Source: Candidatus Saccharimonadota bacterium (lineage in GTDB: Bacteria > Patescibacteriota > Saccharimonadia > Saccharimonadales > Saccharimonadaceae). Taken from it: 64,000 nt of DNA. Positions within the stretch are counted from its first letter, which is position 1. Each line of letters begins with the position of its first letter. Below the pieces are notes generated by a model. That model was not told the DNA's origin. It worked only from the letters and a program-made list of their open reading frames with translations, and ran no database searches. Shown here one piece after another: positions 1 through 64,000 of the stretch. A program made the translations under genes and the position numbers. The stretch is taken from the NCBI GenBank assembly GCA_017406905.1, contig JAFQXN010000002.1, positions 3,501 through 67,500 of the forward strand, read 5' to 3'.

Positions 1-820
1 CCTTACCTGTAGCATAGGCCTGTTTCATAGGGGCGCCGCCATAAACCTCTGCGCCAGTCGGAAAATCTGGGCCCTTGACATGCTTCATGAGGCCTTCTAG
101 ACTGATTTCCGGATCGTCAATTTGAGCAATGGTTGCATCTATTAACTCGCCGAGATTATGAGGAGGGATATTGGTAGCCATGCCAACGGCGATACCCATC
201 TGGCCATTGAGAAGGATATTCGGAACGGCGGCCGGGAGCACGGAAGGCTCTTTCTCTGAACCATCGAAATTATCACGAAAGTCTACGGTTTCTTTCTCTA
301 TGTCGGCTAGAAGTTCGGCGCCAACTTTGTCAAGACGGGCCTCTGTATAACGAGAAGCAGCAGCCTCATCGCCATCCATTGAACCGAAATTACCTTGGCC
401 TTCTACCAACGTGTAGCGCATTTTCCAGGGTTGAGCGAGATTCACCATAGCGTCATAGATAGATGAGTCACCGTGTGGGTGGTATTTACCCATTACTTCA
501 CCAACGATGCGGGCAGATTTAACAGTGGCATGCGGGGCTTTCCAGCCGTTTTTGTTCATAGCATAGAGAATGCGACGATTAACGGGCTTGAGGCCGTCAC
601 GAACGTCTGGGAGAGCACGATCAACAATAACGGAGAGCGAATAACGAAGGAAATAATCTTCCATGGTATTTTCGACGGTACGAAGCTCGATGCCAGATTC
701 AACCGTAGAAATCTCAGAGCTATTCCCTTCGGATGCGCTTGGGATCTGATTAAGCTCATGATCATCAGGAGATAATTCCATCGGTTTTTTATCTAAATTT
801 TTATTCTTATCTTCTGCCAT
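1..820 (-). CDS. gyrA: DNA gyrase subunit A (N-terminal part; runs off the window edge)
   Basis: ATG at 820 after SD AGGAGG. The minus-strand frame encodes GyrA-type motifs (GKYHPHGD, catalytic [33 protein letters not shown]). Directly downstream of gyrB. Confidence 0.93.
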
Positions 821-829
821 GATTCCTCC

Positions 830-2815
830 TTAAAAGTCCAAATCGTCAAGATCGACAGAAGCCGCTCTTGCCTGAATAAAGTTTTTACGCAACTCGGCTT
901 GGTCGCCCATCAATTTTGAGAAAATTGAGTCGGCTTTTTCAGCATCGTCGATGTTTACTCTAATTAAAATACGATTTTCTGGGTTCATAGTAGTTTCCCA
1001 AAGCTGAGCGGCATCCATTTCGCCGAGACCTTTAAAGCGTTGTTGGGCGGTATAGCCTGCCTGTTTGAACCTCTCCGCGTCTTCGTCAATTTTAGTGCCG
1101 GCAGCTTTTCTCTCGGCGATCTTGGCGGTGAGGGTTTTTTCTAGAGCGGCTTCGTCGTAAATGTAGTCAATTTTGCGGCTATTCCCTGTACCCTTGATGA
1201 GGCCGAATAGAGGTGGTTTGGCTAGATAAACATGGCCGGATTTGATGACGTCTGGCATATAGCGGAAAAAGAAAGTCAAGAGAAGGGTGGAAATGTGGGA
1301 GCCGTCGACATCGGCATCAGTCATGAAGACGATTTTATGGTAACGGAGGCCGTCGAGATTAAATTGGTCGCCAATACCAACACCGAGCCCCTTAATGAGC
1401 GAGACTAATTCGGCATTTGCAAGCATCTTATCTAGACGAGCGCGTTCGGTGTTAAGGACTTTACCCCTTAGTGGCAAGATAGCTTGAATGCGGGAATCAC
1501 GACCTTCTTTAGCGGAGCCAGCGGCCGAGTTACCCTCTACGATGAATAATTCACATTCTTCGGCGTTGCGACTAGAGCAGTCGGCAAGTTTACTGGGAAG
1601 GTTAAGCCCCTCAAAAGCTCCTTTACGAATGACGTTATCTCTGGCGGCGCGAGCAGCTTTACGGGCACGGGCGGCAAGAGTGGCTTTACCAACAATCTTT
1701 TTGGCGATTGCGGGGTTTTCCTCTAGATAGTAGCCAAAATACTCGGTCATGACTTTGTCTACATAGCCTCTGACCTCAGGATTGCCAAGTTTGTTTTTAG
1801 TTTGGCCCTCAAATTGAGGATCAGGAAGTTTGACCAAGATAACGGCGGTAAGCCCTTCCTTAATATCATCGCCGGTGAGATTGTCTTCTTTTTCCTTAAG
1901 CAATCCGTTTTTACGGGCGTAATCGTTAATAGTGCGGTTGAGGCCCGTCCTGAAGCCGACTACGTGCATACCGCCATCTGGGGTGAGAACGTTATTGGCG
2001 AAGGGTTTCATTGTTTCGGCAAAGGTGTCATTGTACTGGAGGGCGATTTCTACAGCCGTGTCAGCCATTTGCTTCTCTACATAGAAAATGTCATCAGATA
2101 AGACTTCTTTGCCGTTGTTGAGGCGCTTGACGTAGCTCTTGATTCCGCCCTCAAAATAAAATGATTCCCTGGCGCCGGTACGCTCATCCTTGACTGTGAT
2201 GAGAATCTCCTTGGTGAGATAAGCTTGGTGACGTGCGTAATTTGCCACCCAATCGTAGTCAAAAGTTGTGGTCTCCTTAAAGATAGAGGGATCTGGATAG
2301 AATGTGATGGAAGTGCCGTGCTCTTTAGGTGAACCATTTGTGACCTGCAACTCCATAATGGGCTTACCTAAATCAAACTCTATGTGGTGAGTCTTGCCAT
2401 CTCTGTAAACTTCTGCAGTCATGTGGGTAGAGAGGGCATTTACCACGGACGAGCCGACGCCGTGAAGACCAGAGGACACTTTGTAGCCGCCATCGCCAAA
2501 TTTGCCGCCGGCGTGGAGGACAGTAAGGACGGTCTCAAGGGTGGATTTTTTGGTTTTAGGATGGATATCTACTGGGATACCGCGCCCGTTGTCGTCTACC
2601 CTAACGCCGCCGTCCTTAAGAATAGTAATTTCAATTTTGTTGGCGTAGCCAGCTATGGCCTCATCAATAGAGTTGTCGGCAATCTCCTTGATAAGATGAT
2701 GGAGACCGTCGTAACCTGTGGAGCCAATATACATACCTGGGCGTAAGCGAACTGGCTCTAGCCCTTCAAGTACACGAATTTCAGACGAATCATAATCTTC
2801 AGCTTTTCCAGCCAT
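830..2815 (-). CDS. gyrB: DNA gyrase subunit B
   Basis: GLEPVRLRPGMYIG, GGKFGDGGYKVSSGLHGVG, EGNSAAGSA, TDADVDGSHI, QRFKGLGEM. Likely start MAGKAE at 2815 with AGAGG SD (ORF track starts at 2875). Confidence 0.97.
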   Translation of the reverse strand: MAGKAEDYDSSEIRVLEGLEPVRLRPGMYIGSTGYDGLHHLIKEIADNSIDEAIAGYANKIEITILKDGGVRVDDNGRGIPVDIHPKTKKSTLETVLTVLHAGGKFGDGGYKVSSGLHGVGSSVVNALSTHMTAEVYRDGKTHHIEFDLGKPIMELQVTNGSPKEHGTSITFYPDPSIFKETTTFDYDWVANYARHQAYLTKEILITVKDERTGARESFYFEGGIKSYVKRLNNGKEVLSDDIFYVEKQMADTAVEIALQYNDTFAETMKPFANNVLTPDGGMHVVGFRTGLNRTINDYARKNGLLKEKEDNLTGDDIKEGLTAVILVKLPDPQFEGQTKNKLGNPEVRGYVDKVMTEYFGYYLEENPAIAKKIVGKATLAARARKAARAARDNVIRKGAFEGLNLPSKLADCSSRNAEECELFIVEGNSAAGSAKEGRDSRIQAILPLRGKVLNTERARLDKMLANAELVSLIKGLGVGIGDQFNLDGLRYHKIVFMTDADVDGSHISTLLLTFFFRYMPDVIKSGHVYLAKPPLFGLIKGTGNSRKIDYIYDEAALEKTLTAKIAERKAAGTKIDEDAERFKQAGYTAQQRFKGLGEMDAAQLWETTMNPENRILIRVNIDDAEKADSIFSKLMGDQAELRKNFIQARAASVDLDDLDF

Positions 2816-2889
2816 TATTCTAATACCTCTTCTTAGATGTATATCTATTATACACCTTGAGGCAAAAATAATCAAGCTCTAGGTAAAAT

Positions 2890-5523
2890 TTATTGATTTT
2901 GAGATAGCCAGCCGTCCAAAAAGCCCTTCTGAGGCGTCTGGAGCGCGTCTGAGGCCTGTTGCGGGTCGGAAGCGGTAGTTTGCGCGATGTCAATGGGAGA
3001 CGCGTCTAGAGCGCTTCCAGTGGGCTCTGAGAGCGATTTTTCGGGAGCGGTATTTTCTTGTGCGAGCTTGACTTTTTCGGCAGCCGACCAACGGTCATTA
3101 ATTTCCCTTTCTACCTCAGTCCTAGTTTTGCCGTATTTGGTGGCCGAATAGACCTTGAGTGTCTTCATTAGCTCATCATTTGGTTCACCCATGAGAGATA
3201 TATCTGGCAAATTCATTGTGAAAGGCGTGGATGGCATACCAAACATCATTACCTTAGCAATAGCCGCACGATTTGGTGTCTTGGTAAGATCTTCGGCGGT
3301 GAAGGTAGGCGTAAAGGCTTTTACCATCAAATCAGCATCAGTTACGCCAATGCGGCCACAGATAATAGTGCCGACGTTACCAAGGAGGGCTTCCCGGATT
3401 TTCTCGGTGAGTTGAGTCATGAACTGATTCGCAACAATGAGATTGAGGCGATATTTGCGGGCTTCGGAGAGAATAGATTCGAAACTGTCGGTGGCAAAAT
3501 TCTGGAACTCGTCAACATAGAGACAGAAATCTTGGCGCTCACTTTCTGGAATATCCTGGCGGCTCATAGCGGCTTGCTGGAATTTCATTACAAAAATCAT
3601 ACCGAGGAGATTAGCGTTAATATCACCGAGGCGCCCCTTTGAGAGATTAACTAGGAAGATTTTTTTGGTATCCATAATCTCGCGGATATTAAAACCGGAT
3701 TTTACCTGGCCAAGAGTATTTCGCATGATGGTATTAGAGAGGAACGGCCCCCATTTTGAGGCGAACCAGGTGATGACCTCACCGGCGTCGTTGGATTTTT
3801 GAGAGGCCGGAAATTCTTTAGTCCAGTAATCATAGACTGATTTATCTGTGACATATTTGAGTTTGGATTTGACAAATTCTGGATCAGTAAAGCACTGAGG
3901 AATATCAATAAATGTAGCGCCGGCTGGATCTGACATAAGAAGCAAAGCGGCATTGCGGAACATATGTTGGCCACGGGGGCCGAAGAAGCCTTGATTCTGG
4001 GGATCGAAAAGGCTTTGAAGCATAGAAATTCCCTCTTGTACGATGAAATCCTTTTGGTCCGGACTGGTAAATTCGAACATATTCATACCGACAGGATGCT
4101 CAATGTCGGCTGGATCAAAATAAATGACGTCATCGATTCTCTCTTCTGGCACACGTTTAAGAATCGCTTCTACGGCGTCGCCGTGAGGATCGATGAAGGC
4201 AAAGCCGCGACCATCGCACATATCTTGAAAGGCGAGATTCTCAAGGAAGACAGATTTACCCATACCAGTCTGGCCGATGACGTATATGTGACGACGACGA
4301 TCGTCGTTATCGAGATAAATGGCTTTTTTAGAGCCGCGGAACTCGTTAGTGCCAAGGAAGAGGCCTTCGGTGGCAAGACGGGCTGGCCCGTCTACTTGCT
4401 TGGTCAACTGGCGTTCTACCTGGGAGTTTGGTATAGCGTTCTGCTCTGGTAGATGATAAATACTAGCTAATTCTACGCTATTTAGGATGTTGGAATGATT
4501 TTTGATTGGGAAAGTACGGAAGGTGAAATCTAGAGCGAACTTTTTCTGGTCTTTAAGGGCGTTGATTTTGAAACCATTAAACTCAGGTGAATCGAACTGA
4601 GAAAAAGCCGATGCCACACCTCCTAGAATCGCGTCTGAGCGGGGTTTAGACTTAGAGCTGGCAATGATGCGAATTAAGGTTTCGAAGGCCGGAAAACGCA
4701 TTTTGTTGGTGATGGCGGTGATTTCATCCTGTTTGACGCTGGTGATAGTAGTCGTCTGCTCGGTTTTTTCGTGTTCGCCGGGAACTTCCCAGGGGGCGCG
4801 GATAACGTCCATCGCGAAATCACCGATGCTTGCTCCGATAGTTTTTTGTTTTTTCCCTTTCTGCATACTCTCGACGTGTGTTTTAACGCTTTCTGACCAA
4901 CTTTTTTGTGCAGGACGGAATAAAATTTGTACAGCGGCACCTTCGTCTTTGCGCAGGCTAGAAAGTGCGTTTAAAATTGCCATCTGAGCATCACGCTGAG
5001 AGTCTTCGTAGGTAGTAATCGGATAATACGATTCTCTTTTAAGGCTAAGCTCGGCTCCAGATACCGCGCCGATTCCATCACCACCTCTAAAGATGTTGTC
5101 TTCGAGCTTCTCCTCGAGACGGGCGGTGGGATAGGCGGATTGGACGGCCTGCTTAACCGTCTCTGTCAATACTGCGGGCACTACGGCATAGTATTTGATA
5201 AAGCCATCTTTAGCGATGATTTCTAGGGAGAAGTGCCTCTGACCGTAGAGTTTGGTTTTTAGCCCTTTTGTGGCGGTGGAGGCAAGGATAGAGTACATTA
5301 CCTGGGCTTTAGAGATGGCCTCATTGGCGATGTCGCGCTTGTCACGGCCGTTGGCCTCAATGTCATCAGTGGTGGGTGGAAGACGAATCAATAGTGGTAC
5401 CATTTTAAGACTACGTTCGTAGCGTTTAACCTTGCGAAGATTAGAGATTTTAACGGCAAGAATAATGGCAATGAAGACCGACACCGCCACTACAGCAATT
5501 AGGATAACTACCCAGAGCGCCAT
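2890..5523 (-). CDS. VirD4/TraD-like (HerA/FtsK clade) ATPase with N-terminal TM anchor
   Basis: Walker A GQTGMGKS, Walker B LYVDEFQNF, SEARKYRLNLIVANQ, IDPHGD motif, N-terminal hydrophobic helix. Confidence 0.8.
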   Translation of the reverse strand: MALWVVILIAVVAVSVFIAIILAVKISNLRKVKRYERSLKMVPLLIRLPPTTDDIEANGRDKRDIANEAISKAQVMYSILASTATKGLKTKLYGQRHFSLEIIAKDGFIKYYAVVPAVLTETVKQAVQSAYPTARLEEKLEDNIFRGGDGIGAVSGAELSLKRESYYPITTYEDSQRDAQMAILNALSSLRKDEGAAVQILFRPAQKSWSESVKTHVESMQKGKKQKTIGASIGDFAMDVIRAPWEVPGEHEKTEQTTTITSVKQDEITAITNKMRFPAFETLIRIIASSKSKPRSDAILGGVASAFSQFDSPEFNGFKINALKDQKKFALDFTFRTFPIKNHSNILNSVELASIYHLPEQNAIPNSQVERQLTKQVDGPARLATEGLFLGTNEFRGSKKAIYLDNDDRRRHIYVIGQTGMGKSVFLENLAFQDMCDGRGFAFIDPHGDAVEAILKRVPEERIDDVIYFDPADIEHPVGMNMFEFTSPDQKDFIVQEGISMLQSLFDPQNQGFFGPRGQHMFRNAALLLMSDPAGATFIDIPQCFTDPEFVKSKLKYVTDKSVYDYWTKEFPASQKSNDAGEVITWFASKWGPFLSNTIMRNTLGQVKSGFNIREIMDTKKIFLVNLSKGRLGDINANLLGMIFVMKFQQAAMSRQDIPESERQDFCLYVDEFQNFATDSFESILSEARKYRLNLIVANQFMTQLTEKIREALLGNVGTIICGRIGVTDADLMVKAFTPTFTAEDLTKTPNRAAIAKVMMFGMPSTPFTMNLPDISLMGEPNDELMKTLKVYSATKYGKTRTEVEREINDRWSAAEKVKLAQENTAPEKSLSEPTGSALDASPIDIAQTTASDPQQASDALQTPQKGFLDGWLSQNQ

Positions 5524-5572
5524 TACTTATCCCCCTCCGTCAAGAAAGTGTTGTATTTTTTACTAAAACAGA

Positions 5573-6100
5573 TTAGGCTGCCCATGGTTCGTCTTCTCCT
5601 ATCGCGCGGTTGTATGAGCTTTTGAGGTTTCTTTCTACTAATTTCCAATATTCGTCGGTGGCACGAGCGATGTCACCACTTTTGGTGAATTGATGGATGA
5701 TTCCATCCATCTGGCGAACACCAGCTTTATTGAGTGTTTCTCCGGTCTTAATGGACTCTTCGGGGTGAAAAGTGGCCTCGGTAGAAGCACTGCTCGACGC
5801 AACGTCTAGCCCTGGCTGCTCAAGCTCAGTGACTACGCCCATGGGCGGCATGGTCGGAGTGATTTCTGCGGACATAATTGGGCTGTTGTGGCTACTTTCG
5901 GTACTATTTAGCGTGTTACTGCCAATGCTACGGAGGTCATGTTCGGCCGTGGAGCCCCAAGAAACTTGATTATTGGTAGTGTCTAGATTATTTTCTGGTT
6001 CAAAATTATTAACTTCTTCTGAGGCGGTGCCAGCGCCGGCGGTAAAGAAGGGTTCTTCTTGAGTAGGGGCAGCGGACTGCATAGTATGACCATAATCCAT
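5573..6100 (-). CDS. hypothetical acidic protein
   Basis: 175-aa ORF preceded by TGG-TAAAAT-6 nt-ATG. Confidence 0.7.
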   Translation of the reverse strand: MDYGHTMQSAAPTQEEPFFTAGAGTASEEVNNFEPENNLDTTNNQVSWGSTAEHDLRSIGSNTLNSTESSHNSPIMSAEITPTMPPMGVVTELEQPGLDVASSSASTEATFHPEESIKTGETLNKAGVRQMDGIIHQFTKSGDIARATDEYWKLVERNLKSSYNRAIGEDEPWAA

Positions 6101-6118
6101 AAGCTTATTTTACCACAT

Positions 6119-6472
6119 TTAGATTCTTTTGTAGACTAAAAACTCAGCCAAAAACAGAAAGATAAAAATAAGGCTGATAGTCCATAGATCTACGGCCCCG
6201 AACGAACGCGCCATGAGCAACATAATGGGACAGAAAGCCATAACTGCGGAATAGAGGTAATCTTTACCGCGAAAAGTGTTCCTTCTGAGCGCAAGCTTAA
6301 TGAAACTGCGCATGATGAGTGTCATAATGCCAAAAGACACGATATAAATTGTTGTAAAAAATAATAAAACCCCGAACGGCCCAATTTCCGTCGGAGATGT
6401 AAAAATAAGCATAATGATTAAAGCTGCGAGTCCAATAATGCTTACTGTTGAGAGAATACGGTTATGCTTCAT
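6119..6472 (-). CDS. small 4-TM membrane protein
   Basis: 117-aa hydrophobic ORF preceded by TGC-TATAAT-6 nt-ATG. Confidence 0.75.
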   Translation of the reverse strand: MKHNRILSTVSIIGLAALIIMLIFTSPTEIGPFGVLLFFTTIYIVSFGIMTLIMRSFIKLALRRNTFRGKDYLYSAVMAFCPIMLLMARSFGAVDLWTISLIFIFLFLAEFLVYKRI

Positions 6473-6514
6473 AACCCTATTATAGCATATCTGGTTAAAT
6501 CCCCCAAGAATTTA

Positions 6515-6878
6515 TTGAAGGGTGAGCGGGGGGTTATCCGGTGCTAAAATCACAACTATTGACCGCAACCCCTGTCGCTTTTCCCTTTTTGACCGCTTCA
6601 CGCTAGGTGAAGCATTGTCCTTGTTAGCTATTTTCTTTCATTCTTGTTTATGTTTCTTTAATGTGCTAATGAAAGATTTGATCTAACGCGCTCTACGCTT
6701 TTGGTTTCTGTCGCTAAGGTCAAACCCTTTAGCGGAGCTCTAGGTAATTCCTAAGGTGTAATTTATGGCTAGAAATTACCTTTTCGCCCGCTAAAGTTTA
6801 CGGTTTATTCCTAGCTTTTGGCTTTTTCCTTTTCATTTTGTCCTTTGTTTTTAGTTTTTGTTTTAGTCATCTCGACTG
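6515..6878 (-). ncRNA. unannotated structured RNA or long leader (~365 nt), with a possible 12-aa uORF
   Basis: Sigma70 promoter just upstream. Four hairpins at 6714-6814, 6623-6687, 6595-6613 and 6518-6588. No long ORF. Confidence 0.55.
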
Positions 6879-6883
6879 TTTTA

Positions 6884-6912
6884 ATACTAGCATACATTGC
6901 GAAAAAAATCAA
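6884..6912 (-). promoter_or_regulatory. sigma70 promoter TTGATT-17-TAGTAT with extended -10 TG
   Basis: Minus strand reads ttgatt tttttcgcaatgtatgc tagtat. Confidence 0.6.
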
Positions 6913-6934
6913 TAGATTTGTTCGGCTTTTTAAA

Positions 6935-7011
6935 GTATTTTTTACAACGTTTTGCCAGTTTTTCCCTGTTTATGCCGGTTGTTTGAATTGTTGTATTTTT
7001 TACAACGTTTT
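6935..7011. repeat. 19-bp perfect direct repeat GTATTTTTTACAACGTTTT (6935-6953 and 6993-7011)
   Basis: Read directly from the sequence; 58-bp period. Confidence 0.9.
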
Positions 7012-7081
7012 TATGTTGTTTTGCGTAAATGATGGTAATGGGACATAAAAAATAGGCCTTTGGGGCTCGGATCGACATAAA

Positions 7082-7438
7082 TGGTGGAGCTGCCGGATAC
7101 TGCCTCCGGGTCCGAACTATCACTTGGATATGAATCTACGCGCATAGTTTTCTGTTTTATCTTGGCGGATATTATCAGCTGCAGAAAACGAAACTGATAA
7201 ATGCCATGGCTAGTTTTCGAGCTATTTCTCGCCAATTAAATAGCCTTATTCCCGTTGTATGATAATTTCAATCCTACGGAACCTCAGATTGAAACCAGCC
7301 TAGAAATAATAATTAGGCATAAGCTGGCATGTATGCTACATGCGCAGTTTGCGTGTTTTTAGCACTTATTTAATACTTACGGTATTTAATCGACGCGCAT
7401 CATATCTGTAAATAATCCGTCTAAGCTTTGTCAGCCCC
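7082..7438 (-). ncRNA. ssrA: tmRNA (tag AKNTQTAHVAYMPAYA*, 7363-7313)
   Basis: 5' end GGGGCTGA..AGAC and 3' end ..CCGGCAGCTCCACCA form the alanyl acceptor/T-arm. Resume context ATAAGT-GCT. Tag ends in Ala. Confidence 0.95.
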
Positions 7439-7479
7439 AACTACGGTATAGTATAGCATAAGAGTCAACAGATAGCAAT

Positions 7480-7587
7480 AGAAAAAGACCGGTAACTGCG
7501 AGGAAAACCGGTCTTTTGTAGAGTGTGGAGTTATTTTGGCTAATTTTTTGTTTTGACCTTTTGAATAATTTTTTTATTCAAAAGCTA
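7480..7587 (-). ncRNA. candidate ~105-nt sRNA
   Basis: Perfect TTGACA-17-TATAAT promoter (7621-7593), 5' hairpin CTTTTGAATAA/TTATTCAAAAG, intrinsic terminator, no AUG. Confidence 0.6.
7482..7517 (-). terminator. intrinsic terminator AAAAGACCGGT-13-ACCGGTCTTTT
   Basis: 11-bp perfect inverted repeat with U-tract. Confidence 0.8.
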
Positions 7588-7592
7588 TCTCT

Positions 7593-7621
7593 ATTATAGT
7601 GCGTAAAAATGCTAATGTCAA
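7593..7621 (-). promoter_or_regulatory. consensus sigma70 promoter TTGACA-17-TATAAT
   Basis: Minus strand reads ttgaca ttagcatttttacgcac tataat. Confidence 0.8.
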
Positions 7622-7807
7622 TACATTTTTCATACTTTTTTTATTCAAAATGCTTCGAGTTTTCCACAACTTCACCCTGGCCTACAGATTATGTATTGAG
7701 GTAATTTTATGCAAAAATGCACAAAAACTTTGAACAATTTTGTGTATTAAAGCATAGGCTTACGGTAGGGGGTTGAAATATGTTTACCCCTGTGCTAAAA
7801 GGGGTGC

Positions 7808-9316
7808 ATGATAGCTAAAATACATTCTGCAATTCCCTACGGCTTCGAAGGAAAGCTGGTCGAAGTCGAAGGAGATATGAATCGGGGGTTACCAGCTTTC
7901 AATATCGTGGGCATGGCAAACAAAACCATAAATGAGGCAAAGGAAAGGGTGCGAAGCGCAATAGTAAACTCAGATTTTTCGTTCCCCGATAAAAAAGTGA
8001 CGATCAGTTTAGCTCCAGCCGAACTGATGAAGGATGGGGCATATCTGGATTTACCGATTGCGCTCTCTGTACTACTGCTGTCTGGACAGCTAGTAAAGGG
8101 CGATGTGGCAGATAGGTTGTTCGTGGGTGAATTGTCGCTGAATGGTGAAATTCGGCCCGTGAGAGGCATTATAAACATCGTAGAGGCCGCCAAAAAGGCC
8201 GGATATAAGGAAATATACGTCCCGCGCAAAAATCTCACACAGGCTTCCTTGGTCACCGGAATAGACATATATGGCTTAGATACCTTGCAAAATCTATTCT
8301 TGGGACTAAAGAACCAGATTACGCTAGCTGTGGCAAGTGGAGCGGTGGCGCCAAAAAATGAAGATGAAGAGAGTACGGATGGCCCAGTATTAGATCATAT
8401 CAGGGGTCAGAAATTAGCAAAAAGGGCGATGGAGATTGCAATTGCCGGGCATCATAATATCTTGATTTCTGGGCCGCCCGGGGCGGGCAAAACGCTGCTT
8501 GCGAAGGCGGCAGCCAATCTGTTACCAAAATTAACTTCGGTAGAAAAAGTTGATATTACGAAAATTTATTCGATTGCAGGATTATCTACAGATGAAATAG
8601 TAGAGGTGCGACCGTTTCGGGATCCGCATCATACGGCGAGTTCAATCTCGATGATAGGTGGGGCGACTGGCCCAGGGGAGATTTCGTTGGCGCATAAGGG
8701 TATTTTATTTCTTGATGAGATACCAGAATTTCCGCGGTCGGTGTTAGAGGCCTTAAGACAGCCACTTGAGAATAAGACGATTTCGATTTCACGGGCGAAT
8801 CGCAAAACAACTTACCCAGCAGACTTCATGTTAGTAGCGACGATGAACCCCTGTCCGTGCGGATATTTGGGCGACCCCACGCATGAGTGTAAGTGCACAG
8901 AAACTCAGATTCATAATTACCAGAAAAAGCTTTCTGGACCGCTGTTTGACAGGATAGATATGAATGTTGAAGCCGAAAAGGTAGATAATCGGCACTTGCG
9001 AGCTAAAATTGCAGTAACTGCGGAAGAGCATAGTGTTGTAAAAAATAATATAACAGGGGCAATTTTACGCCAAAAGGCGAGGTACGGGCGGGAAGGGTTT
9101 TACAATAGTTCCCTTTCTTCATTTGAAGTATCTAATTTATTGAAGCTCGAACCAAGGGCCGAGAAGTTACTATCCGATGCTTCGGAGAAATTAAATTTGT
9201 CAGCGAGATCTTACTTTAAGACTATCAAGGTCGCCCAAACAATCGCCGACCTTGATAATTCGGAAATGATTTTGGCAAAACATTTGGCCGAGGCTCTGAT
9301 ATACAGAAGAAGATAG
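7808..9316 (+). CDS. comM: YifB/ComM Mg-chelatase-like AAA+ ATPase
   Basis: GPPGAGKT, RPFRDPHH, GEISLAHKGILFLDE, NPCPCGY, SARSY motifs. Confidence 0.92.
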   Translation: MIAKIHSAIPYGFEGKLVEVEGDMNRGLPAFNIVGMANKTINEAKERVRSAIVNSDFSFPDKKVTISLAPAELMKDGAYLDLPIALSVLLLSGQLVKGDVADRLFVGELSLNGEIRPVRGIINIVEAAKKAGYKEIYVPRKNLTQASLVTGIDIYGLDTLQNLFLGLKNQITLAVASGAVAPKNEDEESTDGPVLDHIRGQKLAKRAMEIAIAGHHNILISGPPGAGKTLLAKAAANLLPKLTSVEKVDITKIYSIAGLSTDEIVEVRPFRDPHHTASSISMIGGATGPGEISLAHKGILFLDEIPEFPRSVLEALRQPLENKTISISRANRKTTYPADFMLVATMNPCPCGYLGDPTHECKCTETQIHNYQKKLSGPLFDRIDMNVEAEKVDNRHLRAKIAVTAEEHSVVKNNITGAILRQKARYGREGFYNSSLSSFEVSNLLKLEPRAEKLLSDASEKLNLSARSYFKTIKVAQTIADLDNSEMILAKHLAEALIYRRR

Positions 9317-9345
9317 AAAACATAAGAAAATATTTGTGCTACCCC

Positions 9346-9374
9346 TTGTGTTTTTTATGGAATTTTGTTATAAT
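9346..9374 (+). promoter_or_regulatory. infC operon promoter TTGTGT-17-TATAAT
   Basis: Hexamers at 9346-9351 and 9369-9374. Confidence 0.65.
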
Positions 9375-9409
9375 TGTTGCAGGTTAATTCAAGAGAAGAA
9401 AGGACTACC

Positions 9410-9931
9410 ATAAAAACTACATCACGCACCCGGCTGAATTCAGAAATTCGTTATCCGGAGGTACGCGTAATAGGCTCAAATGGAGAGCAGCTAGGCATTA
9501 TGTCTAGTCGCGATGCCCAGCTTCTCGCGAAGGAACAAGGGGTGGATTTGGTGGAGATTGCTGCGAATGCAAATCCTCCAGTGGTTAAGGTAATTGACTG
9601 GGGTAAATACCAGTACCAAAAGATGAAAGAAGAGGCTAAGAATCGGAAAAAGGCTCGAGAAAAGCAATCCGAGCTGAAACAGATGAAGATTGGCTTAAAG
9701 ATTTCAGATAACGACCTTAACATAAAAGTCCGAAAAATGCGTGAGTTTTTGGATGACGGCGACCGAGTAAAGATTTTAATAATCTTCCGAGGGCGCGAGA
9801 TGACGCACAAAGAGATTGGATCTGAGCTTTTGAATAGAGTAATAGGTCTGCTCGGCGAAGACGGCATCGTAGTCGAAGGAAAGCCACAAATGAACGGGCG
9901 TAACCTATCGGTACAGGTACGGAAGAAGTAA
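9410..9931 (+). CDS. infC: translation initiation factor IF-3 (probable ATA start)
   Basis: [46 protein letters not shown] lies 5 nt before an in-frame ATA at 9410. Confidence 0.93.
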
Positions 9932-10016
9932 TTTCCTACTTTTACGGCCTACCGATTGCACTTTGAGAGACACGAGTGCGTGTCTAATACTAACTATAAA
10001 TAATAAAGGAAATACT

Positions 10017-10211
10017 ATGCCGAAGTTAAAGACGCATAAAGGTACCGCTAAGCGTATCAAAGTTACCGGCTCGGGTAAATTGGTTCGTGAGCGCGCTTTC
10101 GGGAATCATATTCTCGCAAAGAAATCAAAAGCCAGAAAACGCAACATGAAAACTGCTGCCGTGATTGATGGTAAGATTGGTAAAAATATAAAGAAAGCAT
10201 TGGGGGTTTAA
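10017..10211 (+). CDS. rpmI: 50S ribosomal protein L35
   Basis: [21 protein letters not shown]; SD AAAGGA; infC-rpmI-rplT order. Confidence 0.96.
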
Positions 10212-10212
10212 G

Positions 10213-10560
10213 ATGAGGGTTAAAAGAGGAGTCGCGGCACACGCGAAGCATAAGAAAATTTTGAAGGCTGCTAAAGGCATGCAGCACGCCCGCACTAGGA
10301 GTTATCGACTAGGTAAGCAAGGTGTGATTAAGGCTCTGCAATACAGCTATCGCGACCGCAGGAATAAAAAGCGTGACTTGAGAGCGCTTTGGATTACGCG
10401 TATCAATAACGCTTCGAGAGAATTAGGTCTTTCCTACTCTCAGTTAATTGCTGGAATGAAGGCAAAAAATATTTCGCTTGATCGAAAGATTTTGGCTGAC
10501 CTTGCGGTGAATAACCCTGAAGCATTCAAGAAGATTGTTAACACGGTAAAGGAGAAATAA
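10213..10560 (+). CDS. rplT: 50S ribosomal protein L20
   Basis: [28 protein letters not shown]. Confidence 0.97.
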
Positions 10561-10561
10561 A

Positions 10562-10789
10562 ATGGCTATTTGTGAAATTACCGGCAAGGGCAAGATGTAT
10601 GGCCATAACGTTTCATTCTCGCAGCGCCATACAAGGAAAGTTTTTAAGCCTAATGTTTCGAAGCGGACTTTGATTATAAACGGTCAAAAAATTAAGTGCA
10701 ATGTTTCCGCATCTGCACTTAGGACTTTGAAGAAAAAAGGTTTAATTGAATCGCCAAAGGCTCGTGCTGAAAAAAAGGCGAACAAATAA
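10562..10789 (+). CDS. rpmB: 50S ribosomal protein L28
   Basis: CEITGKGKMYGHNVSFSQRHTRKVFKPN. Confidence 0.95.
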   Translation: MAICEITGKGKMYGHNVSFSQRHTRKVFKPNVSKRTLIINGQKIKCNVSASALRTLKKKGLIESPKARAEKKANK

Positions 10790-10805
10790 TAATTGCACTT
10801 GCGCA

Positions 10806-10835
10806 CAAAAAATCGCTCTTTCGGGCGATTTTTTG
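10806..10835. terminator. bidirectional intrinsic terminator between rpmB and rnpB
   Basis: CAAAAAATCGC-8-GCGATTTTTTG inverted repeat. Confidence 0.85.
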
Positions 10836-10850
10836 ATTTATTGTGAATAT

Positions 10851-11187
10851 GAGCCGTCATTAAGCCGGGTTCTGTAATCCCTCAAAGAGAGACCGACAAC
10901 CATCTATCTTGACGTTACATTGCTATAACGTTCTAGCGGTAAGCGCACATCCTCGAGCGAAGGTTTAATAGTGCTCCTTGCAACAGGTAGGGTTTGCCTC
11001 CGCGACATATCGCTACGACGCGCTGTGGGCTCTTACCCCACTCTTTTCACCCTTACCCCGTGCAAGCACGAGGCGGTTTGGTTTCTGTGGTACTTTCCCT
11101 ATCCTTACGGACGGTCGCTGTTAGCGACTACCCTGCTCTGTGTTGCCCGGACTTTCCTCTTATATAAAGCGATTGTCTTTCAGGCTC
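10851..11187 (-). ncRNA. rnpB: RNase P RNA
   Basis: Conserved GAGGAAAGTCCGGGC near the 5' end and ACAGAACCCGGCTTA near the 3' end. P1 is GAGCC/GGCTC. Confidence 0.95.
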
Positions 11188-11233
11188 TCCTGAATTATAT
11201 CACAGGACGAATAATATTAAAAGTAGTTATAGT

Positions 11234-12079
11234 TTACCCTCGGATGCGGTCGATGGCGGAATTGGCCTCGTGATCGGCGATTAGATTTTGACTACGCGGA
11301 ACATGGCTAAACGAAACTGCGTCAAAGTGCAAAAGTTTTTGCTGAATATCATTATAAACAGGGACGATGTCTTGGTTTTTGACCTGAAAAATGCCGTTGA
11401 GTTGGTTAACTACCATAAGACTGTCAGAGATAAATTTGGCACTTTTGTAGCCTAATTCGATAGCGCGTTCGATACCTTTGCGCATGGCATGGTACTCGGC
11501 AAGACGAGAGGTGGCAAAACCAATAAATTCGCCACCCTGTTCGACAATGTGACCATTACCGTCGTGTATGCAATAGCCGATGCCGGACGGCCCAGGGTTG
11601 CCTCTAGAGGCGCCATCCACGTTGATAGTGATGCTATTGGCGGTATCGCGAGCAGAAATGCGATTAGACGTAATTTTGCCTTCTTCAATTTCTAGGACAG
11701 ATATGCTGGCTTCATTAAGGCGAATATTTGCGGTATTGAAGTCCTTGATGAACTTATAGGCAGTATAGCGTTCGTGCGGGGTGGGTTTTAATTCCCCGCC
11801 AACACCTAGCTCATAAATGATATAGAGATTGCTGAGTTGGCTGGAGCCTTCTGGTGCAAGGAAGGTAATAACGTCTTTTAGTTTAATTAGCGAGGCAGTT
11901 AGTCCAGTATATTCGGAAAGTGAACGCACCATGGCTTCTTCTGGCTGCTCGCCGAATTTGATTTTGCCGGTCGGAAGCTCCCAAAAAGCCGGGGCCTCGC
12001 TCCGACCTCGGCTACGTTTAAAAACCAAAAAGCCGTTTTCATTTTTAACTAATCCAACGACGCGTATTCTCTGTTTCAT
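11234..12079 (-). CDS. NUDIX hydrolase-like domain fused to RNase HI
   Basis: N-terminal WELPTGKIKFGEQPEEAMVRSL (degenerate Nudix box). C-terminal NVDGASRGNPGPSG..AEY..SDS..HVPRSQN..AD RNase HI. Likely start MKQRIRV at 12079. Confidence 0.85.
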   Translation of the reverse strand: MKQRIRVVGLVKNENGFLVFKRSRGRSEAPAFWELPTGKIKFGEQPEEAMVRSLSEYTGLTASLIKLKDVITFLAPEGSSQLSNLYIIYELGVGGELKPTPHERYTAYKFIKDFNTANIRLNEASISVLEIEEGKITSNRISARDTANSITINVDGASRGNPGPSGIGYCIHDGNGHIVEQGGEFIGFATSRLAEYHAMRKGIERAIELGYKSAKFISDSLMVVNQLNGIFQVKNQDIVPVYNDIQQKLLHFDAVSFSHVPRSQNLIADHEANSAIDRIRG

Positions 12080-12098
12080 GCCCACTCTTAAACATAAT

Positions 12099-12228
12099 GG
12101 CCCTGCTGACCTGTTTTCCCCGTAATATATACAAGGTGGGTAAAATCTTATGCGACACACCCTCGAGTGTGAGCCACGAAATCCCTATGACATGATTATT
12201 CAGGAAAATCATGCTGCCAACAGGGCTT
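12099..12228 (-). ncRNA. ssrS: 6S RNA-like RNA (short, ~130 nt)
   Basis: TGG-TATAAT promoter (12240-12235). 11-bp closing stem GCCCUGUUGGC/GUCAGCAGGGC. The 3' side CCACCUUG...AAAAC..GUCAGCAGGG resembles 6S RNAs as recalled (not searched). Confidence 0.65.
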
Positions 12229-12291
12229 GTCTATATTATACCACACTTTGCCCGGCGCTACTATTCCCCTCCAGGTGTATTATAGGGAGAA

Positions 12292-12936
12292 TTAGCTGCC
12301 AACTGTCCAATAGAAAAGCGACAAAATACCATTTAAACCGTTTATCATGAGCTGTGAAAATACTTCTCCAAAAAGGAAAATCATCATGTATACGATGATG
12401 AAACCGTATCTTTCGATGCTGTTGAAGAAATTACGGACAAAATCTGGGGCGAAAGCGTAGAGAACGCGAGAGCCATCTAGTGGTGGAATCGGGATGAGAT
12501 TGAAGAGCATAAAACCTATATTAACATAGACAAGCTCGACAAAGATAAATTCTGGAATATCGCCACCGACACCATAAATTAGGCCAGAAAAATGACCGAT
12601 TAAGAAGCTAATGAAGGCGAGTAGGAAATTAGTGAGTGGGCCGGCGATAGCGACAAGTGCCATGCCCCACTCACGCCATTTGAGATTATGATAATTAACC
12701 GGTACTGGCTTGGCGCCGCCAAATACTGGCGCTCGTAGTATATATAATATAACAGGTACGAGGATGGACATATAGGGGTCAATGTGTTTGATAGGATTGA
12801 AAGTAAGGCGTCCGGCGTCTTTAGCGGTACGATCCCCTAGCCAGTATGCAGTAATGCCGTGAGAAAGCTCATGTAAAACCACCGAAAAGACGGTGATGAT
12901 GAGAATAATAATAATGAGGACGGGGTTTGTGTTCAT
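12292..12936 (-). CDS. site-2 protease family (M50) metallopeptidase
   Basis: HELSH zinc motif, AGPLTN, FNLIPIPPLDG. Confidence 0.92.
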   Translation of the reverse strand: MNTNPVLIIIILIITVFSVVLHELSHGITAYWLGDRTAKDAGRLTFNPIKHIDPYMSILVPVILYILRAPVFGGAKPVPVNYHNLKWREWGMALVAIAGPLTNFLLAFISFLIGHFSGLIYGVGGDIPEFIFVELVYVNIGFMLFNLIPIPPLDGSRVLYAFAPDFVRNFFNSIERYGFIIVYMMIFLFGEVFSQLMINGLNGILSLFYWTVGS

Positions 12937-12937
12937 G

Positions 12938-13384
12938 CTAGTTCAATATGACGACCTCTTTGGCAGCTGGGAGACTGTCTAGATTTTTGACTTTGAGCTT
13001 TTTCTCGGTACGAGCGGAAAGCTTAAGGTCGGCTACCATGCCGTCTACGTTACCCATAGCCACGATGAGCTTAGGCTCGATTTCTCGGATAGCGCGTACA
13101 GATGAAGTACAGAGGATGTCAGCAACGATGTCATCTAAACCTTCTTCGATGCCACCGATGATGCCGATATGCACGCCACCAATTTCTACGTCATAGATGG
13201 TCTTGCCGCTCTCTGTGGCCACGCCACGGATGGCGGCATCGCCGATTTCAAATTCACCAGGGCCGGTGATTTTGCCAACAGCGAGGCCAGCATCAATAAC
13301 GGCATCGGCGATGTTGAATTTGATGGTGGTCTTTTTGGTGGAGATGATGATTTCATCTGGATTTTTGCTTTCGATTTCAAACAT
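12938..13384 (-). CDS. truncated MBL-fold (Lactamase_B_3-like) protein
   Basis: ITGPGEFEIGDAAIRG and IREIEPKLIV resemble this CPR family. The HxHxDH motif is absent. Confidence 0.45.
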   Translation of the reverse strand: MFEIESKNPDEIIISTKKTTIKFNIADAVIDAGLAVGKITGPGEFEIGDAAIRGVATESGKTIYDVEIGGVHIGIIGGIEEGLDDIVADILCTSSVRAIREIEPKLIVAMGNVDGMVADLKLSARTEKKLKVKNLDSLPAAKEVVILN

Positions 13385-13392
13385 TTTAGCTC

Positions 13393-13998
13393 CTATCCTT
13401 TAATTAGTTTTTCTGGATCTACGATTTCAGTGATTTCCATTTCAAGAACTTCGACAATGAAGCGATCTCTGACGCTCTTGCGGTAAGTGAAATCATCTGG
13501 TGACATAATGACGTAATTGATGGGCTTACCTTGTTTCTTTTCGATAACTTCGGCCCAACGGGTGAGCTTTTTGGTTTTATCGTTGCCAATGATAAGTAAA
13601 TCTATGCCATCTTGGCCAGGCAGACGATTGGTGACGATGAGACCTTTAAGGTAATTTTTGACAGGACGGCAATATTCTTCCCAGGTGGTTTCTTTGACAT
13701 CTTGATCGCGGACTGCGTCAATTTTTTTAGAAAATATATCGACAAGTGGGCGACAGAAAGGGTGCTTGTTATTGGCCGAGTAATAAACTTTGTTATCGAA
13801 AGTCTCGTTTTTAATGACGCCGATGCTTTCGAGATTGAGCAATTCCCTGCGGACGGAATTAATCTGTTCGTCAATTACTCTAGTCATTTCGCGAACGTAG
13901 AAACTTTTTTCGGGATTTTCGAAAAAGAGCTTGAGGAGCTTCGCGCGAGTTTTGGAACCAAATAATTTTTCAGTTGGTGTGTTAGCAACTTTACTCAT
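13393..13998 (-). CDS. winged-helix transcriptional regulator with C-terminal nucleotidyltransferase-like domain
   Basis: LFGSKTRAKLLKLFF, YVREMTR, INSVRRELLNLE; C-terminal IDLLIIG. Confidence 0.7.
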   Translation of the reverse strand: MSKVANTPTEKLFGSKTRAKLLKLFFENPEKSFYVREMTRVIDEQINSVRRELLNLESIGVIKNETFDNKVYYSANNKHPFCRPLVDIFSKKIDAVRDQDVKETTWEEYCRPVKNYLKGLIVTNRLPGQDGIDLLIIGNDKTKKLTRWAEVIEKKQGKPINYVIMSPDDFTYRKSVRDRFIVEVLEMEITEIVDPEKLIKG

Positions 13999-14043
13999 TC
14001 TATATATATTTTATCACGTTCACGATAAAAATGCATAAATTTA

Positions 14044-14889
14044 TTATCGTTGTGATATATTTTTAAATACGTCTATGATATATGGGTAAACTTCTTCGAG
14101 CCTAAGCCAATTGATTGATTGATTACGCTTAAACCAAGTCATCTGGCGCTTGGCTAAGTGCCAATCTTCATAAAAACTACGTTCTTTGGCTTCGGACAAA
14201 CTGATTTTGTGATCAAGATAATCCCAGACATATTCGTAAATATTGCTTTTCATGGCTTGGTTATCCCAGCCGTAGGTTTGGACAAGTTTTTTGGTCTCGT
14301 CGTACAAATCTTGATTGAACATTTGGTCAATGCGTTGTTTGAGACGGCTACGTAATTCGGGTGTTTCCCATTTGATGCCAACGATGAGATAGTCGCCTTT
14401 TATCTCTTTACGGTCTGAACAAGTTTTTTGTTCAATGTCACCGATTTTGGCACCAGTCGGGCCTTTGAATTGATAATCGTAGATTAGTGCGTCAATATAA
14501 AGACCGGTGCCACCGACGATAATTGGGATTTTGCCTCTTGACTTGATGTCTTTAATCTTAGACTCCGCGTAAGATTTCCAATCGGCAACAGTGAAACGTT
14601 CGCCTGGCCTAACTAAATCTAGGCCGTAATGAGGGATACCTTGCATTTCTGCTGGCTCAGGTTTGGCAGTACCGATATCCATGCCCTCATAAATGGCGCG
14701 AGAGTCAGCGGAGATAATCTCGCCGCCAATAGCCTGTGCGATTTTAATGGATACACCGGTTTTGCCGGAGCCGGTGGGGCCCAGGATTACTACAACCCGT
14801 TCTCGACGGGTCCTGTCGCCGCCTCCTCCCCAGCGAAAATGTTGCGGGGGTCCCCCTCCGGCGGCACCGCCCATCGATATCAACATCAT
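14044..14889 (-). CDS. miaA: tRNA dimethylallyltransferase (with N-terminal hairpin-element insertion)
   Basis: GPTGSGKT, SADSRAIYEGMDIGTAKP, VGGTGLY, AKRQMTWF. The ATG overlaps the thrS TGA. Confidence 0.93.
   Translation of the reverse strand: MMLISMGGAAGGGPPQHFRWGGGGDRTRRERVVVILGPTGSGKTGVSIKIAQAIGGEIISADSRAIYEGMDIGTAKPEPAEMQGIPHYGLDLVRPGERFTVADWKSYAESKIKDIKSRGKIPIIVGGTGLYIDALIYDYQFKGPTGAKIGDIEQKTCSDRKEIKGDYLIVGIKWETPELRSRLKQRIDQMFNQDLYDETKKLVQTYGWDNQAMKSNIYEYVWDYLDHKISLSEAKERSFYEDWHLAKRQMTWFKRNQSINWLRLEEVYPYIIDVFKNISQR
14796..14874. repeat. GC-rich palindromic element, copy A (in-frame in miaA)
   Basis: Shares GACGGGTCCTG, CCTCCCC and GGGGGkCCCCCTCC with 34266-34359. Confidence 0.75.
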
Positions 14890-16652
14890 TTTAGGCCCTT
14901 GATAAACTCGGCAAGTTTGGAAAGTTTGACCTTTTCTTCCCTATCGCGGAGGCGGATGGAGACGACTTTTTCTTCGGCGTCTTTCGGGCCAACTACGAGA
15001 ACGGCTGGAATTTTCATCTCGGTAGCGCGTTTAATTTTCTTACCTAAAGAGTCAGCGGACTCATCAACGGTGTAGCGAAGTTCATTGTATTTAAGAGGCT
15101 TATCAAGAACGATACTGTCTAGGATTTTAGTAATCTCGGAGACATAATCAAACACGGTATTATTGACAGTAACAATGCGAACTTGCTCTGGGGCGCACCA
15201 AAACGGGAACCAGCCGCCGGTATGCTCAATAAATACAGACAAGAAGCGCTCGATAGAGCCGAGTGTGGCATGATGGATCATCACTGGACGTTCTTTCTCG
15301 CCTTTTTCATTGATAAACTCTAGGCCAAAACGCTCTGGCATGACGAAATCTAGCTGAATAGTGGCAAGCTGATGCTCGCGGCCAATGGCATCCTCAGCCA
15401 TAAAATCAATCTTCGGGCCATAAAAGGCGGCTTCGCCTTCTTGCTCAAAATAATCTAGACCATTGTCAATAGCGGCTTGCTTGATTTGGCCTTGCGCCAT
15501 GTCCCAAAGTTTCTTATCGCCGAGATATTTGTCTTCATCAGAGCGATAGGAAAGGCGGGCGCGGAGTTTAGACATACCCATAGTAGAATAAAGCTCTTTG
15601 ACGATGCCGACGAGGCGCTTAACTTCGTCTTTGATTTGGTCTTTACGACAAAAGACGTGAGAATCATCTTGCGTGAGCGAGCGTACGCGAGAAAGACCGC
15701 CGAGCTCACCAGTCTTCTCATCGCGGTAATCAGTGGTAGCTTCCATGTAGCGTACTGGCATCTCGCGATAAGTGCGCGGGCGAGAGGCAAAAATCTGAGT
15801 ATGATGTGGGCAATTCATGGGCTTCATAGCGAAATCGTCGCCATTGACTTGAGAGTGTACCATGAACAATTCATCGCCAAATTTAGCGTAGTGACCAGAA
15901 GTCTTGTATAAATCTGTTTTGGTGATATGCGGAGTCCAGACTTTCTTGAACCCTTCCCTGCCGCGGAGACTCAAAGAGTAGTTAGCCATGAGCTCACGAA
16001 GCTCAGTGCCGCGTGGAGTAAAGAGTGGTAAACCAGCGCCGACTAAGTCAGAAAAGCAGAACAAATCTAACTCTTTGCCGAGCTTGCGGTGATCGCGAGC
16101 TTTGGCTTCTTCTTGGCGTTTAAGATATTCATCTAATTCTGCTTGAGTGTTAAAAGCTACACCATAAATGCGCGTAAGCATAGGGCGCTTCTCATCGCCA
16201 CGCCAATATGCGCCAGCGACTCGGATAAGTTTGAAAGGGCCGACTTCGGATAAATCTTTGACGTGCGGGCCCTTGCAAAGGTCGGTAAAGACTTCGCCCA
16301 TATCGTAGAAGGAGATTTCGGCATCTTCGGGTAATTCTTCGATGAGCTCGATTTTACAATCTTGTTGGTGGTCGCGCGCCCAGTTAAGAGCTTCGGATTT
16401 TGATGAGGTGCGTTTGGTCATAGGCAGCTTGCGAGCAATAATTCCTCGCATTTTTTTCTCAATCTTGGATAGATCCGTATCGGAGATTTTAGTGTCGCCA
16501 AAATCTATATCATAATAAAAACCATTATCAATGGCAGGGCCGATGCCAAGCTTTGCTGTAGGATAAAGTTCCTGCACGGCAGCAGCGAGTACGTGACTTA
16601 GGGTATGTCTCATTTTTTCCAAATCAATATTGTCCTTCTTCTGAGGTTTCAT
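14886..16652 (-). CDS. thrS: threonine--tRNA ligase
   Basis: DLCKGPHV, RDHRKLG, KPMNCPHH, GEAAFYGPKIDF, TIQLDF. Confidence 0.98.
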   Translation of the reverse strand: MKPQKKDNIDLEKMRHTLSHVLAAAVQELYPTAKLGIGPAIDNGFYYDIDFGDTKISDTDLSKIEKKMRGIIARKLPMTKRTSSKSEALNWARDHQQDCKIELIEELPEDAEISFYDMGEVFTDLCKGPHVKDLSEVGPFKLIRVAGAYWRGDEKRPMLTRIYGVAFNTQAELDEYLKRQEEAKARDHRKLGKELDLFCFSDLVGAGLPLFTPRGTELRELMANYSLSLRGREGFKKVWTPHITKTDLYKTSGHYAKFGDELFMVHSQVNGDDFAMKPMNCPHHTQIFASRPRTYREMPVRYMEATTDYRDEKTGELGGLSRVRSLTQDDSHVFCRKDQIKDEVKRLVGIVKELYSTMGMSKLRARLSYRSDEDKYLGDKKLWDMAQGQIKQAAIDNGLDYFEQEGEAAFYGPKIDFMAEDAIGREHQLATIQLDFVMPERFGLEFINEKGEKERPVMIHHATLGSIERFLSVFIEHTGGWFPFWCAPEQVRIVTVNNTVFDYVSEITKILDSIVLDKPLKYNELRYTVDESADSLGKKIKRATEMKIPAVLVVGPKDAEEKVVSIRLRDREEKVKLSKLAEFIKGLK

Positions 16653-16712
16653 CTTTATCCTTTCTTTAACTATATATATTATAGTGTAAAAAGAGGAAAA
16701 TTACAACAGAGC

Positions 16713-17642
16713 TCAAAGGCCGAGCAGCAGAAGAATCATGAGTGGCATGGTGACGACTGAGAGAATAGTAGAGACGGTGACCAGCTCGGATGATTCGATA
16801 TTATTGCCGCCATATTTAGTGGCGAAAAGCCCGAGCGAGGTGGCAGTGGGGAGAGCCTGAATGAGCGTGCAGACCTGGATAACTTCAAGCGGAAAATGCA
16901 AAGCCGTGAGGATGCCCCAGGTAGCTAGTGGGCCAATAGTGAGTTGAATAAAGGCCGTAAGAATGAGGCGCCATTTCTTGAAAATGGCTTTGAAATCGGC
17001 GCGAGAAAGCATGAAGCCAATACAAATAATAGAAAGCGGCGTGGTAGCACCTCCTACGTAGCCAACAGCGTCAAGAATAAAGCCGGGAAGATGGATATTA
17101 GTGAGAAACAGAACCATACCAAGAAGAACCGCAAGGATATTAGGGTTAGTGACGATGCTTTTAAGGAGTTTGAATGAAATCTTATGTTCAAAAAGCCAGA
17201 TACCATAAGAAAAGAGAGCAATATTAAAGGCAATAATAAAGCCACAATAGGCAATAACTCCTGATGGGCCAAAAGTATTGACGACAATGGGGTAGCCTAA
17301 AAACGTAGCGTTGTTAAAAATTAGGGCGAATTGAGATTCGCAGCGGAGGCCGCCTTTAAACCACCACTTGTTGAAAATAATTCTGGATAGAATAATCAAC
17401 ATGAGCATTACGATAATACCGGCGACTAGCCCAGCGAAGAATAAATTGAGAGTAGAATCGTCATATTCGGATGGGAAAGCGACAAAAAGAGAGGCTGGCA
17501 TAAAGACCGTGAGAAGGAGGTTGGTTAATTCCCTGTTAGTACTGGTGCTGATGAGCTTCCACTTACCGAGCAAAAAACCAAGAATGAGAATAAGGGCGAT
17601 GGCGCCGAGTCTAGCGTAAAAAGTAGTGAGCTCGATCTCCAT
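16713..17642 (-). CDS. AEC (auxin efflux carrier) family transporter
   Basis: About 10 TM helices; NNATFLGYP, NPNILA, ALPTA motifs. Confidence 0.85.
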   Translation of the reverse strand: MEIELTTFYARLGAIALILILGFLLGKWKLISTSTNRELTNLLLTVFMPASLFVAFPSEYDDSTLNLFFAGLVAGIIVMLMLIILSRIIFNKWWFKGGLRCESQFALIFNNATFLGYPIVVNTFGPSGVIAYCGFIIAFNIALFSYGIWLFEHKISFKLLKSIVTNPNILAVLLGMVLFLTNIHLPGFILDAVGYVGGATTPLSIICIGFMLSRADFKAIFKKWRLILTAFIQLTIGPLATWGILTALHFPLEVIQVCTLIQALPTATSLGLFATKYGGNNIESSELVTVSTILSVVTMPLMILLLLGL

Positions 17643-17646
17643 ACTT

Positions 17647-18318
17647 TTATTTTAACATTTTTTTGGATTTTTTGCCGGAACCACCGCGGATATTAAGGAG
17701 CTTGTAAGTTTTGTTGATAACTTCGTCGTAGCCATCGTAGATTTTGATACTGCGTCCGAAAAAGTCAGTAAGATTTGGCTTAATGTCGCTAAAATTCGTG
17801 CAGGCTAGAATGAGAACTTTAGGGCGAAAGGCAGTCTTAGCGAGGAATAATTTGAGGGTAGTGGAGATTTCTTGTTCGGTGAGCTCGCCGTCATCAATCT
17901 TCGCAGGCCAAGAATCTAGGGAGAGCGTTTTGTGTTTGCATTTAAGATGGCGGAGAAAATTGTAGTAGTTGACCGTCTTAGTGACGGGCTTAGTGGTGAG
18001 GAGCAGAGTGTCTCGCATAATGTCGCTAGGCGTGAGATTGAAGCCGAGGAATTTTTGGGTTTTATATTTGCGTTTGAAATGCCTAAGGCTGGTGATGCTC
18101 AGAAAGTGATTGGCGAGGATGATGAGATCTACTTTGCCGAGATAGGGCCTGAGGGCTTGCTTGGCATATTCGCGAGCAAGGCGAGAGTTGGTTTGAATTT
18201 CTTGGGCGTGTCGCCAATCTATAACTCGGATAATTTCCACTAGAGGAAATTCGGTAGCGAGACGATCGGCAAAAAATTCGCCACCGTATCCGCAATCGAA
18301 AACTACAATTTTTAGCAT
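17647..18318 (-). CDS. Asp/Glu racemase-fold (MurI-like) protein, degenerate active site
   Basis: VFDCGYGG resembles VFDSGxGG and LACTNF resembles LGCTHF. The first catalytic ACNT is replaced by ANHF. Confidence 0.6.
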   Translation of the reverse strand: MLKIVVFDCGYGGEFFADRLATEFPLVEIIRVIDWRHAQEIQTNSRLAREYAKQALRPYLGKVDLIILANHFLSITSLRHFKRKYKTQKFLGFNLTPSDIMRDTLLLTTKPVTKTVNYYNFLRHLKCKHKTLSLDSWPAKIDDGELTEQEISTTLKLFLAKTAFRPKVLILACTNFSDIKPNLTDFFGRSIKIYDGYDEVINKTYKLLNIRGGSGKKSKKMLK

Positions 18319-18386
18319 TCTGATATACCTTTCTTTTGGCGCGATTATATCATAATTAATAGGGGAGAAAATTTTAGGATTATGAG

Positions 18387-18408
18387 TTATGCGACAAATG
18401 TCGCATAA
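18387..18408. promoter_or_regulatory. perfect palindrome TTATGCGACA-AA-TGTCGCATAA between divergent promoters
   Basis: 10-bp inverted repeat with 2-nt spacer, read directly. Confidence 0.5.
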
Positions 18409-18448
18409 GTATAGCGTTTATCGTGAAAAAGTGGTATAATGACAGGGT

Positions 18449-18525
18449 GGGTGATTAGCTCAGTTGGCTAGAGCGTCTCGTTTACACCGAGAAGGTCGGG
18501 GGTTCGAGCCCCTCATCACCCACCA
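18449..18525 (+). tRNA. tRNA-Val(UAC)
   Basis: Full cloverleaf, anticodon TAC, encoded CCA, TGG-TATAAT upstream. Confidence 0.97.
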
Positions 18526-18595
18526 TTTTTGTTGCACAAAAACTCAAAGGCGGGACTCGTTCTTCGAATCGAGCCCCTCATCACCCACCATTTTT
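18504..18595 (+). repeat. 27-bp direct repeat of the tRNA-Val 3' end (18504-18530 and 18569-18595); att-like scar
   Basis: TCGAGCCCCTCATCACCCACCATTTTT occurs twice, 38 bp apart. Confidence 0.9.
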
Positions 18596-18677
18596 TGTGT
18601 TGATTGTTCCATTAAAAAAACAACACGGATTCATCTGTGTTGTTTTAAATATAAATTATTTCTGTGCGTCACGGCGC

Positions 18678-19559
18678 CTAGCTATTTGCGCCTTTATTGA
18701 TTCTGTCTTCAATGTCCTTCGAAATCTTGCCTAAAAATTTTCCTAGTTCAGAATCGTCGATTACTCGCTCCGGCATCATCGGCTGATAGCCGGACTCATC
18801 ATTGCCTTTCCTGAGTTGCAATTTACCGTGATTCCGAGATTCCAATATTTCTTCGTTTTTTGCCATGTTGCTTGAAACCTTGATAAACTCTAGTCCGACT
18901 ATGTATAACTCATCAGGACTTTCCACATATTTTAACATTTCCCACGGATTAAGCAGAATGGTCTCTTCTCTCCCCCGCTCATTTACATATACCACTCGTT
19001 CTGCGTATTGGTTGGCGATCTCTCTCTTCACGTTCCCTTTTGTCGTGTTTTTATTAAACTCGCCAATATCGTCATAATCGTTACTCTTACCATTATCTCG
19101 ATTATTATTAGTTGTACCGCTGCTAATCACTTTTTCAATAAGAGCATGAAGTTCTGGCGATTCCTCTTTCGTTCCCAATACATAACCTCTATCTATTAGG
19201 TTTCGGCTGGTACCAAACTTCCAATGTTCTGCCAAATCCATGCATGCATCGCCGACAAAACACAGCTCATGAGGTGTCTCTGCAAACTGAGCCAAAGCAA
19301 ATGGATCATCATCAAAATATATATCTTCGCCATTTTTGCTTTCATATAACACTCGTTCCGCGTATTGCTTTACTAGTTGTCTTCTACCAATTTTATCGCT
19401 TAACTTATTGACATCCAAATCGCCAGTTTCATCAGATTTCAATAGACTATCTAAATCTTGTGGCTGCTGCCTATCTTCCCATTTCATCTTTGTTAAATCG
19501 TCCCACTGATGCCCTAATTGGTTTGGGCTATTGCTATTGGATTCTCCAGATTTCTCCAT
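18678..19559 (-). CDS. hypothetical acidic protein with an internal two-fold repeat
   Basis: QYAERVLYES..ETPHELCFVG versus QYAERVVYVN..ESPDELYIVG. Likely start MEKSGE at 19559. Confidence 0.75.
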   Translation of the reverse strand: MEKSGESNSNSPNQLGHQWDDLTKMKWEDRQQPQDLDSLLKSDETGDLDVNKLSDKIGRRQLVKQYAERVLYESKNGEDIYFDDDPFALAQFAETPHELCFVGDACMDLAEHWKFGTSRNLIDRGYVLGTKEESPELHALIEKVISSGTTNNNRDNGKSNDYDDIGEFNKNTTKGNVKREIANQYAERVVYVNERGREETILLNPWEMLKYVESPDELYIVGLEFIKVSSNMAKNEEILESRNHGKLQLRKGNDESGYQPMMPERVIDDSELGKFLGKISKDIEDRINKGANS

Positions 19560-19801
19560 GGCTGAGTGACCTTGTTTAGTTGATGAGGGCGGGCACATTA
19601 AAAATGGCACCGCAAGGGGTGCTACAACCAAATATATTACGGATTTCGCTCCATAAAACATTTGTTACCTTACGGTGCCAATTATATGTTCCATGAAGCT
19701 CCGTGATATAAAAATCGCGAATCCTTATAATATATTTAATTGTAGCAATTTTATTGTATCACGTTTACGATTTTTTGAGAAGACTAATTTGTGATGATGG
19801 G

Positions 19802-21427
19802 CTATTTTTTGACGATTTTTTTGGTGACATCAAACTTCTCCATGTAGAGGCCTAGCATGAGGCGAGTTTGTGCATAATAAGCCGCGAGCGACTGATACAA
19901 AATAGAAGTAATAGGCATGAGAATCCACTGCAGGAGCATGAAAACACTCCGGCTTTTGTGGTATTTGGCGGGGCGCTTCGGTAGGATGCGGAAAGAAATT
20001 AGGACAGTGATAATTAAGCCAATCATAGCAAAAGTCTCTACCCAGCTGACGATGTTGGGGAGATTGTAGGCAACCATAGTGTGGGAGGAATAGTTCATGA
20101 TCATTGGCACCCAGCCACCAAAAGTAATCAGTGGCGCCATGATAGCCAGCGTGACGTGGCCGTCTAGTAAGCGCCAGAATTTAGGAAAAAGCTGCCAAAA
20201 CGGCATCACGCGCTTACTTTTGGGAACGAAAAGCTTGGAGCCAACATAGGCTACGTCACTAGCACCGTAATACCAACGGCGTACCTGGATAAATTGGGCT
20301 TTGACTGTCTTCCAGAAAGTCTCGTCAATGACGGCGTCTTGATAAATGGGGATACGAATGGGTAAAACGGAGTAATCGCCGTCGAAAAAGAAGAGGCTGC
20401 GCCAGTACTGGTGGCCGTCTTCGACAATAGTGCGCTTGCTCCAAAAATCCATAGCCTTGAGAGCCTGAAGTGGCTGTGAATGGCTGGCAAAATTACGCAG
20501 TAAATGTGGGCGCATAGTAGTAATAATATTGAAGAAAGAATTGGAAACCGCAATAACACGAGTGGGGGCAGGAGCATCCCAGATATTGTTCATAAAAAGA
20601 GAGACCGGCTGATAACTGAGACGCTGGCGATTAGGGTGTGTAATAAATTCGTAAGCCACGGAATCTAGGTATTTCTCGGCCATGCGATTATCACTATCTA
20701 GAGAGGTGACGATGATGTTCTCGATAGGGAGGTGCTTCTTATCTACGTAATCGGCGACGGCGTGCCCAGCGTAAGTGAGATTAGGGCCTTTGCCGATGAC
20801 CTCACCATGGAGATTGGCGGGGTGCTTGACGAGAAGGAAATCTTTGAAAACACCTTTGTATTTTTGTTTGAGAGCGAGAGCGGTTTGCTCCATCGCTTCC
20901 CCGCCCCGCTCTTCGTAAGCTAAGGCAAAAATAATGTGGTCGTTTGGGAAAGTGGTATCTTGTACGGCCTTGATGGACGGAGAGAGAACGTCTTCGCCTT
21001 CATCGTAGGCGGTCATAATGACAACGTGATGAATTTTGGTGGGATCGGGATATTCTTTATGCATGGCTGCCATCATTTTGAGATTAGCAAGGTGCTCCTC
21101 AAAATGATAACTTTTGTTATCGTCGTCGCGCAGGCGCTCGTAGGCCTCATGTGGGTTAGCGAGGTCTTCTACACGCTTGCGCCAATTAATGCGCTCTGCC
21201 CTTTTGATGACGTTGTAGCCCTGTACTGTGCGATAGGCGACGCCGATGGCTTTAACTAATGTGGCGGTGATAAGGATGAATAAATAAATTGCCCCGAGGA
21301 TAGGATCTAGCCACGATAGTATGAACAATAAAATTATAGCGCCGTAAGAAATCAAACCTGGAAGAATCTCAAGGAAACGATAAAGTTTGGTGCGTTTCCC
21401 TTGTGGAATTTCGAGATTTTTGCGCAT
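19802..21427 (-). CDS. membrane glycosyltransferase family 2
   Basis: TSLDSD (DxD), IVEDGHQ, QVRRW (QxxRW); N- and C-terminal TM helices. Confidence 0.9.
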   Translation of the reverse strand: MRKNLEIPQGKRTKLYRFLEILPGLISYGAIILLFILSWLDPILGAIYLFILITATLVKAIGVAYRTVQGYNVIKRAERINWRKRVEDLANPHEAYERLRDDDNKSYHFEEHLANLKMMAAMHKEYPDPTKIHHVVIMTAYDEGEDVLSPSIKAVQDTTFPNDHIIFALAYEERGGEAMEQTALALKQKYKGVFKDFLLVKHPANLHGEVIGKGPNLTYAGHAVADYVDKKHLPIENIIVTSLDSDNRMAEKYLDSVAYEFITHPNRQRLSYQPVSLFMNNIWDAPAPTRVIAVSNSFFNIITTMRPHLLRNFASHSQPLQALKAMDFWSKRTIVEDGHQYWRSLFFFDGDYSVLPIRIPIYQDAVIDETFWKTVKAQFIQVRRWYYGASDVAYVGSKLFVPKSKRVMPFWQLFPKFWRLLDGHVTLAIMAPLITFGGWVPMIMNYSSHTMVAYNLPNIVSWVETFAMIGLIITVLISFRILPKRPAKYHKSRSVFMLLQWILMPITSILYQSLAAYYAQTRLMLGLYMEKFDVTKKIVKK

Positions 21428-21789
21428 TAGCCTTCTCCAAGTAGGCGAACTAATACGCAGAAGGTGCCAAGTATGAGTGCGGTGGTGATGATAAGGAAAA
21501 ATTTCGCCATGCCACTACCGCGCTTATGATAAATGCGGAGAGTGAGAAAAGTATGGATGACGCCAAAGGTTAAAGCGAGGAGTGGAAAGGCAATCATATC
21601 TACCCAAGAACCATCACGATAGCCCCCGATGTCGCCATAGCCGATTTTAACTACGGCACTGTTAGGATTGAGATGGATGATTGAAAAAATCAATAGGCCG
21701 ATTGAAAGAAGGATGTTGAGAATCATCGAGGCAAGAATGCCACGCTCGGAATGATAAATCTCAGCTATATCTTCTTTGAAAATATTCAT
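21427..21789 (-). CDS. small membrane protein
   Basis: 120 aa with 3 TM segments; translationally coupled to the GT2 gene. Confidence 0.75.
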   Translation of the reverse strand: MNIFKEDIAEIYHSERGILASMILNILLSIGLLIFSIIHLNPNSAVVKIGYGDIGGYRDGSWVDMIAFPLLALTFGVIHTFLTLRIYHKRGSGMAKFFLIITTALILGTFCVLVRLLGEG

Positions 21790-21791
21790 GG

Positions 21792-22385
21792 TTATTTACT
21801 TGTGAGCTTTGATACTACGGCGTTGACGTGCTGGATGAAGACGATATCACCGATAATGCCGATGATGCCGGTCAAAATCATGAGCCAGCCCACGAGAACG
21901 ACCACTGCGCCTGCATTAAAGGTGATGAAAATGCCCAAAACCAACATAATTAGAGCGAGAAGAATAATGCCCTTCCAGGCGGAGACGCCGGCGGTAGCAA
22001 GCTTGGTGGCGGTATTAACGCGGACTAGGGATTCGTAAATAATAATGATGCCTATAATAATGCGGAAAATATGCGCGATATCCTCACCAATCACGAGAGA
22101 GGCAATACCAATTAAAACTGAAACCACACCGGAGAGGAGGCCGTTATTAAAGAAATCGTTTTGACCTTTTACCATGAAATAATTGATAATCTGAAAGCCA
22201 CCTTTAACGATGAAAAATGCGCCGACGATATAGGCGAGAACCTGGATAATAGAATCTTGTAAAACGATAAAAAGTATGCCAAGAATCATCAATGCAAGCG
22301 ACTCGATAACGGCAGCCCAGGCGGATTTTTTGATGTCGTCACTGACCTGTTCGGCAGGGCGCTTGATAATTTCTACTTTGGACAT
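21792..22385 (-). CDS. HdeD/DUF308-family membrane protein
   Basis: Six-TM repeated pattern (ILGILF..IVGAFFIVKG..GVVSVLIG). Confidence 0.7.
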   Translation of the reverse strand: MSKVEIIKRPAEQVSDDIKKSAWAAVIESLALMILGILFIVLQDSIIQVLAYIVGAFFIVKGGFQIINYFMVKGQNDFFNNGLLSGVVSVLIGIASLVIGEDIAHIFRIIIGIIIIYESLVRVNTATKLATAGVSAWKGIILLALIMLVLGIFITFNAGAVVVLVGWLMILTGIIGIIGDIVFIQHVNAVVSKLTSK

Positions 22386-22471
22386 ATATTATCTCCTTAA
22401 TTATTTATATTATATCACAATATTGTGTTATAATGGAACAAGTGCTGGTGTCTTTACGGCTCGGCATGGGT

Positions 22472-22547
22472 GCCGATGTAGCTCAGTTGGTAGAGCAGCT
22501 CATTCGTAACGAGCAGGTCACAGGTTCGATCCCTGCCATCGGCTCCA
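22472..22547 (+). tRNA. tRNA-Thr(CGU)
   Basis: Cloverleaf GCCGATG...CATCGGC-T-CCA, anticodon CGT. Confidence 0.95.
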
Positions 22548-22558
22548 TTTTTTATTGT

Positions 22559-24052
22559 TTACGATGCTTTACGGGGTTTGCGTTTTTTCTTGGATTTATC
22601 TGGGGCGGCTGCGGGGGCGGGGCGGCTGGCGAAATTGAGGGCGTGGAGGAGCTTTTGGCGGGCGTGCGGGGTGATGATGCGGTCAAGCCAACTGGATTTG
22701 GGAGTCTGATTTTTAGAGGTGAGAATCTCTACGATGTCGCCTTGTTCTAATTTTTTGTTCAGGTTACTCATCTTACCGTTGATTTTAACACCGATGACGT
22801 GATCGCCAATCTCGGAATGTAGACGATAGGCAAAATCAAGAGGGAGTGCACCTTTAGGGAGGTCAATAATATCGCCTTTAGGCGTGTAAACGAAAATTTT
22901 GTCGGCGAAAAGGTTGATTTTGAGTTTTTTGAGATCAACCTTTTTACCTTCGCGTAGTTTAGCAGCGGTCATTTGAAGCTCAGTAATCCAGAGCAGATTA
23001 GTAGGAAGATGCTCTATCTTTCCCTTTTTATAGTTTTCAGTGAGCTTTTGTTCGTTATAGTAGAAGCTAGCGGCAAGCCCACGCTCGGCGTATTCGTGCA
23101 TTTCTTTGGTGCGGATTTGGAACTCAACAATGCGTTTGTCTTTAGTGATGACGGTGGTATGGAGAGATTGATAGCCGTTTTGCTTGGGCATGGCGATATA
23201 ATCTTTAATACGGCCGTTCATGGGGGTATAGAGAGAATGAATAACGCCAAGCGTAAGATAACAGGTAGTGATGTCATCGACAATAATGCGCAGAGCGGTA
23301 AGGTCATAGATTTCGCCCATATTTTGATTATGCTTGGCGAGTTTTTTGTGAAGTGAATAAACTGACTTCACGCGACCAGATAAGGAATATTTGATTTTTT
23401 CTTTTTTGAGAGTAGAAGCAACTTCTTGTTCGATTTTTTGGAGAGATTTGGCGGCGGATTTATTGTATTTTTCGATTAAATCTTGGAGCTCGGTGAAGCG
23501 TTTAGGATCAACGTATTTGAAGGAAAGGTCGGCCATCTCGACACGAAGCAAGCCCATATTGAGCCGGTCGGCCAGAGGAGCAAAAACTTCGAGAGTTTCT
23601 TTGGCGATTTTTTTCTGCTTTTCTGGTGGGAGAGCGCTGAGAGTGCGAAGATTGTGTAGACGGTCGGCAAGCTTGATAATAAGGACGCGAATATCGTCGC
23701 CGAGCGCAATCATGAGTCGGAGAAAGTTGTCTCTGGTGGCTGGAAGATAAGTGTCAATGTCGCGCATGCCATCGCGAGCGGTAGATAATTTGGTAACGCC
23801 ATCAACGAGGAAGGCCACAGTCTCGCCAAATTCTTTACGTATGTCATCTAGAGTAAGGTCGGTATCTTCGACGGTGTCGTGCAAAATGCCGGCGATAATG
23901 GTGTCTTCGTCCATACCCCATTCTTCAAGGATTTTTTTGACGGCAAGCGGATGGACGATGTAAGGTTCGCCGGTTTTCCTGAATTGACCATCATGGGCTT
24001 TTTTGGCTAATTCAACGGCTTTTTTAACTCTGTCGGAATCTTTTGCCTTCAT
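22559..24052 (-). CDS. rel: RelA/SpoT (p)ppGpp hydrolase/synthetase (HD-SYNTH-TGS, no ACT domain)
   Basis: HDTVED, IKLADRLHNLRTL, GRVKS, KQNGYQSLHT, EFQIRT, TGS VYTPKGD. Confidence 0.93.
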   Translation of the reverse strand: MKAKDSDRVKKAVELAKKAHDGQFRKTGEPYIVHPLAVKKILEEWGMDEDTIIAGILHDTVEDTDLTLDDIRKEFGETVAFLVDGVTKLSTARDGMRDIDTYLPATRDNFLRLMIALGDDIRVLIIKLADRLHNLRTLSALPPEKQKKIAKETLEVFAPLADRLNMGLLRVEMADLSFKYVDPKRFTELQDLIEKYNKSAAKSLQKIEQEVASTLKKEKIKYSLSGRVKSVYSLHKKLAKHNQNMGEIYDLTALRIIVDDITTCYLTLGVIHSLYTPMNGRIKDYIAMPKQNGYQSLHTTVITKDKRIVEFQIRTKEMHEYAERGLAASFYYNEQKLTENYKKGKIEHLPTNLLWITELQMTAAKLREGKKVDLKKLKINLFADKIFVYTPKGDIIDLPKGALPLDFAYRLHSEIGDHVIGVKINGKMSNLNKKLEQGDIVEILTSKNQTPKSSWLDRIITPHARQKLLHALNFASRPAPAAAPDKSKKKRKPRKAS

Positions 24053-24105
24053 ATATATTATTATAACACTTTAGATGGGGCTGACGCTTGAATGGCGGAT
24101 ATTAC

Positions 24106-24966
24106 TTACTGTGCGTCGTCATCGCCGAGTAGGCGTTTGATCAAAGATTTTAGCTCTGATTCATTTTTACATTTAAAGGTGAGGCTACGACCAGAAATGC
24201 GCGCGAGAATGTCGTATTTGGCGGTGAGAGCATCTTCTTCTTTGCGATAAGTATCGCGTTTGATGAGGGCCGTGGAAGATTTCTTCTTGGTCTCGGCAAA
24301 ATAGCGCTCGGTCTTACGGGCAGTCCAGCCCTCTGAGATGATTTTAGGTAATACTTTTTTAATGGTGGCTTCGTCGCAGGAGACAAGTGGACGCATGACG
24401 CCTTCGGAAAGTTTTTCCTTGACCATGATTTTTTTGACATCGTCGGGGAGATTGAGGAGGCGCATGGTGTTTTGGACGGAAGCTTCGCTCTTCCCTACTT
24501 TGGCGCCGATTTCTTGAGCGGAAAGATTGAACTGAGTCTTAAGCTTGGCGTAAGCGGTGGCGAGCTCGATGGCGTTTAAATCTTCACGTTGAGCGTTTTC
24601 GATAATGGAAAGCTCAAGGCGGTTTTGAGAATCAAGAGTACGAATGATGGCTGGAATTTTATCAAGACCAGCAATCTTAGAGGCGCGCCAACGACGTTCG
24701 CCGGCGACGATTTTGTATTTGCCGTCTTCTCTTGTGACGACAATGGGTTGAAGCACGCCATGTTCTTTGATAGAGGCAGCGAGAGCTTCAATAGCTTCTG
24801 GACTGAACTCGCGACGAGGCTGATCTTCATCGCGAATAATATCGGAGACATTGAGCTCTTTGAGCTCGCTTTCTTTTTTGTCCTCTATGGCGGTAGGATC
24901 AAACTCTTCGTCGATAAGTTCAGTGGGGATAAGGCTTTCAAATCCTCTACCTAGACCTTTTGTCAT
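24106..24966 (-). CDS. parB: ParB/Spo0J partition protein
   Basis: GLGRGFESLIP, QPRREF, GVLQPIVV, AGERRWRA, ENAQREDL. Confidence 0.96.
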   Translation of the reverse strand: MTKGLGRGFESLIPTELIDEEFDPTAIEDKKESELKELNVSDIIRDEDQPRREFSPEAIEALAASIKEHGVLQPIVVTREDGKYKIVAGERRWRASKIAGLDKIPAIIRTLDSQNRLELSIIENAQREDLNAIELATAYAKLKTQFNLSAQEIGAKVGKSEASVQNTMRLLNLPDDVKKIMVKEKLSEGVMRPLVSCDEATIKKVLPKIISEGWTARKTERYFAETKKKSSTALIKRDTYRKEEDALTAKYDILARISGRSLTFKCKNESELKSLIKRLLGDDDAQ

Positions 24967-25741
24967 TTTTCCATGTCCTTTCTTCTACTTCTTTTGTAAA
25001 TTCTTTATAGGCTTTAGCGCCTTTACTAAATTTATCGTAAGCGCCAACCGGTACTCCGTGGCTGGGCGCCTCAGCGACGCGTACATTACGCGGGATGGTA
25101 GTATTAAAGGCGAGCTGCTTGAAGTATTTTTTGATTTCAGCGAAAACTTGAGGAGAAAGGCTGGTGCGCTTGTCATACATGGTGGCAAGTACGCCGAGAA
25201 GCTTGAGGTTGGGATTAGCTTGCTTCATGACGAGCTTCATAGATTCTAGAAGTTGCGCGACGCCTTCTAGGGCGTAGAATTCAGTCTGGACTGGTAAGAG
25301 GAGATAATTTGAGGCAATCATACCATTGACGGTAAGAAGCGAGAGTGACGGCGGTGAGTCAATAATAATATAATCGTAATTTGGCTCTACAGAGCGGATA
25401 GCATCACGAAGACGAGTGAATTTTTTTTGCATATTGGTAATTTCGACTTCTGCGTTAGCAAGTTCGGGAGTGGCGGGAGCGAGATCGAAATGCTTGTACT
25501 TGGTGGGGCGAATGGCTTGTTGCATTTCGGCAGCGCCTAAAAGAACATCGGTCATAGTAAGACCAAGCTTTTGACGATTAGCCTTGTCGACACCAAGACC
25601 AGAGGTGGCGTTGCCTTGAGGATCGAAATCGATAAGGAGAGTTTTGAATTTGTCTTTGGAGAGGTAATACGATAGATTGACGGCTGTCGTGGTCTTCCCT
25701 ACGCCGCCTTTTTGGTTCGTAACACAAATTACCTTCGCCAT
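24947..25741 (-). CDS. parA: ParA/Soj ATPase
   Basis: NQKGGVGKTT, DFDPQGNAT, DSPPSL. Likely start MAKVIC at 25741. Confidence 0.96.
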   Translation of the reverse strand: MAKVICVTNQKGGVGKTTTAVNLSYYLSKDKFKTLLIDFDPQGNATSGLGVDKANRQKLGLTMTDVLLGAAEMQQAIRPTKYKHFDLAPATPELANAEVEITNMQKKFTRLRDAIRSVEPNYDYIIIDSPPSLSLLTVNGMIASNYLLLPVQTEFYALEGVAQLLESMKLVMKQANPNLKLLGVLATMYDKRTSLSPQVFAEIKKYFKQLAFNTTIPRNVRVAEAPSHGVPVGAYDKFSKGAKAYKEFTKEVEERTWKNDKRSR

Positions 25742-25867
25742 AATACTTACGATTATACCATAAAATACTGATAAATAAAATAAAAATAGCCTAAAGGTGG
25801 CAGAATTTGCAAAAGCGTGCCTTATGGACACGCTTCGCAAATTTTAACCGCCTTCGGTTTGGATTAT

Positions 25868-26176
25868 TTAGGAAATTTTGGTGATTTCGATTTCGGTGTA
25901 TTTCTGGCGGTGACCAGTTTCTTTGTGTACGCGCTTTTTGGCTTTGTAGCGAATAACGCGAACTTTATCACCTTTAACTTCGGGCGTTTTGACTTTAGCT
26001 GAAACTTTTACGCCCTTTACTGTAGGTGTGCCAACGGTGGTTTGATCGCCGTCGATTACGAGTAAAGCGTCAGTTTCGAGCTCTTTAGTGCCTGCCGGGA
26101 GGAGGTCCACCCGTAGGGACTCTTTTTCGGCAACGAGATATTGCTTCCCGCCGACGAGAATGACTGCTTTTTTCAT
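25868..26176 (-). CDS. rplU: 50S ribosomal protein L21
   Basis: GGKQYLVAE, GHRQKYTEIEI. Confidence 0.96.
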   Translation of the reverse strand: MKKAVILVGGKQYLVAEKESLRVDLLPAGTKELETDALLVIDGDQTTVGTPTVKGVKVSAKVKTPEVKGDKVRVIRYKAKKRVHKETGHRQKYTEIEITKIS

Positions 26177-26200
26177 ATAGTTCCTTTATAGTTACTCGTT

Positions 26201-27508
26201 CTATTTTACCATATTATCTGGTTTTTGGGAAGAGTCTTCTTTAGGGGCGTCTTTGCCGGAGACGTTGCCTTCAACGGTTTTAAGGGTTTTACGGGTGCGA
26301 TAGAAGTAATAACCGCCGCCACAGATGCCAGCAATAATCACAATAGCGAGGACAATCTCGAGTGGGCCGGTGTTGGGCAGCTCTTGGCAGCCTTCCATTT
26401 CGGGGTTGGTGGCACAAGTTTTAACAACAACATTGCAATTATCACCAGTAACGGTTAGCGTAAGTCCGGCGTGCTTATTGCCGTCATTGGTACTAACTGT
26501 GACATTGTTAGTGATTTCATCACCACAATTAACGCCATCTTCTACAAGAACTTGATAAGTGACTTCGGCCCAGCCGCTACCACCAGCATAATCACCAATG
26601 CTCATACCATTTTCATTGATGATGTCGTCATTGACTTCTTTGCCATCTGGAAAATTGTTGTTGTATAATTTAGCACTACCTGCGACATACTGGAGGCCTG
26701 TTGGTAAAGTATCCCTTACTACTACATTAGTTTGATCCATAGTGCCAGTGTTATCATAGCGAACTTTGAAGGTGACAATATCGCCAGCTTTGACGGTGGT
26801 AGAGTCGCCAACTACTGATTTGGAAATATCAAAACCAGGGGCATCGGCAAAAATTTGGTAGGTGATGTACCCAGCGTATTCGTTGCAACCTGGGAGAATG
26901 CCGGAGAAATTGTTATAACCAAGTAAAGCACCGTCGCCGAAAAGATAATCTGGGCCAATAGACTGACCATTCAGAGCGCCTCCGTTATGAATAGTTGCCG
27001 TGCCAGGAACATAACGCAAATAAAGATCTTGATTAGGGTTCATATAGGCGCCGTCCCAAACTGCAAGTGGGTTAGTATCATTGGCAAAAATAGTAGCTGT
27101 AACTGTCGCTCTTTCGCCAGCTTTAACGGTAGCTGGGAAACTAGACTTAACGGCTGCGCCGTCAGCAATGCCGATGGCGGTCTTGCCAATATCGTGAGCA
27201 TCGGCGTTGTTGTGATAGTAGATATAGACCTCGTAAGTTTTCCCTGCTTCGAGGGTGACTTCGTCTTGATAATATTGCTGATTAACTTCGCGAATTTGGA
27301 CGAAATTGCGTTCGTCACCTACGCCAGGATTATCAGTGATAGAATTAAAGGTAGCATAGGGAGCAGGATCGTCCCAAGTAAAAGTGGTACGATCTGGGCC
27401 CCAAGGGGTATCTACTAAAGCAGAGGCCGAAGCAAAGTTAATAAGCGCTCCGGCTAGCATGCTAATTGCTAGAGTGGCTAAAATTGATTTTGGTAAATGT
27501 TGTTTCAT
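26201..27508 (-). CDS. secreted DUF11-type surface protein with LPNTG sorting signal
   Basis: Signal peptide, WGPDR..FNSITDNPGVGDERNFV, DUF11-like VKAGDIVTF..VVRDTLPTGLQYVAGS, then LPNTG-TM-basic tail. Confidence 0.8.
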   Translation of the reverse strand: MKQHLPKSILATLAISMLAGALINFASASALVDTPWGPDRTTFTWDDPAPYATFNSITDNPGVGDERNFVQIREVNQQYYQDEVTLEAGKTYEVYIYYHNNADAHDIGKTAIGIADGAAVKSSFPATVKAGERATVTATIFANDTNPLAVWDGAYMNPNQDLYLRYVPGTATIHNGGALNGQSIGPDYLFGDGALLGYNNFSGILPGCNEYAGYITYQIFADAPGFDISKSVVGDSTTVKAGDIVTFKVRYDNTGTMDQTNVVVRDTLPTGLQYVAGSAKLYNNNFPDGKEVNDDIINENGMSIGDYAGGSGWAEVTYQVLVEDGVNCGDEITNNVTVSTNDGNKHAGLTLTVTGDNCNVVVKTCATNPEMEGCQELPNTGPLEIVLAIVIIAGICGGGYYFYRTRKTLKTVEGNVSGKDAPKEDSSQKPDNMVK

Positions 27509-30500
27509 TTAGAAATCTCCTTCTGCGACACGTGCTTCTTCTTTGGCGTCGCTATTATTATCTCCACCCGGTGTTGATTCTGCTTGAGCTTCTGCCTGAG
27601 CAGCGTTGCCTTGCCCATCTCTTTGTTGGCCTTGTTTTATCTCAGAGGCAGGATGGTAGGCGTTTTCGCCGGCCATTTCAGCGTTACCATTTTCGTTAGC
27701 AGCTTGGTTTTCACCACCCGGCAAACGAGTTTCGCCTTCAGTGGTAGCGCCCGGGGCCACTATGCCACTATCGGCAAAGCCAGTTTCTTCATTTATGCCA
27801 TTGTTTTCGCTGCCGGAGCCTGGAGTTGCTTGATTGTCATCAACGTAGCCTTGGTTGCCTTGATTTACTTGCTCGCTTTCTTCTCTAGTGACTTCAGAAT
27901 CGGGATCTACCTGGTCAGACGGCAACCTGTTGTCGCCGCTATTTGGGTCGCCGGATTTACCCCATTCAGGTTCAGGTTCTGGTTCTGGTTCGGGTTCAGG
28001 GCGTGGGCGAGGCTGAGGACGGGGTTCAGGCTGAGGTTGTGGGCGAGGTTGAGGTTCGGGCTCAGGTTCCGGTTCAGGCTGCGGCTCGGGCTGCGGTTGT
28101 GGTTCTGGTTCAGGCTGCGGCTCGGGCGTATCGTCTGGCGGCGTGACCGGGGTAGGAGTGTCGCTCGGTGGAGTTGTGTCGTCGGGAGGAGTAACCGGAG
28201 TTGGCGTGTCACTCGGTGGGGTAACTGGCGTAGTCGTATCACTTGGCGGCGTGACCGATGGCGTCGGCGTAGAGGTAGAAGGAGCAGGGGTTGGAGCGGT
28301 GTTTTGAGTCGGCAGGAACTCCCCGCGGGCAGTTTTTTGGATACAGTTAAGACGGTCTGACACGTAATCTAGCCTGTAATTATTTGGCAGATTCCATAGT
28401 CTACGAACGACATTGGTATCGTAAATCGAGTTGCCATCTTTATCGGTAAATACAATACCTATACCATTAGTAGGACGCTGGATGCGGCCCATGCGTTGCA
28501 AGATATTGCCATTGACCAATTTGGCCCAGGTCGAATATTGGTATTGATTCCCTGGCTCGGCGTAATTGATAAACCTAATTGTGCCGCCGTCAATTTTCTC
28601 GTAGAACATATCAAAGGTATCATTGACAAAGGCATCGTATGCTTCCCCATCGCGACTAATAATATCGGCGGCAAGGTTGATTTCGTCTTGGGTATCAATT
28701 AGTTCTGGCGCTCCGTCGCCATCAATATCCATTTCGAAGCCGCCACTGAGCATAACACGGGTAGAAACGATTGCTTCTGGAGAACGGCCAACAGTTTCTA
28801 GGTAAGTTTGGATAACTTCGCCTTCGGTGATTTCGTTGTTGTTGACTTTTTCCATGAAGAGGGCGTCGATTTCGGTGGAAGTGCGACCGTTGGCTTCCTC
28901 TCCTACCATCATGCGGACTACGGAAGCGCCGCTATTGTTGGCACCGTCGAGTCGCTTCATTTCGGAGAAGAAAGTGTCGTCCGTTTCACTGTAGCCGCCT
29001 TGACGAACTGCGTGCCTGACTTGAACCGCCTCACCGCTTGCGGTAGTAAGACTGGTGACGTCGTTAGTTTCTTCATACCCCATAGGAGTACCTGGATCTT
29101 TTTCGGCAATAAATCCATTTGTGGCTTCGAAGTCAGCAGCCTGAGTGACCGCTGTAGGCGTAGGTAAATCGTAAACTTCTTCACCTCTCATAATTTGATA
29201 TGCGTAGTTCATCTTGACGGCGTCTGGATTGTTGGCAACGATAGTGGCGACGTCTGGATGACCATCGCCGATAGTAGCGTAGACGTCAATATGGCCGTCT
29301 GCACCCTCGCGTACTATTTCGCCGTAGCCACCTAAGTATTGTTCACCATTAAAGAGGCTGGACTCCGGAGAACCTGCCGGAATAACGATGGTGCCATCTG
29401 GCTGAATGTCTACCGTGATGCCAGAGTTCGTGATACCATCACCTGGAGTAAGGAGCATTTTCATACCGGTCAAATCAGTGTTGGAGCCGGGGCGAGGAGC
29501 CACTTGCATAACAATATCGCCGTTGTCGCCCATGTGCGCACCACCGACAATAACTTGAGGGTTGCCATTATTATCGGTAATCCAACTTCTACTAGTAATT
29601 TCTGTAAGGTTATTAGTGTCTTTGTTATCAAGATTGAAATATTCTTTGAGTGCGACCGGTTTAGTGGCGTCTTCGACTGGGATTTCAGTTTCAAACTCTT
29701 TGATTTCGAACCCGGCATCTTCGAACATTTTCTTGGACTCTTCAGTTAGGGAGCCGTCTGGATTGTATTCTATGCCGCTAGCGTCGCCTTGGCCGATGAT
29801 TTCTTCGCCGTTAATTTTGACGTTATAGCCGCCGTTGTCGTCGAGTGATAATTCGGCTACGTTGCTAGAGTCAGAGATTTCTTCCCCAGCAGTAGCGCCT
29901 GCCGCCACTCCTGCTGCGGTGGCGTCTCCGGCCTGCCAGTGGGCGCGAATTTGCGATGATATAGCGCCAGCCGCACCACCAATCGTGGCGCCGATGATGC
30001 CGTCTACCAGGGCTTGCCTTGCCATAAACTTATACCGTGCCCGGTTCGCTTCTTTGTTGTCTTTTTCAAATTGTTGGATGTCGCTTGCGATGCGAGCATC
30101 AATTTCTTCTTCTGATACGTCTGCTCTGAGCAAATTATCCCTGGCATTACTTAATAACACAGCGAGTAGCAAACGTTCGCGAGCGATATCGCCGTGTTTG
30201 CCATCAAATGCGATTAAGTCTATGCCGAGATCGGCGGAAGCTCGGTTGCGAGCTATGGCATCAGCGTATGCCTCTACGAGCTTGTCTTTAAGCTCTGCCA
30301 AATCGGCATCTGCCTCTGGTTCGGAGAGCTGATGGTTGAGCTCATTGAGGTTATCCATGATTTCGGCGGAACTTTTGCGTTTGCGAGCCGCTTCAATGGC
30401 TTTTAGGTATTTGTCTTCGCCAGTAGCTTTGCGTTTGGCACTGTTAGCGGCGCTGTTAATTTTGGCGAGAAGACCGCGGAAGGATTTTTGCTCGGCGGCG

Positions 30501-31756
30501 TTGAGGCCTTCGGGTTTGCCGGATTCCGATTCTGTCGATTCTGATTCGGATTCGGATTCGGATTCTTCTTGCGGCTGCTCTTCGCCTTCGGCGCTGGATT
30601 CTGACGCCTGAGATTCTTCACTTTCTGGTGAAGCTTCTTCCGGTTCTGCTGGAGCTTCGGCATCAGAGCCGTCGGTGGCGTGTTTGATTTCGCTTTCGGA
30701 AATTTTAATGCTAGCTTGGCGCGCGCCACGAGCGGCACCAAAGATGCCGCCGAGGGCAGCACCGACGCCAATTGACCCACCCAAAGCAGCGCGAGCGCCG
30801 ACGCGACTTTGGTAGCCCAATACGGTGTAAGCGATGGCACCAACAGCGCCACCTTTAGCGACTGCCTCTAAGATGGAATTGACTTTTTGTTTAGTATAAA
30901 CTCCTTCTTTCATGGATGCACGATAAAGCGAAAGATTTTCGTCAAGGTAGGCGTTCAAATCTTGCTTGCTAATATCTTCTTCGGCGAGCTGTTTGATGCC
31001 GGCCTTGGCGTCTTTGATGCCGTCCAGTACGGTGATATGCTGTTTGGTGTGGTCGCCTATCAAATAGCGCATCACTGGCGAATTAAGAATACCGCCTTGT
31101 GCACCCTGCGCAAACATCCCCTCAGCTTGCCAAGCATCAATTTGACTGTCGAATTTTTCTTCGGCAGCTTTACGCTCTTCGTCGGTCTTAGCGGATTTTA
31201 AGTCGGCCAGTAAATCTGTGAGAGCACCTTTGATTTTGGCTTTTTCTTCGTCTTTGACGGCGATTTTTTCGATGCTTTCGCCTTTGTTTAATGCAACGCT
31301 ATCTTCGGAGCTGATGGAACTACCCTCTTCGGGAAAGCCGGCATCTTCGAGCGCCAATCTTGCACGTGCGCGGTTATCTTCGGCGCCATCACCGGCAGCG
31401 ATACGGCTTTGGAAGTTTTCTAAATCTAGGCTGGCGGCGGCAGAAGAAAGCTTGCCAGTTTTGGCGACTGCGCCAGAAGCTTTAGTACGATAATAGGCGG
31501 CCAGGAGAGGCTTGACGACGAGGCTGACAACGGGAGTTTTAGCAAGCGAATTAAAAAATCCCTTCTGTTTCATTTTTTGTTCAGCGGCTTCATTGATGGC
31601 ATTGCTGCGGTCAGTCTGATCCATTTCGTTAAGAACGAGAGAAAGAGAGCCTAAATGCTTTTTAATGGTGTCTTTTCTTTCATTATCGAGCGTGTACTCT
31701 GCGCTAGCGGAGTCTTCAGGACTCCGATTATCTTTTGGTGTGGGTGCTGCATCCAT
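27509..31756 (-). CDS. large (1415 aa) acidic protein with glycine-zipper hydrophobic segments and Pro-rich linker
   Basis: Long ORF in an operon with its neighbours. GxxxG-rich helices at about aa 300-355 and 580-600. Confidence 0.8.
27965..28295 (-). repeat. coding tandem repeats ([15 protein letters not shown]; PEPQ/PRPQ dipeptide runs)
   Basis: For example GGTTCAGGCTGCGGCTCGGG occurs twice. Confidence 0.85.
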
Positions 31757-31764
31757 GATTAATT

Positions 31765-32217
31765 TTACTCCTCTGTCCCCTTAGGGGTGTTTTCTCCAAG
31801 ATAGATTTCGCGGAAGCGAGCCATGGTGGCGCCGGTGATTTCGCTGGCGTCAAGGCCGGCGTCGATTATCATTTGGGCGATAACGTCGGGGGCAATCTGA
31901 CCGTTTTCGGCGGCCATCTTGCCAAGCTCTTCAAGTTTATCTTCTGGCAGCTCAGATACAAGAGAGCGGTCAATTTGTTCGAGGAGGCTAGCCTTGAGGT
32001 CGTTGTAGATGTCTTGATACATGGCTTCTTTTGAAGAATCGATGCCTTTTTCTTGCATAATGCCGCGGATGAAAAGATCAATAGTTTCCTCATTGGTGAG
32101 GTTGGCTAACATTTCGTCTTCGGAAAGGTTAGAGGTATCGTCAGCGGTGGGGGCGCCGTGGATTGCCGCTTCGTCTTGTTGAAGTGATGCAAAGGCATCT
32201 GTAGTATTGTTGTCCAT
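31765..32217 (-). CDS. hypothetical acidic helical protein (possibly DUF5663-like)
   Basis: 150-aa ORF with TTGACA-17-TACAAT promoter upstream. Family call is by resemblance only. Confidence 0.65.
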
Positions 32218-32320
32218 GTGTGAAGACCTTTCTATTAACTTTATGTATAACCTTTTTCTTTTATAATTGTAATGCTTATATTACCTGATGTCAAGCTTGT
32301 AAATTTATTGCGATAATGAA

Positions 32321-32345
32321 AAAACCGAACATCGTGTTCGGTTTT
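32321..32345 (-). terminator. intrinsic terminator AAAACCGAAC-5-GTTCGGTTTT
   Basis: 10-bp perfect inverted repeat downstream of 32401-32601. Confidence 0.8.
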
Positions 32346-32400
32346 ATGCTTGCGGTGTGAAAGGTATAATAAATGAAGTTGTGGCTATGAGGTGGATAGA

Positions 32401-32601
32401 TTATGCGGCAAGTTTTTTCTCTAGGCCCAAGATACCAAGCTTAATATTACGTTGCTTAATTCTTTCGAGACTTTCTCGTGAAACTCTATTTTTGGAAATA
32501 TAGTCTGCTTCTTGGGGGTAAGGCATAAAATCGGCATCATCAATATCGTCTTGCCAATCTGCGTTGACTACTTTGTTTGGTAAATTAATAACTTCTGCCA
32601 T
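32401..32601 (-). CDS. 66-aa small protein ending in -KKLAA
   Basis: SD AAAAGGA 5 nt upstream, own TTGACT-17-TATACT promoter and own terminator. Confidence 0.7.
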   Translation of the reverse strand: MAEVINLPNKVVNADWQDDIDDADFMPYPQEADYISKNRVSRESLERIKQRNIKLGILGLEKKLAA

Positions 32602-32800
32602 GTTTTTCCTTTTTGTTTTTGTTTTATTGGTTGTTAGAATGTTTATTTTATTTTCTAACTTACTTTGAGTATAGCACACTTAGGCGAAAAAGTCAATACT
32701 TTTTATGCTAAAAAATGAGATTTTGTCAACATCGCCTCTGGAAAAAGCTTGAAAAAACATCAAAAAGGTAGCGGCTCACCGGCTGAAGCTGATATGATAA

Positions 32801-35800
32801 TTATAATTTTTCTAATGAGATGGTGATATTTTCGCCGTTGACTTTGGCGATTTCGTCATGAGCGTAGTTAGAGTTTAGCTCAATATTATCAGCGAGAACT
32901 TCAGACTTAATCATATCAAGATGCTCTTCGGGTGGGACAATCGAGAGAGAGAGTTTAATTTTATCACCAGGGGCGAGGCCAGCGTGCTTACGAGCAGATT
33001 GAATGACACGGATGAGCTCACGGGCTTGACCTTCCCTTCTGAGTTCATCGGTAATGGTCTTATCTAGGGTAAATTCATTGGTGTTTTCGACTATTTTGAC
33101 GTTGACTTCGTCAGCGATGATTTGTTCATAAAAACTATCGAGCTTATCACCGTCATAGGTGAGCCTAGAGAGAGGCTGGCGAATTTTAATTTGTTCCTCG
33201 ATGTCGGACTTCTGCATGCGGAGAGCAAGAGCGTCGGTGATGATTTGGCGGGTGCGTGACATTTGCGCTAAAACTTCGGTGTCAATAACGTTCGGTTCTG
33301 GCCAATCCAGAAGATGGACGGAATCGGTGGAGCCAGTGATTTTTTGATAAAGCTCTTCGGCAAGGAATGGAGTAAAGGGAGCAAGAAGTTTGCTGAGATA
33401 AACTAAGACATAGTAAAGAGTAGCGAAGGCTTGTTTTTTATCTGCGGCATCTTTGTTTTTATTGAAGCGGCGGCGTGAACGACGAACAAACCAATTACTC
33501 ATATCATCAATGAACGGTAAAACACCATCTAACGCCCGGGGGATGTTGTACTCTGCCATACCCTCGGTGATTTGCTTTTGCAGCTCATAGATACGAGAGA
33601 CAATCCAGATATCGAGTGGAGAGCTTGAAATGCCTTCATCTCGGGACGGGGTTCTCGCGCCCGTCTTTACGGGGCTCGGCTCCTCGCTGTCTCGGTGGCA
33701 ACCTCCGAAGCGCCCTCGATTGGAGGCATTTTCAAGCTCTTCCGAATCTATGTTTTCAATTTCCGCATATGTCGTGAAGAAGTCGTAGACATTCCAAACC
33801 ATAGCCAATTTACGGTTGATGTCGGAGACGTCTTTATCAAGAAGGGCAAAATCTTCGCCAGAAAGAACCGGTGAGCTAAGCAAGAGAAAGCGAAGGCTAT
33901 CGGCAGAGTATTGATCCATGAGCTCATTAGGATCGGTGTAATTGCCAAGGGATTTGCTCATTTTGCGGCCATCATTCCCCGCTAATGTGCCGGTGGTGAT
34001 GACATTTTTATAGGCATTTTTGGCGCCGTTTTTGGCCTTTTCGCCAAATGCACCGATGCTGGCGAGGGCAGTGTTTACTGCGTGGACGTAGTAGAACCAA
34101 GCGCGAACTTGACCAACATATTCCACAATGAAATCAGCTGGGTAGTTGGATTCGAATTTGGCTTTGTTTTCGAATGGATAGTGGAGTTGAGCAAAAGGCA
34201 TGGAGCCAGATTCGAACCAACAGTCGAGAACTTTCTCGATGCGGGTGAAATGCTCGAGGTGGGCGCCCGTTTCGCTGGACGGGTCCTGCCGGGCATTTTC
34301 CTCCCCCACGTCGCTAACGGCTCCGTGGGGGGCCCCCTCCATGCCCGTCACCCGTCCATGCAAAACATACGCATCAAACTCAACTTCGTCCACCCATGGA
34401 CGATGATAGTCGTCGAGTTTCTTGCCGGAGTATTTTTCTAACTCTTCGTAAGAGCCAATAACAATAGTAGTGCCCTCTTTGGATTTCCAGACTGGCATGG
34501 CGGTAGCCCAGAAACGGTCGCGAGAAAGATTCCAATCTGGTGCTTGTTCAATATTATTGGCAAAGCGGCCGTGCTTGAGATAGGCTGGGAACCAGTTGAT
34601 GTTCTCGTTTTCCTCTAACATCATTTGTTTCTGGCCGTTAATATCGAAAAACCAAGACGGGAAGGCGCGATACATAATGCGTTCTTTGCTGCGGGGATTA
34701 AATGGATATTCATGCTGGATGTATTCAATTTTGTAGATGATGCCCTTCTCTTCGAGGACTTTGGCAATAAATTTGTTGCCGGCCCAGGCTTGAATACCGT
34801 GGTCATCGGTATCGCGGACGCCAAGTGCATGAAGAGTGTCGGCCATTTCTGGGAGATAGTAGCCATTTTCGTCTAGACAATCTACAAAATCAACTTCATA
34901 CTGCTGCGCAAGAGCGTAATCATCTTCACCGTAAGCTGGCGCGATGTGGACAATGCCGGTACCATCGCCGGCGGATACAAAATTACCCGGAAGTACAGAG
35001 TAGGTATCTTTGCGCTGGACTGTACCCTGGTCGCCACGAAAGCCAAGATCATACAAACCATCGGCGACGGAGATGATTGGCTCGTAATGTTTGCCGACGA
35101 GATGGGAGCCTTTGAAAGCTTTTTCTGGCTTTTGGTCTGGGAAAAGGACTTTAGCGCGCTCAAGGGCGACGATTAGTTTATCGCCGTTTACATCGTAGAT
35201 ACCGTAGTCGAGCTCTGGATTGACGGCGAGGCACATATTGGCGGGGAGAGTCCAGGGGGTAGTAGTCCAAGCTAGGAGGTACATAGGGGAGCCGACATGC
35301 GCCAGCTCGCCGCTAGCTAGCTTGAACTTAACATACGCGCTGGGATCGGTGACGGTTTGGTAGGCATCGTTATCCATGGTGACCTCGGCTTTTGATACTG
35401 GAGTTGCGAATTTAGTATCGTACATGAGAACTTTGCGACCTTCGTAAATCTTGCCAGCGTCGTAGAGCTGCTTAAAGGCCCACCAGACTGATTCCATAAA
35501 ATCTTTATTCATGGTGCGGTAACAGTTGTCAAAATCCACCCAGCGACCAATGCGATCGATGGTGCTACGCCAAGTCTCAGAATTTGCAACCATAGATTCG
35601 CGCGCCTTAATGATATAATCCTCTAGGCTCCATTTCGTGCCGATGTCGCGGCGGTCTTTAATGCCGAGCTGTTTTTCGACAAAATTTTCAGCTGGTAAAC
35701 CATGACAGTCCCAACCCCAGCGGCGCTCAACCCTGTAGCCGTTCATAGTCCAATAGCGCGGCACAGCGTCTTTGACGATTGAGCTGAGAAGAGTGCCGTG

Positions 35801-35965
35801 ATGAGGATTGCCAGTGATAAATGGAGGGCCGTCGTAAAAAACATACGATTTATCAATCGGGCGGCTTTCGACCGATTTTTCAAAAGTTTTGTGTTGTTTC
35901 CACCAATTAGCGATGGATTTTTCGTATTCTATAGCCTTTCGGCGCTCTCCAGCTCTATATTTCAT
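32801..35965 (-). CDS. ileS: isoleucine--tRNA ligase (IleRS2-like) with two GC-rich insertions
   Basis: YDGPPFITGNPHHG (HIGH-like), WGWDCHGLP, WTTTPWTLP, GTGIVHIAPAYG, KMSKS. Confidence 0.97.
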   Translation of the reverse strand: MKYRAGERRKAIEYEKSIANWWKQHKTFEKSVESRPIDKSYVFYDGPPFITGNPHHGTLLSSIVKDAVPRYWTMNGYRVERRWGWDCHGLPAENFVEKQLGIKDRRDIGTKWSLEDYIIKARESMVANSETWRSTIDRIGRWVDFDNCYRTMNKDFMESVWWAFKQLYDAGKIYEGRKVLMYDTKFATPVSKAEVTMDNDAYQTVTDPSAYVKFKLASGELAHVGSPMYLLAWTTTPWTLPANMCLAVNPELDYGIYDVNGDKLIVALERAKVLFPDQKPEKAFKGSHLVGKHYEPIISVADGLYDLGFRGDQGTVQRKDTYSVLPGNFVSAGDGTGIVHIAPAYGEDDYALAQQYEVDFVDCLDENGYYLPEMADTLHALGVRDTDDHGIQAWAGNKFIAKVLEEKGIIYKIEYIQHEYPFNPRSKERIMYRAFPSWFFDINGQKQMMLEENENINWFPAYLKHGRFANNIEQAPDWNLSRDRFWATAMPVWKSKEGTTIVIGSYEELEKYSGKKLDDYHRPWVDEVEFDAYVLHGRVTGMEGAPHGAVSDVGEENARQDPSSETGAHLEHFTRIEKVLDCWFESGSMPFAQLHYPFENKAKFESNYPADFIVEYVGQVRAWFYYVHAVNTALASIGAFGEKAKNGAKNAYKNVITTGTLAGNDGRKMSKSLGNYTDPNELMDQYSADSLRFLLLSSPVLSGEDFALLDKDVSDINRKLAMVWNVYDFFTTYAEIENIDSEELENASNRGRFGGCHRDSEEPSPVKTGARTPSRDEGISSSPLDIWIVSRIYELQKQITEGMAEYNIPRALDGVLPFIDDMSNWFVRRSRRRFNKNKDAADKKQAFATLYYVLVYLSKLLAPFTPFLAEELYQKITGSTDSVHLLDWPEPNVIDTEVLAQMSRTRQIITDALALRMQKSDIEEQIKIRQPLSRLTYDGDKLDSFYEQIIADEVNVKIVENTNEFTLDKTITDELRREGQARELIRVIQSARKHAGLAPGDKIKLSLSIVPPEEHLDMIKSEVLADNIELNSNYAHDEIAKVNGENITISLEKL
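33621..33739. repeat. hairpin/cloverleaf element in-frame in ileS (copy C, diverged)
   Basis: Terminal inverted repeat GAGCTTGAAATGCC / GGCATTTTCAAGCTC encloses internal hairpins. Confidence 0.7.
34266..34359. repeat. GC-rich palindromic element, copy B (in-frame in ileS)
   Basis: Nested stems TGGACGGGT/ACCCGTCCA, GGGCAT/ATGCCC, CCCCACG/CGTGGGG. Homologous to the miaA copy. Confidence 0.8.
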
Positions 35966-35996
35966 AAAATAATTATACCATAATTATAGACATACT

Positions 35997-36020
35997 AAAA
36001 CCCCGCCATAAAGGCGGGGT
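35997..36020 (-). terminator. intrinsic terminator ACCCCGCC-5-GGCGGGGT
   Basis: 8-bp inverted repeat followed by a U-tract on the minus strand. Confidence 0.75.
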
Positions 36021-36040
36021 GGGGTTGCGAATCGGGCAGG

Positions 36041-37195
36041 TTATTTTCTACCGAAAGAGACTTTCGCTTTATTGCGCTTTGATACGTAGCGCAGAGCGTA
36101 AGCAACCATCGCAATTACTGCTAACGATACAGCGGAGACGCCCGCTACTAAGCCTTTGCCATCAGCGGTAAAGGTACCGGTTTCTGGAGTAGAGGCCGTA
36201 GAGGATGAGGAGCTGGAACTGCTATCTGTGTCGCTTGCTAATTCGAAGTTAAATTCGAGAGTGAAGTTTGCGTCCGCCAAAGCGATGCCTTTCTTTACAG
36301 TGTCAGTATCTGTGGTGAGCTCTAGGTTAGCCGTGGGTGGCACAATCTCTACTTTTGATAATTCGTATTTAGAGAGATTGAAAATTTTGGATAGGGTGTT
36401 CGCGATGATGTCATCCGTATCAATGATGTCGCCGTGATAAATCGAGTCGTTACAGGAATAATAACCATACTCGTTTTTATCACAATTACTGTTAAGATAA
36501 ATCGGATTATGGGTTTCAACTTCCGTGTCGCCATTGAGGAAGATGGCGTAACTCACCCAACCACCACGAGTATCGACTTGATGGGTGTAGCCTCCCGACA
36601 AAATTGAGACCGTATTATCAACACTGCTTTTATCCGGGAACCATACCTCATGTGTGGATGACGAATCCAAAAATTTCAAAACGGATAAATCTATGCCGTA
36701 TTGAAAATTTGTGCCGTTTAATTCTTTATCTATCTTTTCAGCATAAGCTATGGTCTTGAGGTATAGTGAGTGGTCAGTGCCAATAGTTTCGAGATTAGGG
36801 TTGTTGGAGAAATCATAATAAGTATTTGAAATTCCTTTGACGTTAATTTCTTTTAATTTAGTGTTTTGTGAAAAATCCATATCCCAAATTCTAAGGCTAG
36901 GATTATACGAAACATCAAATTTTTCTAGATTGGGGAAGAGAGTGATGCCGCGGAAATAAACGATGCCGCGGTTGGAACAATTGAGTGTGGTGACCTTTGT
37001 GAAATCTACTTCTTCAATGCTAGTGACGCTAGTAGAAAACTCAGCATTATAATTGTCTATAATACAGTTTTTACCAGCTGCATCAAAATAGCTGGAAGAA
37101 CCTTCAGCAAAAGTGTTTGCCATAGGCACTGCGAGTCCGGAAATCGCGGAGCAAAGCATAACCCCAGTGGTTAAGAAATGTTTTGGTTTTAACAT
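36041..37195 (-). CDS. secreted leucine-rich-repeat surface protein with TPETG-like sorting motif
   Basis: Signal peptide, LRR-like VTTLNCSNRGI..LEKFDVSYNP..LKEINV, Ser-rich linker, TPETG, TM helix and basic tail. Confidence 0.8.
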   Translation of the reverse strand: MLKPKHFLTTGVMLCSAISGLAVPMANTFAEGSSSYFDAAGKNCIIDNYNAEFSTSVTSIEEVDFTKVTTLNCSNRGIVYFRGITLFPNLEKFDVSYNPSLRIWDMDFSQNTKLKEINVKGISNTYYDFSNNPNLETIGTDHSLYLKTIAYAEKIDKELNGTNFQYGIDLSVLKFLDSSSTHEVWFPDKSSVDNTVSILSGGYTHQVDTRGGWVSYAIFLNGDTEVETHNPIYLNSNCDKNEYGYYSCNDSIYHGDIIDTDDIIANTLSKIFNLSKYELSKVEIVPPTANLELTTDTDTVKKGIALADANFTLEFNFELASDTDSSSSSSSSTASTPETGTFTADGKGLVAGVSAVSLAVIAMVAYALRYVSKRNKAKVSFGRK

Positions 37196-37245
37196 AAAGT
37201 TTCTCCTTTTCGTTTGTATTTTTGTGTATAACCTTTATGCTTCTA

Positions 37246-37275
37246 ATATTACCCCCCCCCCCCCCGATTTGTCAA
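37246..37275 (-). promoter_or_regulatory. promoter TTGACA-(AATC+G14 = 18 nt)-TAATAT with homopolymer spacer
   Basis: 14 C residues at 37252-37265 on the plus strand, between the -35 and -10 hexamers. Confidence 0.8.
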
Positions 37276-37319
37276 TACCAAAAAGTGCCAAATTTTATGG
37301 CACTTTTCCACAAGTTGGA

Positions 37320-38120
37320 TTACTTCTTGTTGTGGACGTCTAGCTGGGTGTACGGGATGGAAATCTTGTGAGATTCAAGGGTGGAGACAGCGATGCCGAG
37401 AGCATTGCGCCGAGCTTGAAGGCGGTTGGCCGGATCGCAAACGATGACAAGCTGATAGTTGAGCGAAGATTCGGCGATTTCGGTAAGGCCTTGGTAGTCG
37501 CAAGAATTGATGAGGTCATTTTTTGCAACATTCTTGGCGATTTCTCGCATAACTTCCTCAGCCTTAGCAAATTGAAGTTCATACGGAAGCGGTATTGGGA
37601 GATAGATATAGCCTGGGTCGATTTCGACTTTATCAATGTTGCGATTGGCGATGGAGACGATGTCCATAGTGTTGATGTCCTGGATTTTGGTAGTGAGTAG
37701 GCTGATGGACGTAACTGGGCCGACATTATTATCGAATCTGATAACATCACCAATTTCATAATAATCATCCGAAATAATAACAAACCCGCGAATGATGTCT
37801 TTAAGTGAATCTTGAAGAGCAAAACCAACTACTATACCAACGATGCCGACGCCGGCGAGCATGGAAGTAACATTGACGCCGTAAATTTGGAGCACCATGA
37901 GAACGGTGATAATACTGAGTGCCCCAGCGACTACACTCTTGAACATACGGATAAGAGTCTTGTTCTTTTTGTTGCTGATGATTTTGGAAGATTTCTTCTC
38001 TTTCCTGCTTAATACGCGAGTAATAACGCGGTAAATAAACAAGCTAAATAAAATTACTACAACTGACCAGAAGCCGCGTTGCACCCAAGTATTTTCAACA
38101 ATATTTTTCAAAATATCCAT
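37320..38120 (-). CDS. mscS: small-conductance mechanosensitive channel family protein
   Basis: AGVGIVGIVVGFALQDSLKDII, YEIGDVI. Confidence 0.9.
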   Translation of the reverse strand: MDILKNIVENTWVQRGFWSVVVILFSLFIYRVITRVLSRKEKKSSKIISNKKNKTLIRMFKSVVAGALSIITVLMVLQIYGVNVTSMLAGVGIVGIVVGFALQDSLKDIIRGFVIISDDYYEIGDVIRFDNNVGPVTSISLLTTKIQDINTMDIVSIANRNIDKVEIDPGYIYLPIPLPYELQFAKAEEVMREIAKNVAKNDLINSCDYQGLTEIAESSLNYQLVIVCDPANRLQARRNALGIAVSTLESHKISIPYTQLDVHNKK

Positions 38121-38127
38121 AGGCTTA

Positions 38128-38382
38128 TTATATCATATAGTATAAAACTTCGTTAATGAGAGGCAAATTGCGACCACGCCAACTTTCGCGAATTTCACCT
38201 TTTTCGCCGAGGGCAAGAATAGTGGGATATTCGACGACGTCGTAAGCTTCACAAAAATTAGTATTTTGATCGGGATCCATAGTTTCTATTTCCCTGCCGG
38301 TCTGGCGACGAAAATTTTCAAGCCACTCGGAAACTGAGCGACTATAATCTTGATTGTCTCGATAAATACATACCACTCTCAT
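38128..38382 (-). CDS. thioredoxin-fold-like small protein
   Basis: YDVVEYPTILALGEKGE pattern; no CxxC. Confidence 0.55.
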   Translation of the reverse strand: MRVVCIYRDNQDYSRSVSEWLENFRRQTGREIETMDPDQNTNFCEAYDVVEYPTILALGEKGEIRESWRGRNLPLINEVLYYMI

Positions 38383-38384
38383 AA

Positions 38385-38855
38385 TTAATTGCCTATTTTC
38401 TTCATTTCTTTTTTAGCCTTTTGTTCCTTAAGAATATTCTCGAAATCTTCGAGAGTCTTGAACTCGCGAAAAACGGAGGCAAAGCGGACATAGGCAACTT
38501 CGTTGACATTTGCGAGGACATCGAGAACGGCCTCACCGATTTGCTTAGAAGTGATTTGGTCGGAACCGTAGCCATAAAGGATGTCAGTAGCACGATTAAC
38601 TACATCTTCGATTTCTAACTCGGAGTTAAAAAACTTGCCGACGCTGCGTTTGACGGCGAGGAGAAGCTTGTCGCGATCGTAGATTTCTTTGTTGCCGCTA
38701 CGCTTAGTAACTGTGAGTTGCGGCATTTCGATACGTTCGTATGTGGTGAAACGATGACCATCGGAAGAAACGCGACGTCGCCGAATCATGGTACCATCTA
38801 CCGTCTCGCGGCTTTCTAGAACTTTGCTATCTCCTATACGAAATTTTCGTTCCAT
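38385..38855 (-). CDS. nrdR: transcriptional repressor NrdR (Zn-ribbon cysteines absent)
   Basis: SKVLESR..IRRRR..RFTTYERIE, ATP cone VTKRSG..YDRDKL, VAYVRFASVFREF. Confidence 0.93.
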   Translation of the reverse strand: MERKFRIGDSKVLESRETVDGTMIRRRRVSSDGHRFTTYERIEMPQLTVTKRSGNKEIYDRDKLLLAVKRSVGKFFNSELEIEDVVNRATDILYGYGSDQITSKQIGEAVLDVLANVNEVAYVRFASVFREFKTLEDFENILKEQKAKKEMKKIGN

Positions 38856-38873
38856 TCCGCAACTCCTTTGATG

Positions 38874-40028
38874 TTATTTTTTCTTTTTGCCTTTTAGGCG
38901 CTCTCTGAGGGAAGGCGGTACATCCATATCCTCGTCGCTGGCGACGGGCTCTGGTTCTGGTTCATTTTTGATGGAATCCCACATATTGGATTTGTTTTCC
39001 AGAGCAAAATCTTTAGCCTCGGTAGTGGGCTTTTCGTCAGCAAATTTAGACTCTGGCTCTGGGGCTGGCTCTTCATTGTAATAATCGGAATCAAAACCAG
39101 TGGCAACAACAGTAACGATGATTTCATCTTCTAGCTCTGGGCGGATAGAAGCACCGAAGATAATATTAGCATCTGGAGAAACTGCACCAGTGATGACTTC
39201 GGCAGCTTCTTGAATTTCTGACATAGACATATCATAACCGCCCGCTACGGAGAACAATACCCCGCGAGCGCCTTCGATTTTAACCTCAATGAGTGGTGAT
39301 TCGACAGCTTGTTGGGCAGCGATAACAGCACGATTTTCGCCAGAAGCGCGACCGATACCCATAAGGGCCGAACCGGCATTTTTCATGATGGCTTTGACAT
39401 CGGCGAAGTCTAGGTTGATGAGAGAATGCTCAGTAATGAGCTCGGAGATACCTTGAACGCCTTGGCGAAGGACGTCGTCGGCGATTTTGAAGGTTTCTAA
39501 GAGTGGGGTGCGAGGGTCGATGGTCTGCAAAAGACGGTCATTTGGGATAGTAATAAGGGCATCAACTTGGCGAGCAAGCTTGTCAATAGCGAGGTCTGCA
39601 TTAGCGCGACGACGAGCGCCTTCAAAGGTAAATGGCTTAGTGGCCACACCGACGGTGAGAATATCTTTTTTACGAGCTTCTTCGGCTACAATAGGTCCAG
39701 CGCCAGAGCCAGTGCCGCCACCAGCACCAAGCGTAATGAATACCATATCGGCACCATCTAGAGCTTTTTCGATAGCTTCCCTGCCCTCTTCAGCGGCTTC
39801 GCGACCTTTTTCTGGATCGCCACCGGCACCAAGGCCTTTGCCGATATGGACTTTAACGTCGGCGGGCGAGTGATGTAGGGCTTGAGCGTCGGTATTGATA
39901 GCTACAAATTCAACGCCAGAAAGCCCGACTTCTTTCATTCTCTCTACGGCAGATCCGCCGGCACCACCAACTCCCACAACTTTAATACTAGCTTTGCTTT
40001 CCACCTCTGTCGGTTTAATTTCTGGCAT
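38874..40028 (-). CDS. ftsZ: cell division protein FtsZ
   Basis: GVGGAGG, GAGGGTGSG, NLDFAD, C-terminal DVPPSLR. Confidence 0.98.
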   Translation of the reverse strand: MPEIKPTEVESKASIKVVGVGGAGGSAVERMKEVGLSGVEFVAINTDAQALHHSPADVKVHIGKGLGAGGDPEKGREAAEEGREAIEKALDGADMVFITLGAGGGTGSGAGPIVAEEARKKDILTVGVATKPFTFEGARRRANADLAIDKLARQVDALITIPNDRLLQTIDPRTPLLETFKIADDVLRQGVQGISELITEHSLINLDFADVKAIMKNAGSALMGIGRASGENRAVIAAQQAVESPLIEVKIEGARGVLFSVAGGYDMSMSEIQEAAEVITGAVSPDANIIFGASIRPELEDEIIVTVVATGFDSDYYNEEPAPEPESKFADEKPTTEAKDFALENKSNMWDSIKNEPEPEPVASDEDMDVPPSLRERLKGKKKK

Positions 40029-40100
40029 AATAATTCCTCGCTTTAATATAGTATCAGTATATACCTAATCTGTGGGAAAATCAAGAGGCTATCTGGAATA

Positions 40101-41870
40101 TTATGATTCGGCTGGGTGGTAGACTGCGCCAATAAACCAAGCTTCGCCAGATGATTTGTCGCGAATGAGGAAGAGGAATGGCTGATCGAAAGTAAGGTTG
40201 ATTTCTTCGACCGGAACATCCCATTTGTACTCGAAATATTTTGGATGAGCAGCACCAAGACCGCCGACAATACCAGTAGTGGCAGCAGCTTTAATTCCAT
40301 CGTTGGAGAAATCTATGTCGGCTTTATGGACGACATCCTGAATATAGGATTCCGGTAAATTAGTCAAATTGGAGAGATCTGCAACGTTAAAATCAAATAT
40401 ATCGTTGACGCCGAGTATTTGAAGATCTTCACGGATGCCAAGATCGTAATTAAAATTAAAGAATGGTATATGGGCGGAAATTTTGGTGACTGTTCTATCT
40501 GTATAATTAGACATTACAGATGAATCTTTGAGGCCACCGATGAGGTTGGCAGCTTTTTCGACGGTGAGTGCATCAATATAGGTGTTTAAATCTTGATTTT
40601 TAGGCATGATACCAACATACTGAAGTACTGAGCCGTCGTATTCTTGAAGATCTTTAGCGAAGACTTTTTCGTTGTCGGTGTCAAGGAAATAAAAGTCAGT
40701 AGAGGTAGCGATTTGGCCATAATTAGAATTGAGCCGTTCCATATATAGGTCGATGTCGAACTCGGTGTCGTATTGATCTATATTCTCGGTGTCTTTTTGA
40801 ACTTCGGCTAGCCATTCGTCGTAGGCGGCTTGGACGGTGGAGCGGATATATTCTTCGCCAAGCTCGTTGACAATATCGTAGCGATTGACGCTGGCGCCGA
40901 TTCGCGCGGAGTCGACCTCTTGATTATTGAAGTTGATTTTGTCGAATTCGGTATGGGAAATGCCTAAGATTTCTACGGAATCGCTGTAATTTTCATTGTA
41001 GTAATTTACGCTATAATTTTTGCATGGCATATCTTTTGTGGGGTTGTAGAAACATTGGAGTTGATTGTTCCAGTTCATATCAATCGCGAGCGCATTGGCA
41101 AGGATAAAGTCGCCGTCTAATGCGGTTTCGTCGAATATGTTATTAACTATGCCTAGAGTCTTATCGCTCACCCATTGATTGAATGGCTCAACACTTTGGA
41201 ATGATTCATTAACGACTTCGGCATCGAATTTTTGTTTGAGCGTTTGAGTGTAAGAATCTAGAATATACTCTTTGACGCTATCGCGGATAAACATAGCGTT
41301 GGCTATGGAGCGATGCGAGCTGTTGGCATAAGATTTGGGCTGATAGTCACCGATGAGATTGGTGATTTGAGTTTTGGACTCGCCGGCAGTGGCTTCGGAA
41401 AGCATAGCGAGAGCGTACTTAATGGAAAGTGGGCTGTATATAATATTGTCTTTAGCGGTGGCGTCTTCAGTCGCTAAGCGAAGGAAGGTGAAATCGAAAT
41501 CGCTTAATTGGCCGAGGTCATAACTAGCTGGCTCTTGAGCGTCAGGAGATTGTTCGTCTTGTGATGGCTCAGAATTGCCCGAGAACATAAACCAAGCGAG
41601 ACAGCCTGCGCCAGCTATGAGCACGATGAGAATAATTAGAAGAGCAATGAGGAGTTTTTTGGATTTCTTGGCAGGGGCTGGCGATTCTGGCGTAGGTGAT
41701 GGCTCCGTTGAATCCAGAGCGGGCGTAGGTGATTCTGGGGAGGGAGTCGGTATGGTAGATTCTGGCTTTGAGGTGGGCTCAGGAGTGGGTTCTGGAGATG
41801 GCGCAGGCTCTGGGGCGAATGCCTGCTCCAATTGTGAATTAGATTCTGTGTGCTCTTTGGATGGTTCCAT
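40101..41870 (-). CDS. membrane-anchored serpin (serine protease inhibitor)
   Basis: NIIYSPLSI..ALAML, hinge DFSNDGIKAAATT, FDQPFLFLIRD. Pro-rich N-terminus followed by a TM helix. Confidence 0.9.
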   Translation of the reverse strand: MEPSKEHTESNSQLEQAFAPEPAPSPEPTPEPTSKPESTIPTPSPESPTPALDSTEPSPTPESPAPAKKSKKLLIALLIILIVLIAGAGCLAWFMFSGNSEPSQDEQSPDAQEPASYDLGQLSDFDFTFLRLATEDATAKDNIIYSPLSIKYALAMLSEATAGESKTQITNLIGDYQPKSYANSSHRSIANAMFIRDSVKEYILDSYTQTLKQKFDAEVVNESFQSVEPFNQWVSDKTLGIVNNIFDETALDGDFILANALAIDMNWNNQLQCFYNPTKDMPCKNYSVNYYNENYSDSVEILGISHTEFDKINFNNQEVDSARIGASVNRYDIVNELGEEYIRSTVQAAYDEWLAEVQKDTENIDQYDTEFDIDLYMERLNSNYGQIATSTDFYFLDTDNEKVFAKDLQEYDGSVLQYVGIMPKNQDLNTYIDALTVEKAANLIGGLKDSSVMSNYTDRTVTKISAHIPFFNFNYDLGIREDLQILGVNDIFDFNVADLSNLTNLPESYIQDVVHKADIDFSNDGIKAAATTGIVGGLGAAHPKYFEYKWDVPVEEINLTFDQPFLFLIRDKSSGEAWFIGAVYHPAES

Positions 41871-41901
41871 AGTGTGGTTCCCTTTAATAAATTATAATTA
41901 T

Positions 41902-43149
41902 TTAAAATTTGGAAAAAATCTTTTTAATGAGGCCAACAGGGCCCGAGCCAGATTTGGGTGTTTTGGCAGATTTGGAGGATTTTTTGCTGGTGGGAGCAGT
42001 ATATTGAGCAGATTCTGCGGCGAGCATGGCTAGACCAGCTGCGGCGGCAAATTCGGGCTTTTCGATGGCGTCGGAAACTCCTCCGAGGCCTTTGGGTGTG
42101 CCAATTTTGACGGCTGCTTCGAGGGATTTTTTGGCGAATAAATCTATGTCGCGCATTTTAGCCCCACCACCGACTAAAACGATGCCCTCGGGGAGACGCT
42201 GATCGTACTTGGCGGATTTGAGTTTTTTACGAATTTCGCCAAAAATTTCATCGAGGCGAGCTTTGACAACTTCTTCTACTTCTTTGCGGTCAAAGACTCT
42301 TTCGTCTTTACCTTCCCTGCCGATTTTGATGACTGGGCTTTTGTCGGTATCGAAATTACCGGTAACGAAACGAGTTTTGATTTCTTCAGCAAGACCAGGA
42401 TCGATAGCGAGAACGATGGCGAGATCGTTCGTGATATTGTTTGAGCCGGCTGGCACAACGCCCACATATTGCAAATCACCTTCTTCGTAGACTGCAACTG
42501 AAGTGGTGGCGGCACCAAAATCTACAACGGCAACGCCGTTTTCTTTTTGACGCTCGGTAAGGACGGCCTTGGCAGCAGCTACAACGCTAGGAATGAGCCT
42601 TTCGGCGTGGACATCAGCGGCAGAGGTGGCTTTTTTGAGATTTTCACAATTTGGAGTGAGTGCCGAGATAACATTGGCGCGCATCTCTAGGCGTGCACCG
42701 GACATGCCGAGCGGATCCTTAATCCCTCCTTGCCCGTCAAGAGCGTATTCTAGTGGAACTACATCCAAAACATCGCGATTGGCTGGAATGCGGCCAGATA
42801 CGGCTACTCCTTCTACTCTGTCTAAATCTTCGTCGTTAATCTCGTGTTCTACCGTACCGACGGCAATCATACCTTCGGTATGAGTAGAAATGACGGTGGA
42901 GCCATTAATAGAAACATAGGCTGAGCGCACATCATAGCCACCCATACGTTCTGCATCGCCGAGCATTTGGTCGATAGAACCGGCTGGGCCAGCAAGATTG
43001 GCTGGTACACCTTTGCGCATACCGGCGGATTTACCTTCATTGTAGCCGACGATGGCAATTTCGCCGCTTTTATTAACACTGGCAATCACGGCACGGACGT
43101 TTTCTGTGCCTACGTCGAGACCTGTAACAAAACGATTATCGTTATCCAT
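41902..43149 (-). CDS. ftsA: cell division protein FtsA
   Basis: GLDVGTENV, VVDFGAATT, LVGGGAKM. Confidence 0.95.
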   Translation of the reverse strand: MDNDNRFVTGLDVGTENVRAVIASVNKSGEIAIVGYNEGKSAGMRKGVPANLAGPAGSIDQMLGDAERMGGYDVRSAYVSINGSTVISTHTEGMIAVGTVEHEINDEDLDRVEGVAVSGRIPANRDVLDVVPLEYALDGQGGIKDPLGMSGARLEMRANVISALTPNCENLKKATSAADVHAERLIPSVVAAAKAVLTERQKENGVAVVDFGAATTSVAVYEEGDLQYVGVVPAGSNNITNDLAIVLAIDPGLAEEIKTRFVTGNFDTDKSPVIKIGREGKDERVFDRKEVEEVVKARLDEIFGEIRKKLKSAKYDQRLPEGIVLVGGGAKMRDIDLFAKKSLEAAVKIGTPKGLGGVSDAIEKPEFAAAAGLAMLAAESAQYTAPTSKKSSKSAKTPKSGSGPVGLIKKIFSKF

Positions 43150-43190
43150 GATTTTATTATAGCATATAATAAATAACTAATTTCAAGATT

Positions 43191-43967
43191 TTAATCTGGC
43201 AAGGTTAAAACTTCGTAACCGTCTTCAGTGACAAGAACAGTGTGCTCGCAATGGCAACCAATGGAACCGTCTTTCATTTTGACCGTCCAACCATCGTCTT
43301 TGTCGGTGTAATTGGCGGGTTTGCCAAGACATGACATAGGCTCAATACAAATGGTGTCGCCTTCGACTAATTTATAGCCACGACCTTTTTTGCCGTAATT
43401 TGGTACTTCTGGCGCTTCGTGCATAGTCTTGCCAATGCCGTGGCCGATATAATTCTCAATAACGCCGAGGTGGCCTTTTCTAAGGACTGTTTCGACGGCA
43501 TGGCTGATGTCGCCAATGTGGGCGCCCGGTTTGACCTGTTCAATACCTTCCCACATCGCAGATTCGGTGACAGAAATCATCTTTTTGACCGCCGGAGAAC
43601 CTTTTGTGCCGACAATCATAGTAAAGGCAGAATCAGTGAAATACCCCTTGTAATATATATCTAGATCAAAGGAGACCTTATCGCCCTCTTGCAGGACTTC
43701 GTCGGTCGGAGCACCGTGCACGAGGCCGTCGTTAATAGAAATACAAATGGCGCCCGGAAAACCATCGTCAAGCATATCGTAGGCGACTTCGGCGCCACGA
43801 GTGACGATTTCCTTGCGCACCCAAGAATTAATTTGTTTGCCAGTCATACCAGGCTGTACGTAATCTTTGAGATCACGGAGTAACTGCCCAAGAATCTTGC
43901 CGCCTTCGCGCATGGCGGTAATTTTCTCCTGTAAAGTTTTGGCGGTGGCGGTTTCTTTATTCACCAT
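43191..43967 (-). CDS. map: methionine aminopeptidase type I
   Basis: CISINDGLVHGAP, DSAFT, GHGIG..HEAP, HCEHT. Confidence 0.96.
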   Translation of the reverse strand: MVNKETATAKTLQEKITAMREGGKILGQLLRDLKDYVQPGMTGKQINSWVRKEIVTRGAEVAYDMLDDGFPGAICISINDGLVHGAPTDEVLQEGDKVSFDLDIYYKGYFTDSAFTMIVGTKGSPAVKKMISVTESAMWEGIEQVKPGAHIGDISHAVETVLRKGHLGVIENYIGHGIGKTMHEAPEVPNYGKKGRGYKLVEGDTICIEPMSCLGKPANYTDKDDGWTVKMKDGSIGCHCEHTVLVTEDGYEVLTLPD

Positions 43968-44550
43968 AACTTTGTTCTATTTCCCCGCCGTTAACATCGG
44001 TGGATTGTTCGATGGCATTAGGATCGAATTCTTCGACTACTTTAACTAGGCGTGCGGTGACCTCTTCGACACTACCGACGCCATCAACACGTGTAACTGG
44101 AATATTCTTAGCCTCTAACAGAGGTAAAATTGAACAAATATTTTGTTCAAAAATCTCAAAGCGGCGCTTAATGCTGCTACGCTCTTTGTCGTCGTCGCGG
44201 CCACGAAGAGCGAGACGATTGAGAAGTTCATCCTTTGGTACTTCAAGGATGATGGCGCCGTTTATTCTGTCGGCCATGTGGTTTGCCATGTATTCAGCTT
44301 GAGCCTTGCTGCGTGGATAGCCGTCCAAGATAACGTCGAACCCTTCGGCTTCGGCCTTTTCAATTTGCTTGTTCATGAGGTTGATAACGTCTTCGTCGGG
44401 GATAAGATTACCGCCGTCGATAATTTCTTTATATTCGCCTGTATCGCGAATTGCCTGCCCAACGGATAGCCATTTCCAGCCAAAAATCTCTGATAAAGCT
44501 TTACCCTGAGTGCCCTTGCCGGAGCCGGCTAAACCAAATAGAATGATCAT
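43957..44550 (-). CDS. adk: adenylate/nucleoside monophosphate kinase (short LID)
   Basis: GLAGSGKGTQ, LDGYPR, RGRDDD. Confidence 0.85.
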   Translation of the reverse strand: MIILFGLAGSGKGTQGKALSEIFGWKWLSVGQAIRDTGEYKEIIDGGNLIPDEDVINLMNKQIEKAEAEGFDVILDGYPRSKAQAEYMANHMADRINGAIILEVPKDELLNRLALRGRDDDKERSSIKRRFEIFEQNICSILPLLEAKNIPVTRVDGVGSVEEVTARLVKVVEEFDPNAIEQSTDVNGGEIEQSYGE

Positions 44551-44659
44551 AAAACTCCTTTAATTATATTATACCACTCTTGACGAGTCCTGCTAGTTTT
44601 TCCCCTAAAATTGGTGACAATTTGGAATAATTTTAAAAGTTATTACTCGTTGACGTAAT

Positions 44660-44687
44660 ATAAAATCTCCCCGAGGGGAGATTTTAT
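44660..44687 (-). terminator. intrinsic terminator after rpsU
   Basis: AAAATCTCCCC-GA-GGGGAGATTTT. Confidence 0.8.
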
Positions 44688-44905
44688 TATTTGAGTCCTA
44701 ACTTGATGCGCTCGGTCTTCTCGGCCTTGCGAGCTTCACGGATGATGGCCTTGAGGCGTCGCTCGCGCTTAGAAATAGGTTTACTAAAACGCATTTGCGA
44801 TTTCTTCAAAGGCATCATGCCACTCTGAAGGACTTTACGGTTGAAGCGACGAATGATGTTCTCATTGGCTTCGCTTTGATCTTTTCTAGTAACTTTAATA
44901 GCCAT
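44687..44905 (-). CDS. rpsU: 30S ribosomal protein S21
   Basis: ENIIRRFNRKV..RFSKPISKRERR; TTGTGT-17-TATAAT promoter upstream. Confidence 0.9.
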   Translation of the reverse strand: MAIKVTRKDQSEANENIIRRFNRKVLQSGMMPLKKSQMRFSKPISKRERRLKAIIREARKAEKTERIKLGLK

Positions 44906-44990
44906 ACTGGTTTAATTATAGCACAGGTTAGGAGAAAACACAAGAGGGGGCCCGATGATAATAAAAAAGCCCTGAGGGCTTTCTTTGCAG

Positions 44991-45067
44991 TGGCGGAATC
45001 GACGAGACTCGAACTCGCGACCTCTGCCGTGACAGGGCAGCGCTCTAACCAACTGAGCTACGATTCC
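44991..45067 (-). tRNA. tRNA-Asp(GUC)
   Basis: GGAATCG...CGATTCC-G-CCA cloverleaf, anticodon GTC. Terminator AAAGCCC/GGGCTTT follows. Confidence 0.97.
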
Positions 45068-45174
45068 AACTTGTTTGATTATAACGTACTTTAGGAAAAA
45101 ACGCAAGACTGCAAAATTATTCCCCACCTTGATATTATCACACTTATCCTAAAATGTCAAGATGGGGGCTGGCG

Positions 45175-47211
45175 CTACATGCCTGGGATTTTGAAGGCGC
45201 TAGGATCAGAGGCTTGTGGAGTGTAAACTTGATCCTGCATGGCGGGCTGGGGGCCGAGTGATGAAGGTGTGGGTGGGATAACTGGGGCGGCAGGTTCAAT
45301 GGGGGCCGTAAACGGAGCCGGCGAGGAGGTGGGCTCTGAGGTGATTGGCGAATTGATGTCGATGGGTGGGGCAGGTGGTGGAGGGAGAACTTCTTCCCCA
45401 GGCATAGGCATATAATTGATTTCTGGAACGCCGTTGATTTCTGGGGTGGTAGCAACAGCAGGAGCGCTAGCTGCGGCGGGATTGCCGGCGAATGGCGAAA
45501 CTGGCGACGTAGGATTAGGGGTAAACGTAGGAGTACCTACGGGGCTACCAAACGATGACTCTGGAGCTGCTGGGGCGGCGCTCGGGTTGCTGAGGCCAGC
45601 GAGGGCGTCTTCTAGCATTTTGCCATACCTGTCAGCGCTAGTGTCGGATAGACTGGCGTCAAAATCGGCGGGAGGCGCGATAACCTTCTCTGGCTTGGCG
45701 ATTTCTGGGGATTCAGCAGGAGCGGCGGGTTCAGCCGTAGGCTCTGAAGACGGCTCCGGGGTGGGTAAAAAGCCAGAATTAGAGCTAGGTGTATCTGGGG
45801 TAGTGGGGAGTGATGATGGGGTGGCCGACGTAAGTGGCTCCGGAGTGGTAACCACGGGCGGGAGTGTAGGATCTAAGCTAGGAGTAGATGCGATGGGCGT
45901 TGGAGTAGGAACAGGAATGTCTGCTGGATCGGGAGTGGGGGCGGGATTTTCAGCCGGAGAAGCGGGGGCTGAAGTTTCAGCTGACGGAGCGGAAGCCGGC
46001 GAGGAGGTGGCGGAAGAAGCGGATGTTTCGCCGGAAACATCTTCTATTTTAACGGGGCGATTGCCGAGATCTGGAGTGGTCTCAGCACCAGCTTGAGCAA
46101 GGCTAGCTTCGGCAGCCTTGAGATCATCAAGTAGAGTGGATTCTTTCTCGGTGATGTTGTCATCTACCTCTTTGCTCTCATCTACGTTTTCTTCGCGACC
46201 ATGCCCGATGTCTAACTTGGTAGGATCGGAATCTTTCTTCTCTGAGGCAAGCTTGCTGGTAGGATCTTTAAATGAGAACATTTCATTATCAATATCTGGG
46301 GTGATATTTTTGGAAATCAACTGCTGATTAGCGCCAGACTCCATAAGACGAGAGGATACTCGCATGGTGCTAGGAGTGGTCTTGGCGTTAGAAAAACGAT
46401 TGGTGGCCGCGACGATACCGGTGAGGAAGGCTGTGGCTTCTTCTTTTTCGATTTTAGTCTTACTGTTAATGCTATAGAGGAGCTTGGCAATCATCTCGGA
46501 GACGGAACTGGCGGTCTTATCGCTCCATTCGATTTCACCGAATTTGCCAGGATTACCAGTGGTGATATTAACGATGGAAGCATCATGCATGATACGGCCG
46601 TGCTCGCGCAAGGCAGAGTCGAGATCTATGCCATTCGTAACATCGAGGGCGAGGACGAGGTCTACATTAAAATCGCCGTAAGAGAACTCTAAATCTTCTT
46701 CGGAGATGCGGGTGCGATAAGGAGTGATATATATCTTGACATAATCGCCATCGAGTTTATAGCGGAGGTGGTCGGCCTTGTCTTTATTGAGTGCAATAAC
46801 GAAATCTTGAAGAGTATCAACGGTGGGCTCAAAAGTCTCTTCCGGCTTGAGAAACTCAAGCGCATTAGGGGTGGCACCAGAATAAATAGCAGTAGCGCGC
46901 TTGCCTAATTTGTCTAAATAAAGAGATAGACCGATGGCGGCAGCCATTTCGTCAACTGAAGGATCACTGGAGAGAGCGATGAGGACATTGTGCGATTCAC
47001 CGATTTTGTGGGCAACTTCGGCAGGAATTTCAGGATCAGGAGCGGAATCTTTGGGCTGAGCGGGAGCAGAATCTGGCGATGCAATCGTGGGTGTAGGGAT
47101 AGCGTTTGGAACTGGATCAGGAGCAACTGAGTCTGGAGACTGAGTATCAGAAACCGGGGCAGCTGGAGCAGCTGGTGGCGTAGGATTAGTACCAGTGGGC
47201 CCGTCAGGCAT
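45175..47211 (-). CDS. DHH-superfamily-like protein with long Pro-rich N- and C-terminal extensions
   Basis: PSVDEMAAAIGL, LTGIVAATNRF; DHH-fold core with a degenerate motif. Confidence 0.65.
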   Translation of the reverse strand: MPDGPTGTNPTPPAAPAAPVSDTQSPDSVAPDPVPNAIPTPTIASPDSAPAQPKDSAPDPEIPAEVAHKIGESHNVLIALSSDPSVDEMAAAIGLSLYLDKLGKRATAIYSGATPNALEFLKPEETFEPTVDTLQDFVIALNKDKADHLRYKLDGDYVKIYITPYRTRISEEDLEFSYGDFNVDLVLALDVTNGIDLDSALREHGRIMHDASIVNITTGNPGKFGEIEWSDKTASSVSEMIAKLLYSINSKTKIEKEEATAFLTGIVAATNRFSNAKTTPSTMRVSSRLMESGANQQLISKNITPDIDNEMFSFKDPTSKLASEKKDSDPTKLDIGHGREENVDESKEVDDNITEKESTLLDDLKAAEASLAQAGAETTPDLGNRPVKIEDVSGETSASSATSSPASAPSAETSAPASPAENPAPTPDPADIPVPTPTPIASTPSLDPTLPPVVTTPEPLTSATPSSLPTTPDTPSSNSGFLPTPEPSSEPTAEPAAPAESPEIAKPEKVIAPPADFDASLSDTSADRYGKMLEDALAGLSNPSAAPAAPESSFGSPVGTPTFTPNPTSPVSPFAGNPAAASAPAVATTPEINGVPEINYMPMPGEEVLPPPPAPPIDINSPITSEPTSSPAPFTAPIEPAAPVIPPTPSSLGPQPAMQDQVYTPQASDPSAFKIPGM

Positions 47212-47351
47212 TATATAACCTTTCCATAGTTAGATATTACCATAAGCTTTAATTTTGTGCAAGAACTTTGCGAAAATCACCTCTTTACTTTTAGGGTAGA
47301 GAGTGGTATAATGGGTAAAAGTCATTAATTTTTAATCTATATAGGAAAAAA

Positions 47352-47606
47352 ATGCCGATTATTAAATCTGCCAAGAAGGCTGCTCGACAAGCGGAAAAAC
47401 GCACTGAGCATAATGTATCAATCAAGAAAGATATCAAGGCTGCATTGAAGGCTTTTAAGGCAAATCCGACGCCAGAGACTTTGGCGAAGGCACAGTCCGA
47501 ATATGATAAAGCCGTAAAGAAGGATTTGTTAAAGAAGAATACTGCTTCGCGTCGCAAGGCTAAATTGCACGCAATCGCGAAAGAAGCCAAAGTTAAATTA
47601 GCCTAA
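47352..47606 (+). CDS. rpsT: 30S ribosomal protein S20
   Basis: MPIIKSAKKAARQAEKR, KNTASRRKAKL. Confidence 0.96.
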   Translation: MPIIKSAKKAARQAEKRTEHNVSIKKDIKAALKAFKANPTPETLAKAQSEYDKAVKKDLLKKNTASRRKAKLHAIAKEAKVKLA

Positions 47607-47631
47607 AGTAAGCCCTGTGGGGCTTACTTTA
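47604..47631. terminator. bidirectional terminator between rpsT and the holA-like gene
   Basis: TAAAGTAAGCCC-4-GGGCTTACTTTA, 12-bp inverted repeat. Confidence 0.85.
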
Positions 47632-48232
47632 TTTGAGATAATCTGAGGAGAAATGCCTCGATCAGGAGCCAGGGGTCGGTGGCAGTGCTTTTAAGCTGAA
47701 GGTCTAGTTGGGAGAGTGCCTTGAGGATTTTCTTTTCTGTGATTCCCTGCCTGGCGGAGTAATCTCTGATGGCCTGAGAAACAAGAAGACCAAAGAACAT
47801 GAGAGGATCTTGCGTGAATTTAATTTCTTCTAGCATGGCGACGGATTTTTTGCCGTCGCGTTTGGCGGTTTTGAAGATATTGAAGATGAGATTGGCGTTT
47901 GGATCTTTGGGGAGAGCAAAATCTTGAATTTCTACCTTAGCGCTGAGGGCTTTATAGGTGGCGGAACGTTTGTCCAGTTTGAGCTCAAGCAGTGCCACGC
48001 GGTGAGGGGTATCGAGATAGTCTGGGAGTTTTTCGAAAACTGGTTTATTGATGGAGAGATCGCGAATTAAAATAGAGCGCGTGGGGGTAAGCAGAGAGGC
48101 TCCCCTGAAAATGCTAGGGAGATCTCCAGTGGTGATGTCAGCGCCTTCAACAACTTCGTAATCATCGCCCAAGTAGGCGTGGATAGCCTGAGTGGCGCGT
48201 ACACGATCTTCGCCGGTAAAGATTTTAAGCAT
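47624..48232 (-). CDS. holA: DNA polymerase III delta (HolA)-like protein, short
   Basis: MLKIFTGED, SLLTPTRSILIR, C-terminal LDLQLKSTATDPWLLIE. Start at 48232 overlaps the mutM stop. Confidence 0.6.
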   Translation of the reverse strand: MLKIFTGEDRVRATQAIHAYLGDDYEVVEGADITTGDLPSIFRGASLLTPTRSILIRDLSINKPVFEKLPDYLDTPHRVALLELKLDKRSATYKALSAKVEIQDFALPKDPNANLIFNIFKTAKRDGKKSVAMLEEIKFTQDPLMFFGLLVSQAIRDYSARQGITEKKILKALSQLDLQLKSTATDPWLLIEAFLLRLSQIK

Positions 48233-49178
48233 TTTGGCCTGCCTTTTTACGGGAATTTGCGGAGTTTCTATAGGCGCTTGCTTGAGAGTTTGACAGGGGT
48301 GATGATTGACAATGCGGACAAATATGAGTACCACGGCCGGCAACTTTGATTTTAATGATTGGAGTGCCGCAGCAGTAACAGGCTTGCCCTTCCCTGTGAA
48401 AAACTTGAGCGAATTTGTCAAGATAATCTCCCTTGGTGCCGTCGGCTTTAACGTAGGTGGCCATAGTGGAGCCGCCAGAATCAATAGAGGTCTGCATGAC
48501 AGATTTGGCGGCCTCGAGAAGACGGGTGGCATCTTCTAATGAAAGTGAGCCGGAACGACGCTCCGGATGGATGCCGGCAGTAAATAAAGCTTCGTCAGCA
48601 TAAATGTTGCCAAGCCCGCAGATGATAGTTTGGTCTAAAATGGTGGCCTTAATCAGTGAATTACTATGTTTTTGGAGCCTAGCGTGGAGCTCTTGGGCGG
48701 TCATTTGCCAAGGTTCTTTGGCGAGTTTGCAAATAAATGGATCTTTTTCTACCTCGCTAGTAGGGGTGGGTTTGATGAAACCGAATTTGCGTTGGTCATT
48801 AAAATAAAGAATGCCGTTTGTAAAATGAAGGATAACACGGGTTTGCTTATTGGGGAGAGCAGCGATGAAATTGTCGCTGGGGTGCCCAGCAGCATAACGG
48901 CTACGGGCGGGATGTGGCTCGGCGCCACTAGAAGTGAATTTGCCATCGCTGTCATAGATGAGCTGACCAGTCATGCGTAAGTGAATAATGAAAGAGTGGC
49001 CGTTATTAAAATCAAGAACTAGAGCCTTGCCAAAGCGGCGAATTGCTGTGACTGTGCCAGTGATTGGCGTGCCGAGAAAGGATTTTTCGCAGAGGATGTC
49101 GATTTTGGTAAGTTTTTGTTTGAGAATAAGTTTATTGAGGCCGCGACGGATGGTTTCTACCTCTGGCAATTCAGGCAT
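48225..49178 (-). CDS. mutM: formamidopyrimidine-DNA glycosylase
   Basis: MPELPEVET, HLRMTG, GLGNIYADE, Zn finger CYCCG..CPHCQ. Confidence 0.97.
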   Translation of the reverse strand: MPELPEVETIRRGLNKLILKQKLTKIDILCEKSFLGTPITGTVTAIRRFGKALVLDFNNGHSFIIHLRMTGQLIYDSDGKFTSSGAEPHPARSRYAAGHPSDNFIAALPNKQTRVILHFTNGILYFNDQRKFGFIKPTPTSEVEKDPFICKLAKEPWQMTAQELHARLQKHSNSLIKATILDQTIICGLGNIYADEALFTAGIHPERRSGSLSLEDATRLLEAAKSVMQTSIDSGGSTMATYVKADGTKGDYLDKFAQVFHREGQACYCCGTPIIKIKVAGRGTHICPHCQSSPLSNSQASAYRNSANSRKKAGQNA

Positions 49179-49809
49179 AGCGGTCTCCTAAATAATCCTT
49201 AGAAAAACTTGCAATCATGTCGTCAAGAAGTCGATCGAGACGAGCTTCGGTGTAGAAAAGATATGGTTGGCCGCGCATAGCATCATTGAGGGCGTTGTCG
49301 GAAAGGATGCGTTCGACGTCCAGAATATCTTCGGCAGTGATGTCAGTAGCAGGAATTTGGCTAGCGAGAGCGGCATATTCTTTGGCTTCGTTCTGTTCGA
49401 TGCCGAGCCGATGGTGGAAATTCGTGTCATACACCCAGAAATCGTGATGTTTGATTTCGCGCTTGGCTTCCCTGTCAAGCCCTTCGCCTAGCTTGTGGTG
49501 CTTAATGGTGCGATAAAAATCATAATTGAAATAGCCATCCGTATAGAGATGAAAAAGATAGCCGAGATAGATGGGGTTGAGATGATCGATTTCGGGCTTG
49601 TTTTCGGCATAAAAATTAAGGGAGCTTTTTTGGTCAAAAGCATAGTGAGTTTGCTCATGTGGCTTTTCGACTTTAACTTTGTTGATGTAACCATTATTAA
49701 TGTCTGGAAGAAGGCAGCCGAGCAAAAAAGCCTTGCGCTTTTTACCAGAAAGTTTGAGTTTGCCGGCAAGACGTTCTCCAGCTTCTAAGTGTATATTCCA
49801 ACTTGGCAT
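49171..49809 (-). CDS. zinc-dependent phospholipase C-like (HD-type) protein
   Basis: N-terminal WNIH, LPD, THY, GYLFHLYTD. Confidence 0.6.
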   Translation of the reverse strand: MPSWNIHLEAGERLAGKLKLSGKKRKAFLLGCLLPDINNGYINKVKVEKPHEQTHYAFDQKSSLNFYAENKPEIDHLNPIYLGYLFHLYTDGYFNYDFYRTIKHHKLGEGLDREAKREIKHHDFWVYDTNFHHRLGIEQNEAKEYAALASQIPATDITAEDILDVERILSDNALNDAMRGQPYLFYTEARLDRLLDDMIASFSKDYLGDRYA

Positions 49810-49855
49810 GTTATTATTATACCATATTTTTTGGTTTTGCGAAAATTGTGGAAAA

Positions 49856-49910
49856 ACACTATATTTGGTGTAAAAAAAGTGTTGACAGCACTATATATGG
49901 TGTCTATAAT
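49856..49910 (+). promoter_or_regulatory. tandem NrdR boxes (49856-49871, 49888-49903) overlapping TTGACA-17-TATAAT
   Basis: ACACTATATTTGGTGT and GCACTATATATGGTGT match the acaCwAtATaTwGtgt consensus, 32 bp apart. Confidence 0.88.
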
Positions 49911-49975
49911 AGATTCTAGGTAATGCTTATAAAACATAAACTGTGCTAGATGCGACAGGCATAGAAAGGAAAACC

Positions 49976-50413
49976 ATGAAGAAAATTATTTATCGAAACC
50001 AGAATGATGCTGAAAATTTTGACATGAAGAGATTTTTGAAATCACTCGCTAGATACGCAAAAGTGTCAGAAAAGGAGGCTGAAGCAGCTTTGGCAGAATT
50101 TGACCAGTATGAGACGATGCACGTATCGTGCCTGGTAGAGGTAGGAATGAAATTGATTGGCGAGAAAGCCGGCGACAAGGCGATGAAAGAGTATTTTGAG
50201 GAGTATGCGGATTATTTTGATGAGGGCAAATTTGAGCGCTTACGCCGAATTACTGGCTATTTGGTAGGGACTTTAGACCGTTGGAATGATGCAAAAAAGG
50301 CAGAGGAGAAGGCGCGGGTAAAGCACTGCGTAAATTCATCGATTGACGACGCGGCACGCTTGGTAGCGCTTGAAACACAAGCAATGGAGCAAAATATTGC
50401 TTACGCGCACTAA
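49976..50413 (+). CDS. mini NrdD-like protein (ATP-cone-like N-terminus plus glycyl-radical C-terminal motif)
   Basis: FERLRRITGYLVGTLDRWNDAKKAEEKARVKH; SD GAAAGGA; NrdR boxes upstream. Confidence 0.8.
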   Translation: MKKIIYRNQNDAENFDMKRFLKSLARYAKVSEKEAEAALAEFDQYETMHVSCLVEVGMKLIGEKAGDKAMKEYFEEYADYFDEGKFERLRRITGYLVGTLDRWNDAKKAEEKARVKHCVNSSIDDAARLVALETQAMEQNIAYAH

Positions 50414-51393
50414 TTTTCTAGTAATTTGCAGATGAGGGCTATGAGTAGCCCTTTTTCTGTGGGATTAGATTCGGCAATTAGAAGGGCGAGCGCAGTGAGG
50501 GCGCGGTCGGAAATTTTGGTTTCGCCGTTTTTAGTGAGATGATAATCGTTGATGGTGAGAAAGACTACAAAAAGAAGAGCGCCGATACGTTTGTTGCCAT
50601 CATAAAATGGGTGGTCTTTGATGACTAAATAGAGGAGATTGGCGGCCTTTTCAGCGATGGACGGATAGAGATCCTGTTGGTCAAAAGTTTGGGTGATGGC
50701 GCCAAGGGATGATTCAAATGAAGCGCCGCGAGGTTTGCCAAAAAGAGCGTTACCCTTGACATTTTTCTTTAACTGTGATATAATGTCATTACACTCGGTT
50801 GGAGTGAGGGTTTTTGTAGCTTTCTTCCCTTTGGAGAAAGAGATATGACCTTCATCATATTCTTGTAAAGCTTTGAAGCTGGGGGCATACTTAGTAATGA
50901 CTTCGAGGACGCCGCCGGCTTCACCTGCGGAAAGTTCAGAGGTGGCGACGAGGCGCTTGACGATGCTAAGAGCGCCTTCGATTTCACGAAGCTTCTTGGT
51001 ATCGAGCTCTTTGAGGCGATGTTCATTGATGGCTGCACCATCTACTACATAATGGCGAAGAACCTTAGTAGCCCAGATACGGAAATCTGTGGCTTTTTTG
51101 GAATTGACACGGTAGCCGACTGAGATAATGGCGTCGAGATTGTAGGTGTTGACTTCGCGGGTGACGTTCCTGGAGCCTTCTTTGCGAACTATTAAGGTTT
51201 TCTTAATGGTTCGATCAGCCTCAAGTTCGCCTTCATTATAGATGCGTTTGAGGTGCATATTGATATTCGGCACTGTAACGTCGAATAATTGAGCTATCTG
51301 AGCCTGGGTGGCCCAGATGGTTTCCTTGGCAGCGTCGACATTAAAAATTACCTCGCCCTTCGCTACTTTGTAAATCTCAATTCCCTTCTCCAT
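50410..51393 (-). CDS. RhuM-like domain fused to a Fic/Doc domain
   Basis: TIWATQAQIAQLF, YNLDAIISVGYRVNS (RhuM); HPFYDGNKRIG (Fic/Doc). Confidence 0.9.
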   Translation of the reverse strand: MEKGIEIYKVAKGEVIFNVDAAKETIWATQAQIAQLFDVTVPNINMHLKRIYNEGELEADRTIKKTLIVRKEGSRNVTREVNTYNLDAIISVGYRVNSKKATDFRIWATKVLRHYVVDGAAINEHRLKELDTKKLREIEGALSIVKRLVATSELSAGEAGGVLEVITKYAPSFKALQEYDEGHISFSKGKKATKTLTPTECNDIISQLKKNVKGNALFGKPRGASFESSLGAITQTFDQQDLYPSIAEKAANLLYLVIKDHPFYDGNKRIGALLFVVFLTINDYHLTKNGETKISDRALTALALLIAESNPTEKGLLIALICKLLEN

Positions 51394-51419
51394 ACCTATA
51401 TATTAGCATAGTTGGGCGA

Positions 51420-53774
51420 TTAGAGCTCGCCCCAATTCCGGCCGATGGTGACTTCGACGGCGAGCTTAATGGCAAGCTCAGGAGCGACAGACTCCATATT
51501 GGACTGGAGGAGCTTAGCGACTTGGTCTGCGATGGATTCGTCGCACTCTACGATGAGGGAGTCGTGGACTTGCATAATGAGGTCGGCGTTAGCCGGAAGG
51601 CTGGCAGCGACTTTAATCATGGCGCGCTTCATGAGGTCGGCTTCGGTACCTTGAATAGGCATATTGCTGGCGGCGCGTTCGGCGGCTTGACGAATAAGAA
51701 AATTGGAAGATTTAACATCTGGCGTGGGGCGACGACGACCGTAAAAGGTCTCAACATAACCTTGTTCCCTGGCTTGCTCGAGGATTTGGTCGAGTTTGCG
51801 TTTGATGGGCGCGCGAAGTTCAAAATAATTATCGATGAACTGTTTGGCGTCGGCGATGGACATCTTGGCAGCGTCAGCGAGGCCTTTGACACTCATGCCA
51901 TAGAGAATGCCAAAATTGATAACTTTGGCGGCACGACGCTGATCTTTGGTGACCTCTGACATGGGGACTTTAAATGCTTCTGAGGCAGTTTTGGTATGGA
52001 TGTCGATGTCGCTGTTGAAGTCGTCGATGAGCGATTTGTCGTCGCTGAGGATGGCGGCAAGGCGAAGCTCAAATTGAGAATAATCTGCCGAAACGAGTAC
52101 GCGGCCAGGTGGGGCGATGAACCCTGTGCGGATGCGCCTACCTTCGTCGGTGCGTACAGGGATGTTTTGGAGATTAGGATTTTGACTGGAAAGGCGGCCG
52201 GTAGCGGTGACATTTTGGGTGAAAGTGGTATGAATGCGACTATTGGCGTCGGCAAGCGCTGGCATGGGAATAATGTACGTAGAGAGGAGTTTGGCGACTT
52301 CGCGATATTCAATAATCTTAGAGATGATGGGATGGAAAGATTTAAGCTTGTCAAGCTCTTTAGCGCCGGTGGAATAGCCACGAGAAGTCTTCTTGATGCC
52401 TTTGACTGGGAGGCGGAGATTTACGAAGAGGATTTCAGAAAGTTGGATGGGAGAGTTAAGATTAAATTCTTGGCCGGCCATAGAGTAGATTGTTTGCTCG
52501 AGATTTTTGGCTTCGGCGGTATATTCTTTTTGGAGGCTGCCAAAATAATTGCGATCTAGAGCCATGCCTTTTGATTCCATTTTGTAAAGAATGGGAATAA
52601 GAGGGAGATCTAAATCAGTATAGACTTGGTAAAGTTTAGGGTATTTTTGAAATTCGGTGAACTGGCGTTGGTATTCTTCTTCTGGCACAGCAAGCTGAGG
52701 GTTTTCCCTGGACAAAGGATTGAGAAGAAAGGCAGCCTGGGATAAATCCCAAAAAGGTTTTTGGTTTTCTAAGATTTCGTGGGCGATGGCGGGATTATTG
52801 TGCATTAGTGATTTAATGTTGTAGTCTATAATTAAATCGCTGCCGAGCACGCTTGAGGCTACTTGGGTAGGCTTATGGCTTGAAGAAGAAGGAGTTTCTA
52901 GCTCTGAGGCGCTATTGATTTTATCAAACTTGCGGATTAAAGAGTTAAACTCCAATTTCTTTAGCCCGCTGATTACGCGGTCGTGGTCAAAATGAAAGTC
53001 TGGTATGCTAGAGAGTTTAATGGGGGCGTCAAACATAATTTGGGCAAGTTGACGCGACATATAGGCAGAAGTCTTGCCGGCTTCGAGCTTGGCGCGAGTA
53101 GAGCCGGAGATTTGTTCAAGATGTACGTAGATACCATCGAGCGAGCCGTAATCGTTGAGGAGCTTGGCGGCGGTTTTTTCGCCGATGCCGGCGACGCCGG
53201 GGATGTTGTCGGATGCATCGCCCTTGAGCGCTTTGAGGTCGAGGAATTGAGATTTCTGGATGCCATATTTGGCTTCAAGCTCTTGGACATTAATTTGCTC
53301 TATATTAGTAAAACCTTTAAGAATGCGCCACATACGGGTATTGTCATCGACAATTTGAAGCATATCGAGATCGCTAGAAATGATATAAGTATCGTAATCG
53401 CCGGCCTCGTCTGCTTGGCGACTAAGAGTGCCAATGATGTCGTCAGCTTCATAATCATCTATCTCAACAAAACTCCAGCCTAAATCTTGGATAAGCTCCT
53501 CAAGAAGTGGAATCTGAGTGTAAAAATCATCGCCGGGTTTGACTCGGCCAGCTTTATACTCTGGATAGATGGCGCGGCGCTTGGAGGTGGAAGATTTAGA
53601 ATCCCAGGCAACAACAACTTTAGTGGGGCGTAATTTTTGGACGATTTCCATGGCGATTGCCGCAAAGCCATAAACGCCACCAGTGGGTGTGCCATCAGAA
53701 AGACTAAGCGCGCCCATCGCATAGTATCCTCTATAGAAGATTGACTTGCCATCGATTAAAACTAAACGTTTCAT
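51420..53774 (-). CDS. polA: DNA polymerase I (5'-3' exonuclease plus polymerase; 3'-5' exonuclease largely deleted)
   Basis: EADDIIGT, GDASDNIPGV, TGRLSSQNPNLQNIP, DYSQFELR, KVINFGILYG, QVHDSL. Confidence 0.97.
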   Translation of the reverse strand: MKRLVLIDGKSIFYRGYYAMGALSLSDGTPTGGVYGFAAIAMEIVQKLRPTKVVVAWDSKSSTSKRRAIYPEYKAGRVKPGDDFYTQIPLLEELIQDLGWSFVEIDDYEADDIIGTLSRQADEAGDYDTYIISSDLDMLQIVDDNTRMWRILKGFTNIEQINVQELEAKYGIQKSQFLDLKALKGDASDNIPGVAGIGEKTAAKLLNDYGSLDGIYVHLEQISGSTRAKLEAGKTSAYMSRQLAQIMFDAPIKLSSIPDFHFDHDRVISGLKKLEFNSLIRKFDKINSASELETPSSSSHKPTQVASSVLGSDLIIDYNIKSLMHNNPAIAHEILENQKPFWDLSQAAFLLNPLSRENPQLAVPEEEYQRQFTEFQKYPKLYQVYTDLDLPLIPILYKMESKGMALDRNYFGSLQKEYTAEAKNLEQTIYSMAGQEFNLNSPIQLSEILFVNLRLPVKGIKKTSRGYSTGAKELDKLKSFHPIISKIIEYREVAKLLSTYIIPMPALADANSRIHTTFTQNVTATGRLSSQNPNLQNIPVRTDEGRRIRTGFIAPPGRVLVSADYSQFELRLAAILSDDKSLIDDFNSDIDIHTKTASEAFKVPMSEVTKDQRRAAKVINFGILYGMSVKGLADAAKMSIADAKQFIDNYFELRAPIKRKLDQILEQAREQGYVETFYGRRRPTPDVKSSNFLIRQAAERAASNMPIQGTEADLMKRAMIKVAASLPANADLIMQVHDSLIVECDESIADQVAKLLQSNMESVAPELAIKLAVEVTIGRNWGEL

Positions 53775-53776
53775 AA

Positions 53777-54211
53777 TTATACCCTCGTGTATTCGCGCGC
53801 GGCTTTGCCGTGTATGGATTTCTTGATTGCATCGACTACTTTTGGTATGTTATAGCAAGCTTTTTCGTCACAGACGTTAGTGGTGTCGCTTGTGTCGAGA
53901 ATTAGAGCTGAAGTGTCAATGCCATTATAAATAACAGTGGAGTGTTCGTCGGAACCTTTTTTGATGTTTTCTTGCTTGACGATGATTGACTTGTTGTAGA
54001 CGTAGTAAGTGGTGCGGATACCGGAGCTTTCGGTCTGAGGATCGCTGACGGCGAAATTGTAATTTTCGGGAACATCGGGAGAAAATTCGGCGTTTAGCAT
54101 TTGAGCTGAGAGGACGCCACCCAAAACGAGACAAATGATTGCTACCGCCCAAATACCGTAGCGCATTAAGTTCCCTTTTTTGTAGGCAACGGAAGTCAGT
54201 TCGGCGCTCAA
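53777..54211 (-). CDS. hypothetical secreted or membrane-anchored protein
   Basis: 144 aa with an N-terminal TM or signal segment; coupled to its neighbours. Confidence 0.7.
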   Translation of the reverse strand: MSAELTSVAYKKGNLMRYGIWAVAIICLVLGGVLSAQMLNAEFSPDVPENYNFAVSDPQTESSGIRTTYYVYNKSIIVKQENIKKGSDEHSTVIYNGIDTSALILDTSDTTNVCDEKACYNIPKVVDAIKKSIHGKAAREYTRV

Positions 54212-54774
54212 AATTCAATCTCCTTTAAAATGCGATCGAGATTATTTTGCAAATCGGGAATAGAACCATTGTTCAAAATATAATAGTCAGCGGCGGCAAT
54301 CGGCCCGCCCTTTTCGAGATTTTCGATTTCAGAGCGATCGCGCTCGCGGATAGCGTTAGTATCAAAAGAACGGCCCGGACGATGGGCAACGCGCTCATAT
54401 CTAAGGTTTTTATCTACTACAATAGCCAAGAAAGTGATGCTGTGGGGAAATTCGTGTTTGAGAATTTTGTATTCTGTCCAGGAATAGACTCCGTCTAGGA
54501 CGATGCGTTTTTGGCCAGCATGAATGAGATCTTTAGTTTCTTCGATAACTTGACGAACAACCCAATCTTTGCCTTCAGTCTGGCGTATCATTTCGCGGAA
54601 ATTTTTTTCTGATTCGCCATCTTCAGTGCGCTTGATACCGCGTTTATCCATTTCTTTATAAATCATGCCGCCGAAATAGACTTTGGGGTAACCTTTTTCT
54701 GTCAAGTGGTCGACCGCGACGGATTTGCCGCTTCCGCTCATGCCGACGACTGCTAAGATTTTTACTCTATTCAT
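54208..54774 (-). CDS. P-loop kinase (dephospho-CoA kinase-like, AAA_17 type)
   Basis: VVGMSGSGKS, LDGVYSWTEY, LEKGGPIAAADY. Start MNRVKI at 54774. Confidence 0.75.
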   Translation of the reverse strand: MNRVKILAVVGMSGSGKSVAVDHLTEKGYPKVYFGGMIYKEMDKRGIKRTEDGESEKNFREMIRQTEGKDWVVRQVIEETKDLIHAGQKRIVLDGVYSWTEYKILKHEFPHSITFLAIVVDKNLRYERVAHRPGRSFDTNAIRERDRSEIENLEKGGPIAAADYYILNNGSIPDLQNNLDRILKEIEF

Positions 54775-54838
54775 ACCTTCATTATAGCACAGAAGAAATA
54801 AAACCAGATTTTTCTCAGCTGTTAAAATGCGCACCAAG

Positions 54839-54917
54839 ATATTTTTGACAACGTCAGGCGGATTTTGCTCGGCGTAGACAAGCTCGCTCGCAAAATCCGT
54901 GAAGTTGTGAAAAATAT
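54839..54917. repeat. long imperfect inverted repeat (~28 bp arms), REP/MITE-like
   Basis: ATATTTTTGACAACGTCAGGCGGATTTTGC-21-GCAAAATCCGTGAAGTTGTGAAAAATAT. Confidence 0.75.
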
Positions 54918-54979
54918 ATGGGCGATTTTAAATGCTTCGAAGAAATCTGGTTTTATTTCCCTATGGTATAATATGTGAT

Positions 54980-55819
54980 ATGAGCAGATTTTTTACAACT
55001 TCTGATCCGTTGGATGAGATTATTGCGGAGACTTTTCCGGATAGGCAGATTGAAAATACGAAGCATATTTTGACGGGATGGACAAATATTGTAATTGAAG
55101 TGACGACTGATGTTGGAGCGTATTTTTTTAGATTTCCAAGAAACCCATTTTGGTCGAAAATGATTGTGAAAGATGCTGCGGTATGTAATTTTGTAGACGG
55201 CAAGACAAGTTTTTATACTCCGCAAATGAAACTTTGTTATGATGCGAAGAAGAGACCTTTTTCGGTGCATAAAAAAATTGAAGGATACACGCTGGGCGAT
55301 AGGATTTATCATCTTTCTCATACGGCGTTGACTGGAGCGGCATACGATGTGGCAAAATTTATAAAAGAGTTATCAAAGATAGATTTAAAAGATGCGCCGG
55401 AAGAGGTAAAATATCCATTGTCTGATTTCTTGCGCGAATTGGATTATAAGCATTATGACAATCATATTGATAATGACCACAAATTCATCAAAGAAACTGA
55501 AATGACGAATTTGGTACATGGAGATTTGAATCTGGGGAATGTTTTGCTAGATAATAATGATAGAGTAGTTGGAATCATTGATTTCTGTTTTGCGGGAACT
55601 GGCAACCCGAATATGGATGTAGCGAGAATGTTGTCGCGGCCAGTACCAGAAAAATTTGAATCGGAATTTTTGGCGCAATTTGTGAATGAAGATGGGGCAG
55701 ATGAAAATCAGGCGCGCGCTGAAGTAGATAGAATGAGAAGGGCATGGAAAAATATTGACAACGGATATGCAAACCATATAAGAATGTATTTTCCGGAAAT
55801 AAATTTGAATCAATTATAA
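54980..55819 (+). CDS. aminoglycoside phosphotransferase (APH)-family kinase
   Basis: GWTNIV, FFRFPR, HGDLNLGNVL, GIIDF. Start MSRFF at 54980. Confidence 0.85.
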   Translation: MSRFFTTSDPLDEIIAETFPDRQIENTKHILTGWTNIVIEVTTDVGAYFFRFPRNPFWSKMIVKDAAVCNFVDGKTSFYTPQMKLCYDAKKRPFSVHKKIEGYTLGDRIYHLSHTALTGAAYDVAKFIKELSKIDLKDAPEEVKYPLSDFLRELDYKHYDNHIDNDHKFIKETEMTNLVHGDLNLGNVLLDNNDRVVGIIDFCFAGTGNPNMDVARMLSRPVPEKFESEFLAQFVNEDGADENQARAEVDRMRRAWKNIDNGYANHIRMYFPEINLNQL

Positions 55820-56617
55820 ATTGGTAAGTAGATATTTGATTTTGGCGTCGCGACGAGCATCATCGTCGTCTGACGGAAGAGCAGTACGATTAGAATAATC
55901 TGCAAAAATGTTAAGACATTGATTTATTGTGCCATCGTAAATTGGGGGCCGATCATAGACGCTCCAAAGAATGATGCGTAAGTCTGGGGATTTTGTGGCG
56001 TAGAAATTGAGAGCCTCGGACGTGGCGCGGATAAATTCTTGTTCGGTAGTTTTGGCGTGACGCCAAGCGCGATTACTAAGAAAATGTTCTGTTACTGTGG
56101 GAGATGTGGTAATCATTAAAATAATTGTTTGATAATTTGAAGCGGTGAGCATTTTGAGTAAAATAGCTTCCATTTTAGGATCTAGGAGAGTGACATCGAG
56201 AATGATGTCGTAATGCTTTTCGGTGAGGGCAGAAAGCGTAAGAAATAACATAATGGTACTAAATTCGTCGGTCATTTTACGAAGATTTTTTTCGCCATAA
56301 AAATCTTTGATTTCGGAGTAATGTGGGTGATATTCGACAAAACGACGGGCAGCAATAAGGATGGGATGGAGAGCGACTTTTTCACAATAAGCTTCTACGG
56401 CTGGGAGAATTTGAGTAGTTTTACCAGAACCAGAAAGGCCTGCGATGCGAAAAAGATTCCCTTGGCGAGTGGCGTCGATGGTAAAATCGGAGAGAATTTT
56501 TGTGAGGATGGCGGGATACTCGGAAAGTTCAATTTGCCATTCTGGCTTAACGGGCGAAGGCCAGTGCGCTTTCATATAGGCGATGATTTGTTCTAGTTCT
56601 CGATGACTTTCAGACAT
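55814..56617 (-). CDS. zeta toxin-like P-loop kinase
   Basis: IAGLSGSGKTT, FVEYHPHY, IILDVT. Confidence 0.65.
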   Translation of the reverse strand: MSESHRELEQIIAYMKAHWPSPVKPEWQIELSEYPAILTKILSDFTIDATRQGNLFRIAGLSGSGKTTQILPAVEAYCEKVALHPILIAARRFVEYHPHYSEIKDFYGEKNLRKMTDEFSTIMLFLTLSALTEKHYDIILDVTLLDPKMEAILLKMLTASNYQTIILMITTSPTVTEHFLSNRAWRHAKTTEQEFIRATSEALNFYATKSPDLRIILWSVYDRPPIYDGTINQCLNIFADYSNRTALPSDDDDARRDAKIKYLLTNL

Positions 56618-57501
56618 TGGTCGGACTTTCTAATTTCAATTTTTTTGATATTTTTAAAAATGCGGTATTCTCCTTCGGCCTGCAATTCGACAGTGGCGGG
56701 TTGAGTAAATTCTAGAATGTCATCCGTAGTCTCGCTACCGGGGATACGGAAGAAAATGCTTTTTAACATTAGTTTGAAAAGTCGCCAAAAACTTGCCAAG
56801 CGGTCGGTCTGGCTGCGGAAAACTTTTGGCTTGCGATAATCTTCCCCACCCTTCATAATGCGCGCCATTGAACGACCATTGACGGCGGCATAATCAGAAG
56901 TTTGGCGATGTTGAAGGTGATTGTTTAATTTAAATTCGGGAATGAAGGTTTTTTGGTGACGATTTTTGAAATACCAACTAGCTAAACTTAAATATGAGCC
57001 AAAAGAACGGCCTGAGGATTTTTTGAGATTTTTGCGAACTTTGGGATTGTCATAAATTTCAACAGCTTCTGCCGTCATACCAATCGTGACATAACACGTG
57101 GCATAGCGAAAAAATTTATTATCGACTAAAATTTCGAGTGGATAGAGTTTGCCGGTGTGATATTTGTGATTGAAAATATCGTGAAAATTAGAAGTGCGAA
57201 GCGTACGCGAGAGGTCATTGAAATTGCCGTACGGAAGTGCAGCAAGAGTGGCGTTTTTACCGGATAGTAAAATGCTGTTTGAGGCGATGGAAGCGGTAGC
57301 ATCACCACCGGCAGAGATAATTAAATCATCGTCTTTGATGATTTTGGCAAGTTTGGCGGCGTTTTGGTCTACGTCGGTGTTTTCAACTTCGTATTTGCCA
57401 ATGATGTAGCCTTTGAGGGTATTGGCTTGACTAAGGACTTCTTTTTGGACATCCGCGAAACGCGATGAGCGCGGATTATAGACGATTAAAATCCTTTTCA
57501 T
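56593..57501 (-). CDS. diacylglycerol kinase family (YegS-like) protein
   Basis: VYNPRS, SAGGDAT, LPYGNFNDLSR, AEGE. Confidence 0.85.
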   Translation of the reverse strand: MKRILIVYNPRSSRFADVQKEVLSQANTLKGYIIGKYEVENTDVDQNAAKLAKIIKDDDLIISAGGDATASIASNSILLSGKNATLAALPYGNFNDLSRTLRTSNFHDIFNHKYHTGKLYPLEILVDNKFFRYATCYVTIGMTAEAVEIYDNPKVRKNLKKSSGRSFGSYLSLASWYFKNRHQKTFIPEFKLNNHLQHRQTSDYAAVNGRSMARIMKGGEDYRKPKVFRSQTDRLASFWRLFKLMLKSIFFRIPGSETTDDILEFTQPATVELQAEGEYRIFKNIKKIEIRKSDQCLKVIEN

Positions 57502-57945
57502 TTAGACTCCGAGTGGCTTGAAGCCCGGAATGAGCCAATTGAGAAGAGCGTAAATAATCACATAAGCAACGAGGCCAATGACAATTTCAAACATACGGCG
57601 CTTGGCTTTGCGGGTTTTTTCTTCGTTGCCGCCAGCGGTGAGATATTGAATGCCAACGATGGTGATACCGATGACGCCAAGAATGCCAATACCAATAGTC
57701 ATAATGTTGACAACGAGATTAAGAATATCCAGAATACTAGAGCCCTCGCCATTATCGCATTTACAGCGAATTGTCTTGCCAGTGTAGTCACTACCGACTT
57801 TATTGCCGTTTTCGTCATAGAGACCACCAAGCACGGATGTAGGGACGCAACTTTCTGGACATTTGATTGCAGCGGATGTAGGTGCGGCGATTAAGAATCC
57901 GCTCATGAAGATTGTTAATAATCCGAGTAGTATTTTCCTTCTCAT
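57502..57945 (-). CDS. VirB2/TrbC-like pilin-type protein
   Basis: Signal peptide, Cys pairs, IGILGVIGITIVGIQYLTAGGNEEKTRKAKRRMFEIVIGL. Confidence 0.75.
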   Translation of the reverse strand: MRRKILLGLLTIFMSGFLIAAPTSAAIKCPESCVPTSVLGGLYDENGNKVGSDYTGKTIRCKCDNGEGSSILDILNLVVNIMTIGIGILGVIGITIVGIQYLTAGGNEEKTRKAKRRMFEIVIGLVAYVIIYALLNWLIPGFKPLGV

Positions 57946-57953
57946 GATTTCTC

Positions 57954-58928
57954 CTATTTCAAATATTCGTGCAATTTTTTGGTGTCTTTGTTTTTGCGGA
58001 GCTTGGAAAGGGCTTTGGCTTCGATCTGGCGGATACGTTCGCGGGTAACATCGAACTCTGAGCCGACTTCTTCTAATGTATGCGGGCGCCCGCCGCCAAT
58101 ACCAAAACGAAGGCGGATAATTTTTTGTTCACGCTCGGTAAGGGTGGAGATAATTTCGGAAAGTTGTTCTTTGAGGATTTGATTTGCGGCGGTCTCTTCT
58201 GGGGATGCGCGCTCTTCGTCTTCGACAAAATCACCGAGTACAGAATCTTCGTCGTCACCTTCGCGACCGACGGAAGCATCGAGTGAAGCAATATCTTGCT
58301 TAATGCGCATGACGTAATCGATCTTTTCGGGCTCCATGTCAAGCTCTTTGGCGATTTCTTCGTTTGTGGGTTCGCGATTAAGCTCGGCGGTAAGCTTGCG
58401 GGTGGTTCGAAGGACTTTGTTAATGGTCTCAACCATGTGGACCGGGATACGGATAGTACGAGCTTGATCAGCGATGGCGCGAGTGATAGCCTGACGCACC
58501 CACCAAGTAGCATAAGTGGAGAATTTAAAACCTTTGTCGGGGTCAAATTTTTCGACGGCACGCAAAAGGCCAGTGTTCCCTTCTTGGATAAGATCAAGAA
58601 AATCTAGGCCACGGCCACCATAACGCTTGGCAATAGAAACGACTAGGCGCATATTGGATTCGACCATTTTGTCTTTGGCTTTTTTATCGCCTTTGACAAT
58701 GCGCGACGCGAGGTCGGCTTCTTCTTCTGGAGTAAGAAGTGGGATTTTACCGATTTCACGAAGATATAATCTGACGGAATCGTCAGCAAAAGCATCGACA
58801 TTTTCAGCCGTAATAGCGAGCTCCTCGTCTGAAAGCTCTTCCTCGTTCTCGAGGTCGCCAGTGCCTGGCTCGTCGAAATCTAAAGTTAAATCTTTTGCAT
58901 TCAAAATATCGTCTTTTTTCGAGCTCAT
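57954..58928 (-). CDS. rpoD: primary sigma factor RpoD (short, lacking region 1.1)
   Basis: [52 protein letters not shown]. Confidence 0.97.
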
Positions 58929-58973
58929 TACAAGTGAGTATACCTCAAGTTGGTGTTTTTTGCAAGACTTGCG

Positions 58974-60605
58974 TTATCCTTCGCGCCGGATATTATCTAT
59001 CTCGCGAATAATATTATTATATTCATGATCATCTTCGTCCAAATTGGAAAGTTTTTCACTTAGTTCGGCGATTTTTTGACGTTTGGTTTCGGCATCATAA
59101 CGAGCAAGCAACTCGGCGGCTTCACGTTCGATGTCGGTATGAGAAACTTCATGCTCACGATTGAAAATAAGTTCAAGTTCAGCGAGACGCGTGTCATCGT
59201 CTGGCACGTCGAGAGGGATATTGGTTTTAGTGACGCCGCCAAAAATTTTGATGGCAAGGAGAGAATTTTCGAGTTTTTTAAGTTTGTCATTTTTAAGCTC
59301 GGTTTTGGGTTTTTTGAAGTATTTTTTGCCGGATTGGGCTAATTTTTGGTTTAATCTTTCTCCTTTTTCGCGTAGGATTTCTACGTCGACATTGAGTTTT
59401 TGGGCAACTTTTTCTTCGTAACTAGCGCGTTCGATTTCGTCTTTAATATAGGATAAAAGTTTTAGAGCGACGTCGGAGTATTTTTTCTTGTCAGGAGCAA
59501 GACGAAGATTTAGATTTTCTTCGTATTTGTTAAGAAGCCAGTCAACGGCCGGAATGCGTTCTTCGACGGCCGATTGCCAAAGTTTAGGATCTTTCTGAAT
59601 GAGCTCGTCCGGGTCTTTGGCGCCGTGGTAATTAGAGATGACTGTCAAATCGATGCCGAGATCGCCCGCCATCATGATAGCGCGTTCGGTAGCTTTGACG
59701 CCGGCAGCATCGCCGTCATAGGCAAGACGAATGTCGCTAGTAAGATTGGAAAGCGATTTAAGATGCTGCTCGGTCATAGCTGTACCGCTGGTAGCAACAG
59801 CTTCTTTGACGCCGGCTTGGTGAGATGAAATAACATCCATATTCCCTTCTACAATAACAACAAATCCATTTCGACGAATTGATTCTTTGGCTTGATAAAG
59901 TCCAAAAATGTAACGGGATTTATTAAATAGTAATGTTTCGGGAGTGTTGAGATATTTAGGTTCGCCTTTATCCAAAATGCGAGCAGTGAAGCCAATGACG
60001 CTGCCGGTTGTGTCGATGAATGGAACAGTCATACGATTGCGAAACATATCGCCTTTGAAACGATTAAGAAGCCCGGCGGCGTCTAGCTCGTCTTCGGTAA
60101 AGCCTCGTTTTTTGAGAACTTCGGTTAAACTTTTGCCACTGGGTGGCGCATAACCGATTTTAAACTCGGTGACGGTGGCGCGATTGAGATTGCGCTTGTA
60201 AAAAACGTACTCGCAGACGGCCTTGCTGCGCGTAAGGCAAACTTGATAATATTTCGTGGCGAGAGCGAGAGCTTCTTTGGCACGAACTTTTTTCTTGGAA
60301 ACGGCAGGGTCGCCGCCGCGATATTTACCCAAATCAACGCCGGCTTGGGCGGCAAGTTTCTCTAATGCTTCTTTGAAACTGATTCCCTCAACTTCCATAA
60401 TGAAAGTAAAAATATCGCCACCTTTATTGGCGGAAAAATCATGCCAAATACCTTTTTCTGGAGAGACCATGAAACTGGGAGTTTTATCTACGCCCCATGG
60501 TGAGCGGCCTTTGAGATTCCGGCCGGCTCGTTTTAGCTCCACATACTGCCCCACAACATCTTCCACCGCTAGTCGGGATTTTATTTCCTCCTTAGCATCA
60601 TTCAT
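58974..60605 (-). CDS. dnaG: DNA primase (zinc-binding domain without Cys ligands)
   Basis: KYLNTPET, VEGNMDV, YDGDAAG, KDPDE. Confidence 0.96.
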   Translation of the reverse strand: MNDAKEEIKSRLAVEDVVGQYVELKRAGRNLKGRSPWGVDKTPSFMVSPEKGIWHDFSANKGGDIFTFIMEVEGISFKEALEKLAAQAGVDLGKYRGGDPAVSKKKVRAKEALALATKYYQVCLTRSKAVCEYVFYKRNLNRATVTEFKIGYAPPSGKSLTEVLKKRGFTEDELDAAGLLNRFKGDMFRNRMTVPFIDTTGSVIGFTARILDKGEPKYLNTPETLLFNKSRYIFGLYQAKESIRRNGFVVIVEGNMDVISSHQAGVKEAVATSGTAMTEQHLKSLSNLTSDIRLAYDGDAAGVKATERAIMMAGDLGIDLTVISNYHGAKDPDELIQKDPKLWQSAVEERIPAVDWLLNKYEENLNLRLAPDKKKYSDVALKLLSYIKDEIERASYEEKVAQKLNVDVEILREKGERLNQKLAQSGKKYFKKPKTELKNDKLKKLENSLLAIKIFGGVTKTNIPLDVPDDDTRLAELELIFNREHEVSHTDIEREAAELLARYDAETKRQKIAELSEKLSNLDEDDHEYNNIIREIDNIRREG

Positions 60606-60622
60606 GATATAATTATAGCATA

Positions 60623-61240
60623 ATGGAAGGTCAAGAGTACTTGAACCAGATTTCAGCTACGGTGCGACCAGAAAAAAAGTCTGGGGGTGGTGGATTTTTG
60701 TCATCTAAATTTTTCTTAGTAGGCACAATTGGCGTCGTATTGCTGGTAGTGATTATGATAATCGGAATGTTACTAGGCGGAGGTAAAGGCGGAGAAAAAA
60801 ATTTATCTTTTGCTTTGAAGTTACATTTAGATAACACCTCGGCCGTGATTCAAAAATATCAGCCAAATGTAAAATCTTCAGATTTGCGTTCAAGTAGCGC
60901 ATCGCTTTATAGTGTACTTTCCAACACGAGTCGCGATTTAACAAATTATATTACGGAAAAATACGATTATAAAGAAAAAAATGTAAATAAAAATTTGGTG
61001 GAGGAAGCGACTACCGCGAAGGACGCGCTTGAGAATGAATTATTTAAAGCAAAAATTAATGGCATTATGGATAGGATTTATGCGCATAAAATGGCTTATG
61101 AGATTGCGGCATTTATGATGGAGGAGTCAAAGCTAATAAATTCCACCGGGAATGCAACATTGAAAGAATCATTAACCACATCTTATAATAGTTTGAAAAA
61201 TCTATACGATAAATTTAATGATTTTTCGGAAACTAAATAA
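60623..61240 (+). CDS. hypothetical single-TM protein
   Basis: 205 aa, N-terminal TM helix followed by a helical domain. Confidence 0.75.
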   Translation: MEGQEYLNQISATVRPEKKSGGGGFLSSKFFLVGTIGVVLLVVIMIIGMLLGGGKGGEKNLSFALKLHLDNTSAVIQKYQPNVKSSDLRSSSASLYSVLSNTSRDLTNYITEKYDYKEKNVNKNLVEEATTAKDALENELFKAKINGIMDRIYAHKMAYEIAAFMMEESKLINSTGNATLKESLTTSYNSLKNLYDKFNDFSETK

Positions 61241-61260
61241 TTTATAAAGAAAGGATTATT

Positions 61261-61707
61261 ATGGCGAAGGCTGATGAGGTGGAGAAAAAGAATCAGAAAA
61301 CTGCAAAGGCGAAGGAGGCTTTAGGTAAAGCACGCAAGAGCGGTTCTAGCTTTAAGGATGAATTTATAGAATTCATCAATCGCGGCTCCGTGGTGGATTT
61401 AGCAGTAGGTGTAGCGGTAGGTGGAGCCTTTACGGCAATTGTCAATTCCCTGGTGAATGATATAATAATGCCAATCGTAGGACTTTTGGCGGGTGGTGTG
61501 GATTTCACCGGCCTAGCAATTACAATTCCAAATTTCTTTGGTGGCGACGATGCGGCAGTGATTGCTTACGGTAATTTTATTCAGAACGTGATTCAATTCT
61601 TGATTATTGCGTGGGTAATCTTTATGATTATCAAAGGCATGAATAGATTGAACCGCAAACGTGACAAAAAGGCTGAAGCGGATAAAACCGATAAATCTGA
61701 CAAATAA
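61261..61707 (+). CDS. mscL: large-conductance mechanosensitive channel
   Basis: EFINRGSVVDLAVGVAVGGAFTAIVNSLV..YGNFI. Confidence 0.95.
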   Translation: MAKADEVEKKNQKTAKAKEALGKARKSGSSFKDEFIEFINRGSVVDLAVGVAVGGAFTAIVNSLVNDIIMPIVGLLAGGVDFTGLAITIPNFFGGDDAAVIAYGNFIQNVIQFLIIAWVIFMIIKGMNRLNRKRDKKAEADKTDKSDK

Positions 61708-61708
61708 A

Positions 61709-61996
61709 TTAGTTAGTGAGGTTGTAACTAAGTCTAATTAAATCTTCAAGTTCTTGTTGGTCGAGCTGACCGGCAAGAACTATTTCTATGCCACCGCGGC
61801 CAAAATAACGAGATTCCATGACTGATTCATATTTTGTTTTTAATAAATCGCTGAGTTTTTCATCGCAACGTACTTCGATGGTATTTTTGGTAATAACAAG
61901 AAAAACTTTTTCTTGTTTGAAAAAAAGTTCTCGTTGTTTTTCTTTTTTAACCGTATAGCCTTCAAGGCCGGCTATTTTAGAAATGTCAAATACCAT
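61709..61996 (-). CDS. MmcQ/YjbR-family-like protein
   Basis: RCDEKLSDLL..SRYF..QELEDLIRLSYNL. Confidence 0.6.
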   Translation of the reverse strand: MVFDISKIAGLEGYTVKKEKQRELFFKQEKVFLVITKNTIEVRCDEKLSDLLKTKYESVMESRYFGRGGIEIVLAGQLDQQELEDLIRLSYNLTN

Positions 61997-62496
61997 TTGA
62001 ACTCCTCGATTGAACCATTAATATCATCAAGTGCGCGATGATTTTCTGGTTTGATAAATTTTTTGTTGAGCGCGTTTTCAAAATAAATTTTCCAGGAAGA
62101 GACGTCTAATATGCGGTAGTGAAGTTTGCTGTTCAGCTTCGGCATTTCGCGTTCAATAAATTTGCGATCTTGGTGGACGGAATTGCCAGCGAGATAAATC
62201 GTGTTACCGAAATATTTGTCGACAAAAGCCAGGAGTTCGCTTTCTATGGTTTGAATTGGTTTGCCGGTAGAATTTTGCGCGATGAGCGCATCGCGAGATT
62301 TTGGATTTTTTTCCCAAAAATCGCCGACCATACGTTGCGCGATGATTTCCGGCTCAACTTTGACGATGCCTTCATAAGTGGCGATGGTGTTAAGATCCAT
62401 ATCGGTCGCGATGGCGGCGACTTCAAGAATTTTGTCTTTTTCAGGATTAAGACCGGTCATTTCAAGATCAATCCATAATAATTTGGCTTTTTTCAT
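61972..62496 (-). CDS. orn: oligoribonuclease
   Basis: WIDLEMTGL, AGNSVHQDRKF, HYRILDVSS, HRALDDI. Confidence 0.95.
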   Translation of the reverse strand: MKKAKLLWIDLEMTGLNPEKDKILEVAAIATDMDLNTIATYEGIVKVEPEIIAQRMVGDFWEKNPKSRDALIAQNSTGKPIQTIESELLAFVDKYFGNTIYLAGNSVHQDRKFIEREMPKLNSKLHYRILDVSSWKIYFENALNKKFIKPENHRALDDINGSIEEFKWYLTFLK

Positions 62497-64000
62497 TACA
62501 TCTCCTCCGGGATATTGATGCCAAGTAAATCGAGACCATGAGAAATTGTATTAAGATAAACTTGAACTAGCCTGGCGCGCACTTGTTCCTTGTCGCTGCC
62601 AGCAACTGGGCAGCTTTCGTAGAAACGGCTAAAGGCCTGAGCCAGCTCGTAAAGATAGTTGGCAACTTTGTGGGGAGCCAACTCGGCAACGGATTCTTGC
62701 AAGACTGGCTTATATTCCAAAAGTTTCTTAGCGAGTTGCCGTTCAGACGAGTTTAAGGTACTCGCTTGTTGGGTATTTTGTGGTTTAACAATTTTTGCTA
62801 AAATCTTCTTGGCACGAACGGCAGAGTAAAGGAGGTAGGGGCCGGAGTTGCCGGTCATTTTAACTGATTCTTGAGGATCAAAAATGATATTGCCGCCCAT
62901 TTTATATTTGAGGAAGGCGTATTTAGTGGCGGCAAGGGCAACATTCTCGTCGGTAGAATTATATTCAACCTTAAGCTCGTCTTTAATCATATCGAGCACA
63001 TCTACAGCTTTTAAGAAATTACCTTTTCTGGATGACATTTTAATATTGCCAGGAAGTTTGACGAGGCCATGGGTAAGATGAGTAGTGCGGCTGGTTAGCT
63101 CTGGAGCATATTGCTCGATAGATTTAAGAACAACTTTCATGTAATCAAGCTGCTCGGAGCCGGTGATAACGACTGATTTATCAAAATGATAATCTTGCCA
63201 TTTGGTGAAAATGAGGCCGACATCTTTTGTTTCATAAGTAGGAACGCCTTCTTTATTAATAAAGACGCGAGTATGTAAACCAAATTTGTCGCCGTTAAAA
63301 ATGACGGCGCCGTCGGAATATTCGTAAATTCCTTTTGCTAGTTGCTCTTTGACGGTAGCAAGCCCAAGGGCGGCAACGGTAGATTCTGGATAATATTTAT
63401 CAAATTGAACGCCGATTTGTTTGTAGAAATCGCGGAAGTAATCATAGGATAATTCCCTGGCGTGCCAATATAAATCAGCAAGAGGCGTGCCGTGAATTTT
63501 GTCGTGATTGATTTGGTAGATTTCTTTGTTTAATTTAGTGATTCGTTCGTGCGCAGAGGAATCTTCGTCGTAGGCGGCAGTACCCGCGATGTAACAATTA
63601 GCAATATCTTCAATTTGAAGGCTGGAGGTATCTTTTTGTTGTAAAATATACATGGTTTTAGCTACATGTAGCCCCACATCTCCACCGAAATTAGCGCGAA
63701 TGACGCGAGCTCCGGCGTATTCGAAGAGACGACTAATTGAATCGCCGACGATGGAAGTATATAGATGACCAACGTGGAGGACTTTAAAAGGATTCGGATC
63801 AGAAAATTCGCAAATAATGGTTTTGTTTTGATATTCGCCATAGGAGATATTTTGGGCGAAGTCTGTAGTGTAATTATCTATAGCCGTGTTTAAATATTCG
63901 TCGGAGAGATTAAAATTTAAAAAACCAGGCGATGAAATGAAAGTGCCGTTTTCTGGATTGATTATTGTATTCCCTACTATTGCTTGAGATAATTCTTCGG
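62496..64000 (-). CDS. argS: arginine--tRNA ligase (5' end beyond the window)
   Basis: The frame stays open to the window edge. EFSDPNPFKVLHVGH, KMSSRKG, GNSGPYLLY. Confidence 0.96.
   Translation of the reverse strand, partial: EELSQAIVGNTIINPENGTFISSPGFLNFNLSDEYLNTAIDNYTTDFAQNISYGEYQNKTIICEFSDPNPFKVLHVGHLYTSIVGDSISRLFEYAGARVIRANFGGDVGLHVAKTMYILQQKDTSSLQIEDIANCYIAGTAAYDEDSSAHERITKLNKEIYQINHDKIHGTPLADLYWHARELSYDYFRDFYKQIGVQFDKYYPESTVAALGLATVKEQLAKGIYEYSDGAVIFNGDKFGLHTRVFINKEGVPTYETKDVGLIFTKWQDYHFDKSVVITGSEQLDYMKVVLKSIEQYAPELTSRTTHLTHGLVKLPGNIKMSSRKGNFLKAVDVLDMIKDELKVEYNSTDENVALAATKYAFLKYKMGGNIIFDPQESVKMTGNSGPYLLYSAVRAKKILAKIVKPQNTQQASTLNSSERQLAKKLLEYKPVLQESVAELAPHKVANYLYELAQAFSRFYESCPVAGSDKEQVRARLVQVYLNTISHGLDLLGINIPEEM

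Follow-up and report, generated by a model that had tools for sequence, protein, structure and literature searches.

A poly-G tract in the promoter spacer of a Saccharibacteria LRR surface protein gene as a probable slipped-strand expression switch

A run of 14 G's lies in the -35/-10 spacer ahead of a gene for an LRR surface protein in a 64,000-nucleotide stretch of Saccharibacteria DNA (the window, in its full length). This tract is probably a slipped-strand expression switch in the spacer of a sigma-70-type promoter, and one of a family-wide set of contingency loci. Its length differs between genomes that are otherwise identical over 19.9 kb, and tracts of the same kind occupy the same position before related genes in diverged lineages. 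The tract is called G14 after the coding strand, the LRR gene being on the minus strand.

The promoter and its transcription unit

Read 5' to 3' on the minus strand, the region runs GGTA, TTGACA, AATC, GGGGGGGGGGGGGG, TAATAT, TAGAAGCATAAAGG...AAAGGAGAAACTTT, ATG (Table 1). An earlier note on this DNA, made from the sequence alone over the interval of gene plus promoter (36041-37275), had described G14 as part of an 18-nt spacer between the -35 and -10 boxes, and direct reading of the hexamers, AATC and the tract returns exactly this arrangement. The ATG of the LRR gene is at 37195, 50 nt past the -10 box, and transcription probably starts near 37238-37239. The leader matched no Rfam family at E <= 1. 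A pairing between the 5' leader and the start codon in the window's own fold was dropped, as it is not kept in relatives.

Terminator-like hairpins flank the gene on both sides, which makes it a self-contained transcription unit with its own promoter. The upstream hairpin (fold of 37272-37322, -15.5 kcal/mol) closes an MscS-like gene at 37320..38120, whose MscS domains were found with Pfam.

Table 1. Features of the LRR gene, its promoter and its surroundings, and the primary sigma factor, in window coordinates.
Feature	Position	Strand	Basis
Terminator-like hairpin, 11-bp stem GAAAAGTGCCA/TGGCACTTTTT, T-rich 3' side	37280..37308	-	RNA fold
-35 hexamer TTGACA	37270..37275	-	direct reading and consensus scan
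AATC, non-repeat part of the spacer	37266..37269	-	direct reading
G14 homopolymer, variable-length part of the spacer, abutting the -10 box	37252..37265	-	C14 on the plus strand
-10 hexamer TAATAT	37246..37251	-	direct reading and consensus scan
Predicted 5' leader TAGAAGCATAAAGGTTATACACAAAAATACAAACGAAAAGGAGAAACTTT	37196..37245	-	sequence
Conserved leader motif CATAAAGGTTATACA	37225..37239	-	recurs in most family members
Shine-Dalgarno AGGAG, 8 nt ahead of the ATG	37203..37207	-	
LRR protein CDS, 384 aa	36041..37195	-	ORF call
Signal peptide, about aa 1-30	37106..37195	-	family alignment
Predicted helical cap and internalin-like LRR and beta domains, aa 31-322; then Ser-rich linker		-	alignment, AlphaFold2, Foldseek
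TPETG sorting motif, aa 336-340	36176..36190	-	family alignment
Membrane helix, aa 349-368, followed by a basic tail	36092..36151	-	family alignment
Intrinsic-terminator-like hairpin ACCCCGCC..GGCGGGGT then TTTT, end of the LRR unit	36000..36020	-	fold, -18.8 kcal/mol
Primary sigma-70, regions 1.2, 2, 3 and 4, adjoining dnaG	57954..58928	-	Pfam Sigma70_r1_2, r2, r3, r4

A consensus scan calls the same promoter, with 10/12 hexamer positions matched and a spacer of 18. The scan as a whole yields 4 sites against 3.8 expected in shuffles, no better than chance, and the hexamer match by itself is not significant. The spacing found elsewhere in the window is more informative about the organism. Strict matches to TTGAC[AT]-N-TAnnnT peak at a 17-nt spacer, with 7 sites against 0-2 for each other spacing, and several of the 17-nt sites lie ahead of a tRNA, the tmRNA or ORFs that have a Shine-Dalgarno sequence. 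A sigma-70 factor with region 4 is encoded in the window, so that how far the -35 box stands from the -10 box should be a meaningful constraint here; a polymerase that reads both hexamers is a feature of the promoter-spacer class of phase variation, and is predicted for this organism.

The promoter that drives the gene could instead lie elsewhere. The tract would then be untranscribed upstream sequence, or part of the 5' leader with an action on the RNA through transcriptional slippage or RNA structure. Such a reading draws on the transcription start, which is placed by inference only, and on a conserved leader motif (CATAAAGGTYATA) with no assigned function. However, the hairpin stands immediately 5' of the promoter and leaves no room for another, the consensus scan calls no second good -35/-10 pair from the hairpin to the ATG, and across the wider family the tract always lies between TTGAC[AT] and TAnnnT, which are ~15-17 nt apart where there is no tract. 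We therefore regard a promoter at another site as very unlikely, and the hexamers around the tract as the probable boxes.

The tract is also an outlier in composition. The claim that it is the sole long homopolymer of the window stands: the next longest runs in the 64 kb are 5 for C and 6 for G, and runs of A or T reach at most 8. From base composition, ~1e-5 C14 runs would be expected (authors' estimate). In ~100 kb of related loci, the only G/C run of at least 7 besides the promoter tracts is one in-frame C9.

Length variation between near-identical genomes

Tract lengths were taken from assembled consensus sequences, not from reads, and Illumina data are prone to error in homopolymers of 13 or more. 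Logan contigs are assembled from 31-mers, and a contig that passes through the tract requires 31-mers spanning the whole of it. Such contigs carry C13 in run X1 (84x) and C15 in runs X2 (41x) and X3 (30x). Between 27300 and 47200 (19.9 kb), the dominant strain in each of these three runs has zero substitutions relative to the window, and the indels are at the tract only. The tract thus changes far faster than the sequence around it; it is hypermutable relative to its flanks, a feature of the promoter-spacer class of phase variation. The earlier note had named an invariant tract as evidence against a switch and had pointed out that one G fewer gives a 17-nt spacer. The length is not invariant, since C13, C14 and C15 are all present in these otherwise identical genomes, and the shorter allele in X1 is the one that yields 17 nt.

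It is possible to read the same data as a tract that is stable in each strain, with length differences that reflect sequencing or assembly error, or fixed differences between strains, and with no high-frequency switching. Illumina sequencing does fail at the tract. The ENA contig L001 differs from the window over 7,155 bp at the tract alone, where it has G20, a suspicious and unreliable length that may be an assembly artefact such as k-mer collapse. Contigs break at the tract or have N gaps there in L002-L005, L014, L022, L032 and X4-X8. These breaks and gaps were considered as a sign of mixed tract lengths, and this was rejected: past the break, the sequence continues as T followed by long poly-G (C51-53 when read from the opposite strand), the mark of reads that go dark at the tract; L003/L004 and X4 show this dark-cycle poly-G artefact. 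In the syntenic sister species, the lengths G12, G12, G13, G13, G15 and G15 accompany 0.3-1% substitution; these alleles track strain divergence and could be fixed strain differences. G12 is shared by two sister-species contigs that are identical but come from different samples; the tract is thus not different in every sample. No further tract lengths came from the low-depth runs X9-X12.

A stable tract does not sit well with the deep runs, however. C13 at 84x against C15 at 41x and 30x, with zero other differences over the 19.9 kb, is a 2-nt difference in the dominant allele, and at such depth this is hard to blame on noise around a single length. Independent assemblies also agree on tract length (L020 with L021, and L023 with L026), so that assembled lengths are reproducible. 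We regard a tract without high-frequency switching as quite unlikely, and slippage at a mutable tract remains the preferred explanation.

One promoter design before a family of genes

DNA of the homologues was fetched, and the upstream regions were read for the tract and the hexamers (Table 2); pattern scans of GTDB genomes and of JGI metagenomes gave one extra locus each. The tract is present in nine diverged lineages, with 37-59% protein identity and at least six genomic contexts, at lengths of G8, G10, G10, G11, G12, G12-15, G13, G14, and G17 or longer. All of these tracts are bounded by TTGAC[AT] and TAnnnT and lie flush against the -10 box, with TAnnnT directly after the tract in every tract-bearing lineage. 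The non-G linker on the other side measures 4-9 nt, and its sequence is unrelated from one lineage to the next. TTGAC[AT] is kept at the -35 position in 13/13 family promoters examined.

Table 2. Promoters of the family, with spacer length in nucleotides.
Lineage or locus	-35, spacer, -10	Spacer
Window lineage	TTGACA-AATC-G13/14/15-TAATAT	17/18/19
Syntenic sister species (L006-8, L023-31)	TTGACA-AAACTC-G12/13/15-TATTAT	18/19/21
L009	TTGACT-TTTTTC-G8-TAGAAT	14
L014	TTGACT-TTTTGC-G17 or longer (N gap)-TAGAAT	23 or more
L010	TTGACA-TTTTCGACC-G11-TATACT	20
L012	TTGACA-AAAAAC-G13-TATTTT	19
L015	TTGACT-TTTTGTGCC-G10-TACACT	19
L016	TTGACA-AATCGTACC-G12-TATACT	21
L020/L021	TTGACT-TTTCT-G10-TACAAT	15
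L013	without tract	17
L017	without tract	17
L018/L019	without tract; interrupted G-rich remnant GCGGGAGTGG	16
L011	without tract; truncated gene, start codon and N-terminal half lost	15-17

Two arrangements extend the pattern beyond single genes. The L016 promoter heads a two-gene operon, in which the family member comes second, after a gene for a 688-aa LRR protein. A single assembly contains both L009 and L010 at equal coverage (6.90 and 6.85), and they are thus probably two copies in one genome.

What does the tract do at this position? It may be real and mutable but act in another way, as a regulator site, a G-quadruplex or A-form DNA, or it may be a neutral by-product of slippage without mismatch repair. 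Most assembled alleles place the boxes 18-21 nt apart (one 14, one 15) and not at the 17-nt optimum, and the coding strand is always the one with the G's; both observations fit a different role. Were the tract neutral, however, it would not be retained at exactly one promoter position in nine lineages and missing from the rest of ~160 kb. Furthermore, in the four relatives that lack a tract the same two hexamers are set at a fixed distance of ~15-17 nt, from which it follows that the spacing is under constraint. A G-quadruplex was rejected as the general explanation, since the G8 and G10 tracts (L009, L015, L020) hold the same position and are too short for three tetrads. Another action of the tract, or none, is thus unlikely. 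The pattern of sequence in the family and in the window marks the two hexamers as genuine promoter boxes and 17 nt as the spacing preferred by the organism, and it singles out the tract as the element that would shift these promoters in and out of it.

The organism and the encoded protein

The earlier note had assigned the tract to a secreted LRR protein with a TPETG motif in a CPR organism, and both parts of this assignment hold. Several NCBI proteins named Candidatus Saccharibacteria bacterium match the window FtsZ at 94-96% identity, and one family homologue is found in a MAG of uncultured Candidatus Saccharibacteria. Contigs with the locus come from ruminant, sheep and bovine gut metagenomes. 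The housekeeping genes of the window are nearly all on one strand (gyrB, parAB, thrS, ileS, ftsAZ, polA, dnaG-rpoD, RNase P RNA and tmRNA). By analogy with cultivated Saccharibacteria, the organism is presumably epibiotic.

A comparative study of Saccharibacteria found no MutS or MutL (PMC8406219). If this is valid for the present genome, their absence would favour repeat slippage that is largely uncorrected. Uncorrected slippage of repeats without such repair is known for Campylobacter and Helicobacter.

The protein family is small (24 matches at 37-59% identity), all metagenomic and without names. In its alignment, the signal peptide is followed by a conserved N-terminal part whose periodicity is LRR-like, a middle that varies, a conserved C-terminal domain and a Ser- or Pro-rich linker. 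The C-terminus is tripartite, with TPETG, then LVAGVSAVSLAVIAMVAYAL, then RYVSKRNKAK..., and has the form of a sortase-type sorting signal. P337, T339 and G340 are invariant or nearly so in an alignment of 22 sequences; across the family the motif is [TAV]P[DEN]TG, nearly invariant, where position 1 is T, A or V and the canonical Leu is absent. No Gram_pos_anchor or LPXTG model in Pfam or NCBIfam matched the LRR protein, the NCBIfam search as a whole gave no match, and a cluster look-up returned no name.

The AlphaFold2 model of the protein has a pLDDT of 80.7, with values >90 for 241 residues. Its top PDB matches in Foldseek are Listeria InlB (E = 3e-6, probability 0.99), InlA, InlJ, InlC, InlK, InlH and InlF, at 9-19% identity and with low global TM-scores (0.16-0.23). 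For Pfam LRR_4 the score of 17.4 bits falls short of the 27-bit cut-off, and two homologues have a precomputed PF12799 match. The model thus points to an LRR fold of the internalin type. As in the Listeria internalins InlB, InlA and InlJ, a signal peptide, a helical cap, an LRR solenoid, one or more beta domains and a C-terminal sorting signal follow one another; differently to these proteins, with which identity is only 9-19%, the sorting motif is not LPXTG.

No sortase gene was seen among the scanned ORFs of the 64-kb window. An LPNTG motif and an isopeptide pilin-like domain are found in a second wall-anchored protein, encoded at 26201..27508, whose presence nearby makes sortase-type anchoring plausible in this organism.

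Proposed mechanism

In the mechanism that we favour, G14 would be a hypermutable simple-sequence repeat inside a sigma-70-type promoter spacer, and slipped-strand mispairing during replication would add or remove G's. With the tract flush against the -10 box, only the -35 box would be displaced and rotated by each change, and promoter strength would follow spacer length. Transcription would be graded: strongest near G13 (17-nt spacer), weaker at G14 (18 nt) and low or off from G15 upward. This order, with G13 as the strongest allele, follows from the analogy with porA and tp0126 (PMC7864442) and from the window's own promoters. Which tract lengths are ON, how fast the tract switches and whether it does so reversibly are all inferred.

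The same device stands before most members of a Saccharibacteria-specific family, including at least two copies that apparently share one genome and one two-gene operon, and as a set of contingency loci these promoters would diversify the cell surface within a population. The LRR protein itself may be a host-attachment factor. If the model holds, gut populations may be mostly in the low or off state with ON variants in the minority, or the optimum may be shifted. A shift of the geometric optimum by a G/C tract finds no support in the known cases.

Relation to known phase-variable promoters

Judged by its sequence, the device appears to match the promoter-spacer class of repeat-mediated phase variation, of the porA and tp0126 type, with the repeat in the spacer as in that class. 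The poly-C promoters of Bordetella pertussis fim belong to the same class, and surface proteins are the usual cargo of such switches.

In Neisseria meningitidis, porA has poly-G between the -35 and -10 boxes, with an optimum at 17 nt and graded expression of the surface protein (summarised in PMC7864442). The locus described here shares with porA a G homopolymer in the -35/-10 spacer of a sigma-70 promoter ahead of a surface-protein gene. Whereas porA encodes a porin of a Gram-negative pathogen, the cargo here is a sortase-type LRR protein of a CPR bacterium, and the device is common to a paralogous family. The porA tracts are shorter, about 9-11 G, against 8 to >15 G here.

In Treponema pallidum, tp0126 has poly-G between the -35 and -10 boxes and is transcribed best with a 17-nt spacer; tprE/G/J/L, genes for putative surface proteins, also have poly-G promoters, and tract length varies within isolates (PMC7864442). 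Variation and effect were measured there by fragment-length analysis and with GFP reporters (PMC7864442). As in T. pallidum, which is uncultivable and has a reduced genome, poly-G is found here in several promoters of putative surface-protein genes. In contrast to this spirochaete, where the proteins are of the outer membrane and the effect was measured, both variation and effect are deduced here from assemblies.

A third parallel is the vlp system of Mycoplasma hyorhinis, a minimal-genome, host-dependent bacterium in which each surface-protein gene has its own poly-A in the -35/-10 spacer, resulting in combinatorial ON/OFF expression. The likeness is one homopolymer spacer for each member of a surface-protein family. 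The vlp repeat, however, is poly-A, not poly-G as here, its cargo consists of lipoproteins with repeat-encoded size variation, and the phylum is a different one.

No report of repeat-mediated phase variation in Saccharibacteria, Patescibacteria or CPR was found in the searchable literature: phase variation is mentioned in one Saccharibacteria paper, where it refers to the host bacterium, and one Gracilibacteria paper concerns a hypervariable coding repeat. The kind of switch is thus a known one, though seemingly still undescribed for this phylum.

The genomes of CPR bacteria are tiny and contain few recognisable regulators, and how these bacteria choose and retain a host cell is largely unknown. 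The mutable promoter device nominates the LRR family as candidate host-interaction or antigen molecules. Population-level bet-hedging is well known in Neisseria, Treponema, Mycoplasma and Campylobacter, and the device suggests that it takes place in this phylum too. A bolder proposal, to which we give somewhat less than even credence, is that ruminant-gut Saccharibacteria possess a phasome. Nearly every family member would have its own poly-G spacer, and several copies per genome would switch independently. The resulting combinatorial surface states would govern binding to one host bacterium or animal surface over another, or would allow escape from phage or IgA, and these would be the first contingency loci of the CPR. 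If true, the phasome would be a regulator-free form of bet-hedging for a minimal genome.

The tracts break Illumina assemblies, and genes of this kind are therefore likely to be missing from CPR bins or cut at contig ends.

Presence and absence of the LRR gene

Among sister-species strains whose FtsZ protein is identical, the LRR gene and its poly-G promoter are either both present or both missing. The region ahead of ileS was compared between contigs of strains that lack the LRR gene and the window (Table below). In the LRR-less strains the ileS leader is 225 nt long and includes a Shine-Dalgarno sequence, whereas the upstream stretch measures only 75-80 nt in LRR-carrying genomes, the window included. 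The longer leader gives a T-box match that is sub-threshold, with 36 bits where the gathering score is 93 (E = 1e-6 when 301 nt were searched), and no T-box was found in the 75-80 nt preceding ileS of the LRR-carrying genomes, again including the window. To judge from its sequence, the ileS mRNA of the window may be leaderless, because a TATAAT lies 6 nt upstream of the ATG and no Shine-Dalgarno sequence is present before it.

The leader motif and variant promoters of the family

The leader of most LRR family members contains a conserved motif that begins on or close to the predicted start of transcription and consists of CATAAAGGTYATA(C)A with an A-rich stretch after it. In the related contig L020, a AAAGGTCATA copy occupies the Shine-Dalgarno position. 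The motif matched no family in Rfam.

The loci on contigs L018/L019 and L011 are apparent decay products of the proposed slipped-strand switch. In L018/L019 the G-rich spacer is interrupted (GCGGGAGTGG, 16 nt), an arrangement that would lock the tract length. In L011 (NCBI MAG GCA_016280905.1) the promoter is without the tract, and of the gene downstream of it only 230 aa remain, the start codon, signal peptide and LRR part being gone. On contig L016, a single poly-G promoter (G12) stands ahead of a two-gene operon. Its first gene encodes a 688-aa LRR protein that carries a PNTG sorting signal of its own, and the gene for the 408-aa family member comes 23 nt after it.

Positions of the features discussed (L-numbers, contigs with the window's locus or related loci; X4, a sequencing run)
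Feature	Position	Strand	Remarks
ileS leader, LRR-less strains	L024 7192-7417		also L025, L028, L029
ileS upstream stretch	window 35966-36040
Leader motif	window 37225-37239	-	equivalent position in L006-L011, L013-L015, L017-L019
Interrupted spacer	L018/L019 about 1925-1950
Promoter without tract	L011 about 2870-3000
Two-gene operon	L016 348-3727
Tract-end contigs with poly-G continuation	L003 1-53; L004 1-51; X4 loose end at window 37250
Sister-species short repeats	about 7229-7236 and 7316-7330		L023/L026/L031 vs. L027/L030
C9 run	L012 4881-4889
435-aa pilin-like protein	window 26201-27508	-	signal peptide, DUF11 / RrgB-like isopeptide domain, canonical LPNTG anchor
1415-aa protein	window 27509-31756	-	directly precedes the pilin-like protein on the same strand
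589-aa protein	window 40101-41870	-	C-terminal serpin domain; between ftsA and ftsZ
Genes dispersed among housekeeping genes	window 2890-5523, 57502-57945, 55814-56617, 50410-51393

Strand composition and sequencing of the tract

Nearly all genes of the window lie on the minus strand, while on the plus strand G stands well above C (16064 vs. 12922) and T exceeds A. The coding strands are therefore rich in C and A, and a coding-strand tract of G14 is all the more unusual for it. Contigs ending at the tract run on as a T and about 50 G's (poly-C on the gene's strand), which looks like reads going dark during synthesis through a G-rich template. Such tracts will fragment Illumina assemblies of these genomes systematically.

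Other short repeats

A T7/T8 run immediately upstream of the -35 box likewise differs in length within the sister species. Codons 2-5 of the LRR gene read either AAAAAC-AAAAAA or AAAAAA-CAAAAA there (MKNKKY or MKKQKY), as if by paired 1-nt shifts in two A runs. The sole other long G/C run among the related loci is a C9 run on the coding strand of L012. Located in frame and close to the 5' end of a gene for a PhoH-like ATPase, this run encodes DPPPG; it might be either another site of slippage or harmless.

Other genes of the window

The 1415-aa protein encoded ahead of the pilin-like protein has no match in Pfam and may represent another surface structure. Where the window has the serpin-domain gene, the sister species carries a gene with a Fic domain, encoded on the opposite strand; this slot of the division cluster is therefore variable. 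Dispersed among the housekeeping genes of the window are genes for a VirD4/TraD-like coupling protein and a type IV secretion pilin, as well as one with a zeta-toxin domain and one of the RhuM/Fic type.

Follow-up and report, generated by a model that had tools for sequence, protein, structure and literature searches.

A conserved mini-NrdD gene under NrdR boxes in Candidatus Nanosyncoccus: a candidate autonomous glycyl-radical module for class III ribonucleotide reductase

Mini-NrdD is a 145 aa protein encoded in a 64-kb window (the whole stretch of DNA that was analysed, 64,000 nucleotides), which comes from the chromosome of a Candidatus Nanosyncoccus (Saccharibacteria group G3) of the ruminant gut. 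The window carries gyrB, ThrRS, relA, IleRS, ftsZ/ftsA, fpg, polA, dnaG and rpoD; its sequence is found at 100% of sampled words in sheep and gut metagenomes, and the best genome matches are Nanosyncoccus/Saccharibacteria MAGs of sheep, goat, cattle, yak and buffalo. The mini-NrdD gene stands alone with fpg and polA on either side, and its neighbours vary from species to species. The initial annotation placed a feature at 49856-50413; this feature is real, however the open reading frame begins at 49976, and position 49856 is where NrdR box 1 starts. The features of the locus, numbered by window position, are:

38385-38855, minus strand: nrdR, 156 aa, with a Zn ribbon and a canonical ATP-cone (Pfam PF22811, PF03477)
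49856-49871, plus strand: NrdR box 1, ACACTATATTTGGTGT (exact pattern match)
49882-49887, plus strand: -35 hexamer TTGACA (promoter scan, 17-bp spacer)
49888-49903, plus strand: NrdR box 2, GCACTATATATGGTGT (exact pattern match), which fills the -35/-10 spacer
49905-49910, plus strand: -10 hexamer TATAAT (promoter scan)
49918-49932, plus strand: conserved leader motif AGGTAATGCTTATAA, at the likely 5' end of the transcript
49965-49970, plus strand: ribosome-binding site AAAGGA (direct sequence reading)
49976-50413, plus strand: mini-NrdD coding sequence, 145 aa plus stop (ATG at 49976, stop at 50411-50413)
49976-50227, plus strand: N-domain, aa 1-84, with a predicted ATP-cone-like fold and a degenerate sequence (AF2 model, Foldseek)
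50228-50335, plus strand: glycyl-radical tail, aa 85-120, KFERLRRITGYLVGTLDRWNDAKKAEEKARVKH (Pfam, NCBIfam and PDB matches)
50255-50257, plus strand: codon of the predicted radical glycine, Gly94, within the tail motif RxxGY
50336-50410, plus strand: C-terminal extension, aa 121-145, a predicted helix that has no counterpart in full-length NrdD
50434-50453, plus strand: terminator-like hairpin with a T-run, 21 nt past the mini-NrdD stop

The mini-NrdD gene has a sigma-70 promoter that scores 12/12 (TTGACA, 17 bp, TATAAT), in keeping with the perfect promoter read from the DNA at the outset; the two NrdR boxes, claimed to lie 32 bp apart with one of them in the spacer, are confirmed as exact matches at that spacing, and nrdR itself is present in the same window. 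Both boxes together are the only exact matches to the CACTATATWTGGTG pattern in 64 kb, for which 0.54 chance matches are expected when up to 2 mismatches are allowed. They are 16-bp palindromes set about three helical turns apart and overlapping the promoter, which is the arrangement seen in the NrdR regulon. A promoter of the same architecture is found in all 79 of 79 Nanosyncoccus loci; box 2 lies within the spacer in 75 of these and box 1 is found in 65, while both boxes occur together in 62, with a box-to-box spacing of 32-33 bp. The layout is also kept in relatives that are 54-60% identical (L093 and L182), one of them at a different chromosomal locus; there it reads ACGCTATATATAGCGT, 9 nt, TTGACA, g, ACGCTATATGTAGCGT, g, TATAAT. 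The nrdR gene is located 11 kb from the mini-NrdD gene and adjoins ftsZ, as it does in related contigs; the NrdR encoded at 38385-38855 is presumed to be the repressor that acts on both boxes.

The leader is marked by GGTRATRYT, which is found 6-12 nt past the -10 hexamer in 76 of 79 loci. A riboswitch or structured leader was considered and rejected, as the leader has no match in Rfam and its RNA fold is not significant (z-score -0.6). Further downstream, AAAGGAAAACC lies upstream of the mini-NrdD ATG in most Nanosyncoccus loci. The hairpin beyond the stop codon is assigned as a terminator only tentatively because it overlaps the last codons of a convergent RhuM/Fic gene.

The exact sequence of the window was found in no RNA run, and expression was assessed on a sister species (locus L006) whose mini-NrdD protein is 88% identical. 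Two bovine-gut metatranscriptomes contain contigs over the L006 mini-NrdD gene, and a contig begins approximately 12 nt past the predicted start site; elsewhere in the 17 kb of L006, such contigs cover only a tRNA and one surface-protein gene. The evidence that the mini-NrdD gene is transcribed is moderate, since the depth is low and DNA contamination is possible; the initial annotation had named lack of expression as an objection to its reading, and the contigs over the sister-species gene speak against it.

By sequence, only residues 85-118 of mini-NrdD match known proteins, and these residues correspond to the extreme C-terminus of NrdD. The Pfam NRDD family (PF13597) matches aa 85-117 only, through the last stretch of its 562-position profile (532-562), with an E-value of 2e-7 and a score of 30.5 bits where the cut-off is 26.2. 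NCBIfam NrdD equivalogs of the TIGR02487 type match over their last ~36 positions only, with scores of 30-47 bits against whole-protein cut-offs of 326-764; in the PDB, residues 707-739 of NrdD from Prevotella copri (8p23) align with aa 86-118. The stretch RRITGYLVGTLDRWNDAKKAEEKARVKH of mini-NrdD aligns with the C-termini of both 8p23 and phiCD211 NrdD, and the RxxGY radical motif is followed by a conserved helix as in NrdD. The tail is near-identical to the fused tails of Clostridia/phage-type NrdD, which display the pattern 'CP.CGRSE..G..FERIRRITGYLVGTLDKWNDAKRAEERDRVKH'; in the aligned family (12 rows) the tail residues F86, R88, L89, R91, G94, Y95, G98, R102, N104, D105 and K107 are invariant. 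The ten-stranded barrel with its catalytic Cys finger loop is absent from the 145 aa protein, as is the Zn ribbon (CxxC...CxxC) before the radical loop; the mini-NrdD sequence contains no Cys pairs. The original description of a class III ribonucleotide reductase (RNR) radical tail without a catalytic barrel is thereby upheld, the Pfam, NCBIfam and PDB matches being confined to the last ~35 residues of NrdD.

The Pfam scan of mini-NrdD at E<=10 returned NRDD, HAAS and GPI2 and nothing else; within that threshold there is no match to the PFL C-terminus (PF01228, Gly_radical). PADLOC gave no defence-system match for the protein. When modelled alone by AF2 the tail is poorly defined (pLDDT 42-53); the C-terminal extension is predicted to form a helix from residue 125 to 144, at low confidence, and its sequence is variable among distant relatives.

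The N-terminus of mini-NrdD, which reads MKKIIYRNQNDAENFD, was initially described as resembling an ATP cone; this resemblance stands at the level of the predicted fold, but not at the level of sequence. Of the two Pfam families named for checking, NRDD is matched, however the ATP-cone family PF03477 gives no match in the scan at E<=10. A profile search against PDB sequences retrieved no cone protein with the mini-NrdD profile, and hhalign against four cones aligned the N-terminal hairpin alone (P 0.06). The AF2 model of the isolated N-domain has a pLDDT of 89.4 and a pTM of 0.75, and runs from a short N-terminal strand through two helices and a strand to two further helices; in the full-length model the N-terminus forms a two-strand hairpin, and the picture is otherwise the same. 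The predicted structure thus has the N-terminal beta-hairpin and four-helix bundle of the ATP-cone fold. Every one of the top 47 Foldseek matches in the PDB is an ATP-cone protein (NrdR and cone-bearing NrdB, NrdA and NrdD), with TM values of 0.5-0.67 normalised to the query and E-values of about 0.03 at best; the closest structures are NrdR from E. coli (9fvr) and from S. coelicolor (7p37).

In ATP cones the Lys-Arg pair of the hairpin (V-x-K-R-D-G) binds the nucleotide phosphates. This pair is replaced in the N-domain, where Tyr6 is near-invariant and residue 7 is variable; the N-domain is therefore considered, on a high-confidence model, to have an ATP-cone-like fold with no support for canonical nucleotide binding, and the nucleotide-sensing role first suggested for the protein is left unsupported for the same reason. 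Invariant positions of the N-domain among the 12 aligned rows include I4, F15, S23, L24, L53 and Y73. An alignment of the N-domain only proved too variable to serve as a seed for a collection scan.

At least 563 species-representative genomes encode a relative of mini-NrdD, and the best 80 of these relatives are 77-92% identical. The open reading frame is intact in 79 of the 80 fetched loci, with lengths of 143-146 aa, apart from one protein of 161 aa for which an in-frame ATG further upstream was taken as the start; the remaining locus, L078, was missed by the motif filter, though a full-length match was reported there in the genome search. Clustering at 50% yields about eight further full-length clusters of 131-148 aa that are 38-60% identical to the window protein, and a similar length is retained in relatives as low as 38% identity. 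P0121, the top match among the representatives, was set aside as a tandem-repeat artefact (3962 aa with 59 stretches); three other representatives (P0130, P0122 and P0138) lie on contigs too short to show gene context. The pairwise dN/dS of mini-NrdD is 0.046 overall; within Nanosyncoccus the tail has the lowest value (0.022), followed by the N-domain (0.063) and the C-terminal extension (0.072), and dS is largely saturated. Mini-NrdD is an old, maintained gene under strong purifying selection and not a deletion remnant; had it arisen by recent deletion, as the initial annotation allowed, relatives would carry a full-length nrdD at this site, and none among the 80 loci does.

The genes with which mini-NrdD would be expected to cooperate are not found close to it. 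In the 64-kb window no ORF has a CxxxCxxC radical-SAM motif, RxxGY occurs in no ORF other than mini-NrdD, and a Pfam search of about 30 of the window ORFs found no RNR; neither nrdD nor nrdG is present in the ~7-8 kb gained past each window end through identical contigs. When phage NrdD and NrdG were compared by tblastn with the 80 Nanosyncoccus loci, the tail only was recovered, with no barrel or NrdG within 10 kb. G3 Saccharibacteria, both oral and rumen, are stated to have Clostridia-like nrdD and nrdG (preprint 10.1101/258137; PMC7427843), a type that fits the Clostridia/phage-type tail of mini-NrdD; the 'nrdD' reported for G3 may, however, be the mini-NrdD gene itself. The related cultured species Southlakia epibionticum has a 702-aa cone-bearing NrdD together with NrdG, NrdAB and NrdR, the last of which received an essential or growth-defective score; the annotation of this species shows no mini between polA and fpg.

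The tail of mini-NrdD ('...G.GVKFERIRRITGYLVGTLDKWNDAKKAEEKDRVKH') recurs as stand-alone proteins of ~50 aa. A query of this length gave 7782 matches at E<=0.001 and, among the matches listed, most are 45-62 aa long; those of their contigs that were sampled proved to be phage genomes bearing terminase, SSB and portal genes. The existence of short RITGY proteins was noted in the initial annotation, which however assigned them to gut anaerobes; those sampled are phage genes, and many phages of the gut encode relatives. The best 80 IMG/VR loci comprise 33 stand-alone tails flanked on each side by 3 kb or more in which neither barrel nor NrdG occurs, 17 stand-alone tails near a contig end, 26 nrdD genes of the usual fused form (nrdG is matched in 19 of these loci) and 4 split genes (L107, L143, L149 and L154). 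In the split loci the barrel ORF stops just past the Zn ribbon and the tail is an ORF of its own; the ribbon stays with the barrel. L107 has the barrel first, then the tail and then nrdG, and the stop and start codons overlap; in L143 and L149 the tail lies 1-2 kb downstream of the barrel, and in L154 the tail ORF is upstream of it. The cultured Eggerthella phage EL753P1 features the same tail-less barrel and separate tail ORF. A group I intron as the cause of the split was rejected, as the split nrdD of EL753P1 has no Rfam match to one and the position of the tail upstream of the barrel excludes an intron in L154.

Fused NrdDs of the phage/Clostridia type bear the same tail immediately after the ribbon, so the autonomous proteins correspond precisely to what follows the ribbon in those enzymes. 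Two-domain minis, in which the N-domain and the tail are joined in 136-148 aa, also occur in phages; they adjoin terminase/portal genes in contigs of 80-86 kb, where no barrel or NrdG was found nearby. The naturally split NrdDs of phages suggest that a tail encoded apart from its barrel can function.

Mini-NrdD is best compared with GrcA/YfiD from E. coli and Y06I from phage T4, which are likewise small proteins that consist essentially of a C-terminal glycyl-radical segment and have no barrel. Both groups have cellular and phage versions and an N-terminal part that is unrelated to catalysis, and control by NrdR boxes in mini-NrdD parallels the co-regulation of GrcA/Y06I with their parent enzyme. 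However, the tail of GrcA/Y06I is homologous to PFL (PF01228) whereas that of mini-NrdD is homologous to NrdD (PF13597), its activity being a candidate only; the N-terminal segment of GrcA/Y06I is disordered whereas that of mini-NrdD is modelled as a folded ATP-cone-like domain, and regulation is through FNR/ArcA in the former and, judging from the boxes, NrdR in the latter. Mini-NrdD may thus resemble GrcA in its proposed action, yet it lies outside that family, as it has no PF01228 homology.

With full-length cone-bearing NrdD, mini-NrdD shares the N-terminal cone fold, the RRITGYLVG...RWND...RVKH tail and the NrdR-type operator; it differs in the absence of ~600 residues that include the ten-stranded barrel, the Cys finger loop and the Zn ribbon, in a cone that has no Lys-Arg pair and is unseen by PF03477, and in the extra 25-residue C-terminal helix. 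NrdR provides the best structural match of the N-domain, however mini-NrdD has no Zn ribbon, DNA-binding part or canonical nucleotide-binding residues, and the genuine NrdR is a separate and distinct gene. The class II enzyme NrdJa/NrdJb from Pseudomonas aeruginosa likewise has its RNR function split between a barrel and a small C-terminal-domain polypeptide (PMC9669993); it is cobalamin-dependent and encoded by adjacent genes, whereas mini-NrdD belongs with class III, and it is the small polypeptide that bears the radical glycine.

Reviews up to June 2026 describe spare parts for formate-lyases only (PMC13450708; PMC8683613, 2021), and the June 2026 review regards their existence for other glycyl radical enzymes as undetermined (PMC13450708). 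A family-wide survey of RNRs mentions split class II enzymes, with no split class III enzymes and no free glycyl-radical domains (PMC9669993); literature searches returned no description of a split class III RNR or of free NrdD-type glycyl-radical tails.

It is hypothesized, with slightly better than even confidence, that mini-NrdD is an autonomous glycyl-radical module which is activated by NrdG and acts in trans on an NrdD barrel, by analogy with GrcA/YfiD. When dNTPs are scarce, NrdR would leave both boxes and mini-NrdD would be transcribed together with the RNR genes; NrdG, the activase, would place the radical on Gly94, and the tail would insert in trans into the barrel of an NrdD that has no tail of its own or has had it cut at the glycine by O2. 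Such an insertion would restore or boost ribonucleotide reduction, in the way that PFL is served by GrcA/YfiD and T4 Y06I; the module would either replace an O2-cleaved tail as a spare part, with oxygen damage as the presumed trigger, or add radical capacity. The N-domain and the C-terminal helix may serve as docking or solubility modules and not as canonical nucleotide sensors.

The idea of an autonomous cofactor is indirectly supported by the split phage nrdD genes and by the hundreds of stand-alone phage tails. Co-regulation with RNR also counts in its favour, because the tandem NrdR boxes over the promoter are kept in 62-75 of 79 loci; it would, however, fit an inhibitor or decoy equally well. 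Logan and colleagues reportedly linked the Zn ribbon of NrdD to radical generation by mutagenesis in 2003. The missing ribbon counts against an autonomous module, though an O2-cleaved or split barrel would still hold the ribbon. That NrdD-type autonomous glycyl-radical cofactors form a large undescribed class, made up of the ~50-aa phage proteins, the cone-plus-tail minis of phages and Saccharibacteria and the tails of split NrdDs, is a more tentative proposal, put at just short of an even chance.

A different role for the same tail, considered unlikely, is that of an obligate radical subunit in a two-piece class III RNR, in which the resident barrel is tail-less (and perhaps cone-less) and mini-NrdD is the sole radical source. 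Split arrangements of barrel and tail do occur in phages, and very strong purifying selection together with presence in every fetched Nanosyncoccus locus would fit an essential protein; moreover, a cone plus a tail is what a cone-bearing NrdD leaves when the barrel is subtracted, which fits complementary degeneration after a duplication. However, the tails of split phage enzymes lie within ~2 kb of their barrel and here none is found within 10 kb (80 species), and the canonical nucleotide-binding residues are gone from the N-domain.

It is similarly doubtful that mini-NrdD is a regulator or decoy whose tail competes for NrdG or fills the barrel unproductively, damping class III RNR or buffering the radical load; in a variant of this proposal, the N-domain possibly contacts the cone domains of NrdD or NrdR. 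The ATP-cone fold to which the PDB matches point mediates cone-cone oligomerisation in RNRs and NrdR (PMC12662201), and NrdR control would suit a feedback element. A pure blocker, however, has no need of the radical motif, which is fully invariant including Gly94 and Tyr95; the same module is present in hundreds of genomes of phages, which themselves require dNTPs, and a circuit in which one signal frees both an enzyme and its inhibitor from the repressor would be odd.

As epibionts, Saccharibacteria are attached to Actinobacteria and draw on the nucleotides of the host; the tail is that of a widespread NrdD subclass, and the copies encoded by phages must act on a foreign NrdD. These points would agree with delivery of mini-NrdD by the epibiont into the host bacterium, where it would act on host NrdD or NrdG. 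This is judged highly improbable: the protein sequence shows neither a signal peptide nor a transmembrane segment, NrdR control reads the dNTP status of the epibiont itself, and there is no linkage with secretion genes in the loci examined; the action on the NrdD of the host raised in the initial annotation is thus unsupported for a protein that has no export signal. Least probable, and refuted as a present state, is that an nrdD gene lost its interior, kept its promoter and survives here as a non-functional remnant. The N-terminal cone, C-terminal tail and NrdR operator do resemble the two ends of a cone-bearing nrdD, but the open reading frame is intact in 79 of 80 loci (L078 being unrecovered), dN/dS is 0.02-0.07 in all three segments with dS saturated, length is kept down to 38% identity and there is moderate evidence of transcription; a deletion may nevertheless be the distant origin of the mini-NrdD gene.

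Class III RNR is the DNA-precursor enzyme of strict and facultative anaerobes. If NrdD-type autonomous cofactors do form a class of their own, the tail of class III RNR would be a portable module, supplied by phages and by an epibiont, that sustains dNTP synthesis after oxygen damage, and PFL would no longer be the only glycyl radical enzyme with a spare-part system. Mini-NrdD and its phage relatives are concrete, testable spare-part candidates for this enzyme, and the split phage NrdDs offer a ready experimental system of barrel, tail and NrdG. For phage biology, the stand-alone tail is a very small and very common auxiliary gene whose likely target is the dNTP supply of the host. For the Saccharibacteria, with their tiny genomes and dependence on host nucleotides, a conserved mini-NrdD under NrdR control suggests that anaerobic dNTP synthesis matters.

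Class III ribonucleotide reductase (RNR) is naturally split in several phages; the ORF for the barrel, the NrdD catalytic domain, stops just past the Zn ribbon and the glycyl-radical tail is carried on a separate small ORF. The split loci, four on IMG/VR contigs and one in Eggerthella phage EL753P1, are:

L107 1-2973, split class III RNR
L143 6240-11142, split class III RNR
L149 6180-10135, split class III RNR
L154 9950-12365, split class III RNR with the tail ORF upstream of the barrel
L090 (Eggerthella phage EL753P1) 3717-7178, split class III RNR

An intein-like insert is also present in the EL753P1 barrel, and the tail ORF of this phage has a frameshift in the record and a partial annotation. 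Phage genomes from gut and rumen very commonly carry genes of about 50 aa coding solely for 'M..EKLGKGVKFERIRRITGYLVGTLDKWNDAKKAEEKDRVKH' (7782 matches at E<=0.001; L085-L089; L100-L146 (IMG/VR)), usually with neither an nrdD barrel nor the activase gene nrdG in the vicinity; JGI labels them 'ribonucleoside-triphosphate reductase', and they are unnamed in other sources.

Two-domain minis, which join the cone-like N-domain to the tail, adjoin the genes for the terminase large subunit and portal on phage contigs of 80-86 kb; NrdR boxes are absent at the minis of L091 and L181, the two examined. The phage minis are:

L183 7962-8375
L186 8001-8420
L091 2123-2563
L184, L185 and L187

Just downstream of the -10 hexamer of the Nanosyncoccus mini gene, the leader contains the motif AGGTAATGCTTATAA (window 49918-49932), which 76 of 79 Nanosyncoccus loci conserve. 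The remaining leader, by contrast, varies in length from 26 to 124 nt. The motif matches no Rfam family and shows no significant fold. The features flanking the mini gene in the window are:

49171-49809 (-), 212-aa protein, an insertion separating fpg from the mini gene
50410-51393 (-), RhuM + Fic/DOC protein, 327 aa
50756-50784 (+), second 12/12 sigma-70 consensus promoter with TG extension, antisense within the RhuM/Fic gene

The RhuM/Fic and mini genes are convergent, with a 4-nt overlap at the stop codon of the latter; the RhuM/Fic product strongly matches PDC-S23, a candidate defence family of PADLOC (E 4e-120), and different genes occupy this position in sister species. The 212-aa protein has a weak match to Zn-dependent phospholipase C (E 6e-5, under the cut-off), its gene is missing from the fpg/mini-gene position in four sister loci (L001-L004), and NrdR box 1 adjoins its promoter region.

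Further genes of the window and of a sister Nanosyncoccus are:

Window 40101-41870 (-), serpin-domain protein of 589 aa, an insertion between ftsZ and ftsA
Window 45175-47211 (-), 678-aa Pro/Thr/Ala-rich protein
L001 16779-17897, reverse-transcriptase (RVT_1) gene
L002 14890-16008, reverse-transcriptase (RVT_1) gene

The serpin-domain gene is missing from the ftsZ/ftsA position in L001. The RVT_1 gene, at a distance of about 6 kb from the mini gene in a sister Nanosyncoccus, was not seen in the window. The 678-aa protein has no Pfam match; metatranscriptome contigs cover few genes of the sister locus L006, its orthologue among them, so this could be a surface protein of high abundance.
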